The translations under genes were made by a program, and so were the position numbers. This document shows, piece after piece, positions 1 through 64,000 of a stretch of DNA of 64,000 nucleotides. The notes beneath the pieces were generated by a model, which saw only the letters and a list, made by a program, of their open reading frames with translations, was not told where the DNA came from and searched no databases. Position 1 is the stretch's first letter; every line of letters begins with the position of its first letter. Source of the stretch: Escherichia coli (GTDB lineage Bacteria > Pseudomonadota > Gammaproteobacteria > Enterobacterales > Enterobacteriaceae). The stretch is from assembly GCF_044324875.1 (NCBI RefSeq), contig NZ_CP172185.1. One strand, given 5' to 3'.

Positions 1-707
1 GCCTTTATAGATCAATGACTTTTCAAAATTCGCTCCGAGAAAGGTGATTGATACGTCTTTGTACTTACTGAGATCTTTCCATGCGGTAATATTAAGCTGT
101 TCCTTTTTCGCATCGGTAAAGTACTCATTATTCATGATGAACATATCATTTTCGTTAATTGCTGGTAGCTGGTTCAAAATATTCTTCAGTACTTCCCCTT
201 GTATTTCTGGTTTTCTTTCTGCCGCAATATACATATTTCTGTCATCTAATGACTGTACATTGTGTATTAATGAATTAAGAATTACATTTTTTATATTAGT
301 ATCACCCTCATTAATATTCTGAAAAGAATGAAAATTAGTTACGTCATCAATATAAACATTCCACCCGGACAATAATTCAACAGAAATTTTAAAAAAGGTT
401 TTGTCTGTGATAAGTAATGTCGATGAATTCGAACTATTCAAATAATCGATAACAGTACTAATTACACTTTCATCTCTCGGAACTGAATCTGTAATAATAT
501 ACTTACAATCATTAATTTGTTTTGCTGTCTGTTTAATAAGTTCTTGTGTGTTCTGCACTAAAATATATTTTTCAGTACTATTGTTAATTAAATTACATAT
601 AGCAGTAGTTTTACCTGAACCACAAGGGGCGGAGACATACTTAAATTTATTATAAATAGGTGTAGGATTAATCATTTGTACACGCTCCATATTGATTAAT
701 TTAGAAA
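1..707 (-). CDS. P-loop NTPase, helicase-like or AAA+/STAND-like, C-terminus outside window (partial, at least 235 aa)
   Basis: My own minus-strand translation from ATG at 707: MADLSKLINMERVQMINPTPIYNKFKYVSAPCGSGKTTAICNLIN..., with Walker A GSGKTT near residue 30 and a hydrophobic-DD Walker B-like motif VYIDDV about 85 aa later. Low GC. Not in the ORF track because it has no stop within the window. Confidence 0.6.
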
Positions 708-792
708 GGTCAGCCATTCCAGTGTCTGGCCTTTCGTTGTTTTAGTTATTAGTATTTAGGCATTGAAAAATAATTTTATTTGGCATAGTAAA

Positions 793-2355
793 TCATGATT
801 TATTGATTAAATACTCCACCGATTTTAGGTCATCATTCTGAACTGCCATAAATTTCACATCACCAGTTTTACTATCAATTACCATTGCTTGCTTCTCATT
901 AACACCAATATAATTCACAACTAACATAATAGCATTTCCTAAACGCTTCATTTTTATATTTTTAATAACACGTTTAATCTTCACATTAAAATTAAGTCTT
1001 AAATTAGTATTCTTAGAGTCGAGCAAATCATCAGTGCACGATTCTTTTAAATCGCTAAATTTTTCATAACCAACATTTGATTGTTTCAACCTAGTAATTT
1101 CAGTTCGTATTTCGCTAATACGACGTTGGAGGTTTTTTAGTATACGTCTATCATTAGGGTCAGGTATGTATTCCTTTTCCATGTCTGCGAGTATTTCGCT
1201 ACTATAATTTTCTTTTGTAGCTAGCTCTATTGAAAGATAGTTTATTTTAATTTGTATATCATCATCGTTTGACCTCAACATAGAAAAGTCAAAATTCCTG
1301 ATATGTTCCAATAAAGCATTTTCTATAATCTTGTATTTGAAACCTCTTTCTTTGCATTTATCAATTTTCAATAGACTCCCACCACAACGAAAGTATGTAT
1401 CACCTTTTTTATCGACAGAATTAACTTGGACATATCTGCCACAATTCATACATATGCATAATCCTGCAAATAAATTATTAGCTTTTACATTTACTTTTCC
1501 CAACGGGTTTCTCTGCTTTCGTAAATCATTTACAGTTTCAAATAATGATTGTTCAACAACCACTGGATAGATAATCATACCATCTAAAATTTTACGTCCC
1601 GTAGAATTGAATTTACCAATAAGCCTTTGATCTTTAATTATTTTAACCAAATGATTAATAGTCGGCTCACTTTCATTTATCTGCATTTTTTTCTTTTTTA
1701 GTTCATCACGGATTGCAGCAGGTCCAAATCCATCAGCATACATTTTAAAAATAAGGTTGAACTTCTCAGCCTCACCTTCTTTTATCACATACTTATTATT
1801 TTTAACTTCTATCCATGATGGCACTCGATGTGTTAAAACAGATGTTCCTTCGATAGTATTTTTTATTCTTTCATCCCAGTTTTTAATACTTAAGCGAGCT
1901 TTGCGTTTACTTTCATTATGTGCTCGCTGTAAACCTCCTGAAATAATATTCAGATCACTATATTGGTGATGTATCATTTCTGTTTCTACTTCATGAATAT
2001 CGCATCCAGCATTAATCAAGCTCAAGAATAATCCTGCGGCTCGGTTGGGTGCGGCTCTACTAAAGCGGTCTAGGTTTTCAATGACTAACACTGAATTAGT
2101 GATCTTTTTCTGTAACACATCATCTATAAAGTTTTTCAGTACAGAACCATCTTCGATATTTTTTCCGCTATATGCAGATACACCTTCGGCATACAACCAA
2201 CTAATATCCCCAAACTCATAGCCACGGTTATGTTGAGAATCATCGTATGCAGCAACGTAATCTCGCAGCATTGTTTGCTGTCTCGACATGCCATAGCCAT
2301 CTTTAGCTTGTCCTCTCGAACTGACACGAGCGTAGCAATACACCGCTTTTTTCAT
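793..2355 (-). CDS. Large serine recombinase (integrase/resolvase family), 520 aa
   Basis: N-terminal resolvase-type catalytic region YCYARVSSRGQ with the serine nucleophile context; cysteine-rich zinc-ribbon-like segment CICMNCGRY...FRCGG; C-terminal coiled-coil-like region; low GC; sits at the extreme end of the foreign element. Confidence 0.85.
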   Translation of the reverse strand: MKKAVYCYARVSSRGQAKDGYGMSRQQTMLRDYVAAYDDSQHNRGYEFGDISWLYAEGVSAYSGKNIEDGSVLKNFIDDVLQKKITNSVLVIENLDRFSRAAPNRAAGLFLSLINAGCDIHEVETEMIHHQYSDLNIISGGLQRAHNESKRKARLSIKNWDERIKNTIEGTSVLTHRVPSWIEVKNNKYVIKEGEAEKFNLIFKMYADGFGPAAIRDELKKKKMQINESEPTINHLVKIIKDQRLIGKFNSTGRKILDGMIIYPVVVEQSLFETVNDLRKQRNPLGKVNVKANNLFAGLCICMNCGRYVQVNSVDKKGDTYFRCGGSLLKIDKCKERGFKYKIIENALLEHIRNFDFSMLRSNDDDIQIKINYLSIELATKENYSSEILADMEKEYIPDPNDRRILKNLQRRISEIRTEITRLKQSNVGYEKFSDLKESCTDDLLDSKNTNLRLNFNVKIKRVIKNIKMKRLGNAIMLVVNYIGVNEKQAMVIDSKTGDVKFMAVQNDDLKSVEYLINKS

Positions 2356-2396
2356 TTTATTTTCCCTAAAATCATAACAGTAAAAAGCAGTATATC

Positions 2397-2801
2397 ATGG
2401 TGGTTATTGGCATCATTGCCATTTTAAGCGCCATTGGTATTCCCGCTTATCAAAACTACCTGCGCAAAGCCGCACTCACCGACATGCTACAAACCTTTGT
2501 GCCTTACCGTACCGCCGTAGAGTTGTGCGCGCTGGAACATGGTGGATTAGATACCTGCGACGGTGGCAGTAATGGCATCCCCTCGCCTACCACTACCCGC
2601 TATGTTTCAGCCATGAGTGTGGCAAAGGGCGTGGTGTCGCTGACCGGGCAAGAAAGTCTCAATGGGCTAAGCGTCGTCATGACGCCGGGTTGGGATAACG
2701 CAAACGGCGTCACCGGTTGGACGCGCAACTGCAATATTCAAAGTGACAGCGCATTGCAGCAAGCCTGCGAAGATGTCTTCCGCTTTGATGACGCCAACTA
2801 A
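2397..2801 (+). pseudogene. ppdD: Type IV prepilin PpdD, N-terminally truncated by the upstream insertion
   Basis: ORF begins MVVIGIIAILSAIGIPAYQNYLRKAA..., i.e. inside the conserved pilin N-terminal helix; the leader peptide and the G/F cleavage site with FTLIE are missing; sequence immediately upstream is low-GC foreign DNA. Confidence 0.75.
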
Positions 2802-2810
2802 GGAGCGGCA

Positions 2811-4196
2811 ATGAATATTCCACAGCTCACCGCCCTGTGTCTGCGTTATCAGGGAGTCTTGCTGGATGCCAGCGAAGAGGTGGTTCATGTTGCGGTGGTC
2901 GATGCCCCTTCGCATGAGCTACTGGACGCATTGCATTTCGCTACCACCAAACGTATTGAGATCACCTGCTGGACGCGCCAACAAATGGAAGGTCACGCCA
3001 GTCGCACACAACAGACATTGCCCGTAGCTATTCATGAGAAGCATCAGCCCAAAGCAGAGTTGCTGACTCGAACGTTACAATCTGCGCTGGAACAACGCGC
3101 GTCTGATATTCATATCGAACCAGCGGACAATGGCTACCGCATACGCTTGCGTATCGACGGCGTATTGCATCCTTTACCGGATGTTTCACCGGATGCCGGA
3201 ATCGCATTAACCGCCAGATTAAAAGTGCTGGGGAACCTGGATATTGCGGAACATCGCCTGCCGCAGGACGGGCAATTCACTGTCGAACTGGCAGGAAACG
3301 CCGTCTCATTTCGTATTGCGACCTTACCATGTCGGGGTGGTGAAAAGGTGGTATTAAGGTTGTTACAGCAGGTGAGTCAGGCACTGGATGTCAACACGCT
3401 TGGAATGCAGCCGTTACAACTGGCGGACTTTGCTCATGCCTTGCAACAACCACAGGGACTGGTGCTGGTAACAGGCCCTACAGGCAGCGGCAAAACGGTC
3501 ACGCTTTATAGTGCCCTGCAAACGCTGAATACCGCTGACATTAATATTTGTAGCGTAGAAGATCCGGTTGAGATCCCCATAGCCGGACTAAACCAGACGC
3601 AAATCCATCCGCGTGCCGGACTCACCTTTCAGGGCGTTTTGCGTGCGTTATTGCGCCAGGATCCTGACGTCATCATGATCGGAGAGATCCGCGATGGCGA
3701 AACGGCAGAAATTGCCATTAAAGCCGCGCAAACCGGTCACCTGGTGTTGTCTACCCTACACACTAATTCCACCTGCGAAACGCTGGTACGTTTACAGCAA
3801 ATGGGAGTCGCCCGCTGGATGCTATCATCGGCGCTTACGCTGGTAATAGCCCAGCGTCTGGTACGCAAACTTTGCCCGCATTGTCGCCGGCAGCAAGGGG
3901 AGCCCATCCATATTCCAGACAATGTATGGCCGTCGCCGCTGCCCCACTGGCAGGCACCCGGTTGTGTACATTGCTACCACGGTTTTTATGGTCGCACGGC
4001 CTTATTTGAAGTTCTGCCCATAACACCGGTCATACGTCAGCTTATTTCCGCTAATACCGACGTTGAATCGCTGGAAATGCACGCCCGACAGGCGGGTATG
4101 CGTACGCTTTTTGAAAACGGCTGCCTGGCCGTGGAGCAAGGCTTAACCACCTTTGAAGAGTTAATCCGCGTATTGGGGATGCCGCATGGCGAGTAA
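2811..4196 (+). CDS. hofB: Type IV pilus assembly ATPase (PilB/GspE family)
   Basis: 461 aa with Walker A GPTGSGKT and a CxxC...CxxC zinc motif; position downstream of ppdD. Confidence 0.95.
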
Positions 4197-5388
4197 GCAA
4201 CTCTGGCGCTGGCATGGCATAACCGGCGACGGTAATGCGCAAGATGGGATGCTATGGGCAGAGAGTCGTGCTTTACTGCTTATGGCACTACAGCAACAGA
4301 TGGTTACCCCACTTAGCCTGAAGCGAATCGCCATCAATTCTGCGCAGTGGCGAGGAGATAAAAGCGCGGAAGTCATTCATCAACTGGCGACGCTACTCAA
4401 AGCCGGGTTAACGCTTTCTGAAGGGCTGGCACTGCTGGCGGAACAGCATCCCAGTAAGCAATGGCAAGCGTTGCTGCAATCGCTGGCGCACGATCTCGAA
4501 CAGGGCATTGCTTTTTCCAATGCCTTATTACCCTGGTCAGAGGTATTTCCGCCGCTCTATCAGGCAATGATCCGCACGGGGGAATTGACTGGTAAGTTAG
4601 ATGAATGTTGCTTTGAACTTGCTCGACAGCAAAAAGCCCAGCGTCAGTTAGCCGATAAAGTGAAATCAGCGTTGCGTTATCCCATCATCATTTTAGCGAT
4701 GGCAATCATGGTGGTTGTGGCAATGCTGCATTTTGTGCTGCCGGAGTTTGCTGCTATTTATAAGACCTTCAACACCCCACTACCGGTACTAACGCAGGGG
4801 ATCATGACGCTGGCAGACTTTAGTGGCGAATGGGGCTGGCTGCTGGTGTTGTTCGGCTTTCTGCTGGCGATAGCCAATAAGTTGCTGATGCGCCGCCCGA
4901 CCTGGCTTATCGCGCGGCAGAAATTGCTGTTACGCATCCCGATTATGGGTTCACTGATGCGGGGACAAAAACTCACGCAGATCTTTACGATTCTGGCGCT
5001 GACTCAAAGTGCAGGCATTACTTTTTTACAGGGCGTAGAGAGCGTCAGAGCAACAATGCGCTGCCCGTACTGGGTGCAACTTCTGACACAAATCCAGCAC
5101 GATATCAGTAACGGTCATCCCATCTGGCTGGCGCTAAAAAATACCGGTGAGTTTAGCCCGCTCTGTTTGCAATTAGTGAGAACAGGAGAGGCATCCGGCT
5201 CGCTGGATCTCATGTTAGACAACCTCGCCCATCATCATCGGGATAACACACTGGCGCTGGCGGATAACCTCGCAGCCTTACTGGAACCGGCGTTGCTGAT
5301 CATAACGGGAGGAATTATCGGTACGCTGGTGGTGGCAATGTATCTGCCCATTTTCCATTTAGGCGATGCAATGAGTGGAATGGGATAA
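4186..5388 (+). CDS. hofC: Type IV pilus inner-membrane platform protein (PilC/GspF family)
   Basis: 400 aa, overlaps hofB stop; hydrophobic membrane segments; conserved synteny. Confidence 0.95.
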   Translation: MASKQLWRWHGITGDGNAQDGMLWAESRALLLMALQQQMVTPLSLKRIAINSAQWRGDKSAEVIHQLATLLKAGLTLSEGLALLAEQHPSKQWQALLQSLAHDLEQGIAFSNALLPWSEVFPPLYQAMIRTGELTGKLDECCFELARQQKAQRQLADKVKSALRYPIIILAMAIMVVVAMLHFVLPEFAAIYKTFNTPLPVLTQGIMTLADFSGEWGWLLVLFGFLLAIANKLLMRRPTWLIARQKLLLRIPIMGSLMRGQKLTQIFTILALTQSAGITFLQGVESVRATMRCPYWVQLLTQIQHDISNGHPIWLALKNTGEFSPLCLQLVRTGEASGSLDLMLDNLAHHHRDNTLALADNLAALLEPALLIITGGIIGTLVVAMYLPIFHLGDAMSGMG

Positions 5389-5417
5389 CGCTGGCGTGTT
5401 GCTCCACGCCAGCGTTG
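5388..5417. terminator. Hairpin between convergent hofC and guaC (possible bidirectional terminator)
   Basis: Inverted repeat aacgctggcgtg / cacgccagcgtt between two converging gene ends; no strong T-run. Confidence 0.35.
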
Positions 5418-5422
5418 GGAGA

Positions 5423-6466
5423 TTACAGGTTGTTGAAGATGCGGTTTTCTTGTTCCAGCACACGGATAAATGTGGTGCGCTTGGTCAGCTCTTTCAGGCG
5501 TGAAGCCCCAACGTATGTACAAGCTGAACGCAGGCCGCCCAAAATATCACGCGCGGTATTTTCAACCGGGCCTCGCAGCGGCAGCTTAACGGTTTTACCT
5601 TCTGCTGCGCGATATTCCGCAACGCCGCCAACGTGACGTTTCATCGCAGACTCGGAGCTCATGCCGTAGAACAGCATAAATTTCTCGCCGTTCTCCTCAA
5701 CGATGCGACCGCCGCTCTCTTCGTGGCCCGCCAGCATGCCGCCAAGCATGACGAAATCGGCACCGCCGCCAAAGGCTTTCGCGACATCGCCCGGCGTGGT
5801 GCAGCCACCGTCGCTGACGATCATTCCGCCCAGACCATGCGCAGCATCGGCACATTCGATCACCGCAGAAAGTTGCGGATAACCGACGCCTGTTTTGACG
5901 CGAGTTGTACAAACAGAACCTGGGCCAATGCCAACTTTAACGATATCAGCACCGGAGAGGATAAGCTCCTCACACATTTCACCAGTCACTACGTTGCCAG
6001 CACAAATGGTTTTGGTCGGCCACGCTTCACGCGCTTTCGCAACGAACTGCACGAAGTGTTCGGAATAACCATTCGCCACATCAATACAAACGAAATTTAA
6101 TGCCGGGTTCAGGTCGAGAATCTGTTTAGTTTTTTCGAAATCCGCATCTGATGTACCGGTAGAAACCATCACATGTTTCAGCACATCAACGGAAGAATTG
6201 TTGATAAACGCTTGCCACTCTTCGACAGAATAGTGTTTATGCACAGCAGTCAAAATATCAAAAGAAGCCAGCGCAGAGGCCATAGAAAATGTGCCTACGG
6301 TGTCCATATTTGCGGCGATAATCGGCACGCCGGACCAGCTCTGACCTGAATGTTTGAAGGTGAATTGACGTTCCAGTTCAACATCGGAACGGCTTTTAAG
6401 AGTGGAGCGTTTAGGGCGGATGAGAACGTCTTTAAAACCTAACTTCAGATCTTCTTCAATACGCAT
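5423..6466 (-). CDS. guaC: GMP reductase
   Basis: 347 aa, IMPDH/GMPR-fold protein; synteny between hofC and coaE. Confidence 0.95.
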
Positions 6467-6690
6467 GTGCGGATTCCTGGGGTTAATGGCTATAAGGGTA
6501 AGAGCGCAACTCCAGTGACGTTATCATACGCACTAATCAATGCGGCGCAAGACTGCGAAATTGTCTTTTTTTACGCTACAATCCCATAAATTTACCTGGT
6601 AAATAGTGAGCGAACGTTTAATCAATTTCGCTTTCGTGCGCTCATTTTTAACGTTTTGATAATCATGATGAATTCCCGGGAATATAAATT

Positions 6691-7311
6691 ATGAGGTATA
6701 TAGTTGCCTTAACGGGAGGCATTGGCAGTGGCAAGAGTACCGTTGCCAATGCGTTTGCTGATCTCGGAATTAACGTCATTGATGCCGATATTATTGCGCG
6801 TCAGGTGGTTGAACCAGGTGCACCTGCGCTACATGCCATTGCTGATCACTTTGGCGCTAACATGATTGCTGCTGATGGAACATTGCAGCGCCGGGCCTTG
6901 CGCGAGCGGATCTTCGCCAACCCGGAAGAGAAAAACTGGCTTAACGCCCTGCTGCATCCGCTGATTCAGCAAGAGACGCAACACCAGATCCAGCAAGCTA
7001 CTTCCCCCTATGTACTATGGGTTGTGCCATTGCTGGTAGAAAACTCACTGTATAAAAAAGCGAATCGAGTGCTGGTGGTGGATGTCAGCCCAGAAACGCA
7101 ACTTAAGCGCACCATGCAGCGCGATGATGTAACTCGCGAGCATGTTGAACAAATCCTTGCTGCTCAGGCAACGCGCGAAGCCCGCCTTGCCGTGGCAGAT
7201 GACGTCATTGATAATAACGGCGCACCGGATGCTATCGCATCGGATGTTGCCCGCCTGCACGCACACTATTTGCAGCTTGCGTCGCAGTTTGTCTCACAGG
7301 AAAAACCGTAA
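6691..7311 (+). CDS. coaE: Dephospho-CoA kinase
   Basis: 206 aa, N-terminal P-loop GGIGSGKST. Confidence 0.95.
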
Positions 7312-8054
7312 TGCAGACCCAGGTCCTTTTTGAACATCCACTAAATGAAAAAATGCGTACGTGGCTGCGCATTGAGTTTTTGATTCAGCAACTCACCGTT
7401 AATTTACCCATCGCTGACCACGCTGGCGCGCTGCATTTCTTCCGTAATGTCAGTGAATTACTGGATGTTTTCGAGCGTGGCGAAGTCCGCACTGAGCTGT
7501 TGAAAGAACTTGACCGGCAGCAACGTAAACTCCAGACCTGGATTGGCGTGCCTGGCGTGGACCAGAGCCGTATTGAAGCATTAATTCAGCAGTTAAAAGC
7601 GGCGGGGAGCGTATTAATTTCCGCGCCGCGTATCGGGCAATTTCTGCGTGAAGATCGTTTGATTGCTCTGGTGCGTCAGCGACTGAGCATCCCAGGCGGC
7701 TGTTGCAGCTTTGATTTACCTTCATTGCACATTTGGCTGCATCTACCCCAGGCGCAGCGCGACAGCCAGGTAGAAACCTGGATTGCCAGCCTGAACCCGC
7801 TCACCCAGGCACTTACCATGGTGCTGGATTTAATTCGCCAGTCGGCCCCCTTCCGTAAACAAACCAGCCTGAATGGTTTTTATCAGGATAACGGTGGCGA
7901 TGCCGACTTGCTGCGCCTGAATCTGTCGCTCGATTCACAGCTTTATCCGCAAATTTCCGGTCATAAGAGCCGTTTTGCCATTCGTTTTATGCCGCTGGAC
8001 AGTGAAAACGGACAGGTACCGGAACGTCTGGATTTCGAATTGGCCTGTTGCTAA
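7311..8054 (+). CDS. zapD: Cell division factor ZapD
   Basis: 247 aa, start overlaps coaE stop; conserved coaE-zapD-yacG arrangement. Confidence 0.9.
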
Positions 8055-8063
8055 GGAGTAAAA

Positions 8064-8261
8064 ATGTCAGAAACTATTACGGTGAATTGCCCAACCTGCG
8101 GGAAAACGGTGGTATGGGGTGAAATCAGCCCGTTTCGGCCATTTTGCTCCAAACGTTGTCAGCTGATCGACCTCGGAGAATGGGCTGCTGAAGAAAAACG
8201 AATCCCCAGCAGTGGCGATCTTTCCGAAAGCGATGACTGGAGCGAAGAGCCAAAGCAGTGA
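8064..8261 (+). CDS. yacG: DNA gyrase inhibitor YacG (zinc finger)
   Basis: 65 aa with CPTCGK...CSKRC zinc-ribbon cysteines. Confidence 0.9.
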
Positions 8262-8265
8262 CATT

Positions 8266-8345
8266 TTGTCTGATGCGACGCTGGCCTGATAAGACGCGCC
8301 AGCGTCGCATCGGGCATCTTGTGCAAATGTTGGATGCGGCATAAA
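8266..8345. repeat. REP / palindromic unit cluster (BIME) between yacG and mutT
   Basis: gtctgatgcgacgctggcctgataagacgcgccagcgtcgcatc and related REP consensus in an intergenic region between convergent genes. Confidence 0.8.
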
Positions 8346-8348
8346 CAC

Positions 8349-8747
8349 CTATCCGACATACACGCGCTTAAGCTTCGCAATTACCGGTTCATTGGCTGGC
8401 GGAAACTCATCGGCATTAAGACCGACCAGCGACATCCACTTACCGGGTTGCCCTTCTTTACCCCACGGCTCCCCTTCCCAGCTTTCGACCAGCCAGAACC
8501 ACAGTGTTATATGCCTGTCCGGGAATTCATATTCGAGTTTTTCAAATAGCGAAAAATGTTGTGGGGTAATCCCGACTTCTTCCTGAAGTTCACGCACCAC
8601 CGCCTGTTCCGGCGTTTCACCCATTTCAATTTTACCGCCGGGAAACTCCAGTTTATTCGCCATGTGCGCATCTGCTGCGCGACGGGTTATAAAGATTTCA
8701 TTGTTCTCGTTGCGAATAATACCTACCGCAATTTGCAGCTTTTTCAT
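8349..8747 (-). CDS. mutT: 8-oxo-dGTP diphosphatase (Nudix)
   Basis: 132-aa ORF with Nudix box GGKIEMGETPEQAVVRELQEEVG. Confidence 0.95.
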   Translation of the reverse strand: MKKLQIAVGIIRNENNEIFITRRAADAHMANKLEFPGGKIEMGETPEQAVVRELQEEVGITPQHFSLFEKLEYEFPDRHITLWFWLVESWEGEPWGKEGQPGKWMSLVGLNADEFPPANEPVIAKLKRVYVG

Positions 8748-8806
8748 TGTCTTAAACCTATAAAAAAGGCGCAGAATCCTGCGCCTTTTACTTCAACTGT
8801 TAGCTT

Positions 8807-11512
8807 TTATTGCAGGCGACCATGGCACTGCTTGTATTTTTTACCAGAACCGCACGGGCAAGGATCGTTACGTCCTACTTTGCGTTCACCGGTTTGCGCC
8901 GCCAGTGCAGCTGCGGCTGCAGAGTCGTCATCCTGATGGCTAAGCTGCTGCATTTGCGCTAAACGCTCGGCTTCCATACGACGCTGTTGTTCCAGCTCCT
9001 CAACCTCTTCAGGCATACGTACCTGAACTTTGCTCAGCGTGCTGATAACTTCATATTTCAACGACTCCAGCATCGCTGCAAACATGGAGAACGATTCACG
9101 TTTGTATTCCTGCTTCGGATCTTTCTGTGCATAGCCACGCAGGTGGATACCCTGACGCAGATAGTCCATCGCCGCCAGGTGCTCTTTCCACAGAGAGTCG
9201 AGAGTTTGCAGCATGACGCCTTTTTCGAAGTGACGCATCATCTCAGCACCAACCACTTCTTCTTTACGCTGATACACTTCGATGGACTGCGCCAGAATGC
9301 GCTCACGCAGCGTCTCTTCATGCAGTTCTGGTTCTTTATCCAGCCACTCGGCAATTGGCAAATCGAGGTCGAAATCGTTCTTCAGACGTTCCTGCAGCCC
9401 CGGAATATCCCACATTTCTTCCAGCGACTGTGGCGGAATGTAGGCATCAATGGTCACTTTGAACACATCTTCACGAATGCTGTTGATGGTTTCGCTCACA
9501 TCGCTGACATCCAGCAGTTCGTTACGCTGGGAGTAAATGGCGCGACGCTGATCGTTAGCCACGTCATCATATTCCAGCAGTTGCTTACGAATGTCGAAGT
9601 TACGACTTTCAACTTTACGCTGGGCGTTGGCAATCGCTTTAGTCACCCACGGGTGTTCAATGGCTTCGCCTGGCTTCATACCCAGTTTACGCATCATGCC
9701 GGATACTCGGTCGGAGGCAAAAATACGCATCAGCGCATCTTCCATCGACAGGTAGAAACGGGAAGAACCAGCATCCCCCTGACGACCAGAACGACCGCGC
9801 AACTGGTTATCGATACGACGGGATTCGTGACGTTCAGTACCGATGATATGCAGGCCACCTGCTGCCAGTACCGCATCGTGACGAACCTGCCAGTCGGCCT
9901 TAATTTTTTCAATTTGCTCTGCGGTCGGATTTTCCAGCGCGGCAACTTCTGCCTGCCAGCTACCACCGAGCACAATATCTGTACCACGACCCGCCATGTT
10001 GGTCGCGATAGTCACCGCAGCCGGATAACCTGCCTGAGCAACAATCGCCGCTTCGTTGGCGTGGAATTTGGCGTTAAGGACGTTGTGCTTAATACCGGCT
10101 TTGGTCAGTTCGTTTGACACCAGCTCCGATTTTTCGATGGAGATAGTACCCACCAGCACCGGCTGGCCTTTCGCAGTACGTTCTTTGATATCTTCAATGA
10201 TCGCCTGAATTTTTTCCGCTTCAGTCATGTAGACCAGGTCCGGCAGATCTTTACGAATCATTGGACGGTTGGTCGGAACAACGACGGTATCCAGCTTGTA
10301 GATGGAGCTAAATTCGAAAGCTTCGGTATCAGCAGTACCGGTCATCCCCGCCAGTTTTTCATACAGACGGAAGTAGTTCTGGAAGGTGATCGACGCCAGC
10401 GTCTGGTTTTCGTTCTGGATCTGTACACCTTCTTTCGCTTCCACTGCCTGATGCAGGCCATCGGACCAACGACGTCCCTGCATGGTACGACCGGTGTGTT
10501 CGTCAACGATGATAACTTCACCATCTTTAACGATGTAGTCGACGTCTCGGGTAAACAGCGCATGAGCGCGCAGCGCCGCCGTTACGTGGTGCATCAGCAT
10601 GATGTTGGCCGGAGAGTACAGAGACTCCCCTTCATCCATGATGCCTTCTTTCACCAGCAGTTCTTCAATCAGCACCAGACCACGTTCGGTCAGGTTCACC
10701 TGGCGAGATTTTTCGTCCACCGAGAAGTGGCCTTCGCCCTGGAAGGTTTCGGAGTCTTCTTTTTCCTGACGGATCAGGTGCGGAATAATTTTATTCACGC
10801 GTTTATACATTTCCGAGCTGTCTTCTGCCGGGCCGGAAATGATCAGCGGTGTACGCGCTTCATCGATCAGGATGGAGTCCACTTCGTCCACCAGCGCATA
10901 GTGCAGTTTACGCTGTACACGTTCTTCAGGGCTGAACGCCATGTTATCGCGCAGGTAGTCAAAGCCGTATTCGTTGTTCGTACCGTAAGTGATGTCAGCT
11001 GCGTAAGCTTCACGCTTCGCCGGTGCTGGCATGCCCGGCAGGTTGATACCGACAGTCAGGCCAAGGAATTCAAACAGCGGACGGTTGTTTTCGGCGTCAC
11101 GTTGCGCCAGGTAGTCGTTGACGGTAACAACGTGTACGCCCTTACCGGTTAATGCGTTCAGGTAAGCAGGCAGCGTTGCGGTCAGGGTTTTACCTTCACC
11201 GGTACGCATTTCGGCGATGCAGCGTTCGTTAAGAACCATACCGCCGAGTAACTGAACGTCGAAGTGACGCATACCAAAGACGCGCTTACTTGCCTCACGC
11301 ACCACGGCGAAAGCTTCCGGGATCAGATTTTCCAGCACTTCGCCTTTTTCAAGACGTGCACGAAACTCTGCAGTTTTCCCTTTCAGTTCTTCGTCGGAGA
11401 GTTTTTCCATCTCCGGTTCCATGGCATTGATGATGTTGACCACTTTGCGCATCCGGCGCAGGGTGCGATCGTTACGACTACCGAAAACTTTAGTTAATAA
11501 TTTGATTAGCAT
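8807..11512 (-). CDS. secA: Preprotein translocase ATPase SecA
   Basis: 901 aa, [17 protein letters not shown]-terminus, C-terminal zinc-binding [14 protein letters not shown]. Confidence 0.98.
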
Positions 11513-11573
11513 AATAAAATCTCAAACGCCCCGCGTTGCGGAGTCAATAAAATGAAGTAAAGGTTTATTGTTG

Positions 11574-13256
<1,683 letters not shown>

Positions 13257-13335
13257 CTATCCAACCGAAGTGTACTATACATTCGGCGGGCCAGTTTAGC
13301 ACAAAGAGCCTCGAAACCCAAATTCCAGTCAATTC

Positions 13336-14487
13336 TTAATCAGCTTGCTTACGCAGGAATGCTGGGATATCCAGATAATCCGGCTCTTTCGCAGTTTGCG
13401 GCGCATTGTCATTCACGACTTTAGCAACCGGCTTCTGCTCCTGGGTCAGCGGAGCCATCCCGTGCTGCTGGTAGCGATCCATCACTGGCTGCTGAACCTG
13501 CTTATTGGTCACCAGAGTGATTTCAGGACGTTTGTCCATGCCGATACCTGTCGCAACAACAGTTACGCGCAGCTCGTCATTCATATCCGGGTCAAGAGAA
13601 GTACCAATAACCACAGTCGCGTTGTCGGAAGCAAATGCACGGATGGTGTTACCTACCGTTTCAAACTCATCCAGACGCAGGTCGAAGCCCGCCGTGATGT
13701 TAACCAGCACGCCGCGTGCGCCAGACAGGTCGATATCTTCCAGCAGCGGAGAAGAGATAGCCATTTCAGCAGCTTCTTCCGCACGGTCTTCACCACTCGC
13801 CACGCCAGAACCCATCATTGCGTAGCCCATTTCAGACATTACGGTGCGTACGTCTGCAAAGTCCACGTTCATCAAACCCGGACGAGTAATCAGTTCGGCG
13901 ATACCTTGCACTGCGCCTTTCAGTACATCGTTCGCTGCGCCAAACGCATCCAGCAGGGAGATACCGCGGCCCAGAACTTTCAGCAGTTTGTCGTTCGGGA
14001 TAGTGATCAGAGAGTCCACATGTTTGGACAGTTCAGTGATCCCCTGCTCCGCGAATGCCATACGCTTCTTGCCTTCAAAGTTGAAAGGCTTAGTGACGAC
14101 AGCAACGGTCAGGATACCCAAATCTTTTGCCACTTCAGCGACGACTGGAGCTGCGCCTGTACCGGTACCACCACCCATACCCGCAGCAATAAAGACCATG
14201 TCTGCACCTTCCAGCGCCGCACGCAGTGCATCGCGATCCTCATCAGCCGCATTACGGCCAACTTCTGGATTAGCGCCAGCGCCCAGTCCTTTGGTGATAC
14301 CGCTACCGATTTGAATCGTCTGTCCAACCGCTGTTTTACGCAGCGCTTGTGCATCGGTATTTACCGCGAAGAATTCAACACCTTCAATGCGCTCGCGCAC
14401 CATGTGTTCAACAGCATTACCGCCGCCGCCGCCGACGCCGATGACTTTAATCACCGCGTCATTGGTAAGTTCCATTGGTTCAAACAT
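13336..14487 (-). CDS. ftsZ: Cell division GTPase FtsZ
   Basis: 383 aa with tubulin signature GGGTGTG. Confidence 0.98.
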
Positions 14488-14547
14488 AGTTTCTCTCCGA
14501 TTTGTGCCTGTCGCCTGAGGCCGTAATCATCGTCGGCCTCATAAAAA

Positions 14548-15810
14548 TTAAAACTCTTTTCGCAGCCAACTATTGAGTCGCTTGATCCACGAGCCAACTG
14601 ATGCTGTAACACGTTTTTCTACTTCAGCTTCACCGTTAAGATGTGACTCTTTTCCATAGTGAAGCAATCCCACCGCCGTCGAATAATACGGCTCCTGAGC
14701 ATAATCCGTTAAACCGGTAATGTTCAGCGGCGCGCCGATACGCACTTGCGTATGAAACACGCGCTGAGCACAGGCTGCAAGACCTTCGATCTGCGCTGCG
14801 CCACCAGTTAAAACAATGCCTGCCGCCAGGTGATGTTTAACCCCTTGTTGGCGAAGCTTTTCCTGCAACTGCAATATCTCTTCGTTGACCAAGTTGAGCA
14901 GCTCGGTATAGCGCGGCTCGATCACCTCTGCCAGGGTCTGACGTTGCAGACTCCGCGGTGGACGACCGCCTACGCTCGGCACTTCCACGCTCTCATCTTT
15001 TCCAACGATGGAACCCAGCGCACAACCGTGGCGAACTTTAATCGCTTCGGCGTCGCTTGGCGGCGTGCCAAAGGCGTAAGCGATATCACTGGTCACGACA
15101 TTGCCAGCATAAGGAATTACCTTAGTGTGGCGCAATGCCCCACCGGTATAAACGGCGATATCCATTGTACCACCACCGATATCGACGACGCAGACACCCA
15201 GTTCACGTTCATCTTCCGTCAATACCGAATAACTTGATGCCAGTCCGGCAAATATCAGTTGGTCAACTTTCAGCCCACAACGTTCAACCGCTTTGACGAT
15301 GTTTTTCGCCATATCGTTGTGACATGTGATCAGGTGCACTTTTGCCTGCATCCGCACGCCCGAAAGTCCTACCGGATTCTTGATCCCTTCCTGATAGTCA
15401 ATCGCATACTCTTGCGGGATCACATGCAGCACACGATGCTCATCGCGCACACGCACCGATTTCGCGGTATGGACGACGTTTTCCACATCTTCTTGCGTCA
15501 CTTCTTCTTCAGAAATAGGCACCATACCAATTTCATTCTGGCAGCTGATGTGCTTACCAGAAAGCGCCAGATATACCGAAGAGATCTGACAATCTGCCAT
15601 CAATTCTGCCTGGTCAATGGCGCGTTGTACGCACTTGACCACGGATTCGAGGTCGTTCACCCCGCCTTTATCCATACCACGCGACGGGCAGCTGCCCACG
15701 CCAATGATATTGACCATACCGTCGGGCAGAACTTCCCCTACTAAAGCGGCAACCTTCGCGGTACCAATCTCCAGTCCTACTACCAGTTTTCTGTCCGTCG
15801 CCTTGATCAT
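14548..15810 (-). CDS. ftsA: Cell division protein FtsA (actin-like ATPase)
   Basis: 420 aa; dcw synteny. Confidence 0.98.
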
Positions 15811-16637
15811 TGTTGTTCTGCCTGTGCCTGATTTTGTTGCTGAGTAGATTCCTCTGGCGGCAAGGGCGCCCAGCCTACTGCCGCTCCAGAGTCATAACGC
15901 AAATCAACGTAGCTAATCCGTTTGCCATCGGTTTGCGCCTGCTGCTGTAAAACCGGATAAAGTTCTACAAAGCGAGCCAAACGTTTCATCGTATCGCCCC
16001 GGCCAAGATTGAGCTTAATATCGTTATTCAGCGTCAACTGCCAGGAACGCCGCGCGGTCATCGCCGCTTCCTTCAGAGTAAATCTGTCCTTTGCCAGCAT
16101 CTGCCCCATTTCGCGATAGCCCTGCAACACTTCATTGGCGCTGCCTTCCGGGCCATACAGCATTGGAAGCACCTGCTTGCTGGTGCGATCTGGAGGCACG
16201 CTGAAAGTGTTTCCTTCCGCGTCTACCATATGTTGATCATTCCACCGCGCAATCGGCACATATTCAACCAGATGAATCTTCAATTCATCAGGCCACTGCT
16301 TTCTGACGCTCACCTGCTTAATCCACGGCAGGCGTTGTTCTATTTGCGTCTGGATGATGTTGACATCCTGGGTCATAAAGGTACCTGGCTCACCCAATGC
16401 CAGGATCGACTGCCGGATATCGTCATTACGCGTGTAATGGCGTTCACCGGTCAACACCAGCTTTGAGAGCGGCAGGCGTTGCGCATCTTCCATCCAGCCC
16501 AACACGACCCAGCCGCTCACCAACACTGTCGTTAAAACGGTCAGCAGGAAAAGGATCCCCGCCAGACGCGTTCCATTATTGCGGCGAGAAGAAACCTCTT
16601 CTTCGCTGTTTCGCGTGTTCAGAGCAGCCTGCGACAT
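15807..16637 (-). CDS. ftsQ: Cell division protein FtsQ
   Basis: 276 aa with a single transmembrane segment; overlaps ftsA start. Confidence 0.95.
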
Positions 16638-16638
16638 A

Positions 16639-19027
<2,389 letters not shown>

Positions 19028-19080
19028 TCTTTACGCCATTAACTTCTTAAATTCATACGATGCAAAAGGCATCGCTACAA

Positions 19081-20148
19081 TTACGCCCGGGCAGCCCGGC
19101 TCACTTCATTTGCCACTCGCTCGGTGGCATCCGGAATGGATGCAGCGCGGGCGCGTTCTGCCATGGTTAATAAGGTTTCTCGCGACCACCCGGCCAGGGT
19201 GTTGGCGACAGCATCCACGCTAAGCTGTGGCTGCTCGATAATTTTGGCTGCGCCCGCTTTTTCCAGCGGTAGAGCATTCCAGTATTGCTGGCGGTCTTTA
19301 TGTTGAAACGGCACAAACAACGCCGGTAGTCCTGCCGCAGCGATTTCACTCACCGTTAACGCACCGGAGCGGCAAACGACGACATCCGCCCACGCATACG
19401 CCGCCGCCATATCATCAATAAATTCCGTCACTTTATGCTGCGGTTGCCCCGCTTCGGCATATGCCTGTTCAACGGATTGTTGCGAACCTTTACCGCTCTG
19501 ATGCCAGATAGTGACTGAATCACCCAGTTTCGCAGCAACCTGCGGCATTGTCTGGTTAAGAATGCGTGCGCCCTGGGAACCACCCACTACCAACACACGA
19601 ACCGGACCTTCACGTCCAGCCAAACGTTGCTGCGGCAACGGCAGCGCCAGCACATCGGTACGCACCGGGTTACCCACCACTTCCGCATTAGGGAAAGCGC
19701 CTGGAAACGCCTGCATCACTTTGGTAGCAATCTTCGCCAGCCATTTATTGGTTAAGCCCGCAATACCGTTTTGTTCATGAAGCACAACCGGAATGCCTAA
19801 CGACCACGCGGCCAGACCACCTGGACCTGATACGTAGCCGCCCATACCGAGCACCACGTCAGGTTTGTACGCTTTCATAATCGCCCGCGCCTGACGCCAG
19901 GCGTTGAAGATACGCAGCGGGGCAGCTATCAGTGCTTTTATACCTTTTCCACGCAGACCAGAGATACGAATGAAATCAATTTCGATGCCATGTTTTGGCA
20001 CTAAGTCCGCTTCCATACGGTCGGCAGTCCCCAGCCAGCGAACTTGCCAACCCTGAGCCATTAGATGGTGCGCAACCGCCAGCCCCGGGAATACATGTCC
20101 ACCGGTTCCGCCTGCCATCACCATTAATCGCTTTCCTTGACCACTCAT
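19081..20148 (-). CDS. murG: Lipid II synthase (UDP-GlcNAc transferase) MurG
   Basis: 355 aa with [12 protein letters not shown]-terminal motif. Confidence 0.97.
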
Positions 20149-21389
20149 CGTGAACCTCGTACAAACGCCTGCGCTTTCTCCAGACGCGTTTCATAATCAA
20201 TACGCAACAGCATCATGATGGCTGTCGACATAATCAGTAAGCTCGAACCACCGTAACTGATCAGCGGCAATGTCAGACCTTTGGTCGGTAACATCCCCGC
20301 CGCCGCGCCTACGTTAACCAGCGCCTGGAAGCTAAACCAGATGCCAATGGAACAGGCGAGAAAACCGGAAAAACGATGGTCAATTTCTAATGCTTTACGG
20401 CCAATCGACATCGCACGAAAAGCGACGAAGAATACCATTAAAAGTGCTAGTACCACACCGACATAACCTAATTCTTCGCCGATAATGGCGAAAATAAAGT
20501 CAGTGTGCGCTTCCGGCAGATACTCCAGTTTTTGTACCGAGTTACCTAAACCTTGCCCCCAAAGTTCGCCGCGACCAAACGCCATCAGCGATTGCGTTAA
20601 CTGATAGCCGCTGCCAAAGGGATCTTCCCACGGGTTCCAGAATGCGGTAACACGGCGGATACGGTACGGTTCGGCGAGGATCAGCAACACAACCGCTGAA
20701 ATGCCCATACCGATAATGGCAATGAACTGCCACAATTTCGCTCCCGCCAGGAATAACATCGCCAGCGTAGTCACAAACAACACCACCACCGTACCAAGGT
20801 CTGGCTGTGCCAGCAGTAATACTGCTAACACCAGAATCACGCCCATCGGTTTCAGGAAGCCGCGCAGGTTATTACGTACTTCGTCGCCTTTACGCACCAG
20901 ATAGTTGGCGATATAGCAAAACAACGACAGTTTTGTCAGCTCCGCAGGCTGGATACGCAGCAAGCCGAGATCGATCCAACGCGATGCCCCTTTAACAGAG
21001 CTACCCACTACCAGAACGATCATCAACAGGATGATTGATCCGAGTAGCATCGTAGCGCTGTAACGTTGCCAGAACTCCATCGGCAGACGCAGCGTAATGA
21101 TCGCCAGAATGAATGCCAGGATCAGATAGACGCCATCACGCTTCGCGAAGAAGAACGGATCGTTGGTTAAGCGTTGCCCTATGGGCATTGACGCCGAGGT
21201 CACCATGATAAAGCCAATCGCCGCGAGGCCGAAGGTCAGCCACAGTAAGGTGCGATCGTACATGATCAGGCTGTCGGTATCTTTTTCCCGCGAGCCCATC
21301 ACCCAGCCCTTTAGCGCCGTGGAGATCCAGACCAGAATACTGAATCCTGGCAGGCGCGGCATTTTCAGGCGAGGGAGAGATAAACGCAT
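20145..21389 (-). CDS. ftsW: Peptidoglycan glycosyltransferase / lipid II flippase FtsW (SEDS family)
   Basis: About 414 aa polytopic membrane protein; the track ORF has one extra N-terminal Met. Confidence 0.95.
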
Positions 21390-22705
21390 CAACCTAACTC
21401 CTTCGCCAGACGGGCAAACTCATTGCCTCGTTGTTCAAAGTTCTTGAACTGATCAAGGCTGGCACATGCCGGGGAGAGCAGAACCATATCGCCCGGCTGA
21501 ACACGCGGAGCCAGCAAGCGCATCGCCTGTTCCATGGTTTCGGTTTGTTCTGCCACTTCCGGGCGTAGCGCCGCCAGCTGCGCGCCGTCCCGACCGAAAC
21601 AATACAGACGTACGTTATCGCCATTCAGGTAACGCGCCAGTGGGCTAAAATCTGCCGATTTACCATCGCCGCCCAGCAACAAATGCAGCGTGCCGTCTAC
21701 GTGCAGGCCATTCAGTGCCGCTTCCGTACTGCCGACGTTGGTCGCTTTTGAATCGTTAATCCAGCGCACACCGTTATGCTCCAGCACAACTTCAAAGCGA
21801 TGCGGCAGACCAGTGAATGTGGTTAACGCTTTCAGGCTGCTGGCGCGCGGCAAATCAGCGGCATCTGCCAGTGCCAGAGCTGCCAGTGCATTGGTGTAGT
21901 TATGCTGCCCGGAAAGTTTCATTTCTTTCACGTTCAGCACTTTCTCGCCCTTCACCCGCAGCCAGGTTTCACCCTGCTGATGATTCAGGTGATAGTCACC
22001 CATGTTGACGCCAAAGCTGACACAGCGTTCATCCGCACCGCGAATCGGCATTGTTAAGGCATCATCAGCATTAACCACGCAAATTTTTGCGTTTTCGTAA
22101 ATGCGCAGTTTTGCTGCACGATACTGTTGTAAACCAAACGGATAGCGATCCATATGATCTTCAGTCACGTTCAGAATGGTCGCTGCTACCGCCTGTAAAC
22201 TGGAGGTGGTTTCAAGCTGGAAGCTCGACAGCTCCAGCACGTACAGTTCGCACTCATCATCCAGCAGCATCAACGCAGGCAGGCCAATATTGCCACCCAC
22301 ACCAACGTTAACCCCCGCCGCTTTCGCCATTTCACCCACTAGCGTGGTGACCGTGCTTTTGCCGTTAGAACCGGTGATCGCCACAATCGGTGCTTGTGCT
22401 TCACGACAGAACAGCTCGATATCGCCAACGATTTCGATTCCGGCATCAGCGGCAGCGCTTAAGGATGGATGCGCCAGTGCAATACCGGGACTGGCGACAA
22501 TCAGATCGGCCGCCATCAGCCATTCATCATTCAGACCGCCCGTGTGGCGTTCTACAGCTTCGGGTAATTTATCCAGGCCAGGCGGTGTCATACGCGTATC
22601 CATAACGCGCGGCGTCACACCGCGAGCGAGGAAAAAGTCCACGCAAGAAAGCCCGGTGAGGCCCAGGCCGATAATGACGACATTTTTACCCTGGTAATCA
22701 GCCAT
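21389..22705 (-). CDS. murD: UDP-N-acetylmuramoylalanine--D-glutamate ligase
   Basis: 438 aa Mur ligase. Confidence 0.97.
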
Positions 22706-22707
22706 GA

Positions 22708-23790
22708 TTAACGTACCTTCAGCGTTGCCAGACCAATCAGGACCAGCATCAGCGAAATAATCCAGAAACGTACAATGACGCGCGGTTCCGGCCAGCCTTT
22801 CAGTTCATAGTGGTGATGAATCGGTGCCATGCGGAAAATACGTTGTCCGCGCAGTTTAAAGGAGCCGACCTGCAGGATGACGGAAAGTGTTTCTACCACG
22901 AACACGCCCCCCATAATCACCAGCAGGAATTCCTGACGCAGCAGTACGGCGATAATACCTAACGCACCACCTAACGCCAGCGAACCGACATCGCCCATAA
23001 AGACCTGCGCCGGATAGGTGTTAAACCACAGGAAGCCCAGCCCTGCCCCGACTATCGCGGTACAGACAATGACCAGTTCCCCGGCGTGTCGTAGATACGG
23101 TATGTGTAAATAGCTGGCAAAGTTCATGTTGCCGGTCGCCCACGCCACCAGCGCAAAACCACCGGCGACAAATACGGTCGGCATAATTGCCAGACCGTCG
23201 AGACCATCGGTCAGGTTTACCGCGTTGCCTGTACCCACAATGACGAAGTAAGCCAGCAGAATGTAGAACAGCCCCAGTTGCGGCATCACATCTTTAAAGA
23301 ACGGAACCACCAGCTGCGTTGCGGGCGTGTCTTTGCCGGCAAGGTACAGCGCGAAGGCTACACCCAGCGCAATGACCGACATCCAGAAATACTTCCAACG
23401 AGCGATCAACCCTTTGGTGTCTTTACGCACCACTTTGCGATAGTCATCAACAAAGCCAATGATGCCGTAACCTACCAGCACCACCAGTACGCACCAGACG
23501 TACGGATTGGATGGATAAGCCCACAGCAGCACGGAGATCACAATCGCTGTCAGGATCATAATCCCGCCCATGGTCGGCGTACCGCGCTTGCTGAAGTGTG
23601 ATTCAGGACCGTCGTTACGCACTACCTGACCAAAGGAAAGTTTTTGCAAATGAGCAATCATACGCGGGCCCATCCACAATGAGATGAACAGCGCGGTCAG
23701 CAGGCTGACGATGGCGCGAAACGTCAGATAGGAAAAGACGTTAAAGCCGGAATAATATTTGACCAAATGTTCGGCCAGCCAAACTAACAT
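22708..23790 (-). CDS. mraY: Phospho-N-acetylmuramoyl-pentapeptide transferase
   Basis: 360 aa polytopic membrane protein. Confidence 0.97.
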
Positions 23791-25142
23791 GTCCCATTCT
23801 CCTGTAAAGCGCGTACTACCTCTTCCATGGCGGCACTACGTGAACCCTTAACTAAAATCGTAATTACCTGTTGCTCAGCAATCAGTGATTTAATACGCGC
23901 GATAAGCGCTGTTTTATCTGCAAAATGTTCGCCAACGCCGCTGGCGGTGCTGATAGCATGGCTTTGTTTACCCACGCTTAACACGCGGTCAATACCAGCA
24001 GCTTTTGCCGCCTCGCCCACCTGTACATGGCAGGCTTCGCTTTCAGCGCCCAATTCCGCCATATCGCCCACCACCAGCACGCGGTAGCCCGGCATTTCAG
24101 CCAGTACCTGGACTGCTGCGGTCATTGAACCGACATTGGCGTTGTAGGAGTCGTCGAGCAGCAACTGGTTTTCCGCCAGTTGGATGGGGAACAGACGGCC
24201 TGGAACAGCTTTCAGATTTGCCAGCCCCGCTTTGATAGCATCAAGCGTTGCGCCCACGGACATGGAGAGCGCAGCGGCTGCCAGCGCATTCGCAATATTG
24301 TGACGCCCTGGAAGCGGCAGCAGAACATCGACGCTACCTGTTGGGGTTTGGAGGGTAAATTCCGTACCGTGCGAAGTCACATGGATGTTGGTGGCGGTGA
24401 AATCGCTGTTGGCGGCATTGGGTGAGAAACGCCACACTTTGCGTGAGCCAATTACGCTCTGCCAGTTCAGCCAGTCGTTGTTGTCAGCGTTCATGATGGC
24501 GATACCGTTTTCCGGCAGGCCGCTAAAGATTTCACCTTTCGCTTTCGCGACACCCGCAAGCGAGCCAAAACCTTCCAGATGTGCCGCTGCCAGGTTGTTG
24601 ACCAGCGCCGCTTCCGGGCGAGTCAGACTCACAGTCCAGGCAATTTCGCCCTGATGGTTCGCGCCAAGTTCAATAACTGCGAAATCGTATTCCGGCGTTA
24701 AGCGCAGCAGCGTCATCGGTACACCGATGTCGTTGTTGAGATTGCCTGCCGTATAAAGTGTGTTGCCGCACTGGCTTAAAATTGCCGCCGTCATCTCTTT
24801 AACAGAGGTTTTGCCGGAGGAGCCCGTCAGAGCAACCACGCGCGCCGGAACTTGCTGGCGAACCCATGCAGCCAGTTCACCAAACGCCAGACGCGTATCC
24901 TTGACGATTAACTGCGGCAGATCGATATCCAGCGGACGGCTGACCAGTAGTGCGCCCGCGCCGCCAGCTTTCGCCTGGTCGGCAAAATCATGAGCATCGA
25001 AACGTTCGCCTTTCAGAGCAACAAACAGGCAGCCCGGCGTCAGTTTTCGCGTGTCAGTGGTTACAGCATCAAGGGTGATATCTGCACCTTGCAGTTCACC
25101 GTTGAGAATATCGGTAAGTTGGCTAAGGGTTACGCTAATCAT
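23784..25142 (-). CDS. murF: UDP-MurNAc-tripeptide--D-alanyl-D-alanine ligase
   Basis: 452 aa Mur ligase with GSSGKTS. Confidence 0.97.
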
Positions 25143-26626
25143 GCAATCACCCCCAGCAGACGCGCCACCGTGACGCGATCGGAGTAGTCCAGACGCTGAT
25201 TGCCAACAATCTGGTAATCCTCATGGCCTTTGCCCGCGACCAGTACCACATCATTCTCTTTAGCCTGCATAACGGCGCAAGTCACCGCTTCAGCACGGCC
25301 TTCCATCACTTTGGCATGTCCGGCATCTAACATTCCCGCCAGAATATCGTTGATGATGGCACGCGGTTCTTCGGTACGCGGGTTATCGTCCGTTACCACC
25401 GCCACGTCAGCAAACTCTTCAGCAATTGCGCCCATCAGTGGACGTTTGCCTTTATCACGATCGCCACCACAGCCAAAGACGCACCACAGCTTGCCCGCAC
25501 AGTGCAGGCGCGCCGCCTGTAAGGCTTTTTCCAGTGCATCCGGCGTATGCGCGTAATCCACCACTACCGTCGGTTTGCCTGGCGCAGTGAACACTTCCAT
25601 ACGTCCACAAACCGGCTGCAGGCGTGCGGCAGTTTTCAGCAAGTCAGACAACGGATAGCCCAGCGCCAGCAGCGTCGCCAGCGCCAGCAGCAAGTTGCTG
25701 ACGTTAAAAGCGCCCATCAGATGGCTTTCAATTTCGCCATCGCCCCAGCTTGAGCTAAAGCGAATCGTCGCACCGCTGTCGTGATAGTTCACTTCGGTCG
25801 CTTTCAACCAGCGTCCGTGACAGTTCGGATTGATATGATCTTCCATTGATACCGCAACCGCGTCTGGCAGTTTTGCCAGCCAGCGGCGACCCACTTCATC
25901 GTCGGCGTTAACAATCGCCTGACCGCAATGATGTGCAGAATAAAGCAGCCATTTCGCGGCTTCGTAGTGTTCCATATCACCATGATAATCAAGGTGATCG
26001 CGGCTTAAGTTGGTAAAGACCGACGCCGCAAATTTCAATGCCGCCACACGGTGCTGTACCAGCCCGTGGGAGGAAACTTCCATTGCGCAAAAAGTCGCGC
26101 CATGATCCACCAGCCCCGCCAGCTCATGCTGAACATCGACTGCCGAACCGGTTGTATTTTCTGTCGGGATCACTTTCCCCAGGAGGCCGTTACCAACGGT
26201 GCCCATTACCGCGCTGGTTTCGCCAAGCAGTTGGCTCCACTGTGCCAGCAGCTGGGTCGTCGTGGTTTTGCCGTTGGTGCCCGTTACGCCCACGAGACGT
26301 AAATTGTCAGAGGGTTCATGGTAAAAGCGGCCCGCCAGTGCAGATAAACGCTCGTTGAGCTGGCTGAGATAGATGACCGGTACGCCGTGCATTTCACGGA
26401 TTTCACCGTCGGTCGCCTCATCTTTCGCCTCTGCAATAATGGCAGCCACACCTTGCGCTATCGCCTGCGGGATATATCGACGCCCGTCCGCCTGATGACC
26501 TACTACAGCTACAAAGAGATCGCCCGCCGCAGCCACACGGCTGTCGAGTGTCATCTCTCGCAGTGCTCGCGAAGGTGCGTCTGGCACCCACGGAGCAAGA
26601 AGGTCGCGCAAATTACGATCTGCCAC
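25139..26626 (-). CDS. murE: UDP-MurNAc-L-Ala-D-Glu--meso-diaminopimelate ligase
   Basis: 495 aa Mur ligase with GTNGKTT. Confidence 0.97.
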
Positions 26627-28379
26627 CTGTCCCCTCGCCTTGATTAATCACAAATTCATTTTTATCGCCCGTTGTCAGCGCATCCGGCTCGATGTTCATG
26701 GTACGCAATACGCCGCCCATGATGGCACCAAAGACCGGCGCGGAAACGGCGCCGCCGTAGTATTTACCCGCCTGCGGATCGTTGATAACAACAACCAGCG
26801 CGAAGCGCGGCTGACTCGCAGGCGCAACGCCTGCGGTATAAGCAATATATTTATTGATGTAGCGACCGTCCGGCCCGACCTTTTTCGCGGTACCGGTTTT
26901 AATGGCGATACGATAGCCCTTAATCGCCGCCTTCACGCCGCCACCACCCGGTAGCGCCACGCTTTCCATCATATGCACCACGGTGCGAACAATGGATTCC
27001 GGGAAGACTCGTTCACCGGGAACCGGGGGGTCAACTTTGGTAATCGACAGTGGGCGATAAATGCCGTAGCTGCCGATAGTTGCGTAGACTCGCGCTAACT
27101 GTAACGGTGTTACCATTAGCCCGTAGCCGAAAGAGAAGGTGGCCCTCTCTATGTCAGACCACCGTTGTTTTTGAGGATATAAGCCACTGCGTTCTCCGAC
27201 CAACCCCAAATTGGTCGCTTTTCCCAGTCCAAAACGTGAGTAAGTATCTACTAACGCTGAGGACGGCATCGCTAACGCCAGCTTGGAAACACCGACGTTA
27301 CTCGACTTCTGTAATACCCCGGTCAGGGTTAATTCGCTGTAGCGTGCCACGTCTTTGATTTCGTGGCCGTTAATTCGATAAGGAACGGTATTCAGTACCG
27401 AGTTTTCCCGCACTACGCCACGTTGCAACGCGGTCATCACCACCATCGGTTTAACCGTTGAACCCGGTTCAAACACGTCAGTGATGGTACGGTTACGCAT
27501 CGCCTCTTTCGGCGTGCCACTCAGATTGTTTGGGTTGTATGACGGGCTGTTAGCCATCGCCAGCACTTCACCGGTGTTGACATCCACCAGCACGGCGCTA
27601 CCAGATTCAGCTTTGTTAAAGGCCACCGCGTTGTTCAGTTCGCGATAAACCAGCGCCTGCAGGCGTTCATCAATACTCAGCGCCAGGTTGTGCGCCGCCT
27701 GACTGTCGGTGGAAGAGATATCTTCAATTACGCGACCATAGCGGTCTTTACGCACAATGCGCTCACCCGGCTGCCCGGTAAGCCATTTATCGAAACTCTT
27801 CTCGACGCCCTCAATCCCCTGACTATCGACGTTAGTAAAGCCGATGAGGTGAGCGGTCACTTCGCCGGATGGATAATAACGGCGAGATTCTTCACGCAGA
27901 TGAATCCCCGGCAGTTTCAGTTTTTTGATGTAGTCCGCCATGTCAGGGTTTACCTGACGCGCCAGATAAATAAAGCGCCCTTTCGGGTTGGCGTTAATGC
28001 GGGCTGAAAGCTGATCCAGCGGAATATTGAGCGCGTTAGCCAGCGCCTTCCAGCGGTCACCGACGCTGATACCGCCAGCGTCATGCACTTCTTTCGGGTC
28101 AGCCCAAATCGCTTTTACCGGCACGCTCACCGCTAACGGGCGACCAGAACGGTCAGTAATCATGCCGCGGGAGGTGGAAACTTGCTGAACGCGAAGAGAA
28201 CGCATGTCGCCCTCTTTCACCAGCATATCCGGGGAGATAACTTGTAACCACGCTACGCGTCCGAGCAGAAAAGCCAGCGCCAGGAGAATACAGCCGCATA
28301 ACAACGCAAAACGCCAACTGATAAAGTTGGCATGTTCTTCCTGACGTTTTGGTTTCTGCGTTTTCGCCGCTGCTTTCAT
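26613..28379 (-). CDS. ftsI: Septal peptidoglycan transpeptidase PBP3
   Basis: 588 aa with STVK active-site motif. Confidence 0.97.
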
Positions 28380-28394
28380 GCGTCGCGTTTATCC

Positions 28395-28760
28395 TTATTT
28401 TTGCACTACGATATTTTCTTGTGACGGATCAACATGCTGCATTTGCAGCTTTTCCGTGGCGATCCTTTCCACCCGGCTATGGTCGCCGAGCGCATTCTCT
28501 TCAAGGATCAGGTTGCGCCATTCAATGTCTAAAGCATCTCGCTCCAGCACCAGTTGTTCGCGCTGAGCGGTCAGTAAACGGGTATGGTGCGCCGTGGTTA
28601 CCACGGTCACCGCCGTCAAAATAATGCAAATGAACAGGCAGAGTGGCAGCTTCCCAAATCGCAAAAGATCGTCACCGATAACACCAGGCAATGCATGGCG
28701 CTCGTGGCTTCCCATCGATCCTTTAACTTTGCTTAGAGCTTCTGTCACTCTGCTGATCAT
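28395..28760 (-). CDS. ftsL: Cell division protein FtsL
   Basis: 121 aa small bitopic protein between rsmH and ftsI. Confidence 0.95.
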
Positions 28761-29698
28761 GCGTTCGTCCTCTCTGCAATACGCAGAACTGAACTACGGG
28801 CACGAGGGTTCTCAGCCACCTCTTCTTCGCCCGGCATTAACTTGCCTAGTGCTCGCAGCTGACGGCCACCCAGTTTTTTGAGCTGCTCTTCAGTCATCGG
28901 TAACCCTGCCGGAACTTGCGGACCGCGGCTGTTTTCACGCATAAAACGTTTCACAATACGGTCTTCCAGCGAGTGGAAGCTGATGATCGAAAGCCGCCCA
29001 CCCGGGGCCAGCACGTTGAGCGAGCTTTTTAGCGCCTGCTCTATCTCCTCCAGTTCACTGTTTACCCAAATGCGCACCGCCTGGAAGGTACGGGTCGCGG
29101 GATGTTTAAACTTATCTTTCACCGGCGTTGCGGCAGCCACGACTTCCGCCAGTTCTTTGGTGCGGGTCATCGGCTGTTCGCGGTTTCGCTCGACAATGGC
29201 GCGGGCAATGCGTTTGGCAAAACGCTCTTCACCATAGGTTTTCAATACCCAGGCGATATCGGCTTCTTCTGCGGTTTGTAGCCATTCAGCGGCTGACTGC
29301 CCACGGGTTGGGTCCATACGCATGTCCAGCGGACCATCGCGCATAAAGGAAAAGCCGCGTTCAGCATCATCAAGTTGCGGTGAAGAGACGCCAAGATCGA
29401 GGAGAATGCCGTCGATCTTGCCGATAAGATCGCGCTCGGCAACATATTCGCCCAGCGCGGAGAAAGGTCCGTGGATGATGGAGAAGCGCGGATCATCAAT
29501 AGTCTTCGCAACGGCGATAGCCTGCGGGTCGCGATCGATCGCCAGCAAACGCCCCTCTTCGCCAAGCTGCGAGAGGATCAGCCGTGAGTGACCACCGCGA
29601 CCAAAAGTCCCATCAATGTAGATGCCATCAGGACGGATATTGAGGCCATTAACGGCTTCATCCAGCAGCACCGTAGTATGTTTATAGTTTTCCATCAT
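28757..29698 (-). CDS. rsmH: 16S rRNA m4C1402 methyltransferase RsmH (MraW)
   Basis: 313 aa starting [19 protein letters not shown]; the 356-aa track ORF is an upstream in-frame extension that overlaps mraZ. Confidence 0.95.
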
Positions 29699-29699
29699 T

Positions 29700-30158
29700 T
29701 TATAGAGACAAGTCCTGCAGTCGCTCCGATAAGTCTCCGGTAGCCAACTGCTCTGCGTCGATATCTTCCTTGACCTGTTGATGCCAGGTTGTTTCATCCC
29801 ACAGCTCAAACTTGTTGAACTGTCCAACCAGCATCACTTCTTTTGTCAGCCCGGCATGTTGCCGCAGTACTGGCGCGATTAACAATCGACCTGCGCCATC
29901 CATCTGACATTCGCTGGCATGACCTAACAGTAGGCGCTGCACACGGCGCTCAACCGGGTTCATGCTCGACAGACGCGATAATTTTTGCTCGATAATTTCC
30001 CATTCAGGCAGGGGGTAAAGCAGCAGGCACGGGTGATGAATGTCAATGGTGCAAACCATTTGACCGGCAGCGTTCTCAAGCAGCTGTTCCCGATAACGGG
30101 TAGGCACTGATAAGCGCCCTTTGCTGTCGAGATTGACTAACGTTGCTCCCCGGAACAT
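29700..30158 (-). CDS. mraZ: Transcriptional regulator MraZ
   Basis: 152 aa starting [19 protein letters not shown]; track ORF extended upstream. Confidence 0.95.
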
Positions 30159-30177
30159 GCCAGCCTCACCCCTTATT

Positions 30178-30239
30178 CCCACTTTGCCCCACAATTTCCC
30201 ACTGAAAGGAGTTTACGGAGCGGAGGAAAAGCTTGTCAA
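30178..30239 (-). promoter_or_regulatory. Pmra promoter (-35 TTGACA, -10 TAAACT) with three GTGGG direct repeats in the leader (MraZ operator)
   Basis: Minus-strand TTGACA, 17-bp spacer, TAAACT; downstream three CCCAC (plus strand) repeats at 30178, 30188 and 30198 with exact 10-bp periodicity. Confidence 0.6.
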
Positions 30240-30759
30240 GCCAGTCACAAGGCATACCGAGGTAAAAAACCCGATGTTTACGGCTAATATCAGCGTTGTT
30301 TATTTTACGTCCAACGTGCGAAGCAAATTAACGTTATGAATAGCTGTAAGAAAAAATCCCTCATCGTCATCACCGTTTTAAAATGACTCACTATTTTCCA
30401 CAGCAAATATAAAGTGTCAGTTTGCGACGCGAGCGGCATTTTAGGACATATCTTCCCCGGTTAACAGTCCCTGTTGCGTCTGTGTGGCGCTTGATGCCAG
30501 CGGGTTTGCGCAAAAGCAAAGAAAAGTGTTTGTTAAATCGGCAATTCATCTCTGCATGTAACAAAATAATGCAAAAACGCGCTATCGATATCACTTAATT
30601 ATTGTGAATTTCAGCTGGTGAGGTAATTAACGGGCAGGTTTAAAAGCATTTATCAATAATAGCCAGGAATAGTCTTATTTACTTTAAGGATATTGATGTC
30701 CATTCCCGTACTCAACGCGCCAGAGAGAAATTCACCTGGCGCGTATTTTTGTTCGCGGC

Positions 30760-31764
30760 TTAGCTACGGCTGAGCACGCCGCGGCGATAGAGATTACGTT
30801 TAATGCGCGTTAAACCAGGTTTTGGCTTACGCGGTTCGTCCAGGCTTGCCAGGACAATCTCCAGCACACGCTCTGCGACATCGCGGTGACGTTGAGCCAC
30901 TGCCAGCACCGGGCACTGTAAGAAGTCGAGCAGTTCGTTATCGCCAAAGGTGGCAATTGCCAGGTCAGAAGGCAGTTTGCCGTCACGACGTAGCGTGACA
31001 TCCATCACCCCTTGCAACAACGCAAACGACGTTGTGAACAGTGCCTGCGGCATCGGATGCGTTTCCAGCCATTTTTCGAATAACTGGGCAGCCGCCTCCC
31101 GCTCATAGCTGTTGGCATAAAGGAAATGCACTTCGCGCGGATCATCTTTCCAGGCAGTACGGAAACCTTGTTCACGCAGGAAGCTGACAGAAAGCTCCGG
31201 CAGCGCGCCAAGATAAAGTACCGTCTCGGCGGGAAACTTACGTAACTCTTCCGCCAGCATTTCGGCATCATCCTGATCGGCACCAACCACGCTGGTGAAG
31301 TGTTCACGATCGAGGGCGCGGTCCAGCGCGACAATCGGGAACGGGTCGTTAGCCCAGCGTTGATAAAAAGGATGCTCAGGTGGCAACGACGTCGAAACAA
31401 TAATGGCATCAACCTGACGCTGTAAAAGGTGCTCAATGCAGCGCATTTCGTTGTCGGGCTGATCTTCCGAGCAGGCAATCAGCAGTTGATAACCCCTTTG
31501 CCGCGCCTGGCGTTCAAGATAGTTAGCGATGCGGGTATAGCTGGTGTTCTCCAGATCGGGGATCACAAGACCAATAGAACGTGTGCGTCCAGCACGAAGC
31601 CCAGCTGCCACGGCGTTCGGGTGGTAATTGTGCTCACGCACCACAGCCATGACTTTTTCAACGGTTTTGTCGCTCACACGGTATTGCTTCGCTTTGCCGT
31701 TAATAACATAGCTTGCAGTGGTCCGCGACACTCCCGCCAGCCGAGCGATTTCATCCAGTTTCAC
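30760..31764 (-). CDS. cra: Catabolite repressor/activator Cra (FruR), LacI family
   Basis: 334 aa, N-terminal [26 protein letters not shown]. Confidence 0.97.
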
Positions 31765-31943
31765 AATTGCCCCTTGCGTAAAATGTAAAAACCATAGCCA
31801 TTGTACTGGTATGGGTTAAATTCATTAACATCTAAGCGCAGAAAATTAACTGCGGCAACTGCTTTTATTCCAGGTTCCCACTGATTTCGCAAAAAAAGCC
31901 CAACGTGACATGTTGGGCTGCAAATTGCGCATTGAGATCATTA

Positions 31944-32435
31944 TCAACGCATTATTTTATCGCCGCGCGAAAGTCCTACCACACCAGAGCGAGCAACTTC
32001 CACAATTTTCGCCACATCGCGAATCGATGCTAAAAATGCATCAAGCTTATCGCTGGTGCCTGCTAATTGAACGGTATAAAGCGAGGGTGTGACATCAATA
32101 ATTTGCCCACGGAATATTTCCGTATTACGTTTCACTTCGTCACGCCCGTAGCCGCTGGCCTGAATTTTCACCAGCATGATTTCCCGCTCAACATGCGCGC
32201 CCTGCCCTAACTCGCTCACGCGTAATACATCGACCAGCTTGTGTAATTGCTTTTCGATCTGCTCAAGCACTTTTTCATCGCCCACGGTCTGGATGGTCAT
32301 ACGCGATAATGTCGGATCGTCGGTTGGCGCAACGGTCAGGCTTTCAATGTTGTAGCCACGCTGGGAAAAAAGGCCAATCACGCGGGATAACGCGCCTGAT
32401 TCATTTTCGAGTAAGACTGATAATATCCGGCGCAT
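31944..32435 (-). CDS. ilvH: Acetolactate synthase III small subunit
   Basis: 163 aa starting [19 protein letters not shown]; ACT domain. Confidence 0.95.
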
Positions 32436-32437
32436 AA

Positions 32438-34162
32438 TCAGGTTCTCTCCGTTTTGCTTAACCACATTTCATCCATTCCGCCCCCGCGAATCTGCATCGG
32501 GTAGACGTGCTCACTGCCATCGACGGTAACATCAACAAACACCAGGCGATTATTGCGCACCTGTTCCAGCGCCTCGCTAAGTTTGCTTTCCAGTTCTTGC
32601 GGATGAGAAATCTGGATCCCGACGTGACCATAGGCTTCCGCCAGACGAACGAAATCGGGTAGCGATTGCATATAAGATTGTGAATGACGGCCGGAATAGA
32701 TCATGTCCTGCCACTGTTTCACCATCCCCAGATAGCGGTTATTGAGATTCACCACCAGTACGGGCAACTCGTATTGCAACGCGGTAGACAGTTCCTGGAT
32801 GTTCATCTGAATACTGCCGTCGCCAGTGACGCAAACCACGGTTTCTTCTGGCAACGCCATTTTGACGCCCAGTGCCGCAGGCAAACCAAACCCCATCGTG
32901 CCGAGGCCGCCAGAGTTGATCCAGCGACGCGGTTTGTCGAATGGATAATAAAGCGCAGCAAACATCTGGTGCTGCCCGACATCGGACGTCACGTAAGCGT
33001 CTCCCTTCGTCAACCGCCAAAGAGTCTCGATCACCGCCTGCGGTTTAATCTTTTCACTGTGAGTGTCATATTTCAGGCACTGACGAGCCCGCCACTGTTC
33101 AATCTGCTGCCACCAGTCGCGGATCTCATCCAGCGGTTGATGGACGGATTCTTGCGACAGGAGTTCAAGCATTTGTTCGAGGACCTGGCGAGCATCCCCC
33201 ACAATCGGGATATCAGCAGTCACGGTTTTAGAAATGGAAGTAGGATCAATATCGATATGCAGAACCGTGGCATTTGGGCAGTACTTCGCCAGATTGTTCG
33301 TCGTTCGGTCATCAAAACGTACCCCGACGGCAAAAATCACATCCGCGTTATGCATCGTCATATTAGCTTCGTAGGTGCCGTGCATTCCCAGCATGCCCAG
33401 TGCCTGACGATGCGTTGCCGGAAACGCCCCCAGCCCCATTAATGAGGAAACAACGGGCAGATTCAACGCCTCCACCGTTTCTTTTAGCTGCTGATGACAG
33501 CCCGCCGTGATTGCCCCACCGCCTACATAGACAACCGGTTTTTTTGCCGCCACCAGCGTTTGCAGAGCACGCTTAATTTGCCCTTTATGTCCGGTAGTAG
33601 TGGGATTGTAAGATCGCATACTGACCGACTCCGGCCAGACATAGGGTAATTTGTTCGCCGGATTAAGAATATCTTTGGGTAAATCAACGACCACGGGCCC
33701 AGGACGACCACTTGCCGCCAGCCAGAAAGCCTTTTTCAGCACCTGCGGAATGTCTTCCGTTTGCTTAACCAGAAAACTGTGTTTAACCACCGGGCGAGAA
33801 ATCCCCACCATGTCGCACTCCTGAAAGGCATCGTAGCCTATCAACGAGGTCGCTACCTGCCCGGAAAGGACAACTAATGGAATGGAATCCATATAAGCGG
33901 TGGCAATGCCAGTAATCGCATTGGTCGCCCCTGGACCCGACGTTACCAGCACGACGCCGACTTCCCCGGTCGCGCGCGCCAGACCATCGGCCATATGCAC
34001 CGCCGCCTGCTCATGACGAACTAAAACATGATCGATACCACCCACGGTATGCAATGCATCGTAAATATCAAGGACCGCGCCTCCGGGATAACCGAATACT
34101 TGTTTAACGCCCTGATCGATAAGCGATCGGACGACCATCTCGGCTCCAGACAACATCTCCAT
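32438..34162 (-). CDS. ilvI: Acetolactate synthase III large subunit
   Basis: 574 aa TPP enzyme starting [14 protein letters not shown]. Confidence 0.95.
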
Positions 34163-34480
34163 GGCCTGCCTCACTGTTTGACGGAAAAAAATGTGTAAAA
34201 CACATTAACCGTCCGATCTTGCTTAAGCAATTGGCAGCCAGAGACATAAACACGGGGTAATAAGAATAAACAGGAGGAAAGGTGAAAAGAAACGATAAAA
34301 TCCTCCATTACAGAGGATTAAATTGATAATAAATCGGCTGAATCCCACAACTTACAGCAATTTCTCTATTTTTTTAATTAATCCTAAAATAGAGAGCACA
34401 CACATTCAGAATAAAATTCTACATTCAATAAAAAATGCAGAATAAACCAGACATTGATGTCTGACCTATTCTGCATTCAG

Positions 34481-35425
34481 TTAGCGTTTGCAAATTGAGA
34501 CTAATTGCTCTTCCATCCACTGATGGCCTTTATCGCGCCCGGCAGCTTCATGCCAGGAGAGATAACAGGTTCTGCTGTTTTGTTTTAACGGCAGCGGTAA
34601 TATCTGTAATTCTAAGGATTCAGCGAACTCTTCCGCCAGCCAACGCGGCGCAATAGCGACCAGATGCGTTTGCGACACCACGCTAAGTACGCTCATCATT
34701 GCCATGCCCTGATACGCGATACTGGCTTGCTTATCTACCGTGTCATACCACGGTTGACTAAATGACGCGAAACGATCGAGCGAAACCGCCGCATGTTGTT
34801 CGTTATAAACATCATGTTTCAGTAACGGGCCTTTAATTGTTGGATGATTTTTGCTGGCTACCAGCACCATTTCATCTTTAAATAATGGCACACTGGTAAA
34901 TTCAGGACGATGGAAGTCTTCATAACTAATCACAAACTCCGTTTCCTGATAACGCAGCTGATGTTCAGTGTTCTGATTTAATGAAGACTTGAACATAACA
35001 TGTATATTTGGCGCAATCTGCTCAATGTGATTATAAATCTGCGAGGTCAGAATGCTGTCTAACGGGCTGCAGACACAAAGATGAAATACACGTTCACTAC
35101 TGGCAGGCTCAAAGCCTGAACCTGGTAATTCATTTTGTACTAATTGCAATGCCTGACGAACTGAACCAAAAAGTTGAAATGCGCGAGCAGTCGGTTGAAT
35201 ACCACGGCCATAACGAACAAAAAGCTCGTCATTAAACATCACCTTCAGGCGTGCAACAGCGTTACTGACCGCAGGTTGCGACATTCCCAGAACATGAGCG
35301 GCACGGGTGATGTTTTGCTCCTGCATCACGGCATCGAAAACGGTTAATAAGTTGAGATCGACCATGCGTAGCTGTGGCTTGCTTAACTCCGCCGTCTCTG
35401 GATGATCTGTTTGTACCTCTGGCAT
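34481..35425 (-). CDS. leuO: LysR-family transcriptional regulator LeuO
   Basis: 314 aa starting [16 protein letters not shown]; flanked by very AT-rich intergenic DNA. Confidence 0.95.
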
Positions 35426-36083
35426 ACTTAACTCCACTGTCACACTTAACTCCCTTTCCCTTATTGGAATGCAGAGAAATAATCCTCGAGAATATGATTT
35501 ATCATGCATATAAAATAAGAAAAAGGAAAATGAGTAAAATTAGGAAAACATAAAGATACGGGTTCTTATAAAAACAGAATCCATTGCCGTGGAAAGCGTC
35601 ATTTACCACAGCATAATAATCCATAATGTTTTTGTTGCGAAAACAATCTAATCATAACTACCACGAATACTCAATCATCCACAAAATGGATTAAATGTGC
35701 TTTTTTAATAATTAATTTATATGTTTAATGCATTAATTCTTAACATTAATTGATCAATAATATTCACCAAATGAATATCAAAAAATTCGCAAAACATATA
35801 ATTCAATACAAATCATCAGGATAGGTTTTGTAACGCGTGCATTTTATCCCCCTTTCCCTCGTCGATTAGATGCAAAAATTTATTCTGAAATATGTCAACC
35901 GATGAAAAGCAGCGGTGGTTAAGCAGAAATTAATATCGCTTGTTTTAACCACCGCAGCACAATTAGCTAATTTGACTGATGCAGAACTCACGCTGGCTGG
36001 ACGTTTTTGTTGCATCAGGGTTGACATCCGTTTTGGTATCCAGTAACTCTAAAAGCATATCGCATTCATCTGGAGCTGATTTG

Positions 36084-36170
36084 ATGACTCACATCGTTCG
36101 CTTTATCGGTCTACTACTACTAAACGCATCTTCTTTGCGCGGTAGACTGGTGAGCGGCATTCAGAATTAA
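36084..36170 (+). CDS. leuL: leu operon leader peptide
   Basis: 28-aa [31 protein letters not shown] with four consecutive CTA Leu codons, followed by an attenuator hairpin. Confidence 0.9.
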
Positions 36171-36194
36171 GTCAGCACTCAGTCAAACAAAAAA

Positions 36195-36219
36195 CCCGCG
36201 CCATTGCGCGGGTTTTTTT
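36195..36219 (+). terminator. leu attenuator (Rho-independent terminator)
   Basis: cccgcgccattgcgcggg hairpin followed by a T7 run. Confidence 0.85.
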
Positions 36220-36262
36220 ATGCCCGAAGCGAGGCGCTCAAAAAGAGACAAGGACCCAAACC

Positions 36263-38925
<2,663 letters not shown>

Positions 38926-38927
38926 TC

Positions 38928-40944
<2,017 letters not shown>

Positions 40945-40977
40945 TTTGTAAACCGTTCGGCACTCAATCGCCAAAAA

Positions 40978-41204
40978 GAAAAAAGCCAGCAGATAATCAC
41001 TGCTGGCGTGGCGATTAACACCAATACTCAGTCACACATGATGTCCGCAAATCAGTAGTCAGAATGACTCCCCTCCCACTGCATCAGTTCTTCAAGCATG
41101 GTTAATAGTTGTGGGACGCTTAACCAACGCAACCAGCACAACTTCGCTGTCGCGGTAAAATAGTGCTGATAAAACTGACGCATGGGGCACCTCCTTGCTT
41201 CATC
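40978..41204 (-). ncRNA. sgrS: Small RNA SgrS (glucose-phosphate stress), contains the sgrT ORF
   Basis: Minus-strand sequence GATGAAGCAAGGAGGTGCCCCATGCGTCAG... ending in hairpin GCCAGCAGTGATTATCTGCTGGC plus T-run; divergent from sgrR. Confidence 0.8.
41052..41183 (-). CDS. sgrT: SgrT small protein (43 aa) encoded within SgrS
   Basis: MRQFYQHYFTATAKLCWLRWLSVPQLLTMLEELMQWEGSHSDY at the end of track ORF 41052..41351. Confidence 0.8.
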   Translation of the reverse strand: MRQFYQHYFTATAKLCWLRWLSVPQLLTMLEELMQWEGSHSDY

Positions 41205-41271
41205 GTTAGGAATTATTGACTTAATATAAGGAAAATAAAATTGCTGACTTTTGCGCAGGAGTTCCCCTTTT

Positions 41272-42930
41272 ATGCCATCTGCTCGTCTGCAACAACAGTT
41301 CATCCGCCTGTGGCAATGCTGCGAGGGTAAATCGCAGGACACGACGCTCAACGAACTGGCAGCGTTATTGAGCTGCTCGCGTCGTCATATGCGCACCCTG
41401 CTCAACACCATGCAGGATCGCGGCTGGCTGACGTGGGAAGCGGAAGTCGGGCGCGGTAAACGCTCTCGTCTGACATTCCTCTACACCGGGCTGGCGCTTC
41501 AGCAACAGCGGGCGGAAGACCTGCTGGAGCAGGATCGTATCGATCAACTGGTGCAACTGGTTGGCGACAAAGCGGCCGTGCGGCAAATGTTAGTTTCTCA
41601 TCTGGGCCGTAGCTTCCGCCAGGGGCGGCACATCCTGCGCGTTCTCTACTATCGTCCGTTGCGTAATCTGCTGCCCGGCAGTGCATTGCGTCGTTCCGAA
41701 ACCCATATCGCCCGGCAAATCTTCAGTTCGCTAACGCGCATAAATGAGGAAAATGGGGAACTGGAAGCGGACATCGCCCACCACTGGCAGCAAATTTCAC
41801 CGCTTCACTGGCGTTTCTTTTTGCGTCCAGGAGTCCATTTTCATCATGGTCGTGAACTGGAAATGGACGATGTGATCGCCTCTTTAAAACGAATCAATAC
41901 GCTGCCGCTCTATTCGCATATTGCTGACATTGTGTCGCCGACGCCCTGGACGCTGGATATCCATCTCACGCAACCGGACCGCTGGTTACCGTTACTGCTG
42001 GGGCAAGTTCCGGCGATGATCCTGCCGCGCGAATGGGAAACCCTCAGCAACTTTGCCAGCCATCCCATCGGAACGGGTCCTTATGCGGTGATCCGCAACA
42101 GCAGCAATCAACTGAAAATTCAGGCATTCGACGACTTCTTCGGTTACCGGGCATTAATCGACGAAGTTAACGTCTGGGTTCTACCGGAAATTGCCGACGA
42201 GCCAGCCGGAGGGCTGATGCTAAAAGGTCCACAGGGCGAGGAAAAAGAGATTGAAAGCCGCCTGGAGGAAGGTTGCTACTATTTACTGTTCGACAACCGC
42301 ACCCATCGCGGGGCGAATCAGCAAGTCAGGGACTGGGTAAGCTATGTGCTTTCTCCAACTAATCTGGTCTATTTCGCTGAGGAACAGTACCAGCAACTGT
42401 GGTTCCCGGCTTATGGACTGCTCCCACGTTGGCACCATGCTCGTCCGACACATTGCGAAAAACCCGCCGGGCTGGAAAGCCTCACCCTGACCTTTTATCA
42501 GGATCATATTGAGCATCGAGTGATTGCCGGGATCATGCAGCAGATTCTGGCAAGTCACCAGGTCACGCTGGAAATCAAAGAGATCAGCTACGATCAGTGG
42601 CATGAAGGAGAGATCGAGAGCGATATCTGGCTTAACAGCGCCAACTTTACGCTGCCGCTGGATTTTTCGCTGTTCGCGCACCTGTGCGAGGTGCCGCTGC
42701 TCCAACACTGTATTCCGATCGACTGGCAAGCCGACGCCGCCCGCTGGCGCAATGGCGAAATGAATCTGGCGAACTGGTGCCAGCAACTGGTCGCCAGTAA
42801 AGCAATGGTGCCACTTATCCACCACTGGCTGATCATTCAGGGGCAACGCAGTATGCGCGGTCTGCGTATGAACACCCTCGGCTGGTTCGATTTTAAATCA
42901 GCGTGGTTTGCGCCGCCTGATCCAGAGTAG
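41272..42930 (+). CDS. sgrR: Transcriptional activator SgrR
   Basis: 551 aa starting [15 protein letters not shown]; the track ORF carries a 7-codon upstream extension. Confidence 0.95.

Positions 42931-64000: not shown

What the first reader, a model, noticed from the sequence alone, without database searches (positions are those of the whole stretch)
1..2396. Low-GC foreign element integrated into the 5' end of ppdD; only its recombinase end is visible
Composition changes abruptly at about 2396: everything to the left is strongly AT-rich, while the core genes to the right are typical E. coli. The ppdD frame to the right begins inside the mature pilin helix, so the element has landed within the first dozen codons of ppdD. 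The two visible genes, a large serine recombinase and a P-loop NTPase, both read away from the junction into the element, whose cargo lies beyond the window start. This is the strongest candidate in the window for an uncharacterised system, for example a defence or phage-derived module carried by a serine-integrase element.
Basis: partly seen in the sequence, partly recalled or inferred. Interest (0 to 1): 0.85.

Follow-up and report, generated by a model that had tools for sequence, protein, structure and literature searches.

The report
Serine-integrase island splitting pilin gene ppdD
Window 1-2396 is the right-hand quarter of a 9.6 kb mobile island that a large serine recombinase has inserted into codons 13-15 of the E. 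coli pilin gene ppdD; beyond the window it carries an unnamed two-gene module (a DNA-binding protein plus a nuclease) that is probably an anti-phage defence system.

Summary

**Junction.** GC jumps from about 30% to about 54% exactly at 2396/2397. Of 5,426 complete E. coli genomes, 5,424 match the query. Only 6 carry the low-GC DNA, and every listed genome without it matches only from base 2397.

**Element.** In those six genomes it is a 9,589-9,591 bp element inside ppdD, bounded by an 8 bp core (ATGGTGGT) at both ends. Removing it in silico restores a full-length PpdD.

**What the window holds.**
- The integrase, at 793-2355 (minus strand). It has the Resolvase, Recombinase and Zn-ribbon domains.
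- The N-terminus of a helicase-like NTPase. RefSeq calls it "type III restriction R", which is a misnomer.

**Backbone.** The NTPase belongs to a conserved backbone: NTPase, a roughly 0.9 kb conserved non-coding stretch, two small envelope proteins and a small resolvase. Sister elements across Enterobacterales share this backbone but use other integrases and other insertion sites. They carry Lamassu-like, Avs-like STAND, TIR+NACHT or HNH genes.

**Cargo here.** In this element the cargo is two genes:
- A, 425 aa, with 4-5 tandem winged helices.
- B, 365 aa, an Mrr/Cap4-like PD-(D/E)xK nuclease.

The pair is found from Proteobacteria to Firmicutes and Cyanobacteria, often in defence-island or mobile-element contexts. 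It has no Pfam, PADLOC, NCBIfam or PHROG family.

**Status.** A defence role is inferred, not shown. No excised circle was found.

The parts
1..717 (-). 5' part (about 239 of 491 codons) of backbone gene F, an SF2 helicase-like P-loop NTPase. The rest lies beyond the window start. RefSeq starts it at 675.
   Evidence: Window 1-2396 is 100% identical to MSI001 L001 20001-22396, where the full ORF is 19242-20717. Pfam matches only the Walker-A region (ResIII 1.4e-4, DEAD 2.8e-3). It matches phrog_2467, function unknown, at 6e-38. One of 20 distant relatives is fused to a Prim-Pol domain.
793..2355 (-). Large serine recombinase (integrase), 520 aa, complete.
   Evidence: Pfam finds Resolvase (4.4e-6), Recombinase (1.2e-6) and Zn_ribbon_recom (1.7e-7). 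It matches phrog_95 integrase at 9.8e-43. The N-terminus reads YARVSSRGQ, which includes the catalytic serine motif.
2356..2396 (.). Element-derived arm of attR, containing the outer half-site ACAGTAA at 2377-2383.
   Evidence: The reconstructed attP has its best dyad symmetry centred on the middle of the core. ACAGTAA and TTACTGT lie 14-20 bp (inner to outer edge) on either side of that centre.
2397..2404 (.). 8-bp core ATGGTGGT (ppdD codons 13-15), identical in attL, attR and attB. The crossover must lie within it.
   Evidence: Alignment of attL (L001 12800-12807), attR (L001 22397-22404, equal to window 2397-2404) and the empty site L002.
2397..2801 (+). 3' 134 codons of ppdD (Met13 to stop). 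The first 12 codons are missing: the prepilin leader and the start of the mature N-terminus, including the conserved Glu.
   Evidence: The 5' fragment (MDKQRGFTLIELMVVI plus 11 element-encoded residues) lies 9.6 kb away in the complete genomes.

Best explanation
Window 1-2396 is the right end of a ~9.6 kb integrative mobile island. The element-specific DNA is 9,589 bp.

**Shown.**
- A complete large serine recombinase sits 41 bp from the junction.
- The island is bounded by the same 8-bp core, ATGGTGGT, at both ends.
- It splits ppdD between codons 12 and 16.
- Precise deletion regenerates the wild-type gene.
- The window's copy is identical to that of a strain whose adjacent core DNA differs by ~2%. 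The first mismatch is only 174 bp from the junction. This argues for recent site-specific acquisition rather than inheritance or transfer together with flanking DNA.

**Inferred mechanism of integration.** The recombinase pairs a ~48-bp dyad-symmetric attP with the ppdD attB and exchanges strands at a central dinucleotide, probably the GT of ATG-GT-GGT. This leaves PpdD without its leader and N-terminus, and separates hofB and hofC from the ppdD promoter.

**The rest of the island** (seen in six complete genomes).
- A conserved backbone: the helicase-like NTPase F, a ~0.9-kb conserved non-coding block with GATC-rich iteron-like repeats, the membrane protein E, the secreted protein D, and a small resolvase with repeats upstream.
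- One cargo operon, A-B.

The non-coding block is probably an origin for F, so the excised element may replicate. That is inference.

**Cargo.** A is a 425-aa protein of 4-5 tandem winged-helix domains. B is a 365-aa Mrr/Cap4-like PD-(D/E)xK endonuclease (invariant D46xD48 and D66-C-K68) with a family-specific helical domain. I infer, at about 55% confidence, that A-B is an anti-phage or anti-MGE nuclease system: A recognises foreign or modified DNA and licenses cleavage by B.
For: **Junction and rarity:**. **Full element and annotation:**. **att sites, in-silico restoration of PpdD and attP symmetry:**. **Recombinase domains:**

**Recent mobility.** Window 1-2396 has 0 mismatches to MSI001, against 118 mismatches in 5,970 bp of right flank. 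All 17 differences within 1-3400 lie at or beyond 2570.

**Backbone versus cargo.** L001 15715-20780 is shared at 82-98% identity with elements at rcnR/thiM, yggR and ffs. Those elements carry other integrases and cargo: TIR+NACHT, Cap4-nuclease+AAA_23 (Lamassu-like), a STAND ATPase, and HNH. The same gene order occurs in Dickeya, Morganella and Providencia.

**The A-B pair.**
- The two genes are adjacent in all 7 of 7 contexts examined. These include a Pantoea IME next to an AAA_23 ATPase, a Pseudomonas island next to a methyltransferase and a helicase, a Burkholderia plasmid next to DUF262/DUF3696, a Nostoc locus near a UvrD helicase and a reverse transcriptase, and a Priestia plasmid.
- A has 621 homologues and B has 171, all annotated 'hypothetical'.
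- Catalytic residues are invariant in 22 diverse B sequences.
- Foldseek finds full-length matches (TM up to 0.96) that are auto-annotated as Cap4-like, Mrr or restriction endonucleases.
- A models as tandem winged helices.
- A is absent from 50,697 phage records and present on 10 plasmids.
Against: - No defence HMM matches A or B. PADLOC v2 gives only noise, and B's weak hit is to CmdC, a SecB-like chaperone.
- No experiment exists.
- A is unusually conserved for a defence sensor: 52-70% identity across phyla.
- The A model is only moderately confident (pLDDT 70).
- No excised circle or attP junction was found in IMG/VR or JGI metagenomes. The one ~10 kb metagenome contig that carries a sister element ends in core DNA, so it is not a circle.
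- No recombination directionality factor was identified.
- The origin role of the non-coding block and the replicative role of F rest on repeats, conservation and a single Prim-Pol fusion.
Confidence: 0.8

Rival explanations
1. The island is a phage satellite (P4- or PICI-like) or a degraded prophage. On this reading F and the non-coding block would be its replication module, and it would spread by hijacking a helper phage capsid.
For: It is small (9.6 kb). It has an integrase, a helicase-like protein and an iteron-like non-coding block next to a variable defence slot, which resembles P4 (own knowledge). F matches a PHROG family, phrog_2467. One distant F relative is fused to Prim-Pol. Hochhauser et al. 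suggest that integrase-only defence islands may be uncharacterised satellites (PMC10121019).
Against: No capsid, packaging, AlpA, Psu/Sid/Delta or primase genes were found in Pfam, PHROG or NCBIfam scans. F and the attP junction are absent from 2.9 M IMG/VR contigs. In 50,697 phage records F has only a 22%-identity hit in one jumbo phage.
Confidence: 0.12
2. A-B is not a defence system. It would instead serve the element itself (a partition, regulation or excision accessory, or an addiction module), or compete with other mobile elements.
For: A is a pure multi-winged-helix DNA binder, a fold typical of regulators and initiators. A is highly conserved. There is no PADLOC hit. A-B lies next to attL.
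Against: A-B occurs without this backbone in unrelated contexts. It is bracketed by IS elements in Thalassotalea and Burkholderia and sits on plasmids in Firmicutes. It occupies the slot that holds recognised defence genes in sister elements. Sister elements function without it. B has an intact nuclease active site.
Confidence: 0.2
3. The biologically selected effect is the gene split itself. The element would act as a reversible switch (regulated gene integrity) that turns off the PpdD pilus and DNA uptake, and the cargo would be secondary. This reading is not exclusive of the best explanation.
For: In-silico excision restores ppdD exactly. A sister element with a 27%-identical recombinase splits yggR, a PilT-like pilus ATPase, at about codon 15. 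ppdD is a Sxy/CRP-S competence-regulon pilin (PMC3330819, PMC1635313). Gene-splitting integrative elements are a recognised class (PMC7192596).
Against: ppdD was not expressed in any of 72 ECOR strains under laboratory conditions (PMC3330819), so the site may simply be a low-cost landing pad. The Dickeya relative is not inserted in a pilus gene. No evidence of excision was found.
Confidence: 0.15
4. The low-GC DNA is native nadC-ppdD intergenic sequence or an assembly artefact.
For: None was found.
Against: 5,418 of the 5,424 matching complete genomes lack it and have nadC followed about 200 bp later by an intact ppdD. The same junctions occur in six independent complete assemblies.
Confidence: 0.01

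Closest known systems
Gene-splitting elements driven by large serine recombinases (B. subtilis skin/SpoIVCA in sigK, SPbeta in spsM, Listeria A118/phi10403S in comK, Anabaena fdxN element/XisF); 'regulated gene integrity' (PMC7192596)
   Same: Resolvase + Recombinase + Zn-ribbon integrase. The target lies inside a coding gene. The identical core is short. Precise excision would restore the gene. There is a weak NCBIfam similarity to XisF and CcrB.
   Different: The host is Gram-negative. The element has no phage genes and is only 9.6 kb. The target, ppdD, is not reported in the literature searched. Regulated excision is not shown and no RDF was identified. NCBIfam scores are far below the cut-offs (24.5 against 900 for CcrB; 17.8 against 375 for XisF), so it is not an equivalog of either.
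'Integrase-only' defence islands at E. coli hotspots (Hochhauser et al. 2023, PMC10121019), in particular hotspot #6, yggS-yggR
   Same: Small islands that carry an integrase or recombinase and defence genes but no known transfer genes. Sister elements with the same backbone occupy hotspot #6.
   Different: The ppdD site was not found in that paper's text or held supplementary files (some truncated), so it does not appear among its 41 hotspots. The cargo is not recognised by defence HMMs. In the text read, the conserved backbone (F, the non-coding block, E, D, the resolvase) and the swapping of serine and tyrosine integrases are not described.
Mrr-type (type IV) restriction endonucleases and Cap4-like nuclease effectors
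   Same: B has the PD-(D/E)xK fold and motif, and its best structural matches are AF1548, Can2 and NucS. Relatives in AFDB are auto-annotated as Mrr, Cap4-like or restriction endonucleases. Mrr combines a winged helix with this nuclease fold (own knowledge).
   Different: Here the winged helices are on a separate 425-aa protein with 4-5 copies. B has a ~240-aa helical domain of its own. There is no SAVED/CARF domain or CD-NTase nearby. There is no Pfam Mrr_cat or Cap4_nuclease hit.
P4-like satellites and PICIs with defence hotspots
   Same: A small integrative element with an integrase, a replication-like helicase, an iteron-like non-coding region and a variable slot filled with defence genes.
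   Different: No capsid-remodelling, packaging or regulatory hallmark genes. It is absent from viral contig collections. The integrase is a serine recombinase in this member.

Membership tests
Large serine recombinase (serine integrase) element | N-terminal resolvase catalytic domain with the serine nucleophile, followed by a Recombinase domain and a zinc-ribbon domain | tested here: met
   Pfam PF00239, PF07508 and PF13408 all match at E<=4.4e-6. The YARVSS and DRFSR motifs are visible in the translation.
Large serine recombinase (serine integrase) element | Short att sites with a small identical core, a dyad-symmetric attP of about 50 bp, and no long direct repeats | tested here: met
   An 8-bp identical core, ATGGTGGT. 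The best dyad centre of the reconstructed attP falls in the middle of the core.
Large serine recombinase (serine integrase) element | Catalyses attP x attB integration, and excision requires an RDF | not testable with these tools
   No RDF candidate was identified. No attP junction was found in public contigs.
Regulated-gene-integrity / gene-splitting integrative element | The target gene is inactivated by integration and exactly restored by excision | tested here: met
   In-silico excision gives a PpdD identical at 147 of 147 positions (146 aa plus stop) to the empty-site allele. The integrated state leaves a 27-aa fragment and a leaderless 134-aa ORF.
Regulated-gene-integrity / gene-splitting integrative element | Excision is developmentally or environmentally regulated | not testable with these tools
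   No data.
Anti-phage defence system (genes A-B) | Matches a model of a known or candidate defence system | tested here: not met
   PADLOC-DB v2: A has no hit. B hits only PD-T4-9_C at E=0.0097, which is a SecB-like chaperone.
Anti-phage defence system (genes A-B) | Lies in defence islands or in the cargo slots of mobile elements, next to known defence genes, with a patchy cross-phylum distribution | tested here: met
Anti-phage defence system (genes A-B) | Confers phage resistance | not testable with these tools
   Needs an experiment.
Mrr / Cap4-like PD-(D/E)xK nuclease (gene B) | alpha-beta-beta-beta-alpha-beta core with conserved D...(D/E)xK residues | tested here: met
Mrr / Cap4-like PD-(D/E)xK nuclease (gene B) | Sequence-profile membership of Pfam Mrr_cat or Cap4_nuclease | tested here: not met
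   No Pfam hit at E<=1 other than noise.
Type III restriction endonuclease R subunit (the RefSeq name of gene F) | Res subunit of about 900-1000 aa with a full SF2 helicase, a C-terminal endonuclease and an adjacent Mod methyltransferase (own knowledge of the family) | tested here: not met
   F is 477-491 aa. Only residues 26-74 match ResIII. No methyltransferase is present in the element.
Phage satellite (P4-like / PICI) | Hallmark genes (capsid-size redirection, packaging, AlpA, primase) and occurrence in virions | tested here: not met
   No such domains were found. It is absent from IMG/VR.

The most novel reading that the evidence does not exclude
A-B would be a so-far unnamed two-gene immune system that spans several phyla. 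A multi-winged-helix DNA sensor would license an Mrr/Cap4-like nuclease.

It would ride on a previously undescribed family of modular Enterobacterales elements. Those elements would replicate from a conserved 0.9-kb origin (or express a large structured RNA from it) with a dedicated SF2 helicase, and would exchange serine and tyrosine integrases.

In E. coli the serine-integrase members would reversibly split type IV pilus and competence genes (ppdD, yggR). That would couple carriage of immunity to shutting off DNA uptake or removing pilus receptors for phages.
Probability: 0.35. Interest if true: 0.75.

Novelty: new member of a known kind. Interest (0 to 1): 0.55.

Why it matters
**A testable defence candidate.** The island gives a concrete, clonable candidate, about 2.4 kb and two genes. 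It is absent from Pfam, PADLOC, NCBIfam and PHROGs, yet it is found in Proteobacteria, Cyanobacteria, Firmicutes and, distantly, Actinobacteria.

**Anatomy for 'integrase-only' islands.** The transfer mechanism of these E. coli defence islands is an acknowledged open question (PMC10121019). This element family gives them a defined structure: a conserved helicase, a conserved non-coding block, a resolvase, two cargo slots and interchangeable integrases.

**A new integrase/att pair.** The ppdD-specific integrase and its short att sites form a natural recombinase and landing-site pair for E. coli.

**Link to pili and competence.** Two related integrases both hit the first ~15 codons of type IV pilus genes. 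That raises a testable link between carriage of mobile elements and loss of DNA uptake or pilus function.

Tried and rejected
- **Rfam scan of the whole element at E<=1.** It gave only a sub-threshold L20-leader hit in an unrelated place.
- **A conserved 19-mer from the non-coding block as a probe.** In GTDB genomes and IMG/VR it returned only 19-23-nt chance matches in Chloroflexi MAGs and viral contigs.
- **RNAalifold on 8 copies of the non-coding block.** The covariation term was +5.5, which is not supportive, with only a few compensatory pairs. I therefore do not claim an RNA.
- **Search for the excised circle.** The attP junction 27-mer is absent from IMG/VR and JGI metagenomes. A 10,481-bp metagenome contig carrying a sister element looked like a possible circle, but it has no terminal overlap and ends in yggR/yggS core DNA.
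- **F in other collections.** tblastn found nothing in plasmids and only a 22%-identity hit in one jumbo phage. F is not in IMG/VR.
- **PDB sequence searches.** A, B, F and the recombinase gave nothing significant.
- **Weak PADLOC hits rejected as noise.** These were B to PD-T4-9_C, the small recombinase to HerA, F to Cas3d and the integrase to LmuA, all at E about 0.005-0.01. PD-T4-9_C is a SecB-like chaperone.
- **The RefSeq name 'type III restriction endonuclease subunit R' for F** is rejected.
- **Literature.** No paper in the library links ppdD with serine recombinases or defence, or cites the protein accessions.
- **Pfam scan of membrane protein E.** Nothing was found.
Full report
**1. 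The observation**

In 300-nt windows, GC is 0.27-0.39 up to position 2250 and 0.52-0.56 from 2401 onward. Nothing else in the 64 kb window is as AT-rich. The only other dip, at 34-36 kb, is the native ilvI-leuO-leuA region.

Megablast of window 1-3400 against 5,426 complete E. coli genomes matched 5,424 of them. Only six cover bases 1-2396, and every listed genome without the element starts matching at exactly 2397.

The ORF at 2397-2801 begins at Met13 of PpdD. An unoccupied strain (L002) has the full 441-nt gene, starting MDKQRGFTLIEL.

Two minus-strand genes fill the AT-rich part:
- a complete 520-aa protein at 793-2355;
- the first ~239 codons of a P-loop protein that runs off the window start.

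**2. The whole element**

The six carriers are MSI001, FDN-9, FDN-24, KSC64, 94-3024 and CFSAN002236. In these genomes the low-GC DNA is a 9,589-9,591 bp insert between a 5' ppdD stub and the 3' ppdD ORF. The window's 2,396 bp are the right-hand quarter of it.

- attL reads ...GAACTG ATGGTGGT cattaacagtaaattactgtac.
- attR reads ...acagtaaaaagcagtatatc ATGGTGGT TATTGGC...
- attB reads ...GAACTG ATGGTGGT TATTGGC....

The only shared sequence is the 8-bp core, which is ppdD codons 13-15.

Joining the two halves in silico gives a PpdD identical at all 147 positions to the empty-site allele. The reconstructed attP has its best dyad centre in the middle of the core, with ACAGTAA and TTACTGT arms 14-20 bp out on each side. 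That is the layout expected for a serine-integrase attP. The central GT is my inferred crossover dinucleotide.

**3. The integrase**

The 520-aa protein has Resolvase, Recombinase and Zn_ribbon_recom domains. It matches PHROG 95, 'integrase', at 1e-42. It scores far below the cut-offs for CcrB and XisF. It is therefore a large serine recombinase, but not a member of those named subfamilies.

**4. Evidence of recent mobility**

Window 1-2396 is 100% identical to the MSI001 element, whereas the adjacent 6 kb of core DNA differs at 118 positions, about 2%. Within 1-3400, all 17 differences lie at or beyond 2570, only 174 bp past the junction. Identity that stops at the att site argues for site-specific acquisition in diverged backgrounds, not co-transfer with flanking DNA.

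The exact recombinase sequence is on 283 public contigs. Its 90% cluster includes Citrobacter.

**5. Backbone versus cargo**

Megablast of the full element showed that L001 15715-20780 recurs at 82-98% identity at other chromosomal sites, with other integrases and other cargo. This segment holds the small resolvase C, the secreted 119-aa protein D, the 346-aa membrane protein E, a ~1 kb ORF-free stretch and the NTPase F.

| Site | Integrase | Cargo |
|---|---|---|
| rcnR/thiM | tyrosine integrase | TIR + NACHT |
| yggR | 598-aa serine recombinase | Cap4-nuclease + AAA_23 (Lamassu-like) |
| yggR | 598-aa serine recombinase | STAND ATPase |
| ffs | tyrosine integrase | HNH and DUF genes |

The same order (integrase, F, a ~0.9 kb gap, small proteins, cargo, resolvase) occurs in Dickeya, Morganella and Providencia. 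F homologues are present throughout Enterobacterales.

The P-loop gene visible in the window is therefore a core gene of an element family, not cargo. There are two cargo slots: one outside the resolvase and one between the resolvase and D.

Hochhauser et al. list yggS-yggR as defence hotspot #6. They describe such integrase-only islands as having unclear mobilisation. ppdD was not found in that paper's text or held supplementary files (PMC10121019).

**6. What F is**

- Pfam sees only the Walker-A region (ResIII, DEAD).
- The element has no Mod methyltransferase, and F is half the size of a Res subunit, so the RefSeq name is a misnomer.
- F matches phrog_2467, of unknown function.
- It is absent from plasmids, and in phage records has only one remote hit.
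- Among 20 distant relatives, 9 match the DEAD or ResIII helicase families at E<=0.1 (4-5 at E<=0.001), and one is fused to a Prim-Pol domain.

Next to F lies the ORF-free block (L001 18259-19241). Across five E. coli elements it is more conserved than the F coding DNA: 75-82% invariant columns against 38-81%, mostly 40-65%. It is richer in GC. It contains TTGATCGAT/CGATCAAT repeats that are conserved as far as Providencia.

My best reading is a helicase plus origin, meaning a replicative stage after excision. This is inference. A structured RNA is not excluded: the fold z-score is -3.7 on the minus strand, but covariation is not supportive.

**7. The cargo, A-B**

A (425 aa) and B (365 aa) abut as an operon, with 5 nt between the annotated CDSs and a possible overlapping upstream start for B. 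Neither has a hit in any of these searches:
- Pfam, PADLOC, NCBIfam or PHROG families;
- PDB sequences.

Distribution:
- Both have many homologues, all annotated 'hypothetical'. They occur in Enterobacterales, Vibrio, Pseudomonas, Shewanella, Burkholderiales, Paracoccus and cyanobacteria.
- tblastn extends A to plasmids of Priestia and, remotely, of actinobacteria. There is no hit in 50,697 phage records.
- The two genes were adjacent in all seven contexts examined. Five of the seven are mobile or defence-like neighbourhoods.

Structure of B:
- B keeps E28, D46, D48 and D66-C67-K68 invariant in 22 diverse sequences.
- Its model is confident (pLDDT 86.7) and has an alpha-beta-beta-beta-alpha-beta N-domain.
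- Full-length Foldseek matches (TM up to 0.96) include proteins auto-annotated as Cap4-like, Mrr or restriction endonucleases, from many phyla.

I therefore propose a split Mrr-like nuclease system, in which A recognises DNA and B cuts it. The fold and the genomic context are shown. The function is inferred, at about 55% confidence.

**8. Consequences for the host**

The integrated state leaves a 27-aa stub and a leaderless PpdD. By inference, it also uncouples hofB and hofC from the ppdD promoter.

ppdD is a Sxy/CRP-S competence-regulon pilin and was silent in all 72 ECOR strains tested (PMC3330819, PMC1635313). The site may therefore be a cheap landing pad, or its loss may block DNA uptake.

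A sister element whose recombinase is 27% identical splits yggR, a PilT-like ATPase, at about codon 15. The Dickeya relative is not in a pilus gene. I therefore treat the pilus theme as a lead only.

**9. Comparison and verdict**

The finding is a new member of a known kind. It is a serine-integrase genomic island of the 'integrase-only defence island' type, at a previously unlisted site, and it carries an unnamed candidate system.

It is not a satellite by any hallmark tested.

No excised form was detected. No RDF was found.

Noticed in passing
L004 7860-8000 and 18150-18300; L005, L007 and L008 equivalents (not in the window): Sister elements with a 598-aa serine recombinase are annotated as lying 'between yggR and yggS'. 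They in fact split yggR, a PilT-like type IV pilus ATPase, at about codon 15. The first 15 codons (MNMEEIVALSVKHNV) sit next to yggS and the rest of the gene lies at the other end of the element. So two related integrases both hit the 5' end of pilus genes.
   Followed up: partly
L001 18259-19241 (equivalents: L003-L006, L020 11483-12472, L021 11486-12327, L022 11420-12324): A ~0.85-1.0 kb ORF-free block between F and E is more conserved than the neighbouring coding DNA and is richer in GC. It has GATC-rich TTGATCGAT repeats and repeated AGAGCGAA motifs. There is no Rfam hit. The fold z-score is -3.7 on the minus strand, but alignment covariation is not supportive. It could be an origin or a large RNA; this is unresolved.
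   Followed up: partly
window 1-717 (L001 19242-20717): RefSeq names F 'type III restriction endonuclease subunit R' or 'DEAD/DEAH box helicase'. Only the Walker-A segment matches those families, there is no Mod partner, and the protein is about half the size of a Res subunit. The name looks like an annotation artefact that has been propagated over hundreds of Enterobacterales records.
   Followed up: yes
L001 15715-20780 compared with L003 9001-14038: The 5-kb backbone is 97.6% identical between the ppdD element (serine integrase at the right end) and the rcnR/thiM element (tyrosine integrase at the left end). Integrase modules have therefore been swapped very recently on an otherwise unchanged backbone.
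   Followed up: partly
L001 16289-16340: Two 24-nt direct repeats (AGTATCATTTAAATT...) lie just upstream of the small resolvase gene C. They may form a res or operator site. The cargo/backbone homology breakpoints lie at C's stop codon and about 125 nt upstream of C.
   Followed up: no
L023 4234-16493 (Pantoea agglomerans): An 89%-identical A-B pair rides on a different vehicle here. It is an integrative mobilisable element with a P4-type tyrosine integrase and a relaxase, and A-B sits next to an AAA_23/AAA_21 ATPase gene pair that looks like another defence system.
   Followed up: no
window 2811-5388: hofB (annotated gspE) and hofC follow the truncated ppdD and are now 9.6 kb from the ppdD promoter region. 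Whether they are still expressed, for example by read-through from the element, was not examined.
   Followed up: no
window 34000-36300: A second GC dip (0.39-0.43) corresponds to the native ilvI-leuO-leuA region, so it is ordinary core DNA.
   Followed up: yes

Follow-up and report, generated by a model that had tools for sequence, protein, structure and literature searches.

The reading frame that runs off the left end of the analysed stretch of Escherichia coli DNA (64,000 nucleotides, hereafter the window) encodes a protein that, by its motifs and modelled fold, is an SF2 helicase-family ATPase. Comparison of loci indicates that its gene is the most conserved backbone gene, and not cargo, of a family of 9-11-kb integrative elements of Enterobacterales, whose variable slot holds, as predicted from its genes, mostly anti-phage systems. 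A conserved non-coding module of approximately 490 nt follows the gene, and we lean, with slightly better than even confidence, towards the helicase being the island's replication helicase or initiator, which would act on this module after excision.

The Reading Frame and Its Full-Length Gene

Translation showed that the minus-strand frame is open from an ATG at position 717 to the left end of the window, with 239 codons and zero stops. As the frame has no stop inside the window and leaves it at the left end, it is missing from the list of open reading frames, just as the initial annotation had pointed out. The same annotation was right in describing the frame as uninterrupted, while the coordinate it gave, 707, is off by one: translation started exactly there is one base out of frame and meets many stops, and the open frame contains 708 and 717. 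Three ATGs are available in it, at 717 (M1), 690 and 675, the last being the start chosen by PGAP. E. coli MSI001 (NZ_CP076645.1) matches the window at 100% identity, and it was in this genome that the left flank and the full gene were read; the MSI001 locus, including the DNA to the left of the window, is called L001 here, and window coordinates equal L001 coordinates minus 20000. The complete gene has 491 codons from the first ATG (L001 19242-20717), of which a further 759 nt lie to the left of the window, and its product in MSI001 is 491 aa long. The PGAP product is 477 aa long (from the third ATG, 675) and is named 'type III restriction endonuclease subunit R'. The features of the left part of the window are as follows.

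1-717, minus strand: N-terminal part of the helicase gene, residues 1-239 (RecA-like domain 1 and inserted beta-rich domain)
340-357, minus strand: motif II / Walker B, VYIDDV, residues 121-126 (DD variant of DExx; D124 invariant in 53/53 relatives)
538-564, minus strand: motif Ia region, ILVQNTQEL, residues 52-60 (family profile aligned to XPB/Rad25 motif I-Ia)
604-633, minus strand: motif I / Walker A, SAPCGSGKTT, residues 29-38 (G33 and K36 invariant in 53/53 relatives)
718-792: spacer of 75 nt between the recombinase stop and the helicase ATG, from sequence
793-2355, minus strand: large serine recombinase, the island integrase, 520 aa (N-terminal YARVSS catalytic-serine motif; phrog_95 integrase, 1e-42)
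2356-2396: right end of the island, element side of attR, from reconstruction of the empty site
2397-2408: 12-bp repeat ATGGTGGTTATT, crossover region inside ppdD (partner ATGGTGGTCATT at L001 12800)
2397-2801, plus strand: 3' part of ppdD, 134 native codons, split from the first 12 codons by the island

Both motifs noticed earlier lie where they had been placed, the Walker A motif about 30 residues into the protein (residues 29-38) and VYIDDV some 85 residues further on (residues 121-126), with 88 residues from K36 to D124. It had been considered that they could be chance matches in AT-rich DNA, which they are not, since G33, K36 and D124 are invariant in 53 aligned relatives.

Class of the NTPase

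To place the protein, an exhaustive HMMER search of 1.8 billion proteins was used, which returned 431 relatives at E<=1e-3; the motif alignment comprises 53 of these, 19-50% identical to the query. The invariant residues in this alignment, G33, K36, D124, G326, Q374, R378 and R382, correspond to helicase motifs I, II, V and VI, of which motifs V (RGxN) and VI (QxxxRxxxR) fall beyond the window edge. At residue 125, 35 of the 53 relatives have D and the other 18 have E, and the enterobacterial branch thus carries a DD variant of DExx; a D-E motif II was found in 5 of the 10 long homologs scanned (see below). The ATPase activity of the DD-motif II subfamily may be altered. Pfam recognizes the protein only through one 49-residue match at Walker A (residues 26-74; ResIII, E=1.4e-4, and DEAD, E=2.8e-3), and PHROGs assign it over its whole length to phrog_2467 (6e-38), whose function is unknown. 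A sequence search of the PDB with the protein as single query gave no match, and the family profile matched XPB/Rad25, UvrB, NS3 and DEAD-box proteins at motif I-Ia only.

The structure predicted by AlphaFold2 with the relatives' alignment (pLDDT 91.6, pTM 0.81) contains two RecA-like domains, a beta-rich insertion at approximately residues 126-222, between motifs II and III, and, at the C-terminus, a basic tail whose RGRP AT-hook precedes three helices; it is a confident model. In structure comparison the best matches of the model were all SF2 helicases; the nearest overall fold is that of XPD/DinG, at an identity of merely 8-15%, and type IV-A3 DinG and DdmD are among the structural neighbours. 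The initial annotation had recognized a P-loop NTPase with Walker A and B motifs, of either SF2 or AAA+/STAND type. The first part stands, and of the two types it is SF2 that is retained, on account of motifs V and VI, the two RecA-like domains and the SF2 matches. A weak Pfam match to nSTAND_NTPase5 (E=0.019) speaks for an AAA+/STAND-type NTPase, but every significant match, in sequence or structure, is to an SF2 helicase or, in a few cases, an SF1 helicase, and the protein contains a second RecA-like domain that bears the motif VI arginines, leaving that assignment a vanishingly small probability.

Members of the XPD/Rad3/DinG family have a 4Fe-4S domain, with four cysteines between motifs Ia and II, which is absent in some DinG. 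Before motif II, our protein has only C32, C41 and C71, and C71 alone lies between motifs Ia and II. As the FeS-cluster cysteines are lacking and the identity is as low as given above, the protein is, by these sequence features, not a member of the XPD family in the strict sense.

The name under which the gene is deposited in RefSeq, the Res subunit of a type III restriction enzyme, is wrong. It has in its favour the ResIII match in Pfam and the source annotation itself, and the SF2 ATPase core is indeed common to both proteins. That match is, however, confined to residues 26-74 around Walker A, and the C-terminus of the 491-aa protein consists of the basic tail and three helices in place of a PD-(D/E)xK endonuclease domain. 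Moreover, no Mod methyltransferase gene was found in the seven annotated islands examined. Being half the usual size, devoid of a nuclease domain and without a methyltransferase partner, the protein is very improbable as a Res subunit and has another genomic role. The type III restriction label on this helicase gene has been inherited by many genomes.

An Island Inserted in ppdD

The first 2.4 kb of the window have 31% GC, versus approximately 52% for the remainder. The helicase gene sits in a 9,597-bp AT-rich island within ppdD, which was inserted by the large serine recombinase. Read from right to left, the island begins with the 520-aa large serine recombinase, and the helicase and roughly 1 kb of non-coding DNA follow; next come the genes for a membrane protein (346 aa), a secreted protein (119 aa) and a serine recombinase of the Hin/resolvase type (185 aa). 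Two genes, of 425 aa and 365 aa, lie on the opposite strand. The 12-bp sequence ATGGTGGTYATT is found at both island ends, at L001 12800 and 22397 (window 2397). Joined at this repeat, the flanks form a sequence that 5414 of the 5426 complete E. coli genomes contain uninterrupted, some of them at 100% identity; the exact ppdD-island arrangement was found in six E. coli genomes only. Separated from its first 12 codons, which include the prepilin leader, ppdD should give a non-functional pilin.

Regarding the surroundings, we also observed that the versions of the element with a serine recombinase are inserted in or beside type IV pilus genes, inside ppdD in this strain and directly upstream of yggR (pilT-like; loci L020 and L022) in others. 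Two 24-nt direct repeats (AGTATCATTTAAATT...) are located at L001 16289-16340, just upstream of the small serine recombinase gene, and are likely its res or operator sites. The rest of the window, from 2.4 kb on, belongs to the ordinary core chromosome of E. coli, with hofB/hofC, guaC, coaE, secA, the dcw cluster, leu, ara, polB, rapA and lptD. The dip to 41% GC at 34000-36000 falls on leuO and the intergenic region between leuO and leuL, which are equally ordinary core sequence.

The Helicase as Backbone of a Modular Island Family

Of 5426 E. coli genomes, at least 52 carry the helicase together with the non-coding module; the 54 matches in E. coli all lie on chromosomes, with none on a plasmid. 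The pair is also present in many Enterobacterales, and beyond E. coli the islands are spread among Klebsiella, Enterobacter, Citrobacter, Serratia, Yersinia, Pectobacterium, Providencia and others. Across loci the order is fixed, namely helicase, non-coding module, transmembrane protein, a protein of about 118 aa, variable genes and resolvase, and even next to a helicase relative with 43% identity a non-coding stretch and then a resolvase are still found downstream. The integrases of helicase-bearing loci, by comparison, belong to two tyrosine types that are unrelated to each other and to several types of large serine recombinase, the tyrosine integrases occupying the equivalent position of the large serine recombinase in other copies, and insertion sites comprise ppdD, rcnR/thiM, ffs/ybaA and yggS/yggR. 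The cargo is just as diverse: TIR plus NACHT, a retron reverse transcriptase plus STM3845, an AAA ATPase with its partner, a 1014-aa STAND ATPase, AAA_23 plus a Cap4 nuclease (Lamassu-like) and a PAAR protein were found in other islands. As the helicase persists through changes of integrase type, insertion site and cargo, it has the status of a backbone gene. The initial annotation had taken it for the first cargo gene, a reading that has to be abandoned; the true cargo lies about 5 kb further on, outside the window, and the nuclease, TOPRIM or methyltransferase partners that it had suggested looking for are absent from the immediate neighbourhood of the gene. The helicase is the one gene common to a set of small islands that carry widely differing immune systems, STAND/Avs-like ones included, as well as unknown cassettes, from genus to genus.

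The variable slot also flags uncharacterised candidate defence genes. In the ppdD island it is occupied by a two-gene operon on the plus strand (L001 13191-15571), and neither of its products (425 aa and 365 aa) had a match in Pfam, PADLOC, PHROG or NCBIfam. Both genes recur together (65% and 54% identical) in Pseudomonas, in a different integrase-bearing island. In the 365-aa protein, E28, D46, D48, D66 and K68 are invariant, and its confident model (pLDDT 87.5) has an alpha-beta-beta-beta-alpha-beta core that weakly matches the PD-(D/E)xK nucleases MspJI, Can2, Cdn1 and AF1548. The cassette, with its predicted nuclease, is a candidate for an uncharacterised defence system.

In addition, the helicase gene is mosaic when compared with the copy at the rcnR/thiM site (L002 11245-12717): residues 21-125 are 82% identical, and residues 226-491 together with the following 1 kb are 96-99% identical, which suggests a recombination breakpoint inside the gene. 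In Providencia rettgeri (L017 10001-12120), the helicase homolog was recovered by tblastn in two overlapping pieces and may be frameshifted.

A Conserved Non-Coding Module Next to the Helicase Gene

The module follows the helicase stop, at L001 18755-19241, just to the left of the window. It is 82-90% identical across E. coli, Tenebrionibacter, Enterobacter, Raoultella, Phytobacter and Pantoea, and this identity holds even where the helicase protein is merely 55-57% identical. The inverted repeats TGTCCAGAACACCATCAT and ATGATGGTGTTTCGGACA bound it, a second inverted TGTCCG pair surrounds an AT-rich spacer at its start, and it contains direct repeats as well. A conserved CTCACGYAGTGAG hairpin is part of it. 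Its 16-mer CTCACGYAGTGAGTAC, a 5-bp hairpin followed by TAC, occurs once per locus in 16 of the 22 loci compared, including that of the relative with 43% identity, and lies approximately 160-190 nt past the helicase stop, on the strand of the gene. The module is a candidate origin of replication or transfer; an origin beside its initiator gene would be the simplest reading, and an origin of transfer or a packaging site the main alternative.

Two observations were made in the adjoining DNA. A second non-coding block (L001 18259-18750), which is GATC-rich and has about six TTGATCGAT/ATCGATCAA repeats, lies upstream of the gene for the 346-aa membrane protein and travels with it, being gone where that gene is absent. 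In the relative from P. rettgeri (L017), the non-coding region downstream of the helicase contains a 199-bp tandem duplication.

Other explanations of the module were tried and set aside. An invertible switch, in which the 445-bp segment between the inverted repeats would be turned by the small serine recombinase, is at odds with the same orientation of the segment in 8/8 loci from six genera, with its colinearity in one piece in all 41 E. coli genomes with full coverage, and with the repeats that the resolvase has of its own beside its gene. A structured RNA has no support either, as RNAalifold found double changes in only 7 pairs, with a covariation term of +4.46, which is no convincing covariation (though the sequences vary too little for a firm rejection), and no Rfam match was obtained in the module at E<=1. 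Mimicry of the oriT, cos or ori of a helper was rejected as well, as blastn found no match among 72,556 plasmids and 50,697 phages.

Replication, Transfer or Immunity

The longer relatives of the helicase offer an indication of its role. About 40 of the 150 best representatives among the relatives are 750-990 aa long. Eight of ten examined (783-989 aa), which match the helicase query at E 1e-10 to 1e-21 in the search of 1.8 billion proteins, carry a domain that PHROGs annotate as 'DNA primase', 'replicative helicase-primase' or 'replication origin binding', the primase-type domains being fused N- or C-terminally to the helicase module. The labels 'DNA primase' are PHROG annotations; by themselves, Pfam, NCBIfam and PDB did not recognize the fused domains (Pfam missed P0169), while PHROGs and homolog search succeeded. 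For one long homolog (P0180), the relatives of the N-terminal 287 residues are only Prim-Pol proteins (PF09250, some with PriCT_2), with E values down to 7e-53. Primase-helicase fusions are the standard architecture among the replication proteins of phages, plasmids and satellites, with an SF2 helicase taking the place of SF3/SF4 in this case. Because primase domains are fused in eight of ten longer homologs, replication is the likeliest role of the helicase, and the suggestion in the initial annotation of a phage replication module receives support, albeit indirectly, through these fusions.

According to the mechanism that we propose, the integrase would excise the island as a circle, and the helicase would bind the non-coding module beside its own gene, with the TGTCCG inverted repeats and the hairpin described above. 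It would then open the DNA with ATP and recruit priming and polymerase functions of the host, so that the circle could be replicated as an episome, and the resolvase would afterwards resolve multimers.

Some results do not sit easily with this mechanism. Terminal overlap, as expected of episomal or circular copies, was found in 0 of 11 short contigs, and recurrent contigs of about 6.5 kb that had been considered as episomes proved to be assembly fragments bounded by IS elements. The chromosomal location of all E. coli matches and the DD variant of motif II likewise count against it. Neither the helicase protein nor the ppdD island contains a primase domain or gene. Moreover, the module is better conserved than the helicase protein, which counts against replication, since a co-evolving pair of initiator and iterons is usually not like that, and XPD/DinG-like helicases are untypical as replication initiators. 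Among more distant homologs, one that is 20% identical is found on the Methylobacterium plasmid pMNOD04, which has no annotated Rep (in an incomplete gene table, and with another hypothetical gene adjoining parA), and the homolog in the jumbo phage Atu_ph07 has hypothetical neighbours only. As there is no direct sign of an episome, no primase in the island, and a module that exceeds the protein in conservation, we leave part of the probability to roles in transfer or immunity.

For transfer, the helicase would serve horizontal movement and the module would be an oriT or packaging site, with the island hitching on a conjugative element or helper phage, in the manner of an 'iOriT' or a satellite. 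The greater conservation of the module agrees with such a role, as does the hairpin followed by GTAC, since nick regions are often of this kind. The literature offers some encouragement too: many genomic islands carry an oriT only (bioRxiv 10.64898/2026.01.13.699239), and the mode of mobilisation of the integrase-only defence islands of E. coli is unknown (Hochhauser et al. 2023, PMC10121019), which we count in favour of transfer. Nevertheless, the module has no blastn similarity to the plasmids and phages searched, scans of the island revealed no relaxase gene and none for packaging or capsids, and the primase fusions in homologs point to replication; we hold a role in transfer to be unlikely, albeit worth keeping in mind.

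Rather less likely still is that the helicase is an immunity or exclusion part of the backbone, acting, for instance, with the downstream membrane and secreted proteins. Helicases are known from defence, such as DinG in type IV CRISPR and those of Hachiman, DdmDE and Zorya, and the presence of type IV-A3 DinG and DdmD among its structural neighbours, in an element family dedicated to defence cargo, would fit this role. No PADLOC model matched the protein, though (the best was Cas3d, E=0.0066, with 0 significant stretches), and it has no nuclease or effector domain. Moreover, the genes that follow it are not constant (346 vs 258 aa, or missing), and the known defence genes are kept in a separate variable slot on the opposite strand.

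Overall, replication remains the role that we favour for the helicase. We further propose, tentatively and short of an even chance, that the islands form a previously unnamed class of self-replicating, satellite- or hitcher-like defence carriers, in which the SF2 (XPD/DinG-like) replication helicase and its ~490-nt cis module would be the engine, and integrases and immune cargo would be exchanged freely. If true, this would explain the amplification and movement of 'integrase-only' defence islands.

Comparison with Known Systems

With XPD/Rad3/DinG proteins, the helicase shares a similar overall fold, but it is much shorter, differs in its C-terminal tail, which has an AT-hook, and belongs to the backbone of a mobile element. 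With regard to satellites, the layout resembles that of their rep/ori regions, as the helicase gene comes right after the integrase and beside a repeat-bearing non-coding region. A link to the primase-helicase Reps (P4 alpha, SaPI Pri/Rep, Prim-Pol plus D5/SF3) is given by the homologs of the helicase that are fused to Prim-Pol or primase domains; Reps of the P4 alpha and SaPI type are, however, SF3 or SF4, whereas the helicase is SF2-like and comes with neither a primase domain nor a separate primase gene. In addition, no PICI- or P4-like satellite genes (AlpA-type regulator, SF3 pri-rep, capsid or packaging hijack) were found in the island, and PHROG and NCBIfam scans of all its proteins returned only integrase and invertase functions.

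A replication protein that does contain an SF2 helicase is CyRepA, the Rep of cyanobacterial plasmids, in which a Toprim-like domain is combined with a DEXDc SF2 helicase domain, with experimental support (PMC10079941). Our helicase has a weak NCBIfam match to it at the P-loop region (residues 26-75). With 21 bits against the 200-bit cut-off of CyRepA1 (NF042913), it is not a member of that family, and it lacks the DUF3854/Toprim-like domain of CyRepA.

The closest parallel for the islands as a whole is found in the work of Hochhauser et al. 2023 (PMC10121019), who described small chromosomal islands of E. coli that carry an integrase or recombinase and defence systems, with no recognised mobility genes. 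Like these 'integrase-only' islands, the helicase islands are small chromosomal carriers of defence. That report contains 0 mentions of helicase, resolvase or serine recombinase, while the common backbone identified here consists of the conserved helicase and the non-coding module. A replication helicase with an adjacent cis-acting module would offer a concrete, testable handle on how 'integrase-only' defence islands spread.

Follow-up and report, generated by a model that had tools for sequence, protein, structure and literature searches.

A 520-aa protein encoded in a 64,000-nucleotide stretch of Escherichia coli DNA (contig NZ_CP172185.1; hereafter the window) is very probably the integrase of a 9.6-kb non-phage island that was inserted in the ppdD gene by conservative site-specific recombination. 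Judged by its domain order and its catalytic residues, the protein is a large serine recombinase, and it is called LSR below. The evidence comes from the architecture of the protein, from both junctions of the island and the corresponding empty site, from the recurrence of the same target in other genera, from the co-variation of integrase and site, and from the horizontal spread of the element. The positions of the relevant features are collected in Table 1.

Table 1. Integrase gene, protein domains, attachment-site parts, and adjoining features in the window
Feature	Position	Strand	Basis or remark
Helicase-like P-loop gene, 5' part	1–717	−	runs off the window's left edge; same element
Integration module (35 bp + LSR gene + 41-bp P arm)	758–2396	−	the element's sole right-side part absent from the rcnR-thiM element
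LSR gene, 520 aa	793–2355	−	identical to WP_021293056.1; ATG start 2353–2355
LSR coiled coil and C-terminal region, aa ~354–475	1296–931	−	family-profile alignment
LSR zinc ribbon, aa 295–353	1473–1297	−	Pfam Zn_ribbon_recom PF13408, E 2e-7
LSR recombinase domain, aa 195–282	1773–1510	−	Pfam Recombinase PF07508, E 1e-6
LSR catalytic domain, aa 5–125	2343–1981	−	Pfam Resolvase PF00239, E 4e-6
P arm of attR, element-derived half-site	2356–2396	.	ACAGTAA at 2377–2383, mirrored in P' arm at far end
attR	about 2373–2428	.	hybrid: element DNA left, K-12-identical ppdD right
Core ATGGTGGT	2397–2404	.	common to attL, attR, attB, and reconstructed attP; ppdD codons 13–15
Predicted crossover dinucleotide GT	2400–2401	.	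from smallest shared core and dyad symmetry
B' arm of attR, host half-site, ppdD codons 16–23	2405–2428	.	identical to K-12 ppdD
3' part of ppdD, codons 13–146	2397–2801	+	cut off from promoter, leader peptide, and prepilin cleavage site

Domain architecture of the recombinase

A sequence-only reading of this DNA had given the protein the architecture of a large serine integrase. Domain searches place it among the recombinases rather than in any other family, and the proposed architecture is borne out by Pfam, PHROG 95, a family profile, and conserved catalytic residues. The Pfam models for the recombinase domain and the zinc ribbon are both matched over their full length, and PHROG 95 ('integrase') matches amino acids 1–475 (E 1e-42). 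A profile built from 25 family members matches the C-terminal region of the A118 integrase in the PDB (4kis; E 6e-10). This alignment pairs profile positions 186–475 with chain residues 30–314 and spans the recombinase domain, the zinc ribbon, and the coiled coil, and it is the basis on which the coiled coil of LSR is assigned. The profile also matches the catalytic domain of the TP901-1 integrase (E 4e-4). When the PDB was searched with LSR as a single sequence, no significant match was obtained (best E 0.15), and the family profile alone gave significant matches.

The residues expected of a serine recombinase are in place. In a single-sequence search, Y8-x-R10-V-S12 and D96-R97-F-S-R100 of LSR align with the TP901-1 integrase motifs YxRVS and LDRxSR, the LSR versions being YARVS (serine at residue 12) and LDRFSR (residues 95–100). 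Among 25 homologues, there is little or no variation at R10, S12, Q26, D96, R97, and R100. In the zinc ribbon, the cysteines C302, C305, and C334 are invariant in the same homologues and C324 is at least 90% conserved. The spacing of the catalytic residues agrees with the phiC31 and Bxb1 residues listed in PMC12884075.

LSR gives only sub-threshold matches to NCBIfam models, namely, those for CcrB, XisF, and the IS607 transposase. The CcrB match covers amino acids 2–427 and scores 24.5 bits against a cut-off of 900, and the XisF match covers the zinc-ribbon region and scores 17.8 bits against 375. The CcrB and XisF scores are far under the curated cut-offs, and LSR lies outside all three equivalogs.

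Junctions, attachment sites, and the interrupted pilin gene

The GC content of the window rises from ~0.31 to ~0.53 at ~2400. Between the LSR start codon and the first base in common with intact ppdD (2397) there are 41 bp, in close agreement with the earlier estimate of ~40 bp. To the right of this base, ppdD continues from codon 13 and is followed by hofB (annotated gspE), hofC, and guaC. Comparison with the uninterrupted gene of K-12, which the sequence-only reading had proposed, allowed the empty attB to be reconstructed as ...ATCGAACTG-ATGGTGGT-TATTGGC.... The junction in the window reads ...GCAGTATATC-ATGGTGGT-TATTGGC..., such that the half from ATGGTGGT rightward is identical to K-12 ppdD and the half to the left comes from the element. 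This junction is, therefore, the hybrid att junction that had been anticipated, and it falls within the interval (~2356–2420) where an attachment site had been placed.

The same reading had called for a second junction at the far end of the element. An attL does exist 9,597 bp away in six complete genomes, although it is outside the window because the window's left edge falls inside the element. In strain MSI001, the far end reads ...ATCGAACTG-ATGGTGGT-CATTAACAGTAAATTACTGT..., 9,597 bp upstream and adjoining nadC. The element can thus be delimited as the 9,597 bp between the ATGGTGGT copies at ppdD codons 13–15, as found in six of 5,426 complete E. coli genomes when these were searched with the window's first 2,800 bp.

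The sites attL, attR, attP, and attB were rebuilt for five independent elements, 9,552–11,331 bp long, from E. coli, Enterobacter roggenkampii, Hafnia alvei, and two assembly contigs. In the same order, the shared cores are ATGGTGGT, ATGGTG, ATGGTC, ATGGT, and ATGGTGGT (5–8 bp), the shortest of them, ATGGT, being that of sister element L017. Since the common sequence shrinks to ATGGT, the exchange has to take place within these five positions. In all five elements, attP shows its strongest dyad symmetry about the GT of ATG-GT, with 13–15 of 24 arm positions matched there, compared with 4–9 of 24 at other offsets within the shared core (0 to +4). The symmetry of attB peaks at GT in four of five sites. 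On the grounds that one sister shares ATGGT alone and that attP symmetry is greatest there, GT at 2400–2401 is the predicted central dinucleotide.

A short shared core, imperfect dyad symmetry, and a non-palindromic 2-bp center are what is expected of att sites used by an LSR. ATGGT (2397–2401) does not vary across an alignment of nine junctions, in which AC(A/T)GTA...AGCA is a further conserved motif, located in the P arm. At their outer ends, the two P arms carry ACAGTAA motifs. The extent given for the B' arm was derived from the usual size of LSR att sites, which is 40–50 bp.

If the established mechanism of large serine integrases applies here, then the attP of the island would recombine with an attB of ~50 bp at ppdD codons 13–15. 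The LSR dimers on attP and attB would come together in a synapse, in which Ser12 would cleave both strands of each site at the central dinucleotide with a 2-nt stagger. After a 180-degree rotation of one half of this complex, religation of the ends would yield attL and attR, an insertion that would split ppdD and part ppdD-hofB-hofC from the promoter. Precise excision, for which a recombination directionality factor would be required, would restore ppdD.

A weak sigma-70-like site (ATGATA, 16 nt, TG-TATGAT) is located on the minus strand at 2398..2371, upstream of the LSR start, and its −35 element overlaps the att core. A second, leftward-pointing promoter-like site at 12930–12901 of locus L001 would read across attP in the circular form only. 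The count of sigma-70-like sites in the region equals the shuffle expectation, and no promoter is claimed.

The ppdD gene is the pilin gene of the E. coli ppdD-hofBC cluster. Its 3' part begins at Met13 and is without the leader, the G/F cleavage site, and Glu5, and its 5' fragment corresponds to an annotated 27-aa ORF at the other end of the element. The 3' part, hofB, and hofC are split from their native promoter by 9.6 kb. The loss of the leader, the cleavage site, Glu5, and the promoter indicates that the pilin gene is inactivated.

An insertion of this kind could also act as a reversible gene-interruption switch ('regulated gene integrity'), in which LSR mainly excises the island under regulation and thereby restores ppdD and a type IV or competence pilus. 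The models for such a device are skin with SpoIVCA, the fdxN element with XisF, and A118 in comK, and the role would be compatible with that of an integrase and would add to it. It accords with an insertion inside a coding sequence that is not regenerated, as the 27-aa 5' ORF and the truncated 3' part attest. LSRs are also the usual enzymes of such switches, and both XisF and the A118 integrase are among the nearest named relatives of LSR. A CI/LexA-like S24 repressor that is present in several sister elements, as is an HTH_35 gene, could couple excision to a signal, but the E. coli copy has neither gene. Furthermore, the element is rare (6/5,426), spreads horizontally, and carries variable cargo, which is the profile of a selfish mobile element and not of a host developmental device. 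The exact attP junction (GTATATCATGGTGRTSATTAACAG), which would mark the excised form, had no match in IMG/VR or in JGI metagenome contigs, a negative that weighs little because the element is rare. Altogether, we regard the switch as unlikely and LSR as very probably an integrase that brought a mobile island into ppdD.

Target, spread, and modular structure of the island

Homologues of LSR form 35 clusters at 90% identity, all of them in Enterobacterales. A scan of species-representative genomes yielded only four loci, which suggests that the clade is rare. Relatives with 39–89% identity are found at the same ppdD codon in Enterobacter, Hafnia, Serratia, Klebsiella, Yersinia, and Pseudescherichia. 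These loci include Enterobacter roggenkampii (88% identity), Hafnia alvei (72%), and Serratia liquefaciens, Klebsiella sp., and Yersinia pseudotuberculosis (41–44%), as well as Enterobacter sichuanensis, Pseudescherichia vulneris, and two further assembly contigs. With one exception, the inspected loci have the LSR gene and the 3' part of ppdD in head-to-head orientation, with hofB, hofC, and guaC downstream of ppdD and the same ATGGT at the joint.

The exception is an LSR of Phytobacter diazotrophicus (43% identical) that adjoins an XRE-family regulator gene near ruvC (L014, about 9900–10000). There, ATGGTGGT is present at an equivalent distance from the gene start, and the site may be a secondary or re-targeted attB. 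Judged from the junctions, the clade targets one ppdD codon in at least seven genera, with this single Phytobacter exception. Our literature search found no paper naming ppdD as an attachment site, and large automated island catalogues may contain it. LSR is a target-defined member of the large serine integrase family, located on a small modular island that carries defense genes.

Comparisons among carriers of the element, which include MSI001, 94-3024, KSC64, and FDN-24, bear on how it reached this site. Over the 2,396 bp of element DNA in the window, there is no difference from MSI001 (100% identity), whereas the chromosome beyond the right-hand junction is 1.7% diverged from that strain over 20 kb and first departs from it 173 bp past the core. 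The elements of FDN-24 and KSC64 have two differences in 9,599 positions and their flanks are 1.1–1.8% apart. Conversely, the right flanks of MSI001 and FDN-24 are 0.10% apart and their elements 0.56% apart. Given this incongruence and the occurrence of the same junction in different genera, repeated site-specific acquisition is a better account than inheritance or recombination mediated by the flanks, and a route of transfer between cells presumably exists.

An alternative explanation is that LSR is an inactive relic and that the island spreads by homologous recombination of its flanks following transduction or conjugative transfer. It would fit with the fact that no directionality factor, transfer genes, or circular form was detected, and with a left flank that is nearly identical for about 0.5–1 kb between some carriers. 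However, the LSR reading frame is intact and its product identical (WP_021293056.1) in four of four annotated carrier loci, with every catalytic residue kept. Divergence of the right flank starts only 173–202 bp from the core, the similarities of element and flank are incongruent as described above, and the same precise junction recurs across genera in which both the flanks and the LSRs have diverged. A relic therefore seems very unlikely, and LSR is better viewed as the island's integrase and as an enzyme that is probably active at present.

As a separate observation, window positions 2570–8400 (ppdD-hofB-hofC-guaC) contain 211 positions that differ from MSI001 in the first 6 kb, or ~3.5%. 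Relative to the average of 1.7% over 20 kb, this value suggests that the ppdD-hofBC region is unusually polymorphic among E. coli.

The 9.6-kb element has seven genes. The product of the helicase-like gene (477–491 aa; PHROG 2467) is annotated 'type III restriction endonuclease subunit R' and has a weak ResIII/DEAD match at amino acids 26–74. This gene belongs to a 5-kb backbone (L001 15721–20757) that also comprises a small serine resolvase gene, a 119-aa gene, a 346-aa gene, and ~1 kb of non-coding DNA. The backbone is 97% identical to part of an island located at rcnR-thiM in about 24 other E. coli genomes (L009 14217–19286), which lacks LSR and carries a tyrosine integrase at the opposite end, together with TIR and NACHT cargo. 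Hochhauser et al. (2023) list an rcnR-thiM locus in their supplement and give its mobile-element type as 'None'.

Homology with the tyrosine-integrase element extends as far as window position 757 (L001 20757) and ends 35 bp short of the LSR stop codon. A self-contained integration module is therefore formed by the LSR gene together with its 41-bp P arm. Because the same backbone carries a tyrosine integrase at rcnR-thiM, the choice of site follows the integrase module. That the small serine recombinase (185 aa, resolvase/invertase type) might instead integrate and excise the island, leaving the 520-aa protein some other role, is extremely improbable: it is a bona fide recombinase (PHROG 125 DNA invertase, E 2e-58; Mpi-like match in NCBIfam) and, with 94% amino acid identity among E. 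coli, Enterobacter, and Hafnia, is more conserved than LSR (72–88%), but it lies ~2.9 kb from attL and not at an end of the element, has neither the recombinase domain nor the zinc ribbon with which integrases read att sites, and has 100% nucleotide identity with its counterpart in the rcnR-thiM element, which relies on a tyrosine integrase and lacks LSR, so it cannot be what selects ppdD. Integration at ppdD is best assigned to LSR.

Two sets of repeats occur in the backbone. Two 24-nt direct repeats (AGTATCATTTAAATT...) at L001 16289–16340 lie directly upstream of the small resolvase gene and may form a res or operator site. Within a 984-bp non-coding stretch (18259–19241) that adjoins the helicase-like gene, three iteron-like direct repeats, each ending in ATCGATCAA(TTA), occupy L001 18488–18586 at spacings of 32 and 42 bp and may be the replication origin of the excised element. 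Speculatively, the two sets could serve replication and multimer resolution after excision. An Rfam scan of the whole element gave no match.

The region between the small resolvase gene and attL is variable among sister elements. It holds a retron RT with STM3845, plus GmrSD, in Enterobacter; an NB-ARC/TPR protein in Hafnia; HamA with a helicase, plus SIR2, in Serratia; Cap4 nuclease with SMC in Klebsiella; and a methyltransferase with an AAA_15 ATPase, and SLATT, in assembly contigs. The cargo of the E. coli copy includes an unannotated pair (425 and 365 aa) consisting of a winged-helix protein and a PD-(D/E)xK nuclease. When the cargo and backbone proteins of this copy were compared with PADLOC, NCBIfam, PHROG, and Pfam, no family reached significance apart from the recombinases and a weak P-loop/ResIII match.

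Virion, packaging, and lysis genes are absent from the element, and PHROG recognizes nothing in it beyond integrase, invertase, and a single family without known function. Set against phage satellites (PICI, PLE, or P4-like), the island has a helicase-like gene beside iteron-like repeats, and its sisters have the S24 repressor and the HTH_35 gene, but packaging or capsid-redirection genes are not recognizable and neither a helper phage nor induction is known for it. No transfer functions are recognizable in it either, and scans of its proteins with Pfam, NCBIfam, and PADLOC revealed no relaxase domain. Likewise, no gene for a directionality factor is recognizable in the element, and the integration module holds LSR alone.

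Two candidates were considered and rejected. The 119-aa conserved protein has no Pfam match and occurs in the tyrosine-integrase element as well, such that it is not LSR-specific and was not retained as a directionality factor. An origin of the module in phages or plasmids was also set aside, since no close relative of LSR was found in plasmids or in 50,697 phage records, in which the best matches have 24–29% identity.

Significance and relationship to known systems

LSR and its sites form a natural serine integrase/att pair. Among 5,426 complete E. coli genomes, 5,416 have an intact 92-bp attB region and six carry this element at the site, and a homologous form of attB is present in other enteric genera. 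Because attB is already so widespread, it is a potential landing pad for cargo that would require no engineered site. The findings also identify ppdD as a spot for site-specific integration of small islands. The exchange of integrase modules on one backbone is natural and provides a clear case of target choice following the integrase.

Across hosts, the cargo slot accommodates retron, GmrSD, NB-ARC/Avs-like, Lamassu-like, Hachiman, SIR2, and TIR-NACHT genes. Given that the slot holds defense genes, its unannotated cargo is promising for the discovery of undescribed defense systems.

A broader interpretation can be offered, which is possible but doubtful as a whole. The element may represent an undescribed family of minimal (9.5–11.3 kb) replicative integrative elements of Enterobacterales, with a common backbone (helicase-like gene, iteron region, and small resolvase), an exchangeable integration module (LSR for ppdD or tyrosine integrase for rcnR-thiM), and an anti-phage cargo slot. 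The LSR version would then reversibly knock out a type IV or DNA-uptake pilus, and for its excision it would rely on a helper phage or plasmid to provide the directionality factor in trans, similar to Vibrio PLEs.

The PLE integrases of Vibrio cholerae phage satellites are likewise LSRs on a small non-phage anti-phage island of a gamma-proteobacterium. The chromosomal attachment site of PLEs is a Vibrio cholerae repeat. For PLE, Int and the att sites suffice for integration, whereas excision needs a directionality factor, which for PLE1 is PexA, supplied by the helper phage (PMC9638900). There is thus a precedent, in PexA, for an LSR-bearing island that does not encode its own directionality factor. 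Homology between the PLE integrases and the LSR described here was seen at the family level only, and the target of PLE is attC (PMC9638900) rather than ppdD.

Other relatives are similarly distant. YbcK-type LSRs of E. coli lambdoid prophages are the nearest LSRs in the phage collection for the same host species, but they share ~24% identity over 78% of the length and belong to another element in another genomic context. The TP901-1 integrase, whose catalytic domain aligns with that of LSR at very low identity, is a Lactococcus phage enzyme with a different target. CcrB (SCCmec) and XisF (fdxN element), the best NCBIfam matches, both move or excise discrete chromosomal cassettes.

The serine integrase of Listeria phage A118 (LI; PDB 4KIS, 5UDO) resembles LSR in having a recombinase domain, a zinc ribbon with four Cys ligands, and an embedded coiled coil, although the likeness, over an alignment of ~290 residues, is visible at the profile level alone. 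A118 is a prophage with its own target, att sequences, and directionality factor, Gp44, whereas LSR resides on a 9.6-kb non-phage island in which no counterpart of Gp44 was found. A118 targets comK, which encodes a competence regulator. Both A118 and the ppdD island insert within a coding gene and disrupt it, and in this respect the fate of ppdD resembles that of comK and of the targets of other gene-disrupting LSR elements.

Follow-up and report, generated by a model that had tools for sequence, protein, structure and literature searches.

The window described here is the whole stretch of Escherichia coli DNA that was analysed, 64,000 nucleotides in length. Near its left edge the end of a low-GC island adjoins the 3' part of ppdD, a type IV pilin gene, which is followed by the pilus assembly genes hofB and hofC. 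The features of this region are listed below, where L001 stands for the corresponding locus in the carrier genome MSI001.

1-675, minus strand: 5' part of a gene for a P-loop/ResIII-like protein of about 477 aa, which runs past the left edge of the window and corresponds to L001 19242-20675
793-2355, minus strand: gene for a large serine recombinase (LSR) of 520 aa, with its start 41 bp from the junction with the ppdD fragment
2356-2396, no strand assigned: right end of the island, comprising the attP-derived half of attR and the 5' leader and promoter region of the LSR gene, and including a TAA at 2367-2369
2397-2404, no strand assigned: 8-bp core ATGGTGGT, common to attL and attR and hence to attB and attP, in which ATG is Met13 of ppdD
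2397-2801, plus strand: 3' fragment of ppdD, codons 13-146 and the stop, 134 aa starting with MVVIGIIAILSAIG, without the leader, Gly-1/Phe+1 and Glu5
2811-4196, plus strand: hofB (pilus assembly ATPase), 461 aa, 453 of 461 identical to K-12 without gaps, called gspE in carrier annotations
4186-5388, plus strand: hofC (platform protein), 400 aa, 391 of 400 identical to K-12 without gaps

The headless ppdD fragment

Processing and assembly of type IV pilins require a leader, the Gly-1/Phe+1 cleavage and methylation site and Glu5. In a BLASTP alignment the window ORF matched residues 13-146 of K-12 PpdD (b0108, 146 aa) without gaps and with 134/134 identities. The 12 residues absent from it, MDKQRG|FTLIEL, make up the entire leader, the Gly-1/Phe+1 processing site and Glu5. 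The ppdD frame is closed by the TAA at 2367-2369, 30 nt upstream of 2397, and no ATG, GTG or TTG stands in frame between the two. A six-frame search of the whole 64-kb window found no encoded G[FM][TS]L[IVL]E peptide, and a degenerate DNA pattern for GFTLIEL had no match in the window. The start of the ORF, ATG at 2397, is the native codon Met13 of ppdD and lies inside the recombination core. The headless state of PpdD is a deterministic structural fact and not a statistical signal. A sequence-only reading of this DNA had claimed that the leader, the G/F cleavage site and the FTLIE(L) segment are missing and that the frame begins past the N-terminus; both claims hold, and the alignment to K-12 PpdD now fixes the start at Met13. 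The same reading had named an in-frame upstream start encoding the leader as the observation that would overturn it. Such a start or exon was looked for and is ruled out by the TAA at 2367-2369, by the lack of an intervening start codon and by the absence of GFTLIE from every frame of the window.

Profile searches gave the same picture. In NCBIfam the window ORF covers positions 13-144 of the PpdD equivalog model; TIGR02532, the GFxxxE cleavage/methylation domain, was not found in it by NCBIfam and scores 35.9 bits on full-length K-12 PpdD, against a cut-off of 16.3. Pfam detects the globular Pilin domain alone, at residues 24-114. Of the two hallmarks of a functional type IV prepilin, the fragment lacks the class III signal, of which a short basic leader is part, and retains the C-terminal globular pilin domain.

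In all carriers PGAP labels the 134-aa ORF 'ppdD: prepilin peptidase-dependent pilin', and a weak Shine-Dalgarno-like AAGCAG precedes the ATG at 2397 with a spacing of 6 nt. Both could be taken to mean that the ORF is a working pilin gene with an alternative start at 2397. We consider this barely credible, as the ORF has no leader, no Gly-1/Phe+1, no Glu5, no TIGR02532 match and no promoter. Trace translation of the headless PpdD is conceivable if a transcript exists; on established type IV pilin biology, the product would be without everything that the prepilin peptidase and the assembly machinery require. Annotation pipelines, all the same, still call the headless fragment ppdD.

The island, its junctions and its recombinase

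GC content is 30.7% in window positions 1-2000 and about 52% in the rest of the window, which argues for a foreign origin of the island. It ends at 2396, and the window holds its right end and attR only. The left junction lies beyond the window, and the stub and island size given here for this strain are extrapolated from four other genomes, MSI001, 94-3024, KSC64 and FDN-24. In these the order is nadC, a 27-aa stub, seven island genes, ppdD', hofB, hofC and guaC, and the two ATGGTGGT cores are 9,597-9,599 bp apart, giving an island of about 9.6 kb with 31% GC.

The core was located by aligning the attB of K-12, the attL of MSI001 and the attR of the window. The uninterrupted attB junction sequence is ...GAACTGATGGTGGTTATTGGC..., the reconstructed attP junction sequence is ...GTATATCATGGTGGTCATTAACAG..., and attL in MSI001 is ...GGTTTTACACTTATCGAACTG-ATGGTGGT-cattaacag.... 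The left junction reads ATGGACAAGCAACGCGGTTTTACACTTATCGAACTG-ATGGTGGT-cattaacagtaa... and is the same in L001, L011, L012 and L013. It codes for MDKQRGFTLIELMVVINSKLLYKYRIC, a 27-aa product of an 84-nt CDS (L001 12764-12847) that keeps ppdD codons 1-15 and is named by PGAP 'prepilin-type N-terminal cleavage/methylation domain-containing protein'. In these four loci the stub also keeps the native ribosome-binding site, the CRP-S promoter, the leader and the cleavage site, and a tiny orphan prepilin peptide may be made from it on Sxy induction.

Because this stub and a second ATGGTGGT stand at the other end of the island, ppdD was split by insertion and not truncated by deletion. Deletion of the 5' end was considered and is ruled out, since four carriers retain both stub and promoter on the other side of the island. 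The earlier description of ppdD as truncated thus stands in one respect, the 5' part being missing at this place, and falls in the other, the promoter and codons 1-15 persisting upstream in carriers.

The gene at 793-2355 encodes a protein with the three-part architecture of its class, a resolvase-type catalytic domain (Pfam Resolvase, residues 5-125) followed by a Recombinase domain (PF07508, 195-282) and a zinc beta-ribbon (Zn_ribbon_recom, PF13408, 295-353); in PHROGs it belongs to the integrase family phrog_95 (E = 1e-42). In an alignment of 14 homologues the catalytic motifs YxRVSSxxQ (R10-V11-S12-S13-Q16) and ENxDRFSR (E93-N94-D96-R97-F98-S99-R100) and the zinc-ribbon cysteines C302, C305, C324 and C334 are invariant. 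Protein searches of sequenced phages, plasmids and IMG/VR gave no close relative; the best match among sequenced phages is only 29% identical, and none in plasmids or IMG/VR exceeds 31%. Weak NCBIfam matches were to XisF, the recombinase of the fdxN element, and to CcrB (E = 1e-5, 24.5 bits).

In the reconstructed attP the best axis of dyad symmetry falls on GT, core positions 4-5, with 12/22 arm matches, and suggests GT as the crossover dinucleotide. At the core of attB dyad symmetry is weak (9/22), and other centres score equally well. In the integrated state a single promoter-like site precedes the LSR gene, at 2398-2371 on the minus strand, with its -35 overlapping the core. At the left end of the island there is an outward-facing promoter-like site with an extended -10 (L001 12930-12901, minus strand), which in a circularised island would read across attP into the LSR gene. 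This arrangement suggests that integrase expression differs between the excised and the integrated form.

We conclude, with a probability of about 0.9, that a low-GC island of about 9.6 kb was inserted by its own LSR into codons 13-15 of ppdD and split ppdD-hofB-hofC. The LSR, to judge from its domains, would have catalysed a site-specific insertion at these codons. The Sxy/CRP-S promoter, ribosome-binding site, leader, Gly/Phe site and Glu5 would have remained beyond the island, with the 27-aa stub, and the remainder of ppdD with hofB and hofC would now follow two island genes that point the other way, with no promoter in evidence. To the left of the window one would expect nadC, the CRP-S promoter and MDKQRGFTLIELMVV fused to the island at the second ATGGTGGT, about 9.6 kb from 2397.

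The E. coli island has seven genes, namely those for the LSR, the 477-aa P-loop/ResIII-like protein, a 185-aa small serine recombinase and four others. The second serine recombinase is of the invertase type (L001 15709-16266; phrog_125, E = 2e-58). No gene is annotated at L001 16267-16814 and at 18259-19241, the latter about 1 kb long, and the island may contain an invertible segment or a decayed gene. Pfam, NCBIfam and PHROGs had no match for the four other proteins, and PADLOC had marginal ones only (E of 0.01 or weaker); the island as a whole has no PADLOC match below E = 0.004. No phage structural, packaging or lysis genes and no repressor module were found, the PHROGs matches of the island being confined to integrase, invertase and unknown-function families, and the island accordingly does not classify as a prophage.

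The P-loop protein has a weak Pfam match to ResIII (E = 1.6e-4, residues 13-60), matches phrog_2467 (E = 5e-38), has no match in a sequence search of the PDB and is annotated at L001 as 'type III restriction endonuclease subunit R'. A phrog_2467 homologue accompanies the LSR in Hafnia and Pseudescherichia, so that this protein probably provides a core island function. Copies of its gene (window 1-757) with about 90% identity occur at other sites in E. coli without this LSR, at least 24 among the matches listed, annotated as DEAD/DEAH helicase or type III restriction subunit R.

Since recombination between identical cores would rebuild ppdD exactly, the disruption is in principle reversible, and the island could act as a switch that excises under some condition, precisely rebuilds ppdD-hofBC and restores the pilus. 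LSR recombination is conservative, so that attL x attR would yield a complete ppdD again. The LSR reading frame is unbroken, its catalytic motifs are preserved and the LSR gene is 100% conserved among the E. coli carriers; hofB and hofC, too, are undamaged wherever carriers were examined, including those in seven other genera. Against such a switch, no recombination directionality factor was recognised among the island cargo, the predicted attP 30-mer had no match in metagenome and viral contigs (assemblies rarely capture excised circles), and a recent insertion explains the intact hofBC equally well. We regard a functioning switch as unlikely.

Distribution of the island and of its site

The LSR gene is present in 6 of 5,426 complete E. 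coli genomes, at ppdD in all six and with 100% identity throughout. With a 601-bp K-12 probe centred on the site, 5,412 of the 5,424 matching E. coli genomes have it uninterrupted. The ppdD 5' region is non-contiguous in the remaining 12, and this island occurs in only six of them; the other six must have another disruption, e.g. an IS element, a deletion or another element.

Positions 1-3000 of the window match the six complete genomes end to end at 99.2-99.7%. That the junction might be an assembly artefact or a chimeric join deserves next to no weight: nothing specific speaks for it, and it is contradicted by the same junction in six independently finished genomes and several metagenomic contigs. 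Compared with MSI001, window positions 1-2569 have zero mismatches and positions 2570-4200 have 39 differences. The window differs by about 2% from each of the four carriers over 12 kb, and the best complete genome over 11.6 kb is only 99.4% identical to it. From the identity of the island to that of MSI001 next to a divergent flank it follows that the window represents a separate lineage into which the same island has entered. Identities of island and flank form a mosaic across the four carriers, and the island has therefore also moved by homologous recombination. Carrier 94-3024 (also CFSAN002236) is O104:H21.

A search of 5.8 billion proteins returned 35 LSR homologues, and the genomic context of eleven was looked up; three loci from species-representative genomes and four metagenomic contigs sharing an island-end 25-mer were added. 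The species-representative scan used narrow peptide patterns (3 loci), and the taxonomic breadth rests mainly on the exact-protein look-ups. LSR relatives with 39-89% identity were found at the same ppdD codon in seven other genera and in metagenomic contigs, as follows.

Enterobacter roggenkampii (L003), LSR 88%, at ppdD; a second case (L026/27), LSR 40%, at ppdD
Enterobacter sichuanensis (L014), LSR 73%, at ppdD
Hafnia alvei (L004/5), LSR 72%, at ppdD
Yersinia pseudotuberculosis (L006), LSR 44%, at ppdD
Serratia liquefaciens (L007), LSR 42%, at ppdD
Klebsiella sp. (L008), LSR 42%, at ppdD
Edwardsiella tarda (L009), LSR 39%, at ppdD
Pseudescherichia vulneris (L016), LSR 41%, at ppdD
Contigs L020-L024, LSR 87% (L023) and 73% (L024), at ppdD

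The layout in these relatives is constant, with the LSR gene about 40 bp from, and divergent to, a 5'-truncated ppdD-hofB-hofC-guaC. The seven junctions that were aligned all fall at the same ATGGTnG, which encodes Met-Val-Val of the pilin alpha-1 helix, and on the island side a motif ACnGTA...AGCA...ATC keeps a fixed distance from the core in seven genera. No island of this set brings a substitute 5' end for ppdD. That homologous recombinases land on the same codon in so many genera is explained by the target (...ELMVVIG...), the best-conserved segment of the pilin gene. The sequence-only reading had not recognised the element as a site-specific LSR island with relatives at this codon in many genera.

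Other sites are also used. In Phytobacter diazotrophicus (L015 9940-10000; LSR 43%) the insertion lies beside an HTH regulator near ruvC, yebC and aspS, with a junction that still reads CATGGTGGTAT. A metagenomic relative (L019 12808-13256; LSR 74%) interrupts the 5' region of a TRAP small-permease (DctQ-like) gene at ATGGT|TATTAT, and relatives in Yersinia intermedia (L025, LSR 39%) and at L010 (33%) also lie elsewhere; taken together, the off-target settings are TRAP dctQ, near the HTH regulator and near an MFS gene. The ppdD specificity of the clade is thus strong, not absolute. The off-target events point to enzymes that are active or were so until recently. In metagenome Ga0209371 the same island-end variant is joined both to ppdD (L022) and to the TRAP gene (L019), where the target is truncated.

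Cargo varies within the clade. Enterobacter and Hafnia relatives carry a CI-like S24 repressor and HTH module, an Enterobacter relative has a reverse transcriptase, and HNH nucleases occur among the cargo, as in the Pseudescherichia island. In the ppdD island of Pseudescherichia vulneris PADLOC recognised UzuA (Uzume, E = 2e-54) and JukA (Juk, E = 1e-70) at L016 17746-19521. The element is best described as a member of a family of small, LSR-driven integrative islands, some of which carry defence genes.

Expression, known systems and significance

The sequence-only reading had stated that hofB and hofC are intact, and both are full length and align with K-12 without gaps. In the work of Cameron and Redfield (PMC1635313) the ppdD promoter carries a CRP-S site, and Sxy raised the ppdD transcript about 90-fold in K-12. 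As this induced transcript was measured with primers in hofB, hofB is co-transcribed with ppdD; hofB itself is without a CRP site (PMC1635313). The primers of the CRP-S fragment (PMC1635313) map immediately before the stub, at L001 12550-12680, and are absent from the window, in agreement with the earlier statement that the native promoter is displaced. Through the insertion hofB and hofC have come to lie about 9.6 kb from their only documented promoter.

It had further been proposed that any expression of the fragment would come from read-through out of the element. The genes nearest the junction, for the LSR and the P-loop protein, are both on the strand opposite to ppdD. The sole plus-strand promoter-like match within 500 bp upstream is weak (9/12) and lies at 1949-1977, about 420 bp away, and the promoter-like total of the upstream region does not exceed that of shuffled sequence, i.e. 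the background. Island read-through into ppdD is unlikely for these two reasons, the opposite-strand genes and the background promoter-like count. It is the more probable that ppdD'-hofB-hofC are silent. On the gene order and the missing N-terminus, the strain is predicted to make no assembly-competent PpdD pilin, and loss of competence-regulon (Sxy) control over hofBC is likewise predicted. A strain of this kind is expected to be without the PpdD pilus, which in EHEC is the haemorrhagic coli pilus.

The captured CRP-S promoter faces the two plus-strand genes of the island (L001 13191-14468 and 14474-15571), and no plus-strand terminator-like site was found between it and these genes (L001 12550-15571). 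The island cargo could on this layout be under competence-regulon control.

Interruption of genes by LSR elements is well known from comK, sigK, spsM and SCCmec. A headless pilin is an ordinary consequence of gene disruption by such an element and is mechanistically unsurprising. The A118/phi10403S prophage in comK of Listeria is a complete inducible prophage, whose excision has been demonstrated and is regulatory. It resembles the ppdD island as a serine-integrase element in a competence-related gene that excision can restore. The ppdD island differs in its size of 9.6 kb, in that no phage structural genes were detected in it and in that no attP junction was found in contigs. In Bacillus subtilis, SPbeta (SprA, in spsM) and skin (SpoIVCA, in sigK) undergo developmentally programmed excision with known directionality factors. 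These elements, too, have an LSR built of the same three domains and interrupt a host gene at a short core; the ppdD island, by contrast, has no recognised directionality factor or programme, and its host belongs to a different phylum. SCCmec, with CcrA/CcrB, is likewise an LSR-driven, non-phage chromosomal cassette whose one conserved attB lies within a gene. Its insertion at the 3' end of rlmH leaves that gene active, whereas the ppdD insertion removes the 5' end of its gene, and the 24.5 bits of the LSR are far below the CcrB cut-off of 900 bits.

A further parallel is provided by prophages of Streptococcus pneumoniae in comYC, which disrupt the major competence pilin gene and abolish the uptake pilus (PMC12637031). 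Here, too, a mobile element recurrently disrupts a competence pilin gene; host, integrases and pilin are unrelated, and the effect on transformation was measured in pneumococcus and is undemonstrated in E. coli (PMC3330819). The pneumococcal disruptions have been interpreted as protection against curing (PMC12637031). By analogy, ppdD might be targeted since loss of the uptake pilus would shield the island from transformation-driven deletion ('chromosomal curing'). The place of ppdD in the Sxy/CRP-S competence regulon, as its pilA orthologue (PMC1635313), and the use of the same codon across seven other genera would fit this view. Natural transformation of E. coli was, however, not obtained even under Sxy induction, and PpdD, which is made only when Sxy is artificially induced, was not produced in culture by any of 72 ECOR strains (PMC3330819). 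A selective benefit in E. coli is doubtful on both grounds, and the cost of ppdD loss in this species is probably small. Off-target insertions in unrelated genes also speak against such targeting, and a conserved, usually dispensable sequence is a safe broad-host-range landing site that explains the data equally well. Selection for pilus loss is an improbable reason for the choice of site, and splitting of ppdD by an LSR island with a conserved landing site remains our preferred reading.

A still more ambitious proposal is that of a dedicated pilin-gene-targeting island family in which the choice of ppdD is functional and which forms a two-way switch between competence and island cargo across the Enterobacterales. 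We think this decidedly improbable. If it were true, insertion would shut off the DNA-uptake pilus that Sxy regulates and thereby shield the island from recombinational curing, the two left-end plus-strand island genes would be placed downstream of the captured CRP-S competence promoter, and excision would restore the pilus.

Among mobile elements of E. coli, the defence-island hotspots (Hochhauser et al. 2023, PMC10121019) resemble the present case as small, low-GC islands with their own integrase at a fixed site. In contrast to these, the E. coli ppdD island has no PADLOC match below the value given above, and it is the Pseudescherichia relative that has UzuA and JukA. In those parts of the text and supplements of the hotspot paper that were available, ppdD, hofB and hofC are not mentioned (PMC10121019). 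In the literature searched, no paper was found that connects ppdD with a serine recombinase or an integration site. The LSR clade and its pilin-gene attB are apparently previously undescribed.

The natural attB of the clade is conserved and lies where a type IV pilin gene varies least; it is used in at least eight enterobacterial genera and with varied cargo. The ppdD site is an additional integration hotspot for the map of the enterobacterial mobilome, and its sequences provide a candidate attP/attB pair for recombinase engineering. The island is a Gram-negative counterpart of the insertions in comYC of pneumococcus and in comK of Listeria, and as such it bears on the debate about mobile elements and competence. 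Elsewhere in the window there is a second low-GC patch, at 34001-36000 with 40.8% GC, just upstream of the leucine operon leader at 36070-36219.

Follow-up and report, generated by a model that had tools for sequence, protein, structure and literature searches.

Pmra and three direct MraZ boxes at the head of the dcw cluster of an Escherichia coli genome

To describe the region upstream of mraZ, we used a stretch of 64,000 nucleotides from the Escherichia coli contig NZ_CP172185.1 (assembly GCF_044324875.1), hereafter called the window. The genes cra, mraZ, rsmH, ftsL and ftsI follow each other in this order on the minus strand, which is the arrangement found at the head of the dcw cluster. 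The intergenic region in front of mraZ carries a promoter, Pmra, and three short direct repeats, referred to as DR1, DR2 and DR3 or as boxes 1 to 3, and DR3 ends about 20 nt upstream of an intact mraZ. Read on the minus strand, the order of elements is GGC TTGACA AGCTTTTCCTCCGCTCCG TAAACT CCTTTCA GTGGG AAATT GTGGG GCAAA GTGGG AATAAGGGGTGAGGCTGGC ATG. The coordinates of the individual features are listed in Table 1.

Table 1. Features of the cra-mraZ-rsmH region, with positions counted from the first nucleotide of the window
Feature	Position	Strand	Remarks
cra	30760-31764	-	601-bp intergenic region between cra and mraZ
Pmra -35 hexamer, TTGACA (consensus)	30234..30239	-	invariant in 82/82 sequences
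Pmra promoter spacer, 18 bp, AGCTTTTCCTCCGCTCCG	30216..30233	-	length 18 bp in 82/82
Pmra -10 hexamer, TAAACT	30210..30215	-	invariant in 82/82
Transcription start, G	30202	-	inferred from K-12 Cappable-seq; first base of DR1
MraZ box DR1, GTGGG	30198..30202	-	+1 to +5; GTGGG in 81/82
MraZ box DR2, GTGGG	30188..30192	-	+11 to +15; preceded by conserved TT; GTGGG in 81/82
MraZ box DR3, GTGGG	30178..30182	-	+21 to +25; preceded by invariant AAA; GTGG in 82/82
Shine-Dalgarno region, GGTGAGG	30164..30170	-	5 nt before ATG; probable, assigned by position
mraZ CDS	29700..30158	-	152 aa + stop; ATG at 30158-30156
rsmH (mraW)	28757..29698	-	next operon gene, followed by ftsL and ftsI; PF01795, E 7e-124

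The product of mraZ matched PF02381 (E 4e-47) in two stretches, representing two MraZ (SpoVT/AbrB-like) domains, and it contains the DXXXR motifs DSKGR (residues 11-15) and DGAGR (residues 87-91), both of which were kept in all 82 MraZ proteins that we compared. Over its full length the protein is identical to MraZ of K-12 at 151 of 152 residues, the sole change being Y41H (Y in K-12, H in the window). With regard to this residue (codon at about 30036-30038), histidine is the family consensus and was found in 72 of the 82 sequences. A match to the Rfam family osmY inside the mraZ coding sequence scored 19.9 bits (E 0.085) against a gathering score of 46.9 and was taken as chance.

The sequence-only reading, made from the letters of the window by a model, had described Pmra as a near-consensus promoter with its hexamers TTGACA and TAAACT separated by 17 bp. 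Both hexamers are present as described, whereas the spacer between them measures 18 bp and not 17. The combination TTGACA-18-TAAACT agrees with the sigma-70 consensus at 10 of 12 positions and its spacer length falls inside the range of 16-18 bp, as judged by which Pmra qualifies as a sigma-70 promoter. TTGACA-N18-TAAACT occurs once in the 64-kb window, against 0.04 occurrences expected.

To place the transcription start, we took advantage of Cappable-seq data from MG1655, which show a start at position 89590 of U00096.2 on the + strand with an RRS of 27.2, the strongest in the region (PMC4782308 supplement); no start is listed in that table at 89595 or 89596. Position 89590 maps to G30202 in the window, that is, to the first G of box 1 and the 8th nucleotide after TAAACT, and a primary 5' end, measured in K-12, is thus found at the expected distance from the -10 hexamer. 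For this mapping, the coordinates of U00096.2 and NC_000913.3 were taken to be equal over the first 90 kb, an assumption with which the start of mraZ at 89634 in NC_000913.3 agrees. Counted from G30202 the leader is 44 nt long, and given the K-12 start all three repeats lie inside this transcribed leader, where the sequence-only reading had also located them. An mraZ 5' UTR of 38 nt is given for E. coli by older literature, as quoted in two papers, PMC7761207 among them; with a leader of that length, transcription would begin at 30196, at an odd distance of 14 nt from the -10 hexamer. It should be underlined that the positions of the boxes relative to +1 are uncertain by 6 nt because the two leader lengths, 44 nt from Cappable-seq and 38 nt, disagree. 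In the 30170-30161 bin, which covers the Shine-Dalgarno region, the majority fraction was 0.95.

The three GTGGG copies start at 30178, 30188 and 30198 on the plus strand, just as had been claimed for them, and their 10-bp period is exact. When both strands of the 64 kb were searched, GTGGG-N5-GTGGG-N5-GTGGG was found once, and in none of 100 dinucleotide-preserving shuffles; the relaxed pattern GTGG-N6-GTGG-N6-GTGG likewise occurred once in the window and in 0 of 100 shuffles. Generic repeat detection (seed 6) and Tandem Repeats Finder (score 30) did not report the boxes, because their core is too short for such programs. As defined in PMC12957436, an MraZ operator comprises three or more directly repeated GTG(G/T) cores, and arrays of three such boxes with 6-nt spacers have been described there. 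The array in the window consists of three such repeats, each with a 4-nt core and a 6-nt spacer; it immediately precedes mraZ at the head of dcw, downstream of the -10 hexamer and overlapping the start, and the cognate MraZ encoded downstream of it possesses two DXXXR DNA-binding motifs. The earlier suggestion that the repeats match the reported architecture of the MraZ operator was thereby borne out with respect to the threefold GTG(G/T) core, the 6-nt spacers and the location downstream of the -10 hexamer.

Conservation of these elements was studied in a footprint set of 82 sequences, composed of the window, K-12 and 80 related loci, the latter obtained by a protein-guided scan with one genome per species and having MraZ proteins that are 88-96% identical. 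The records of 79 of the 80 related loci are titled Enterobacteriaceae, and the exception is titled Chryseobacterium. GTGG-N6-GTGG-N6-GTGG was present in every one of the 82 sequences, and the gaps between DR1 and DR2 and between DR2 and DR3 were 5 nt throughout. Column entropies showed both hexamers, TTGACA and TAAACT, to be invariant, together with most of the spacer between them, GTGG(G), AAAGTGG and the TT in front of DR2, while the columns just upstream of -35, the three bases before DR1, the two after DR2 and those from the fifth base of DR3 onward were near-neutral. In these species, the four-fold degenerate sites of mraZ had a mean entropy of 1.05 bits, with 3% of them invariant. Since the box cores and their phase are invariant while these degenerate sites vary freely, the comparison indicates that cores and phase are under strong purifying selection across Enterobacteriaceae. 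The position of the array relative to promoter and ATG is less constrained, with 4 to 8 nt between the -10 hexamer and DR1 and 18 to 29 nt between DR3 and ATG among the 82 sequences. The third box occurs as GTGGT (54 sequences), GTGGC (15), GTGGA (11) or GTGGG (2), its fifth base being G only in the two E. coli sequences, whereas the 80 related genomes all have T, C or A there. From the invariance of the cores in 82/82 sequences, set against the free variation of the four-fold degenerate sites, the conserved recognition unit is judged to be GTGG at a 10-bp period, and not GTGGG.

Moreover, the DR3-to-ATG distances (30159-30177 in the window) showed two classes, one of about 19 nt (56 sequences) and one of about 29 nt (16 sequences), the difference being one indel of the 10-bp period. 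At the in-phase fourth position, many species have a G-run, GGGG or GGGT; it could represent a fourth box in degenerate form or simply the Shine-Dalgarno region. The record titled Chryseobacterium (sp. 18061; CACSKA010000010.1) contains an mraZ of the Enterobacteriaceae type, with a protein 93% identical to that of E. coli, and a Citrobacter-like Pmra region; this public assembly is probably mislabelled or contaminated.

The sequence-only reading had proposed a comparison with Pmra of K-12 (mraZ1p; Hara et al. 1997, Eraso et al. 2014), and the stretch from the -10 hexamer to the ATG turned out to be identical in the two. Locus, hexamers, boxes, Shine-Dalgarno region and ATG are the same, and over the interval that begins about 240 bp before the -35 hexamer and ends at the ATG the sole difference is a C in the window against an A in K-12 at spacer position 30222; in the protein, the difference is H41 against Y41, as described above. 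In a 700-bp comparison with MG1655, the scattered differences were confined to the distal intergenic region, apart from this spacer base. Among 5426 complete E. coli genomes, 5423 had a match to a 701-bp stretch around the operator, with 96-100% identity and with mraZ and cra as the annotated features. The 90-bp stretch covering promoter, operator and ATG was identical to the window in 3508 of the 5423 genomes, and the K-12 allele was carried by 1309. Three sampled E. coli genomes that match neither main allele have a C>T change at 30204 (-2 of the start). All three alleles, those of the window and K-12 and the one with C>T at 30204, retain the -35 hexamer, the -10 hexamer and the three boxes. 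The C at 30222 is both the family consensus and the majority allele in E. coli, and K-12 has the minority or derived allele at this spacer position as well as at MraZ residue 41.

Two further observations were made among the 5423 genomes. E. coli WS3294A (NZ_CP035819.1) was the only one with a 5-bp deletion of CAGTG, equivalent to 30200-30204 in the window, with which the start site and the first three bases of box 1 are lost; the deletion reflects either natural variation of operator and promoter or a mistake in the assembly. Of the 5423 matches to the cra-mraZ region, three were on plasmid-labelled records, which are probably mislabelled replicons.

The arrangement in the window was also compared with MraZ systems outside the enteric bacteria. 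In Mycoplasma genitalium, cryo-EM has shown MraZ on a four-box DNA with one subunit per box (PDB 9qlg, 9qlr and 9sx6), a cradle-like motif contacting the bases with K13, R15 and R86, and the ring of the MraZ octamer opens so that it can follow straight DNA (PMC12957436). The M. genitalium operator resembles the one in the window in having direct GTG(G/T) boxes with a 10-bp period and a transcription start at a G inside box 1, whereas it consists of four AAAGTGT/G boxes instead of three GTGG boxes, and its MraZ is an octamer while that of E. coli has been suggested to be a dodecamer (PMC12957436). The two proteins are distant relatives (E about 1e-11); in their alignment K13, R15 and R91 of E. 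coli correspond to K13, R15 and R86 of M. genitalium, with DSKGR opposite DNKNR and DGAGR opposite DSANR. For Mollicutes in general, the MraZ site has been given as (AAAGTGKN3)3 (PMC5282649). MraZ of Bacillus subtilis is, like that of E. coli, a repressor that binds a threefold repeat, and R15 and R86 of its DXXXR motifs are needed (bioRxiv 10.1101/2022.02.09.479790). In contrast to the window, however, the B. subtilis repeats read GTGG[A/T]G and are 4 nt apart, and unlike in E. coli co-expression of mraW gives no rescue from excess MraZ (bioRxiv 10.1101/2022.02.09.479790).

In E. coli, Pmra is repressed by MraZ, which binds to repeats located beyond the -10 box on the downstream side (PMC7761207), and the binding sites of MraZ have been termed MraZ boxes (PMC8475190). 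We consider it very probable (about 0.93) that the locus in the window represents this system, namely the sigma-70 promoter Pmra at the head of the E. coli dcw cluster together with the MraZ operator, which form an autorepression circuit. For K-12, whose box region is identical to that of the window, Eraso et al. 2014 reportedly found direct, sequence-specific binding of purified MraZ to three direct repeats situated between Pmra and mraZ, as well as repression that depends on the boxes. Besides mraZ and rsmH, Pmra drives many essential genes of division and cell-wall synthesis, and the MraZ feedback is, to our knowledge, the only known dedicated regulation of this promoter.

With regard to mechanism, RNA polymerase would use TTGACA-N18-TAAACT and start at G30202, the start site shown for K-12, giving a Pmra transcript that would cover mraZ-rsmH-ftsL-ftsI and genes beyond. 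With their 10-bp period, the three GTGG boxes between +1 and +25 would all face the same side of the helix, and each of them would be held by one subunit of an oligomeric MraZ through the cradle-like DXXXR motifs with K13, R15 and R91. As suggested by the M. genitalium cryo-EM, the MraZ ring would have to open along the DNA for such binding. Located over the start and the initially transcribed region, MraZ would block either the formation of the open complex or promoter escape, presumably by steric hindrance that keeps RNA polymerase away or holds it at the start. By being bound across the start site, MraZ would thus repress its own synthesis and that of the promoter-proximal downstream dcw genes, a repression that has been reported for K-12. 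The sequence-only reading had taken autoregulation of the cluster to be intact in this strain. From the intact cis and trans parts we may reasonably infer the same: all parts of the circuit are present and unaltered, and the circuit is therefore most likely functional.

The spacer and the region upstream of Pmra displayed further conservation. When 75 sequences were aligned in register, 13 of the 18 spacer positions were fully invariant and one more was 99% conserved. This near-frozen spacer contrasts with the freely varying synonymous sites of mraZ in the same sequence set, and its near-invariance could be due to a constraint on promoter geometry or to an additional binding site. Upstream of Pmra, a block at 30401-30450 is conserved with majority fractions of 0.80-0.98 across 79 sequences, and it holds a -10-like hexamer, TAAAAT, at 30443-30438. 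A K-12 Cappable-seq start at 89360 (RRS 9.4; PMC4782308 supplement) maps to 30432, which would imply a further promoter upstream, with a leader of 274 nt that includes Pmra and the MraZ boxes. Another conserved block of about 33 bp, TTTTTTCTTACAGCTATTCATAACGTTAATTTGC, is found at 30322-30354 and contains the palindrome TAACGTTA. In E. coli it is overlapped by a hydrophobic ORF of 21 codons, ATGACGATG... (30368-30303, minus strand), which we judged not to be coding, its ATGs not being conserved and single-base indels occurring among species. Because of these unconserved ATGs and indels, the block at 30322-30354 is probably a DNA or RNA element and not coding sequence.

PdhR has been reported to bind weakly upstream of mraZ, the sequence of the site not being given (PMC3265435). 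A scan with the PdhR box (ATTGGTNNNACCAAT, at most 3 mismatches) gave 25 matches in the window against 28 expected, and none of them in the intergenic region; the closest PdhR-box-like sequence, AATGGTGCAAACCAT at 30045-30059, lies inside mraZ and has 3 mismatches. Since PdhR-box matches occur at the rate of chance, the reported weak site near mraZ could not be located. A second regulatory site, situated in the Pmra spacer or in the upstream conserved blocks and acting together with MraZ on dcw expression, is in our opinion unlikely.

A different explanation for the repeats is that their four sense-strand G-runs form a G-quadruplex (G4), in the DNA or in the 5' UTR, which controls dcw instead of or besides MraZ. 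The minus strand does carry, at 30169-30200, the four-run G3+ N1-7 motif GGGAAATTGTGGGGCAAAGTGGGAATAAGGGG (GGG-N7-GGGG-N6-GGG-N5-GGGG). In Staphylococcus aureus, a G4 in the mraZ promoter, in an equivalent G-rich repeat region, has been characterised biophysically, its conservation in Gram-negatives has been claimed, and a G4 ligand combined with a permeabiliser kills E. coli CFT073 (PMC11796246). A putative G4 motif can be written for the E. coli sequence, but the three-tetrad motif of the window is not conserved in the 80 relatives. Among the 81 other sequences, K-12 is the only one that has it; it is absent from the 80 related genomes because their third run is only GG. Nor are G4 motifs enriched in the window, as judged by 4 occurrences against 1.9 +/- 1.4 in shuffles. 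A G4 would also leave unexplained the invariant T of each GTGG, the invariant AAA and TT before the boxes and the strict 10-bp phase, and in the S. aureus study itself the effects of the G4 were not separated from those of losing the MraZ boxes (PMC11796246). Control of dcw by a G4 therefore seems very improbable to us. The fifth G of DR3, specific to E. coli, is the base that completes the canonical G-quadruplex motif; that it adds a species-specific layer of control through this motif is conceivable but unlikely.

Even less credible is the view that the repeats act in the 44-nt leader RNA, either as the site of a translational regulator (e.g. a GGA-binding protein) or as a structure governing access to the ribosome-binding site. 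The Cappable-seq start does place all three repeats in the transcript, and GGGAA is present at repeats 1 and 3; however, most species have lost the GGA that follows repeat 3. The fold of the leader is ordinary (minimum free energy -13.1 kcal/mol, z = +0.63 against shuffles), with the repeat part unpaired, and a scan of 29600-30900 against Rfam gave no family at threshold. A 10-bp period with invariant cores is instead the mark of DNA recognition on one helical face, and the equivalent box array of M. genitalium has been shown to bind MraZ as double-stranded DNA (PMC12957436). That the repeats are a functionless chance feature of a G-rich ribosome-binding region, a suspicion which a repeat unit of just 4-5 nt and the silence of generic repeat finders might raise, is refuted by cores and spacing that are invariant in 82/82 sequences amid variable neighbouring positions and synonymous sites, along with the 0 of 100 shuffles that contained the pattern.

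The promoter and self-repression site of the E. coli division cluster are already known, and with an intact known site and near-identity to the laboratory strain the locus in the window is an ordinary instance of them. Loss of MraZ in E. coli has no apparent phenotype (PMC8475190), and MraZ at its native levels may autoregulate only modestly. With promoter, three boxes and MraZ all intact, an annotator may take the standard circuit for this strain, with the refinements that the promoter spacer is 18 bp, that the repeated unit is GTGG, and that the transcription start measured by Cappable-seq falls on the first G of box 1, giving a leader of 44 nt and not the often quoted 38 nt.

Follow-up and report, generated by a model that had tools for sequence, protein, structure and literature searches.

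The closest described systems are the leu operon leaders of E. coli K-12 and Salmonella. Work on E. coli MG1655 showed ribosome pausing at the run of four CUA codons in leuL and a 29-fold drop in RNA density from the leader to leuA; replacement of CUA with UUA in leuL reduces the induction of a reporter from 11.5-fold to 2.7-fold (PMC8384417). For the Salmonella leader, the change of CUA to CUG is reported to lower sensitivity (Carter et al. 1986, as summarized in PMC1183508). A NusA-enhanced pause after a small “protector” hairpin, with the consensus G-10/Y-1/G+1, has been described for leuL, and the K-12 leuL pause context ...AAACGCATCTTCTTTGCGCGGTAGACGAGTG is given in supplement file 2 of that work (PMC9291695). 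The leaders trpL, hisL, pheL, thrL, and ilvL are of the same class, i.e., each has a leader ORF with tandem codons of its pathway, a pause hairpin, and an antiterminator and a terminator that exclude each other. They differ from the locus studied here in their regulatory codons and sequences.

The locus lies in a stretch of 64,000 nucleotides of an E. coli genome, which we call the window. It is almost certainly the leuL leader with the transcription attenuator that controls leuABCD in the classical way, through the position of the ribosome, and represents an already known system. The first-pass annotation had described it as classic leucine attenuation with an intact attenuator. That description agrees with matches to Rfam, Pfam, and NCBIfam models above their cutoffs, with the location between leuO and leuA, with the RefSeq annotation of leuL, and with the presence of every element named. 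We found no evidence that contradicts the reading as a leu attenuator.

The gene order is ilvI and leuO on the minus strand followed by leuL, leuA, leuB, and leuC on the plus strand, so leuO is divergent from the operon. This ilvIH-leuO-leuLABCD arrangement is collinear with the reverse complement of the K-12 sequence, and the identity to K-12 is 97.6% over the whole window. The counterpart in K-12 MG1655 is leuL (b0075, NC_000913.3, 83622-83708, complement), which has the same locus, gene order, length of 28 codons, and distance to leuA. A locus annotated as “leuL: leu operon leader peptide” was found in 5,399 of the 5,426 complete E. coli genomes, with one match in each, using queries of 291 nt and 163 nt.

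For this leader itself, the analysis shows every sequence element, the families to which it belongs, and the helices that exclude each other, together with the conservation of these helices. The stretch 36070-36219 (plus strand) matches the Rfam family RF00512 (Leu_leader) over model positions 1-148 of 148 with 140.6 bits and E = 1.7e-32, the gathering score being 50. The leuL peptide scores 68.9 bits against Pfam PF08054 (cutoff 25) and 76.6 bits against the NCBIfam equivalog NF007397 (cutoff 59); against a second NCBIfam model, NF011328, it reaches 46.2 bits, below the cutoff of 63. Since it passes the former model and fails the latter, the peptide is of the PRK09925 type. Other Rfam leader families gave sub-threshold scores at this place (Phe_leader 25.6, Thr_leader 22.4, and Trp_leader 21.5 bits), and these matches are driven by the terminator.

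The leuL reading frame occupies 36084-36170 on the plus strand, both strands having been read, and consists of 28 codons from the ATG at 36084 and the stop codon TAA at 36168-36170. Codons 10-13 (36111-36122) are four consecutive CTA (CUA) leucine codons, the tandem rare codons of the end product that characterize a leu-type attenuator. The first-pass annotation had these four codons and the 28-residue peptide exactly right. Within the 64-kb window the sequence CTACTACTACTA is found a single time, and 100 shuffles that preserve the dinucleotides do not contain it. CTA is the rarest leucine codon in the 35 long ORFs of the window (59 of 1,686, or 3.5%), and with this share the probability that four leucine codons would all be CTA is ~1.5e-6.

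The ATG at 36084 is preceded by the Shine-Dalgarno sequence GGAG (36072-36075, plus strand, 8 nt before the ATG), which is conserved in more than 90% of 102 enterobacterial leaders. Thus a leader ORF with its own Shine-Dalgarno sequence and start codon stands upstream of leuA (36263-37834, plus strand), the first structural gene under the attenuator, which is followed by leuB, leuC, and leuD. A longer in-frame ORF of 63 amino acids starting from the ATG at 35979 was considered and rejected as the real start, as its ATG precedes the -35 element and lacks the conserved Shine-Dalgarno context.

Judging by the sequence, the probable leu promoter is at 36021-36049 on the plus strand. It comprises an exact -35 element TTGACA (36021-36026), a spacer of 17 nt, and a weak -10 candidate TAACTC (36044-36049); one spacer base, 36035, differs from K-12 (T to G). 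A consensus promoter scan did not flag the leu promoter because TAACTC is a poor match to the -10 consensus. The leu transcript presumably starts at about 36057, i.e., 27 nt upstream of the leuL ATG, as annotated in K-12.

Downstream of the leader ORF there is an intrinsic terminator, the attenuator proper, at 36189-36219 (plus strand), recognized both by folding and by Rfam. It consists of A6 (36189-36194), the 5' arm CCCGCGC (36195-36201), the loop CATT (36202-36205), the 3' arm GCGCGGG (36206-36212), and T7 (36213-36219). The 7-bp GC stem with its loop of 4 nt and the A-U extension has a predicted energy of -19.7 kcal/mol (RNAfold). The last T (36219) is 43 nt before leuA, so the terminator sits between the leader ORF and leuA, as an attenuator does. 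The GC-rich hairpin and the T7 run that the first-pass annotation had placed after leuL can be read directly from the sequence, and the end point it gave, 36219, coincides with the final T.

A simple consensus terminator scan of the plus strand missed this terminator, which is clear by RNAfold and Rfam. In our reading, the scan perhaps extends the stem into the A6 and T7 flanks and thereby consumes the T run. Owing to these flanks the element at 36189-36219 has the shape of a terminator on both strands. A match to Leu_leader on the minus strand (33.7 bits, below the gathering score of 50) was rejected; it arises because the terminator is flanked by A6 and T7, and reflects their symmetry.

The complete leader of 163 nt (36057-36219) is strongly structured: its predicted energy is -58.6 kcal/mol vs -35.2 ± 3.5 kcal/mol for 200 shuffles (z = -6.6), and no shuffle was as good. 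Two helices of the minimum-energy fold make up the protector. One is the small protector, or pause, hairpin at 36125-36139, in which CGCA (36125-36128) pairs with UGCG (36136-36139). The other is the extended protector helix at 36107-36149, formed by CGGUCUACU (36107-36115) and GGUAGACUG (36141-36149). The strand CGGUCUACU overlaps the first CTA codons, and its helix with GGUAGACUG holds the 3' end of GCGCGG (36137-36142), the 5' strand of the antiterminator, or preemptor. Thus the protector keeps the antiterminator strand paired and at the same time extends into the control codons. GCGCGG can also pair with CCGCGC (36196-36201), which belongs to the 5' arm of the terminator; according to the folding, the antiterminator and the terminator are mutually exclusive through this shared arm.

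The probable RNA polymerase pause site is 36151-36152, with Y-1 = T36151, G+1 = G36152, and G-10 = G36142. It was placed by alignment to the K-12 leuL pause context (PMC9291695, supplement file 2), assuming that the 50-nt sequence given there ends at +1. The pause hairpin (36125-36139) and the consensus bases 36142, 36151, and 36152 are the same as in K-12, and a GA to TG change falls at positions -4 and -3.

Equilibrium folding of the full leader lets the terminator win even under a ribosome mask. Therefore the argument rests on the kinetic, co-transcriptional order of events, as in the textbook model, and in place of equilibrium folding we folded the nascent RNA only as far as the terminator loop (36205), i.e., before the 3' arm of the terminator. 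With no ribosome, the protector forms and GCGCGG is sequestered (-38.4 kcal/mol; K-12, -35.5 kcal/mol). If a ribosome footprint is masked over the leucine codons, the GCGCGG:CCGCGC antiterminator closes an inner hairpin (-18.7 kcal/mol; K-12, -19.9 kcal/mol). A ribosome placed at the stop codon leaves both the protector and the antiterminator unformed, and the terminator is free to fold.

These three states suggest the following course of events, in which the leucine response, the pause, and the transcript start are carried over from published experiments on K-12 and Salmonella. Transcription would start about 27 nt upstream of leuL, and the polymerase would pause just past the CGCA/UGCG hairpin, allowing a ribosome to load on leuL. 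When charged tRNA-Leu reading CUA is plentiful, the ribosome would pass the four CUA codons and reach the stop codon. GCGCGG would then be unavailable to the 5' arm of the terminator, the CCCGCGC/GCGCGGG-T7 structure would form, and transcription would stop at about 36219. When leucine is scarce, the ribosome would stall on the CUA codons, and its footprint would melt the protector. The freed GCGCGG would pair with CCGCGC at 36196-36201 before the 3' arm of the terminator is made, which would lead to read-through into leuA.

We compared the leader with those of other species by scanning species-representative genomes with the exact pattern CTACTACTACTAAACGC. The scan yielded 120 loci, nearly all of them from Enterobacteriaceae, and the 101 unique leaders among them were aligned with the window and K-12; as the sample was chosen by an exact match to this CTA-run pattern, the conservation of the corresponding columns is by construction. 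Over the 101 leaders, the terminated conformation has 83.7% of cells paired vs 39-46% in slid controls, and the antiterminated conformation has 81.1% vs 21-45%. All six pairs of the GCGCGG:CCGCGC antiterminator helix are present in 101 of 101 leaders (100% of cells). The terminator is paired in 94.6% of cells and its GC core is invariant, and the small protector/pause hairpin is paired in 96% of cells. For the protector helix at the leucine codons the proportion is 97.2%, with a compensatory double change of U-A to C-G in 19 sequences. Since the GC pairs of the antiterminator and the terminator are invariant, the support for them is conservation, with no covariation signal.

The Salmonella enterica leu leader, whose attenuator was dissected by Calvo and co-workers, shares with the window the 28-codon peptide, the four CUA codons, the AAACGCA...UGCGCGGUAG core, the CCCGCGC hairpin, and the T run. 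The peptide of S. enterica subsp. arizonae, MSHIVRFTGLLLLNAFSVRGRRVGGIQH, differs from that of the window at several non-control positions. At position 22 the window has Leu (RGRL), whereas K-12-type Escherichia leaders and S. enterica subsp. arizonae have Arg.

The first-pass annotation had proposed alignment with the K-12 leu leader as a check, and in this alignment all control elements are identical. The Shine-Dalgarno sequence, the ATG, the first 21 codons including the four CTA codons, the pause hairpin, GCGCGG, and the terminator are the same, and the spacer between the terminator and leuA matches K-12 save for one base, 36241. The description of the leu control region as canonical therefore holds for every control element; it does not extend to the allele, which is a minority one with seven substitutions relative to K-12 and a peptide that is not the K-12 sequence.

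None of these seven substitutions in the 163-nt leader falls in a control element. At 36083, the position -1 of the leuL ATG and between the Shine-Dalgarno sequence and the ATG, K-12 A is replaced by G. At 36148-36149 GA is replaced by TG, which changes codon CGA to CTG (R22L). The change of C to T at 36161 is synonymous (ATC to ATT, Ile), and that of C to A at 36165 turns CAT into AAT (H28N). The last two, C to T at 36172 and G to T at 36179, follow the stop codon. Locally, over 35751-36250, the identity to K-12 is modestly lower (94.6%) than the window-wide 97.6%.

Six of the seven substitutions are probably shared as a set by the 98 genomes, out of 5,426 complete ones of E. coli, that carry this allele (at most one mismatch over 163 nt; peptide WP_032141177.1). 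In particular, E. coli strain 7/2 (NZ_CP023820.1) has a leuL coding sequence and a peptide (WP_032141177.1) identical to those of the window, and its leader differs from the window at one base, having A at 36083 instead of G. An exact match to the 163-nt leader was found in none of the 5,426 genomes, the best match being 162 of 163 (99.4%), and G36083 was not found there. This base may be a genuine SNP private to the strain, or it may result from an error in sequencing. It makes the start of leuL read TTTGATG; TGATG is common among Citrobacter leaders.

Other variant states of the allele also have parallels outside Escherichia. The peptide ...RGRL... with Leu22 is the usual state in Enterobacteriaceae, the RGRR of K-12 being the exception, and a C-terminal Asn occurs in other leaders too. 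Four of the six linked substitutions (the GA to TG pair and C to T at 36161 and 36172) restore bases typical of other enterobacterial genera, and these four bases are absent from other Escherichia species. Over 36137-36177 the nearest non-Escherichia sequence is that of Citrobacter sedlakii, with one difference, vs five differences for K-12.

The tail of the window's peptide was not found in the other Escherichia species representatives. Those of E. albertii, E. whittamii, Escherichia sp. E1V33, and E. coli have the K-12-type tail, and Escherichia sp. MOD1-EC7003 has a K-12-type tail save for Pro at position 22. We thus rejected import of the variant tail from another Escherichia species, and the absence of the tail from these representatives indicates that the allele was derived within E. 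coli. The restored family-typical bases may have come from a tiny conversion patch or from convergence, two origins whose sequence traces would look alike over ~40 nt.

In the predicted structures, the TG that replaces GA finds its partners in C36107/G36108 (protector) and in C36180/A36181 (inner hairpin of the antiterminator). The C to T change at 36172 turns an A.C mismatch of the outer helix into a pair and gives an uninterrupted stem of 11 bp. According to these folding models, the substitutions of the allele re-register a few pairs and leave the three-state logic unchanged. They are few, lie outside the control elements, and look harmless from the sequence. With an intact leu control region, the strain should show normal regulation of leuABCD.

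Three other explanations of the locus deserve consideration, and two of them concern whether it is an attenuator at all. The hairpin and T7 run might have nothing to do with the short ORF and be an ordinary terminator, perhaps one that works in both directions, the CTA run being a coincidence. The A6 and T7 flanks, which give a terminator look to the minus strand too, speak for this idea, yet no gene converges on the element, as leuO points away from it and leuA follows it in the same orientation. A run of four CTA codons would arise by chance with the probability of ~1.5e-6 given above, GCGCGG is complementary to the 5' arm of the terminator in 101 of 101 leaders, and published experiments tie the CUA codons to read-through (PMC8384417). 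We regard this explanation as extremely improbable. It is also very improbable that the leader is a decaying or inactive relic, with the leu operon constitutive or otherwise controlled. What might suggest decay is the local divergence from K-12 alone (94.6% vs the window average of 97.6%). Against decay, the ORF is intact, as are the Shine-Dalgarno sequence, the four CTA codons, the pause hairpin, GCGCGG, and the terminator, which are the same as in K-12; the Rfam score far exceeds the threshold, the allele is kept in 98 complete genomes, and the substitutions preserve or improve pairing.

The third explanation accepts a functional attenuator with a set point different from that of K-12, for example with tighter basal termination. 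The cluster 36148-36179 and G36083 would alter the protector, the inner hairpin of the antiterminator, and translation initiation. Several features point this way: relative to K-12, the protector gains 2.9 kcal/mol of predicted stability and the antiterminator loses 1.2 kcal/mol, C to T at 36172 closes the A.C mismatch and leaves 11 bp of stem uninterrupted, GA to TG lies 3-4 nt upstream of the presumed pause 3' end, and A is replaced by G at 36083, between the Shine-Dalgarno sequence and the ATG, in a leader that has no exact match in the 5,426 complete genomes. However, energy differences of 1-3 kcal/mol are within the error of nearest-neighbour prediction, and all consensus and control positions are as in K-12. 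Moreover, the variant states (CTG at codon 22, ATT, GTC after the stop codon, and TGATG) are common in other Enterobacteriaceae that retain the same attenuator. A shifted set point therefore seems unlikely to us. Also doubtful, and if anything slightly more so, is a related idea about the origin of the cluster, namely that the six linked changes within 32 nt (36148-36179) are a short inter-genus gene-conversion patch or a co-selected structural set that retunes the set point by strengthening the protector and weakening the antiterminator a little.

Read as the ordinary leu attenuator, the locus can serve as a positive control, being a textbook attenuator that was recovered exactly from the sequence. 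It also illustrates natural variation of such a leader: the tail of the peptide and the outer helices tolerate change, and the CTA run, the pause hairpin, GCGCGG, and the terminator are fixed across genera. This pattern fits the view that the RNA switch, and not the peptide, is the object of selection.

Several other features were observed in the window. At positions 1-2396 it contains the right-hand end of an integrative element; this element, ~9.5 kb long, interrupts ppdD, with the junction at 2396|2397. The gene ppdD (2397-2801, plus strand) is without its first 12 codons (MDKQRGFTLIEL in K-12), and foreign DNA adjoins it. A large serine recombinase of 520 amino acids with the Pfam domains Resolvase, Recombinase, and Zn_ribbon_recom is encoded at 793-2355 on the minus strand, 41 bp from ppdD. 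In strain MSI001, which is 100% identical over 1-2450, the element is ~9.5 kb long and cuts ppdD into a 5' fragment of 27 amino acids and a 3' part. There it also encodes a small recombinase, a helicase annotated as 'type III restriction endonuclease subunit R', and four hypothetical genes. The ppdD-splitting element is present in six of the 5,426 complete E. coli genomes. The element resembles a rare integrative island, possibly related to defence, that targets the type IV pilin gene.

The part of the window from ftsZ-lpxC-secA to mutT-yacG contains three gathering-level Rfam matches, all on the minus strand: PssrA (105.5 bits, 14479-14568), STnc40 (81.7 bits, 8762-8831), and naRNA4 (60.2 bits, 8283-8358). 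Downstream of the leu operon, the sugar exporter gene setA (K-12, 77621-78799) is absent, and ~1.26 kb of the K-12 leuD-sgrS sequence is replaced by ~40 bp (40938-40979). SgrS is intact (Rfam 223.6 bits, 40978-41204), and the sgrR-sgrS region is 94.4% identical to K-12. About 1 kb of DNA that is extra relative to K-12 lies at 42925-43934, between the end of sgrR and the TPP riboswitch of thiB (Rfam TPP, 43970-44069); it contains an ORF of 189 amino acids (43160-43729, minus strand) with no Pfam match. Between rluA and djlA, an IS3-family element (59777-61330) replaces yabP/yabQ of K-12. Its orfA (59907-60437) matches HTH_28/HTH_Tnp_1, and its orfB (60542-61264) has the rve integrase core.

Follow-up and report, generated by a model that had tools for sequence, protein, structure and literature searches.

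A widespread setA-less form of the leuD-sgrS-sgrR locus in Escherichia coli and its probable history within the genus

Organization of the leuD-sgrR Locus

The analysed stretch of DNA (hereafter, the window) comprises 64,000 nucleotides of the Escherichia coli contig NZ_CP172185.1 (assembly GCF_044324875.1). Its closest complete genome was that of strain 135; the nearest match in the collection was 99.2% identical over 10.9 kb, and the flanks of the locus were about 97% identical to K-12. The locus comprises, in order, the leuL leader, leuA, leuB, leuC, and leuD on the plus strand, SgrS/sgrT on the minus strand, sgrR on the plus strand, an extra ORF, a TPP riboswitch, and thiB. Its features are listed below.

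40339-40944, plus strand: leuD, an ORF with the stop codon TAG at 40942-40944; the last gene of leuLABCD
40945-40972, no strand: junction spacer of 28 nt from the leuD stop to the SgrS T tract, where K-12 has setA
40973-41007, minus strand: SgrS terminator, with the hairpin at 40985-41007 and the T tract at 40973-40984
40978-41204, minus strand: SgrS, full-length match to Rfam RF00534
41018-41043, minus strand: conserved SgrS block ACACCAATACTCAGTCACACATGATG (given as the plus strand), from a multi-genus alignment
41052-41183, minus strand: sgrT, 43 codons and a stop, from ORF translation
41205-41271, no strand: divergent sgrS/sgrR promoter region, conserved in alignments
41272-42930, plus strand: sgrR, transcriptional activator of sgrS, from the ORF and the RefSeq annotation of near-identical loci
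43970-44069: TPP riboswitch of thiB, upstream of the gene

The LeuD and SgrR proteins of the window were 99% and 97.6% identical to those of K-12, respectively (tblastn). From the leuD stop, 33 nt (40945-40977) lead to the 3' end of the Rfam SgrS match and 28 nt to the T tract, in agreement with the first-pass annotation, which had placed the SgrS terminator about 30 bp from the leuD stop (40944). That annotation had placed setA between sgrS and leuD in K-12, and rightly so, since the RefSeq setA (1179 bp) of the K-12-derived genome AML001_ev03 is situated exactly between sgrT and leuD. Its claim that setA is missing from this interval in the window was also borne out, both by the 33-nt gap and by tblastn with K-12 SetA (E ≤ 1e-10, at least 60% of the query length), which gave no match anywhere in the 64 kb. 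The query itself scored 602.6 bits on TIGR00899 (Set family MFS sugar efflux transporters), a family for which this search gave no homologue in the window. In the K-12-type sgrS-setA operon, setA starts about 27 bp past the terminator; in the window, the terminator is followed by 28 nt of unrelated spacer and then by leuD.

Downstream of sgrR, an insertion of about 1 kb separates its stop codon from the TPP riboswitch of thiB (interval 42931-43969). It contains an ORF of 189 aa (43160-43729, minus strand) that RefSeq annotates as the T3SS effector EspY2 in strain 1190, O157 86-24, and IAI39; the insertion is absent from K-12 and S88. Only 169-173 of 190 positions of the window ORF were identical to the annotated copies, and it had no Pfam or NCBIfam match. 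Beside the insertion site, the last 550 nt or so of sgrR (42380-42930) were 82-91% identical to K-12 against a background of about 97%, and a comparison of K-12 with Escherichia sp. MOD1-EC7003 gave 86-89% identity for the same stretch. Elsewhere in the window, Rfam matches at the gathering level were obtained for PssrA, STnc40, and naRNA4 (14479-14568, 8762-8831, and 8283-8358, respectively, all on the minus strand), the first of them where ftsA meets ftsZ in the dcw cluster according to the annotation of strain 135.

SgrS, Its Terminator, and SgrT

The SgrS gene of the window matched RF00534 over model positions 1-232 with 223.6 bits (gathering score 37, E = 9.7e-63). Its identity was 225/227 (99%) to S88, 214/227 (94%) to E. 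albertii, and 197/227 (87%) to K-12, and over the 3' 100 nt or so the window and K-12 were only 74-84% identical. Both types of SgrS 3' allele had counterparts in the outgroups, GCGGCGATTAAC in Citrobacter and GGGTGATT in Salmonella, Enterobacter, and Klebsiella. The block at 41018-41043 was unchanged in Escherichia, Salmonella, Citrobacter, Enterobacter, and Klebsiella, with one base different in Enterobacter soli. A base-pairing region near the 3' end of SgrS is needed for pairing with ptsG mRNA (Horler & Vanderpool, PMC2760817); the block of the window corresponds to this region, its role being assigned by analogy with that work.

The sgrT ORF has retained its ATG and encodes the protein MRQFYQHYFTATAKLCWLRWLSVPQLLTMLEELMQWEGSHSDY, which scored 43.2 bits on Pfam PF15894 (cut-off 27). 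The full-model RF00534 match, the 43-codon ORF, and the Pfam score uphold the earlier statement that SgrS and SgrT are intact. The C-terminus of SgrT is of the setA-less type, ending in EELMQWEGSHSDY, versus EGLMQWDDRNSES in K-12. Residue 26 (41106-41108, minus strand) is Leu in the window (PQLLTM) versus Arg in S88, IAI39, 1190, and K-12 (PQRLTM); in strain 135, the SgrT annotated by RefSeq is identical to the window protein and shares R26L. In O157:H7 86-24, the sgrT start is ATT and not ATG (locus L085, about 5296-5298), in agreement with the published loss of the sgrT start codon in O157:H7 (PMC2760817).

The terminator scan identified a hairpin at 40985-41007, made of an 8-bp stem (GCCAGCAG/CUGCUGGC) and a loop of 7 nt; next to it, at 40984-40973, comes UUUUUUCUUUUU. 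RNA folding gave -28.7 kcal/mol (z = -3.8). On the SgrS strand, the T tract reads TTTTTTCTTTTT in every setA-less allele, and a similar interrupted tract occurs in Citrobacter. The U tract of the window is thus U6-C-U5 (40973-40984) versus the uninterrupted U8 of the K-12 type (locus L001, 3360-3372). Hfq binding and termination efficiency depend on the length of the U tail (PMC4509938), and this difference may affect both.

The terminators reported by the scan were on the minus strand only, and the separate leuD-proximal hairpin of K-12 is absent from the window. The SgrS hairpin was considered as a bidirectional terminator also serving leuD, but this was not supported, since the leuD strand has GUGGCGAUUAAC after the hairpin and no U run. 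In the window, leuD and sgrS converge on this one shared hairpin; since it lacks a U run on the leuD strand, some mutual antisense read-through might, speculatively, take place.

The 28-nt spacer was present in register at every setA-less Escherichia locus aligned. A blastn-short search of the spacer against 80 loci gave only chance matches of 9-13 nt, with no recognisable homologue in setA-carrying loci; therefore, the deletion breakpoints cannot be placed on setA-carrying sequence. The SgrS terminator hairpin and T tract are flanked by a perfect 8-nt inverted repeat, AATCGCCA / TGGCGATT (40966-40973 and 41009-41016), whose arms pair as an outer stem when the structure of the read-through RNA is predicted. 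E. albertii has AATCGTCA, which still pairs, with a G-U pair, only on the leuD-sense strand.

Distribution of the setA-Less Junction among E. coli Genomes

A 151-nt query spanning the leuD-sgrS junction was compared with 5426 complete E. coli genomes. One uninterrupted match to the setA-less junction was present in 2143 of them (about 40%), and K-12 setA was matched in 3241, with at least 99% identity in 3228 of these. The whole leuD-sgrR locus was found in 5399 genomes. The two counts sum to 5384 of these 5399, indicating that the states are essentially complementary and giving no sign of a relocated setA in the collection. In a SetA protein search, the best 120 matches were all near-identical E. 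coli SetA, with no other Escherichia and no donor among them.

The setA-less strains include S88, O157:H7 86-24, O55:H7, IAI39, and NRZ14408, and the setA-carrying ones include K-12, BLR(DE3), and O111. We take the named setA-less strains to belong to phylogroups B2, E, and F and the named setA-carrying strains to A and B1. The identity or near-identity of the junction in thousands of independently finished genomes refutes a collapsed or mis-joined region in the assembly, so an artefact of this kind can practically be dismissed.

The setA-Less State in Other Escherichia and in Outgroup Genera

A scan of species-representative genomes with the SgrR of the window yielded 80 loci, comprising 4 Escherichia species, 75 informative non-Escherichia loci, and one locus truncated too far to be scored. 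The Escherichia sampling was incomplete, with representatives of E. coli, E. fergusonii, E. marmotae, and E. ruysiae absent under those names; the E. coli representative was missing from the scan even though the SgrR of E. coli is 97.6% identical to the query. An SgrT search found no E. fergusonii entry and added one setA-less Escherichia lineage (GCA_013709175.1).

The setA-less junctions of E. albertii, E. whittamii, and Escherichia sp. E1V33 aligned in register with that of E. coli, spacer included, and the same junction is present in GCA_013709175.1, which is about 94% identical to E. coli. Only one of the five sampled non-coli Escherichia lineages, Escherichia sp. MOD1-EC7003, carried setA. 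Between Escherichia species, identity across the junction was 89-96%, matching that of the neighbouring leu genes and sgrR; divergence at the level of the flanks agrees with the vertical inheritance of one old deletion.

These data bear on the first-pass suggestion of a lineage-specific deletion, which fails given that the same junction recurs in four or more other Escherichia lineages and, within E. coli, in 2143 of the 5426 complete genomes. A recent loss in the window strain or its close relatives, as a contrast with K-12 alone might suggest, is refuted by this distribution together with the background-level divergence of the junction between species, and we consider it highly improbable.

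In all 75 informative non-Escherichia loci of the Enterobacteriaceae, setA adjoins sgrS in the position and orientation found in K-12. They represent about 19 genera, including Citrobacter, Salmonella, Enterobacter, Klebsiella, Kluyvera, Raoultella, Atlantibacter, and Buttiauxella, and their identities to K-12 covered much the same span for SetA (75-89%) and SgrR (73-88%). The presence of setA is, judging from this sequence comparison, ancestral for the Enterobacteriaceae. Against the family, in which all 75 loci keep the gene, the setA-less state is a deletion, but in the genus and in E. coli it is the older of the two arrangements. The first-pass alternative that the arrangement of the window is ancestral consequently stands for the genus and the species and falls for the family.

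It could also be supposed that the ancestor of the family had no setA at this position, so that the order without it would be the original one and setA would have been inserted independently elsewhere. Some outgroup-like traits of the setA-less allele, namely the leuD end ...FMR* and the Citrobacter-like SgrS 3' end and T tract, would fit such a course. It is refuted by the uniform position and orientation of setA beside sgrS in all 75 loci, and the SetA and SgrR identities to K-12 overlap; we give it very little credence.

Divergence of the K-12 setA Cassette and Proposed History of the Locus

Synonymous codon differences between K-12 and MOD1-EC7003 amounted to 3.6% in setA and 15.8% in leuC, leuD, sgrR, and thiB taken together (Fisher p = 2e-12), so that setA divergence is about 4-5 times below that of the flanks. 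The 3.6% is also lower than the synonymous differences of 7-9% in flanking genes between the window and K-12. Over a background of about 94% identity between K-12 and MOD1-EC7003, a block extending from the leuD end through setA to about 100 nt into sgrS was 98-99% identical, and it coincides with the stretch in which the two E. coli alleles differ most. Thus, the last 66 nt of leuD contain 13 mismatches between the window and K-12 (20%) versus 2-4% in the rest of the gene; the last 25 nt or so are allele-specific, with the protein ending in ...KQPAFMR* in the window and ...KQPAFMN* in K-12. The low synonymous divergence of setA points to its later restoration by recombination in A/B1.

A donor from a foreign genus was rejected for K-12 setA, because at the DNA level the gene is as similar to its counterparts in Citrobacter and Salmonella (77-80% identity) as sgrR is. 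On the same grounds, the cassette looks like a gene of the Escherichia lineage and not an import from another genus.

The absence of setA is a common gene-content polymorphism that has already been published. The AB1 sublineage of E. coli was reported to have acquired the SetA transporter (PMC6896753, BMC Genomics 2019), and that gene-content reconstruction, with setA gained by A/B1, implies that the other phylogroups are without setA, as is the window. Its passages on setA treat the gene as an acquisition and make no mention of setA at the same locus in every other enterobacterial genus sampled here. From the sequence comparisons, the published A/B1 'acquisition' would be better described as the restoration of a gene lost by the genus, returning with a distinct SgrS 3' end.

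Taken together, the leuD-sgrS-sgrR locus of the window is of the widespread setA-less type; very probably, the setA of the family was deleted once on the Escherichia stem, the deletion was inherited vertically, and the gene was later restored in A/B1. The ancestral order in Enterobacteriaceae would have been sgrR, followed on the opposite strand by sgrS and setA, and then leuD. A single deletion on the Escherichia stem would have taken out setA together with its leader and with the separate hairpin beside leuD, leaving the 28-nt spacer. The resulting allele would have passed vertically to E. albertii, E. whittamii, other Escherichia lineages, S88, O157:H7, IAI39, and the window strain. The K-12-type cassette, of about 1.4 kb, would comprise the last 25 nt or so of leuD, setA, and about 100 nt of the sgrS 3' end, which hold the terminator and the SgrT C-terminus. 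Homologous recombination in the A/B1 lineage most likely brought this cassette back, in an exchange that would have involved MOD1-EC7003 in either direction; its source would be a lineage that kept setA throughout the Escherichia radiation.

Stated in its most specific form, the proposal is a single loss of setA at the root of Escherichia, followed by its restoration in A/B1 and its sharing with one or more further Escherichia species, through a homologous replacement of about 1.4 kb that also exchanged the 3' third of SgrS and with it the C-terminus of SgrT, the loop of the terminator, and the length of the U tract; we give this an even chance of being correct. If it is, E. coli has two co-inherited sgrS(3')-setA haplotypes, which may wire the response to glucose-phosphate stress differently through SetA output, terminator read-through, the Hfq-binding tail, and antisense transcription into leuD.

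An alternative is a trans-species polymorphism, with both alleles dating from the Escherichia ancestor, setA retained by A/B1, and the MOD1-EC7003 copy derived from E. coli. The SgrS 3' 100 nt or so differ by 16-26% between the alleles, far more than between E. coli and E. albertii within the setA-less class, and both SgrS 3' types have counterparts in outgroup genera, so an old two-allele polymorphism is conceivable; the distance of K-12 setA to Citrobacter and Salmonella likewise fits a native gene of the Escherichia lineage. However, such a polymorphism must have outlasted several speciations and then have sorted in such a way that four of the five sampled non-coli lineages as well as S88, O157, and IAI39 all retained the deletion allele. 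The near invariance of setA within E. coli (at least 99% identity in 3228 of 3241 genomes) also argues against it, as does the ancestral reconstruction in PMC6896753, in which setA is called an AB1 acquisition. This explanation therefore appears rather unlikely, though clearly less so than a recent deletion or an original absence from the family.

Functional Implications and Comparison with Known Loci

The setA gene of K-12 is transcribed together with sgrS when the sgrS terminator is read through, and it starts 27 bp past this terminator (PMC9765468, PMC4509938). SetA aids cells in recovering from glucose-phosphate stress through an as yet unexplained mechanism (PMC4021124). By analogy with K-12, in the window SgrR should activate SgrS, and SgrS should pair with ptsG mRNA and encode SgrT; these sRNA and SgrT arms are predicted to be working because SgrR, the sgrS promoter, the near-3' block, SgrT, and the terminator are intact. 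The SetA arm, the output of terminator read-through, is absent, and any read-through would run antisense into leuD.

The K-12 sgrS-setA operon, which serves as the model of read-through at an sRNA terminator, is missing from about 40% of the complete E. coli genomes, S88, O157:H7, and IAI39 among them. Since the presence of setA is closely associated with a different type of SgrS 3' end and of SgrT C-terminus, the results obtained in K-12 on termination, Hfq binding, SgrT, and SetA may not carry over to setA-less strains.

The window shares with the K-12 sgrR/sgrS-sgrT-setA locus the divergent sgrR/sgrS arrangement, the promoter, the near-3' block, an intact sgrT, and an 8-bp hairpin with a U tract. 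Unlike the window, K-12 possesses setA and the sgrS-setA read-through operon, the U8 tract, a separate hairpin after leuD, and another SgrT C-terminus.

The tbpA-leuD region has been compared across species, with setA drawn in Figure 2 (Horler & Vanderpool 2009, PMC2760817), and K-12 SgrS was found there to be 88% identical to the SgrS of CFT073 and O157:H7. The setA-less SgrS allele class was, accordingly, already described at the SgrS level in that study. The window resembles the sgrS loci of S88 and IAI39 (and, by publication, those of CFT073 and O157:H7) in the setA-less junction and the SgrT type, with an SgrS identity of 99% to S88. It differs from S88 and IAI39 by SgrT R26L, from O157:H7 by the retained ATG of sgrT, and from S88 by the presence of espY2 downstream of sgrR.
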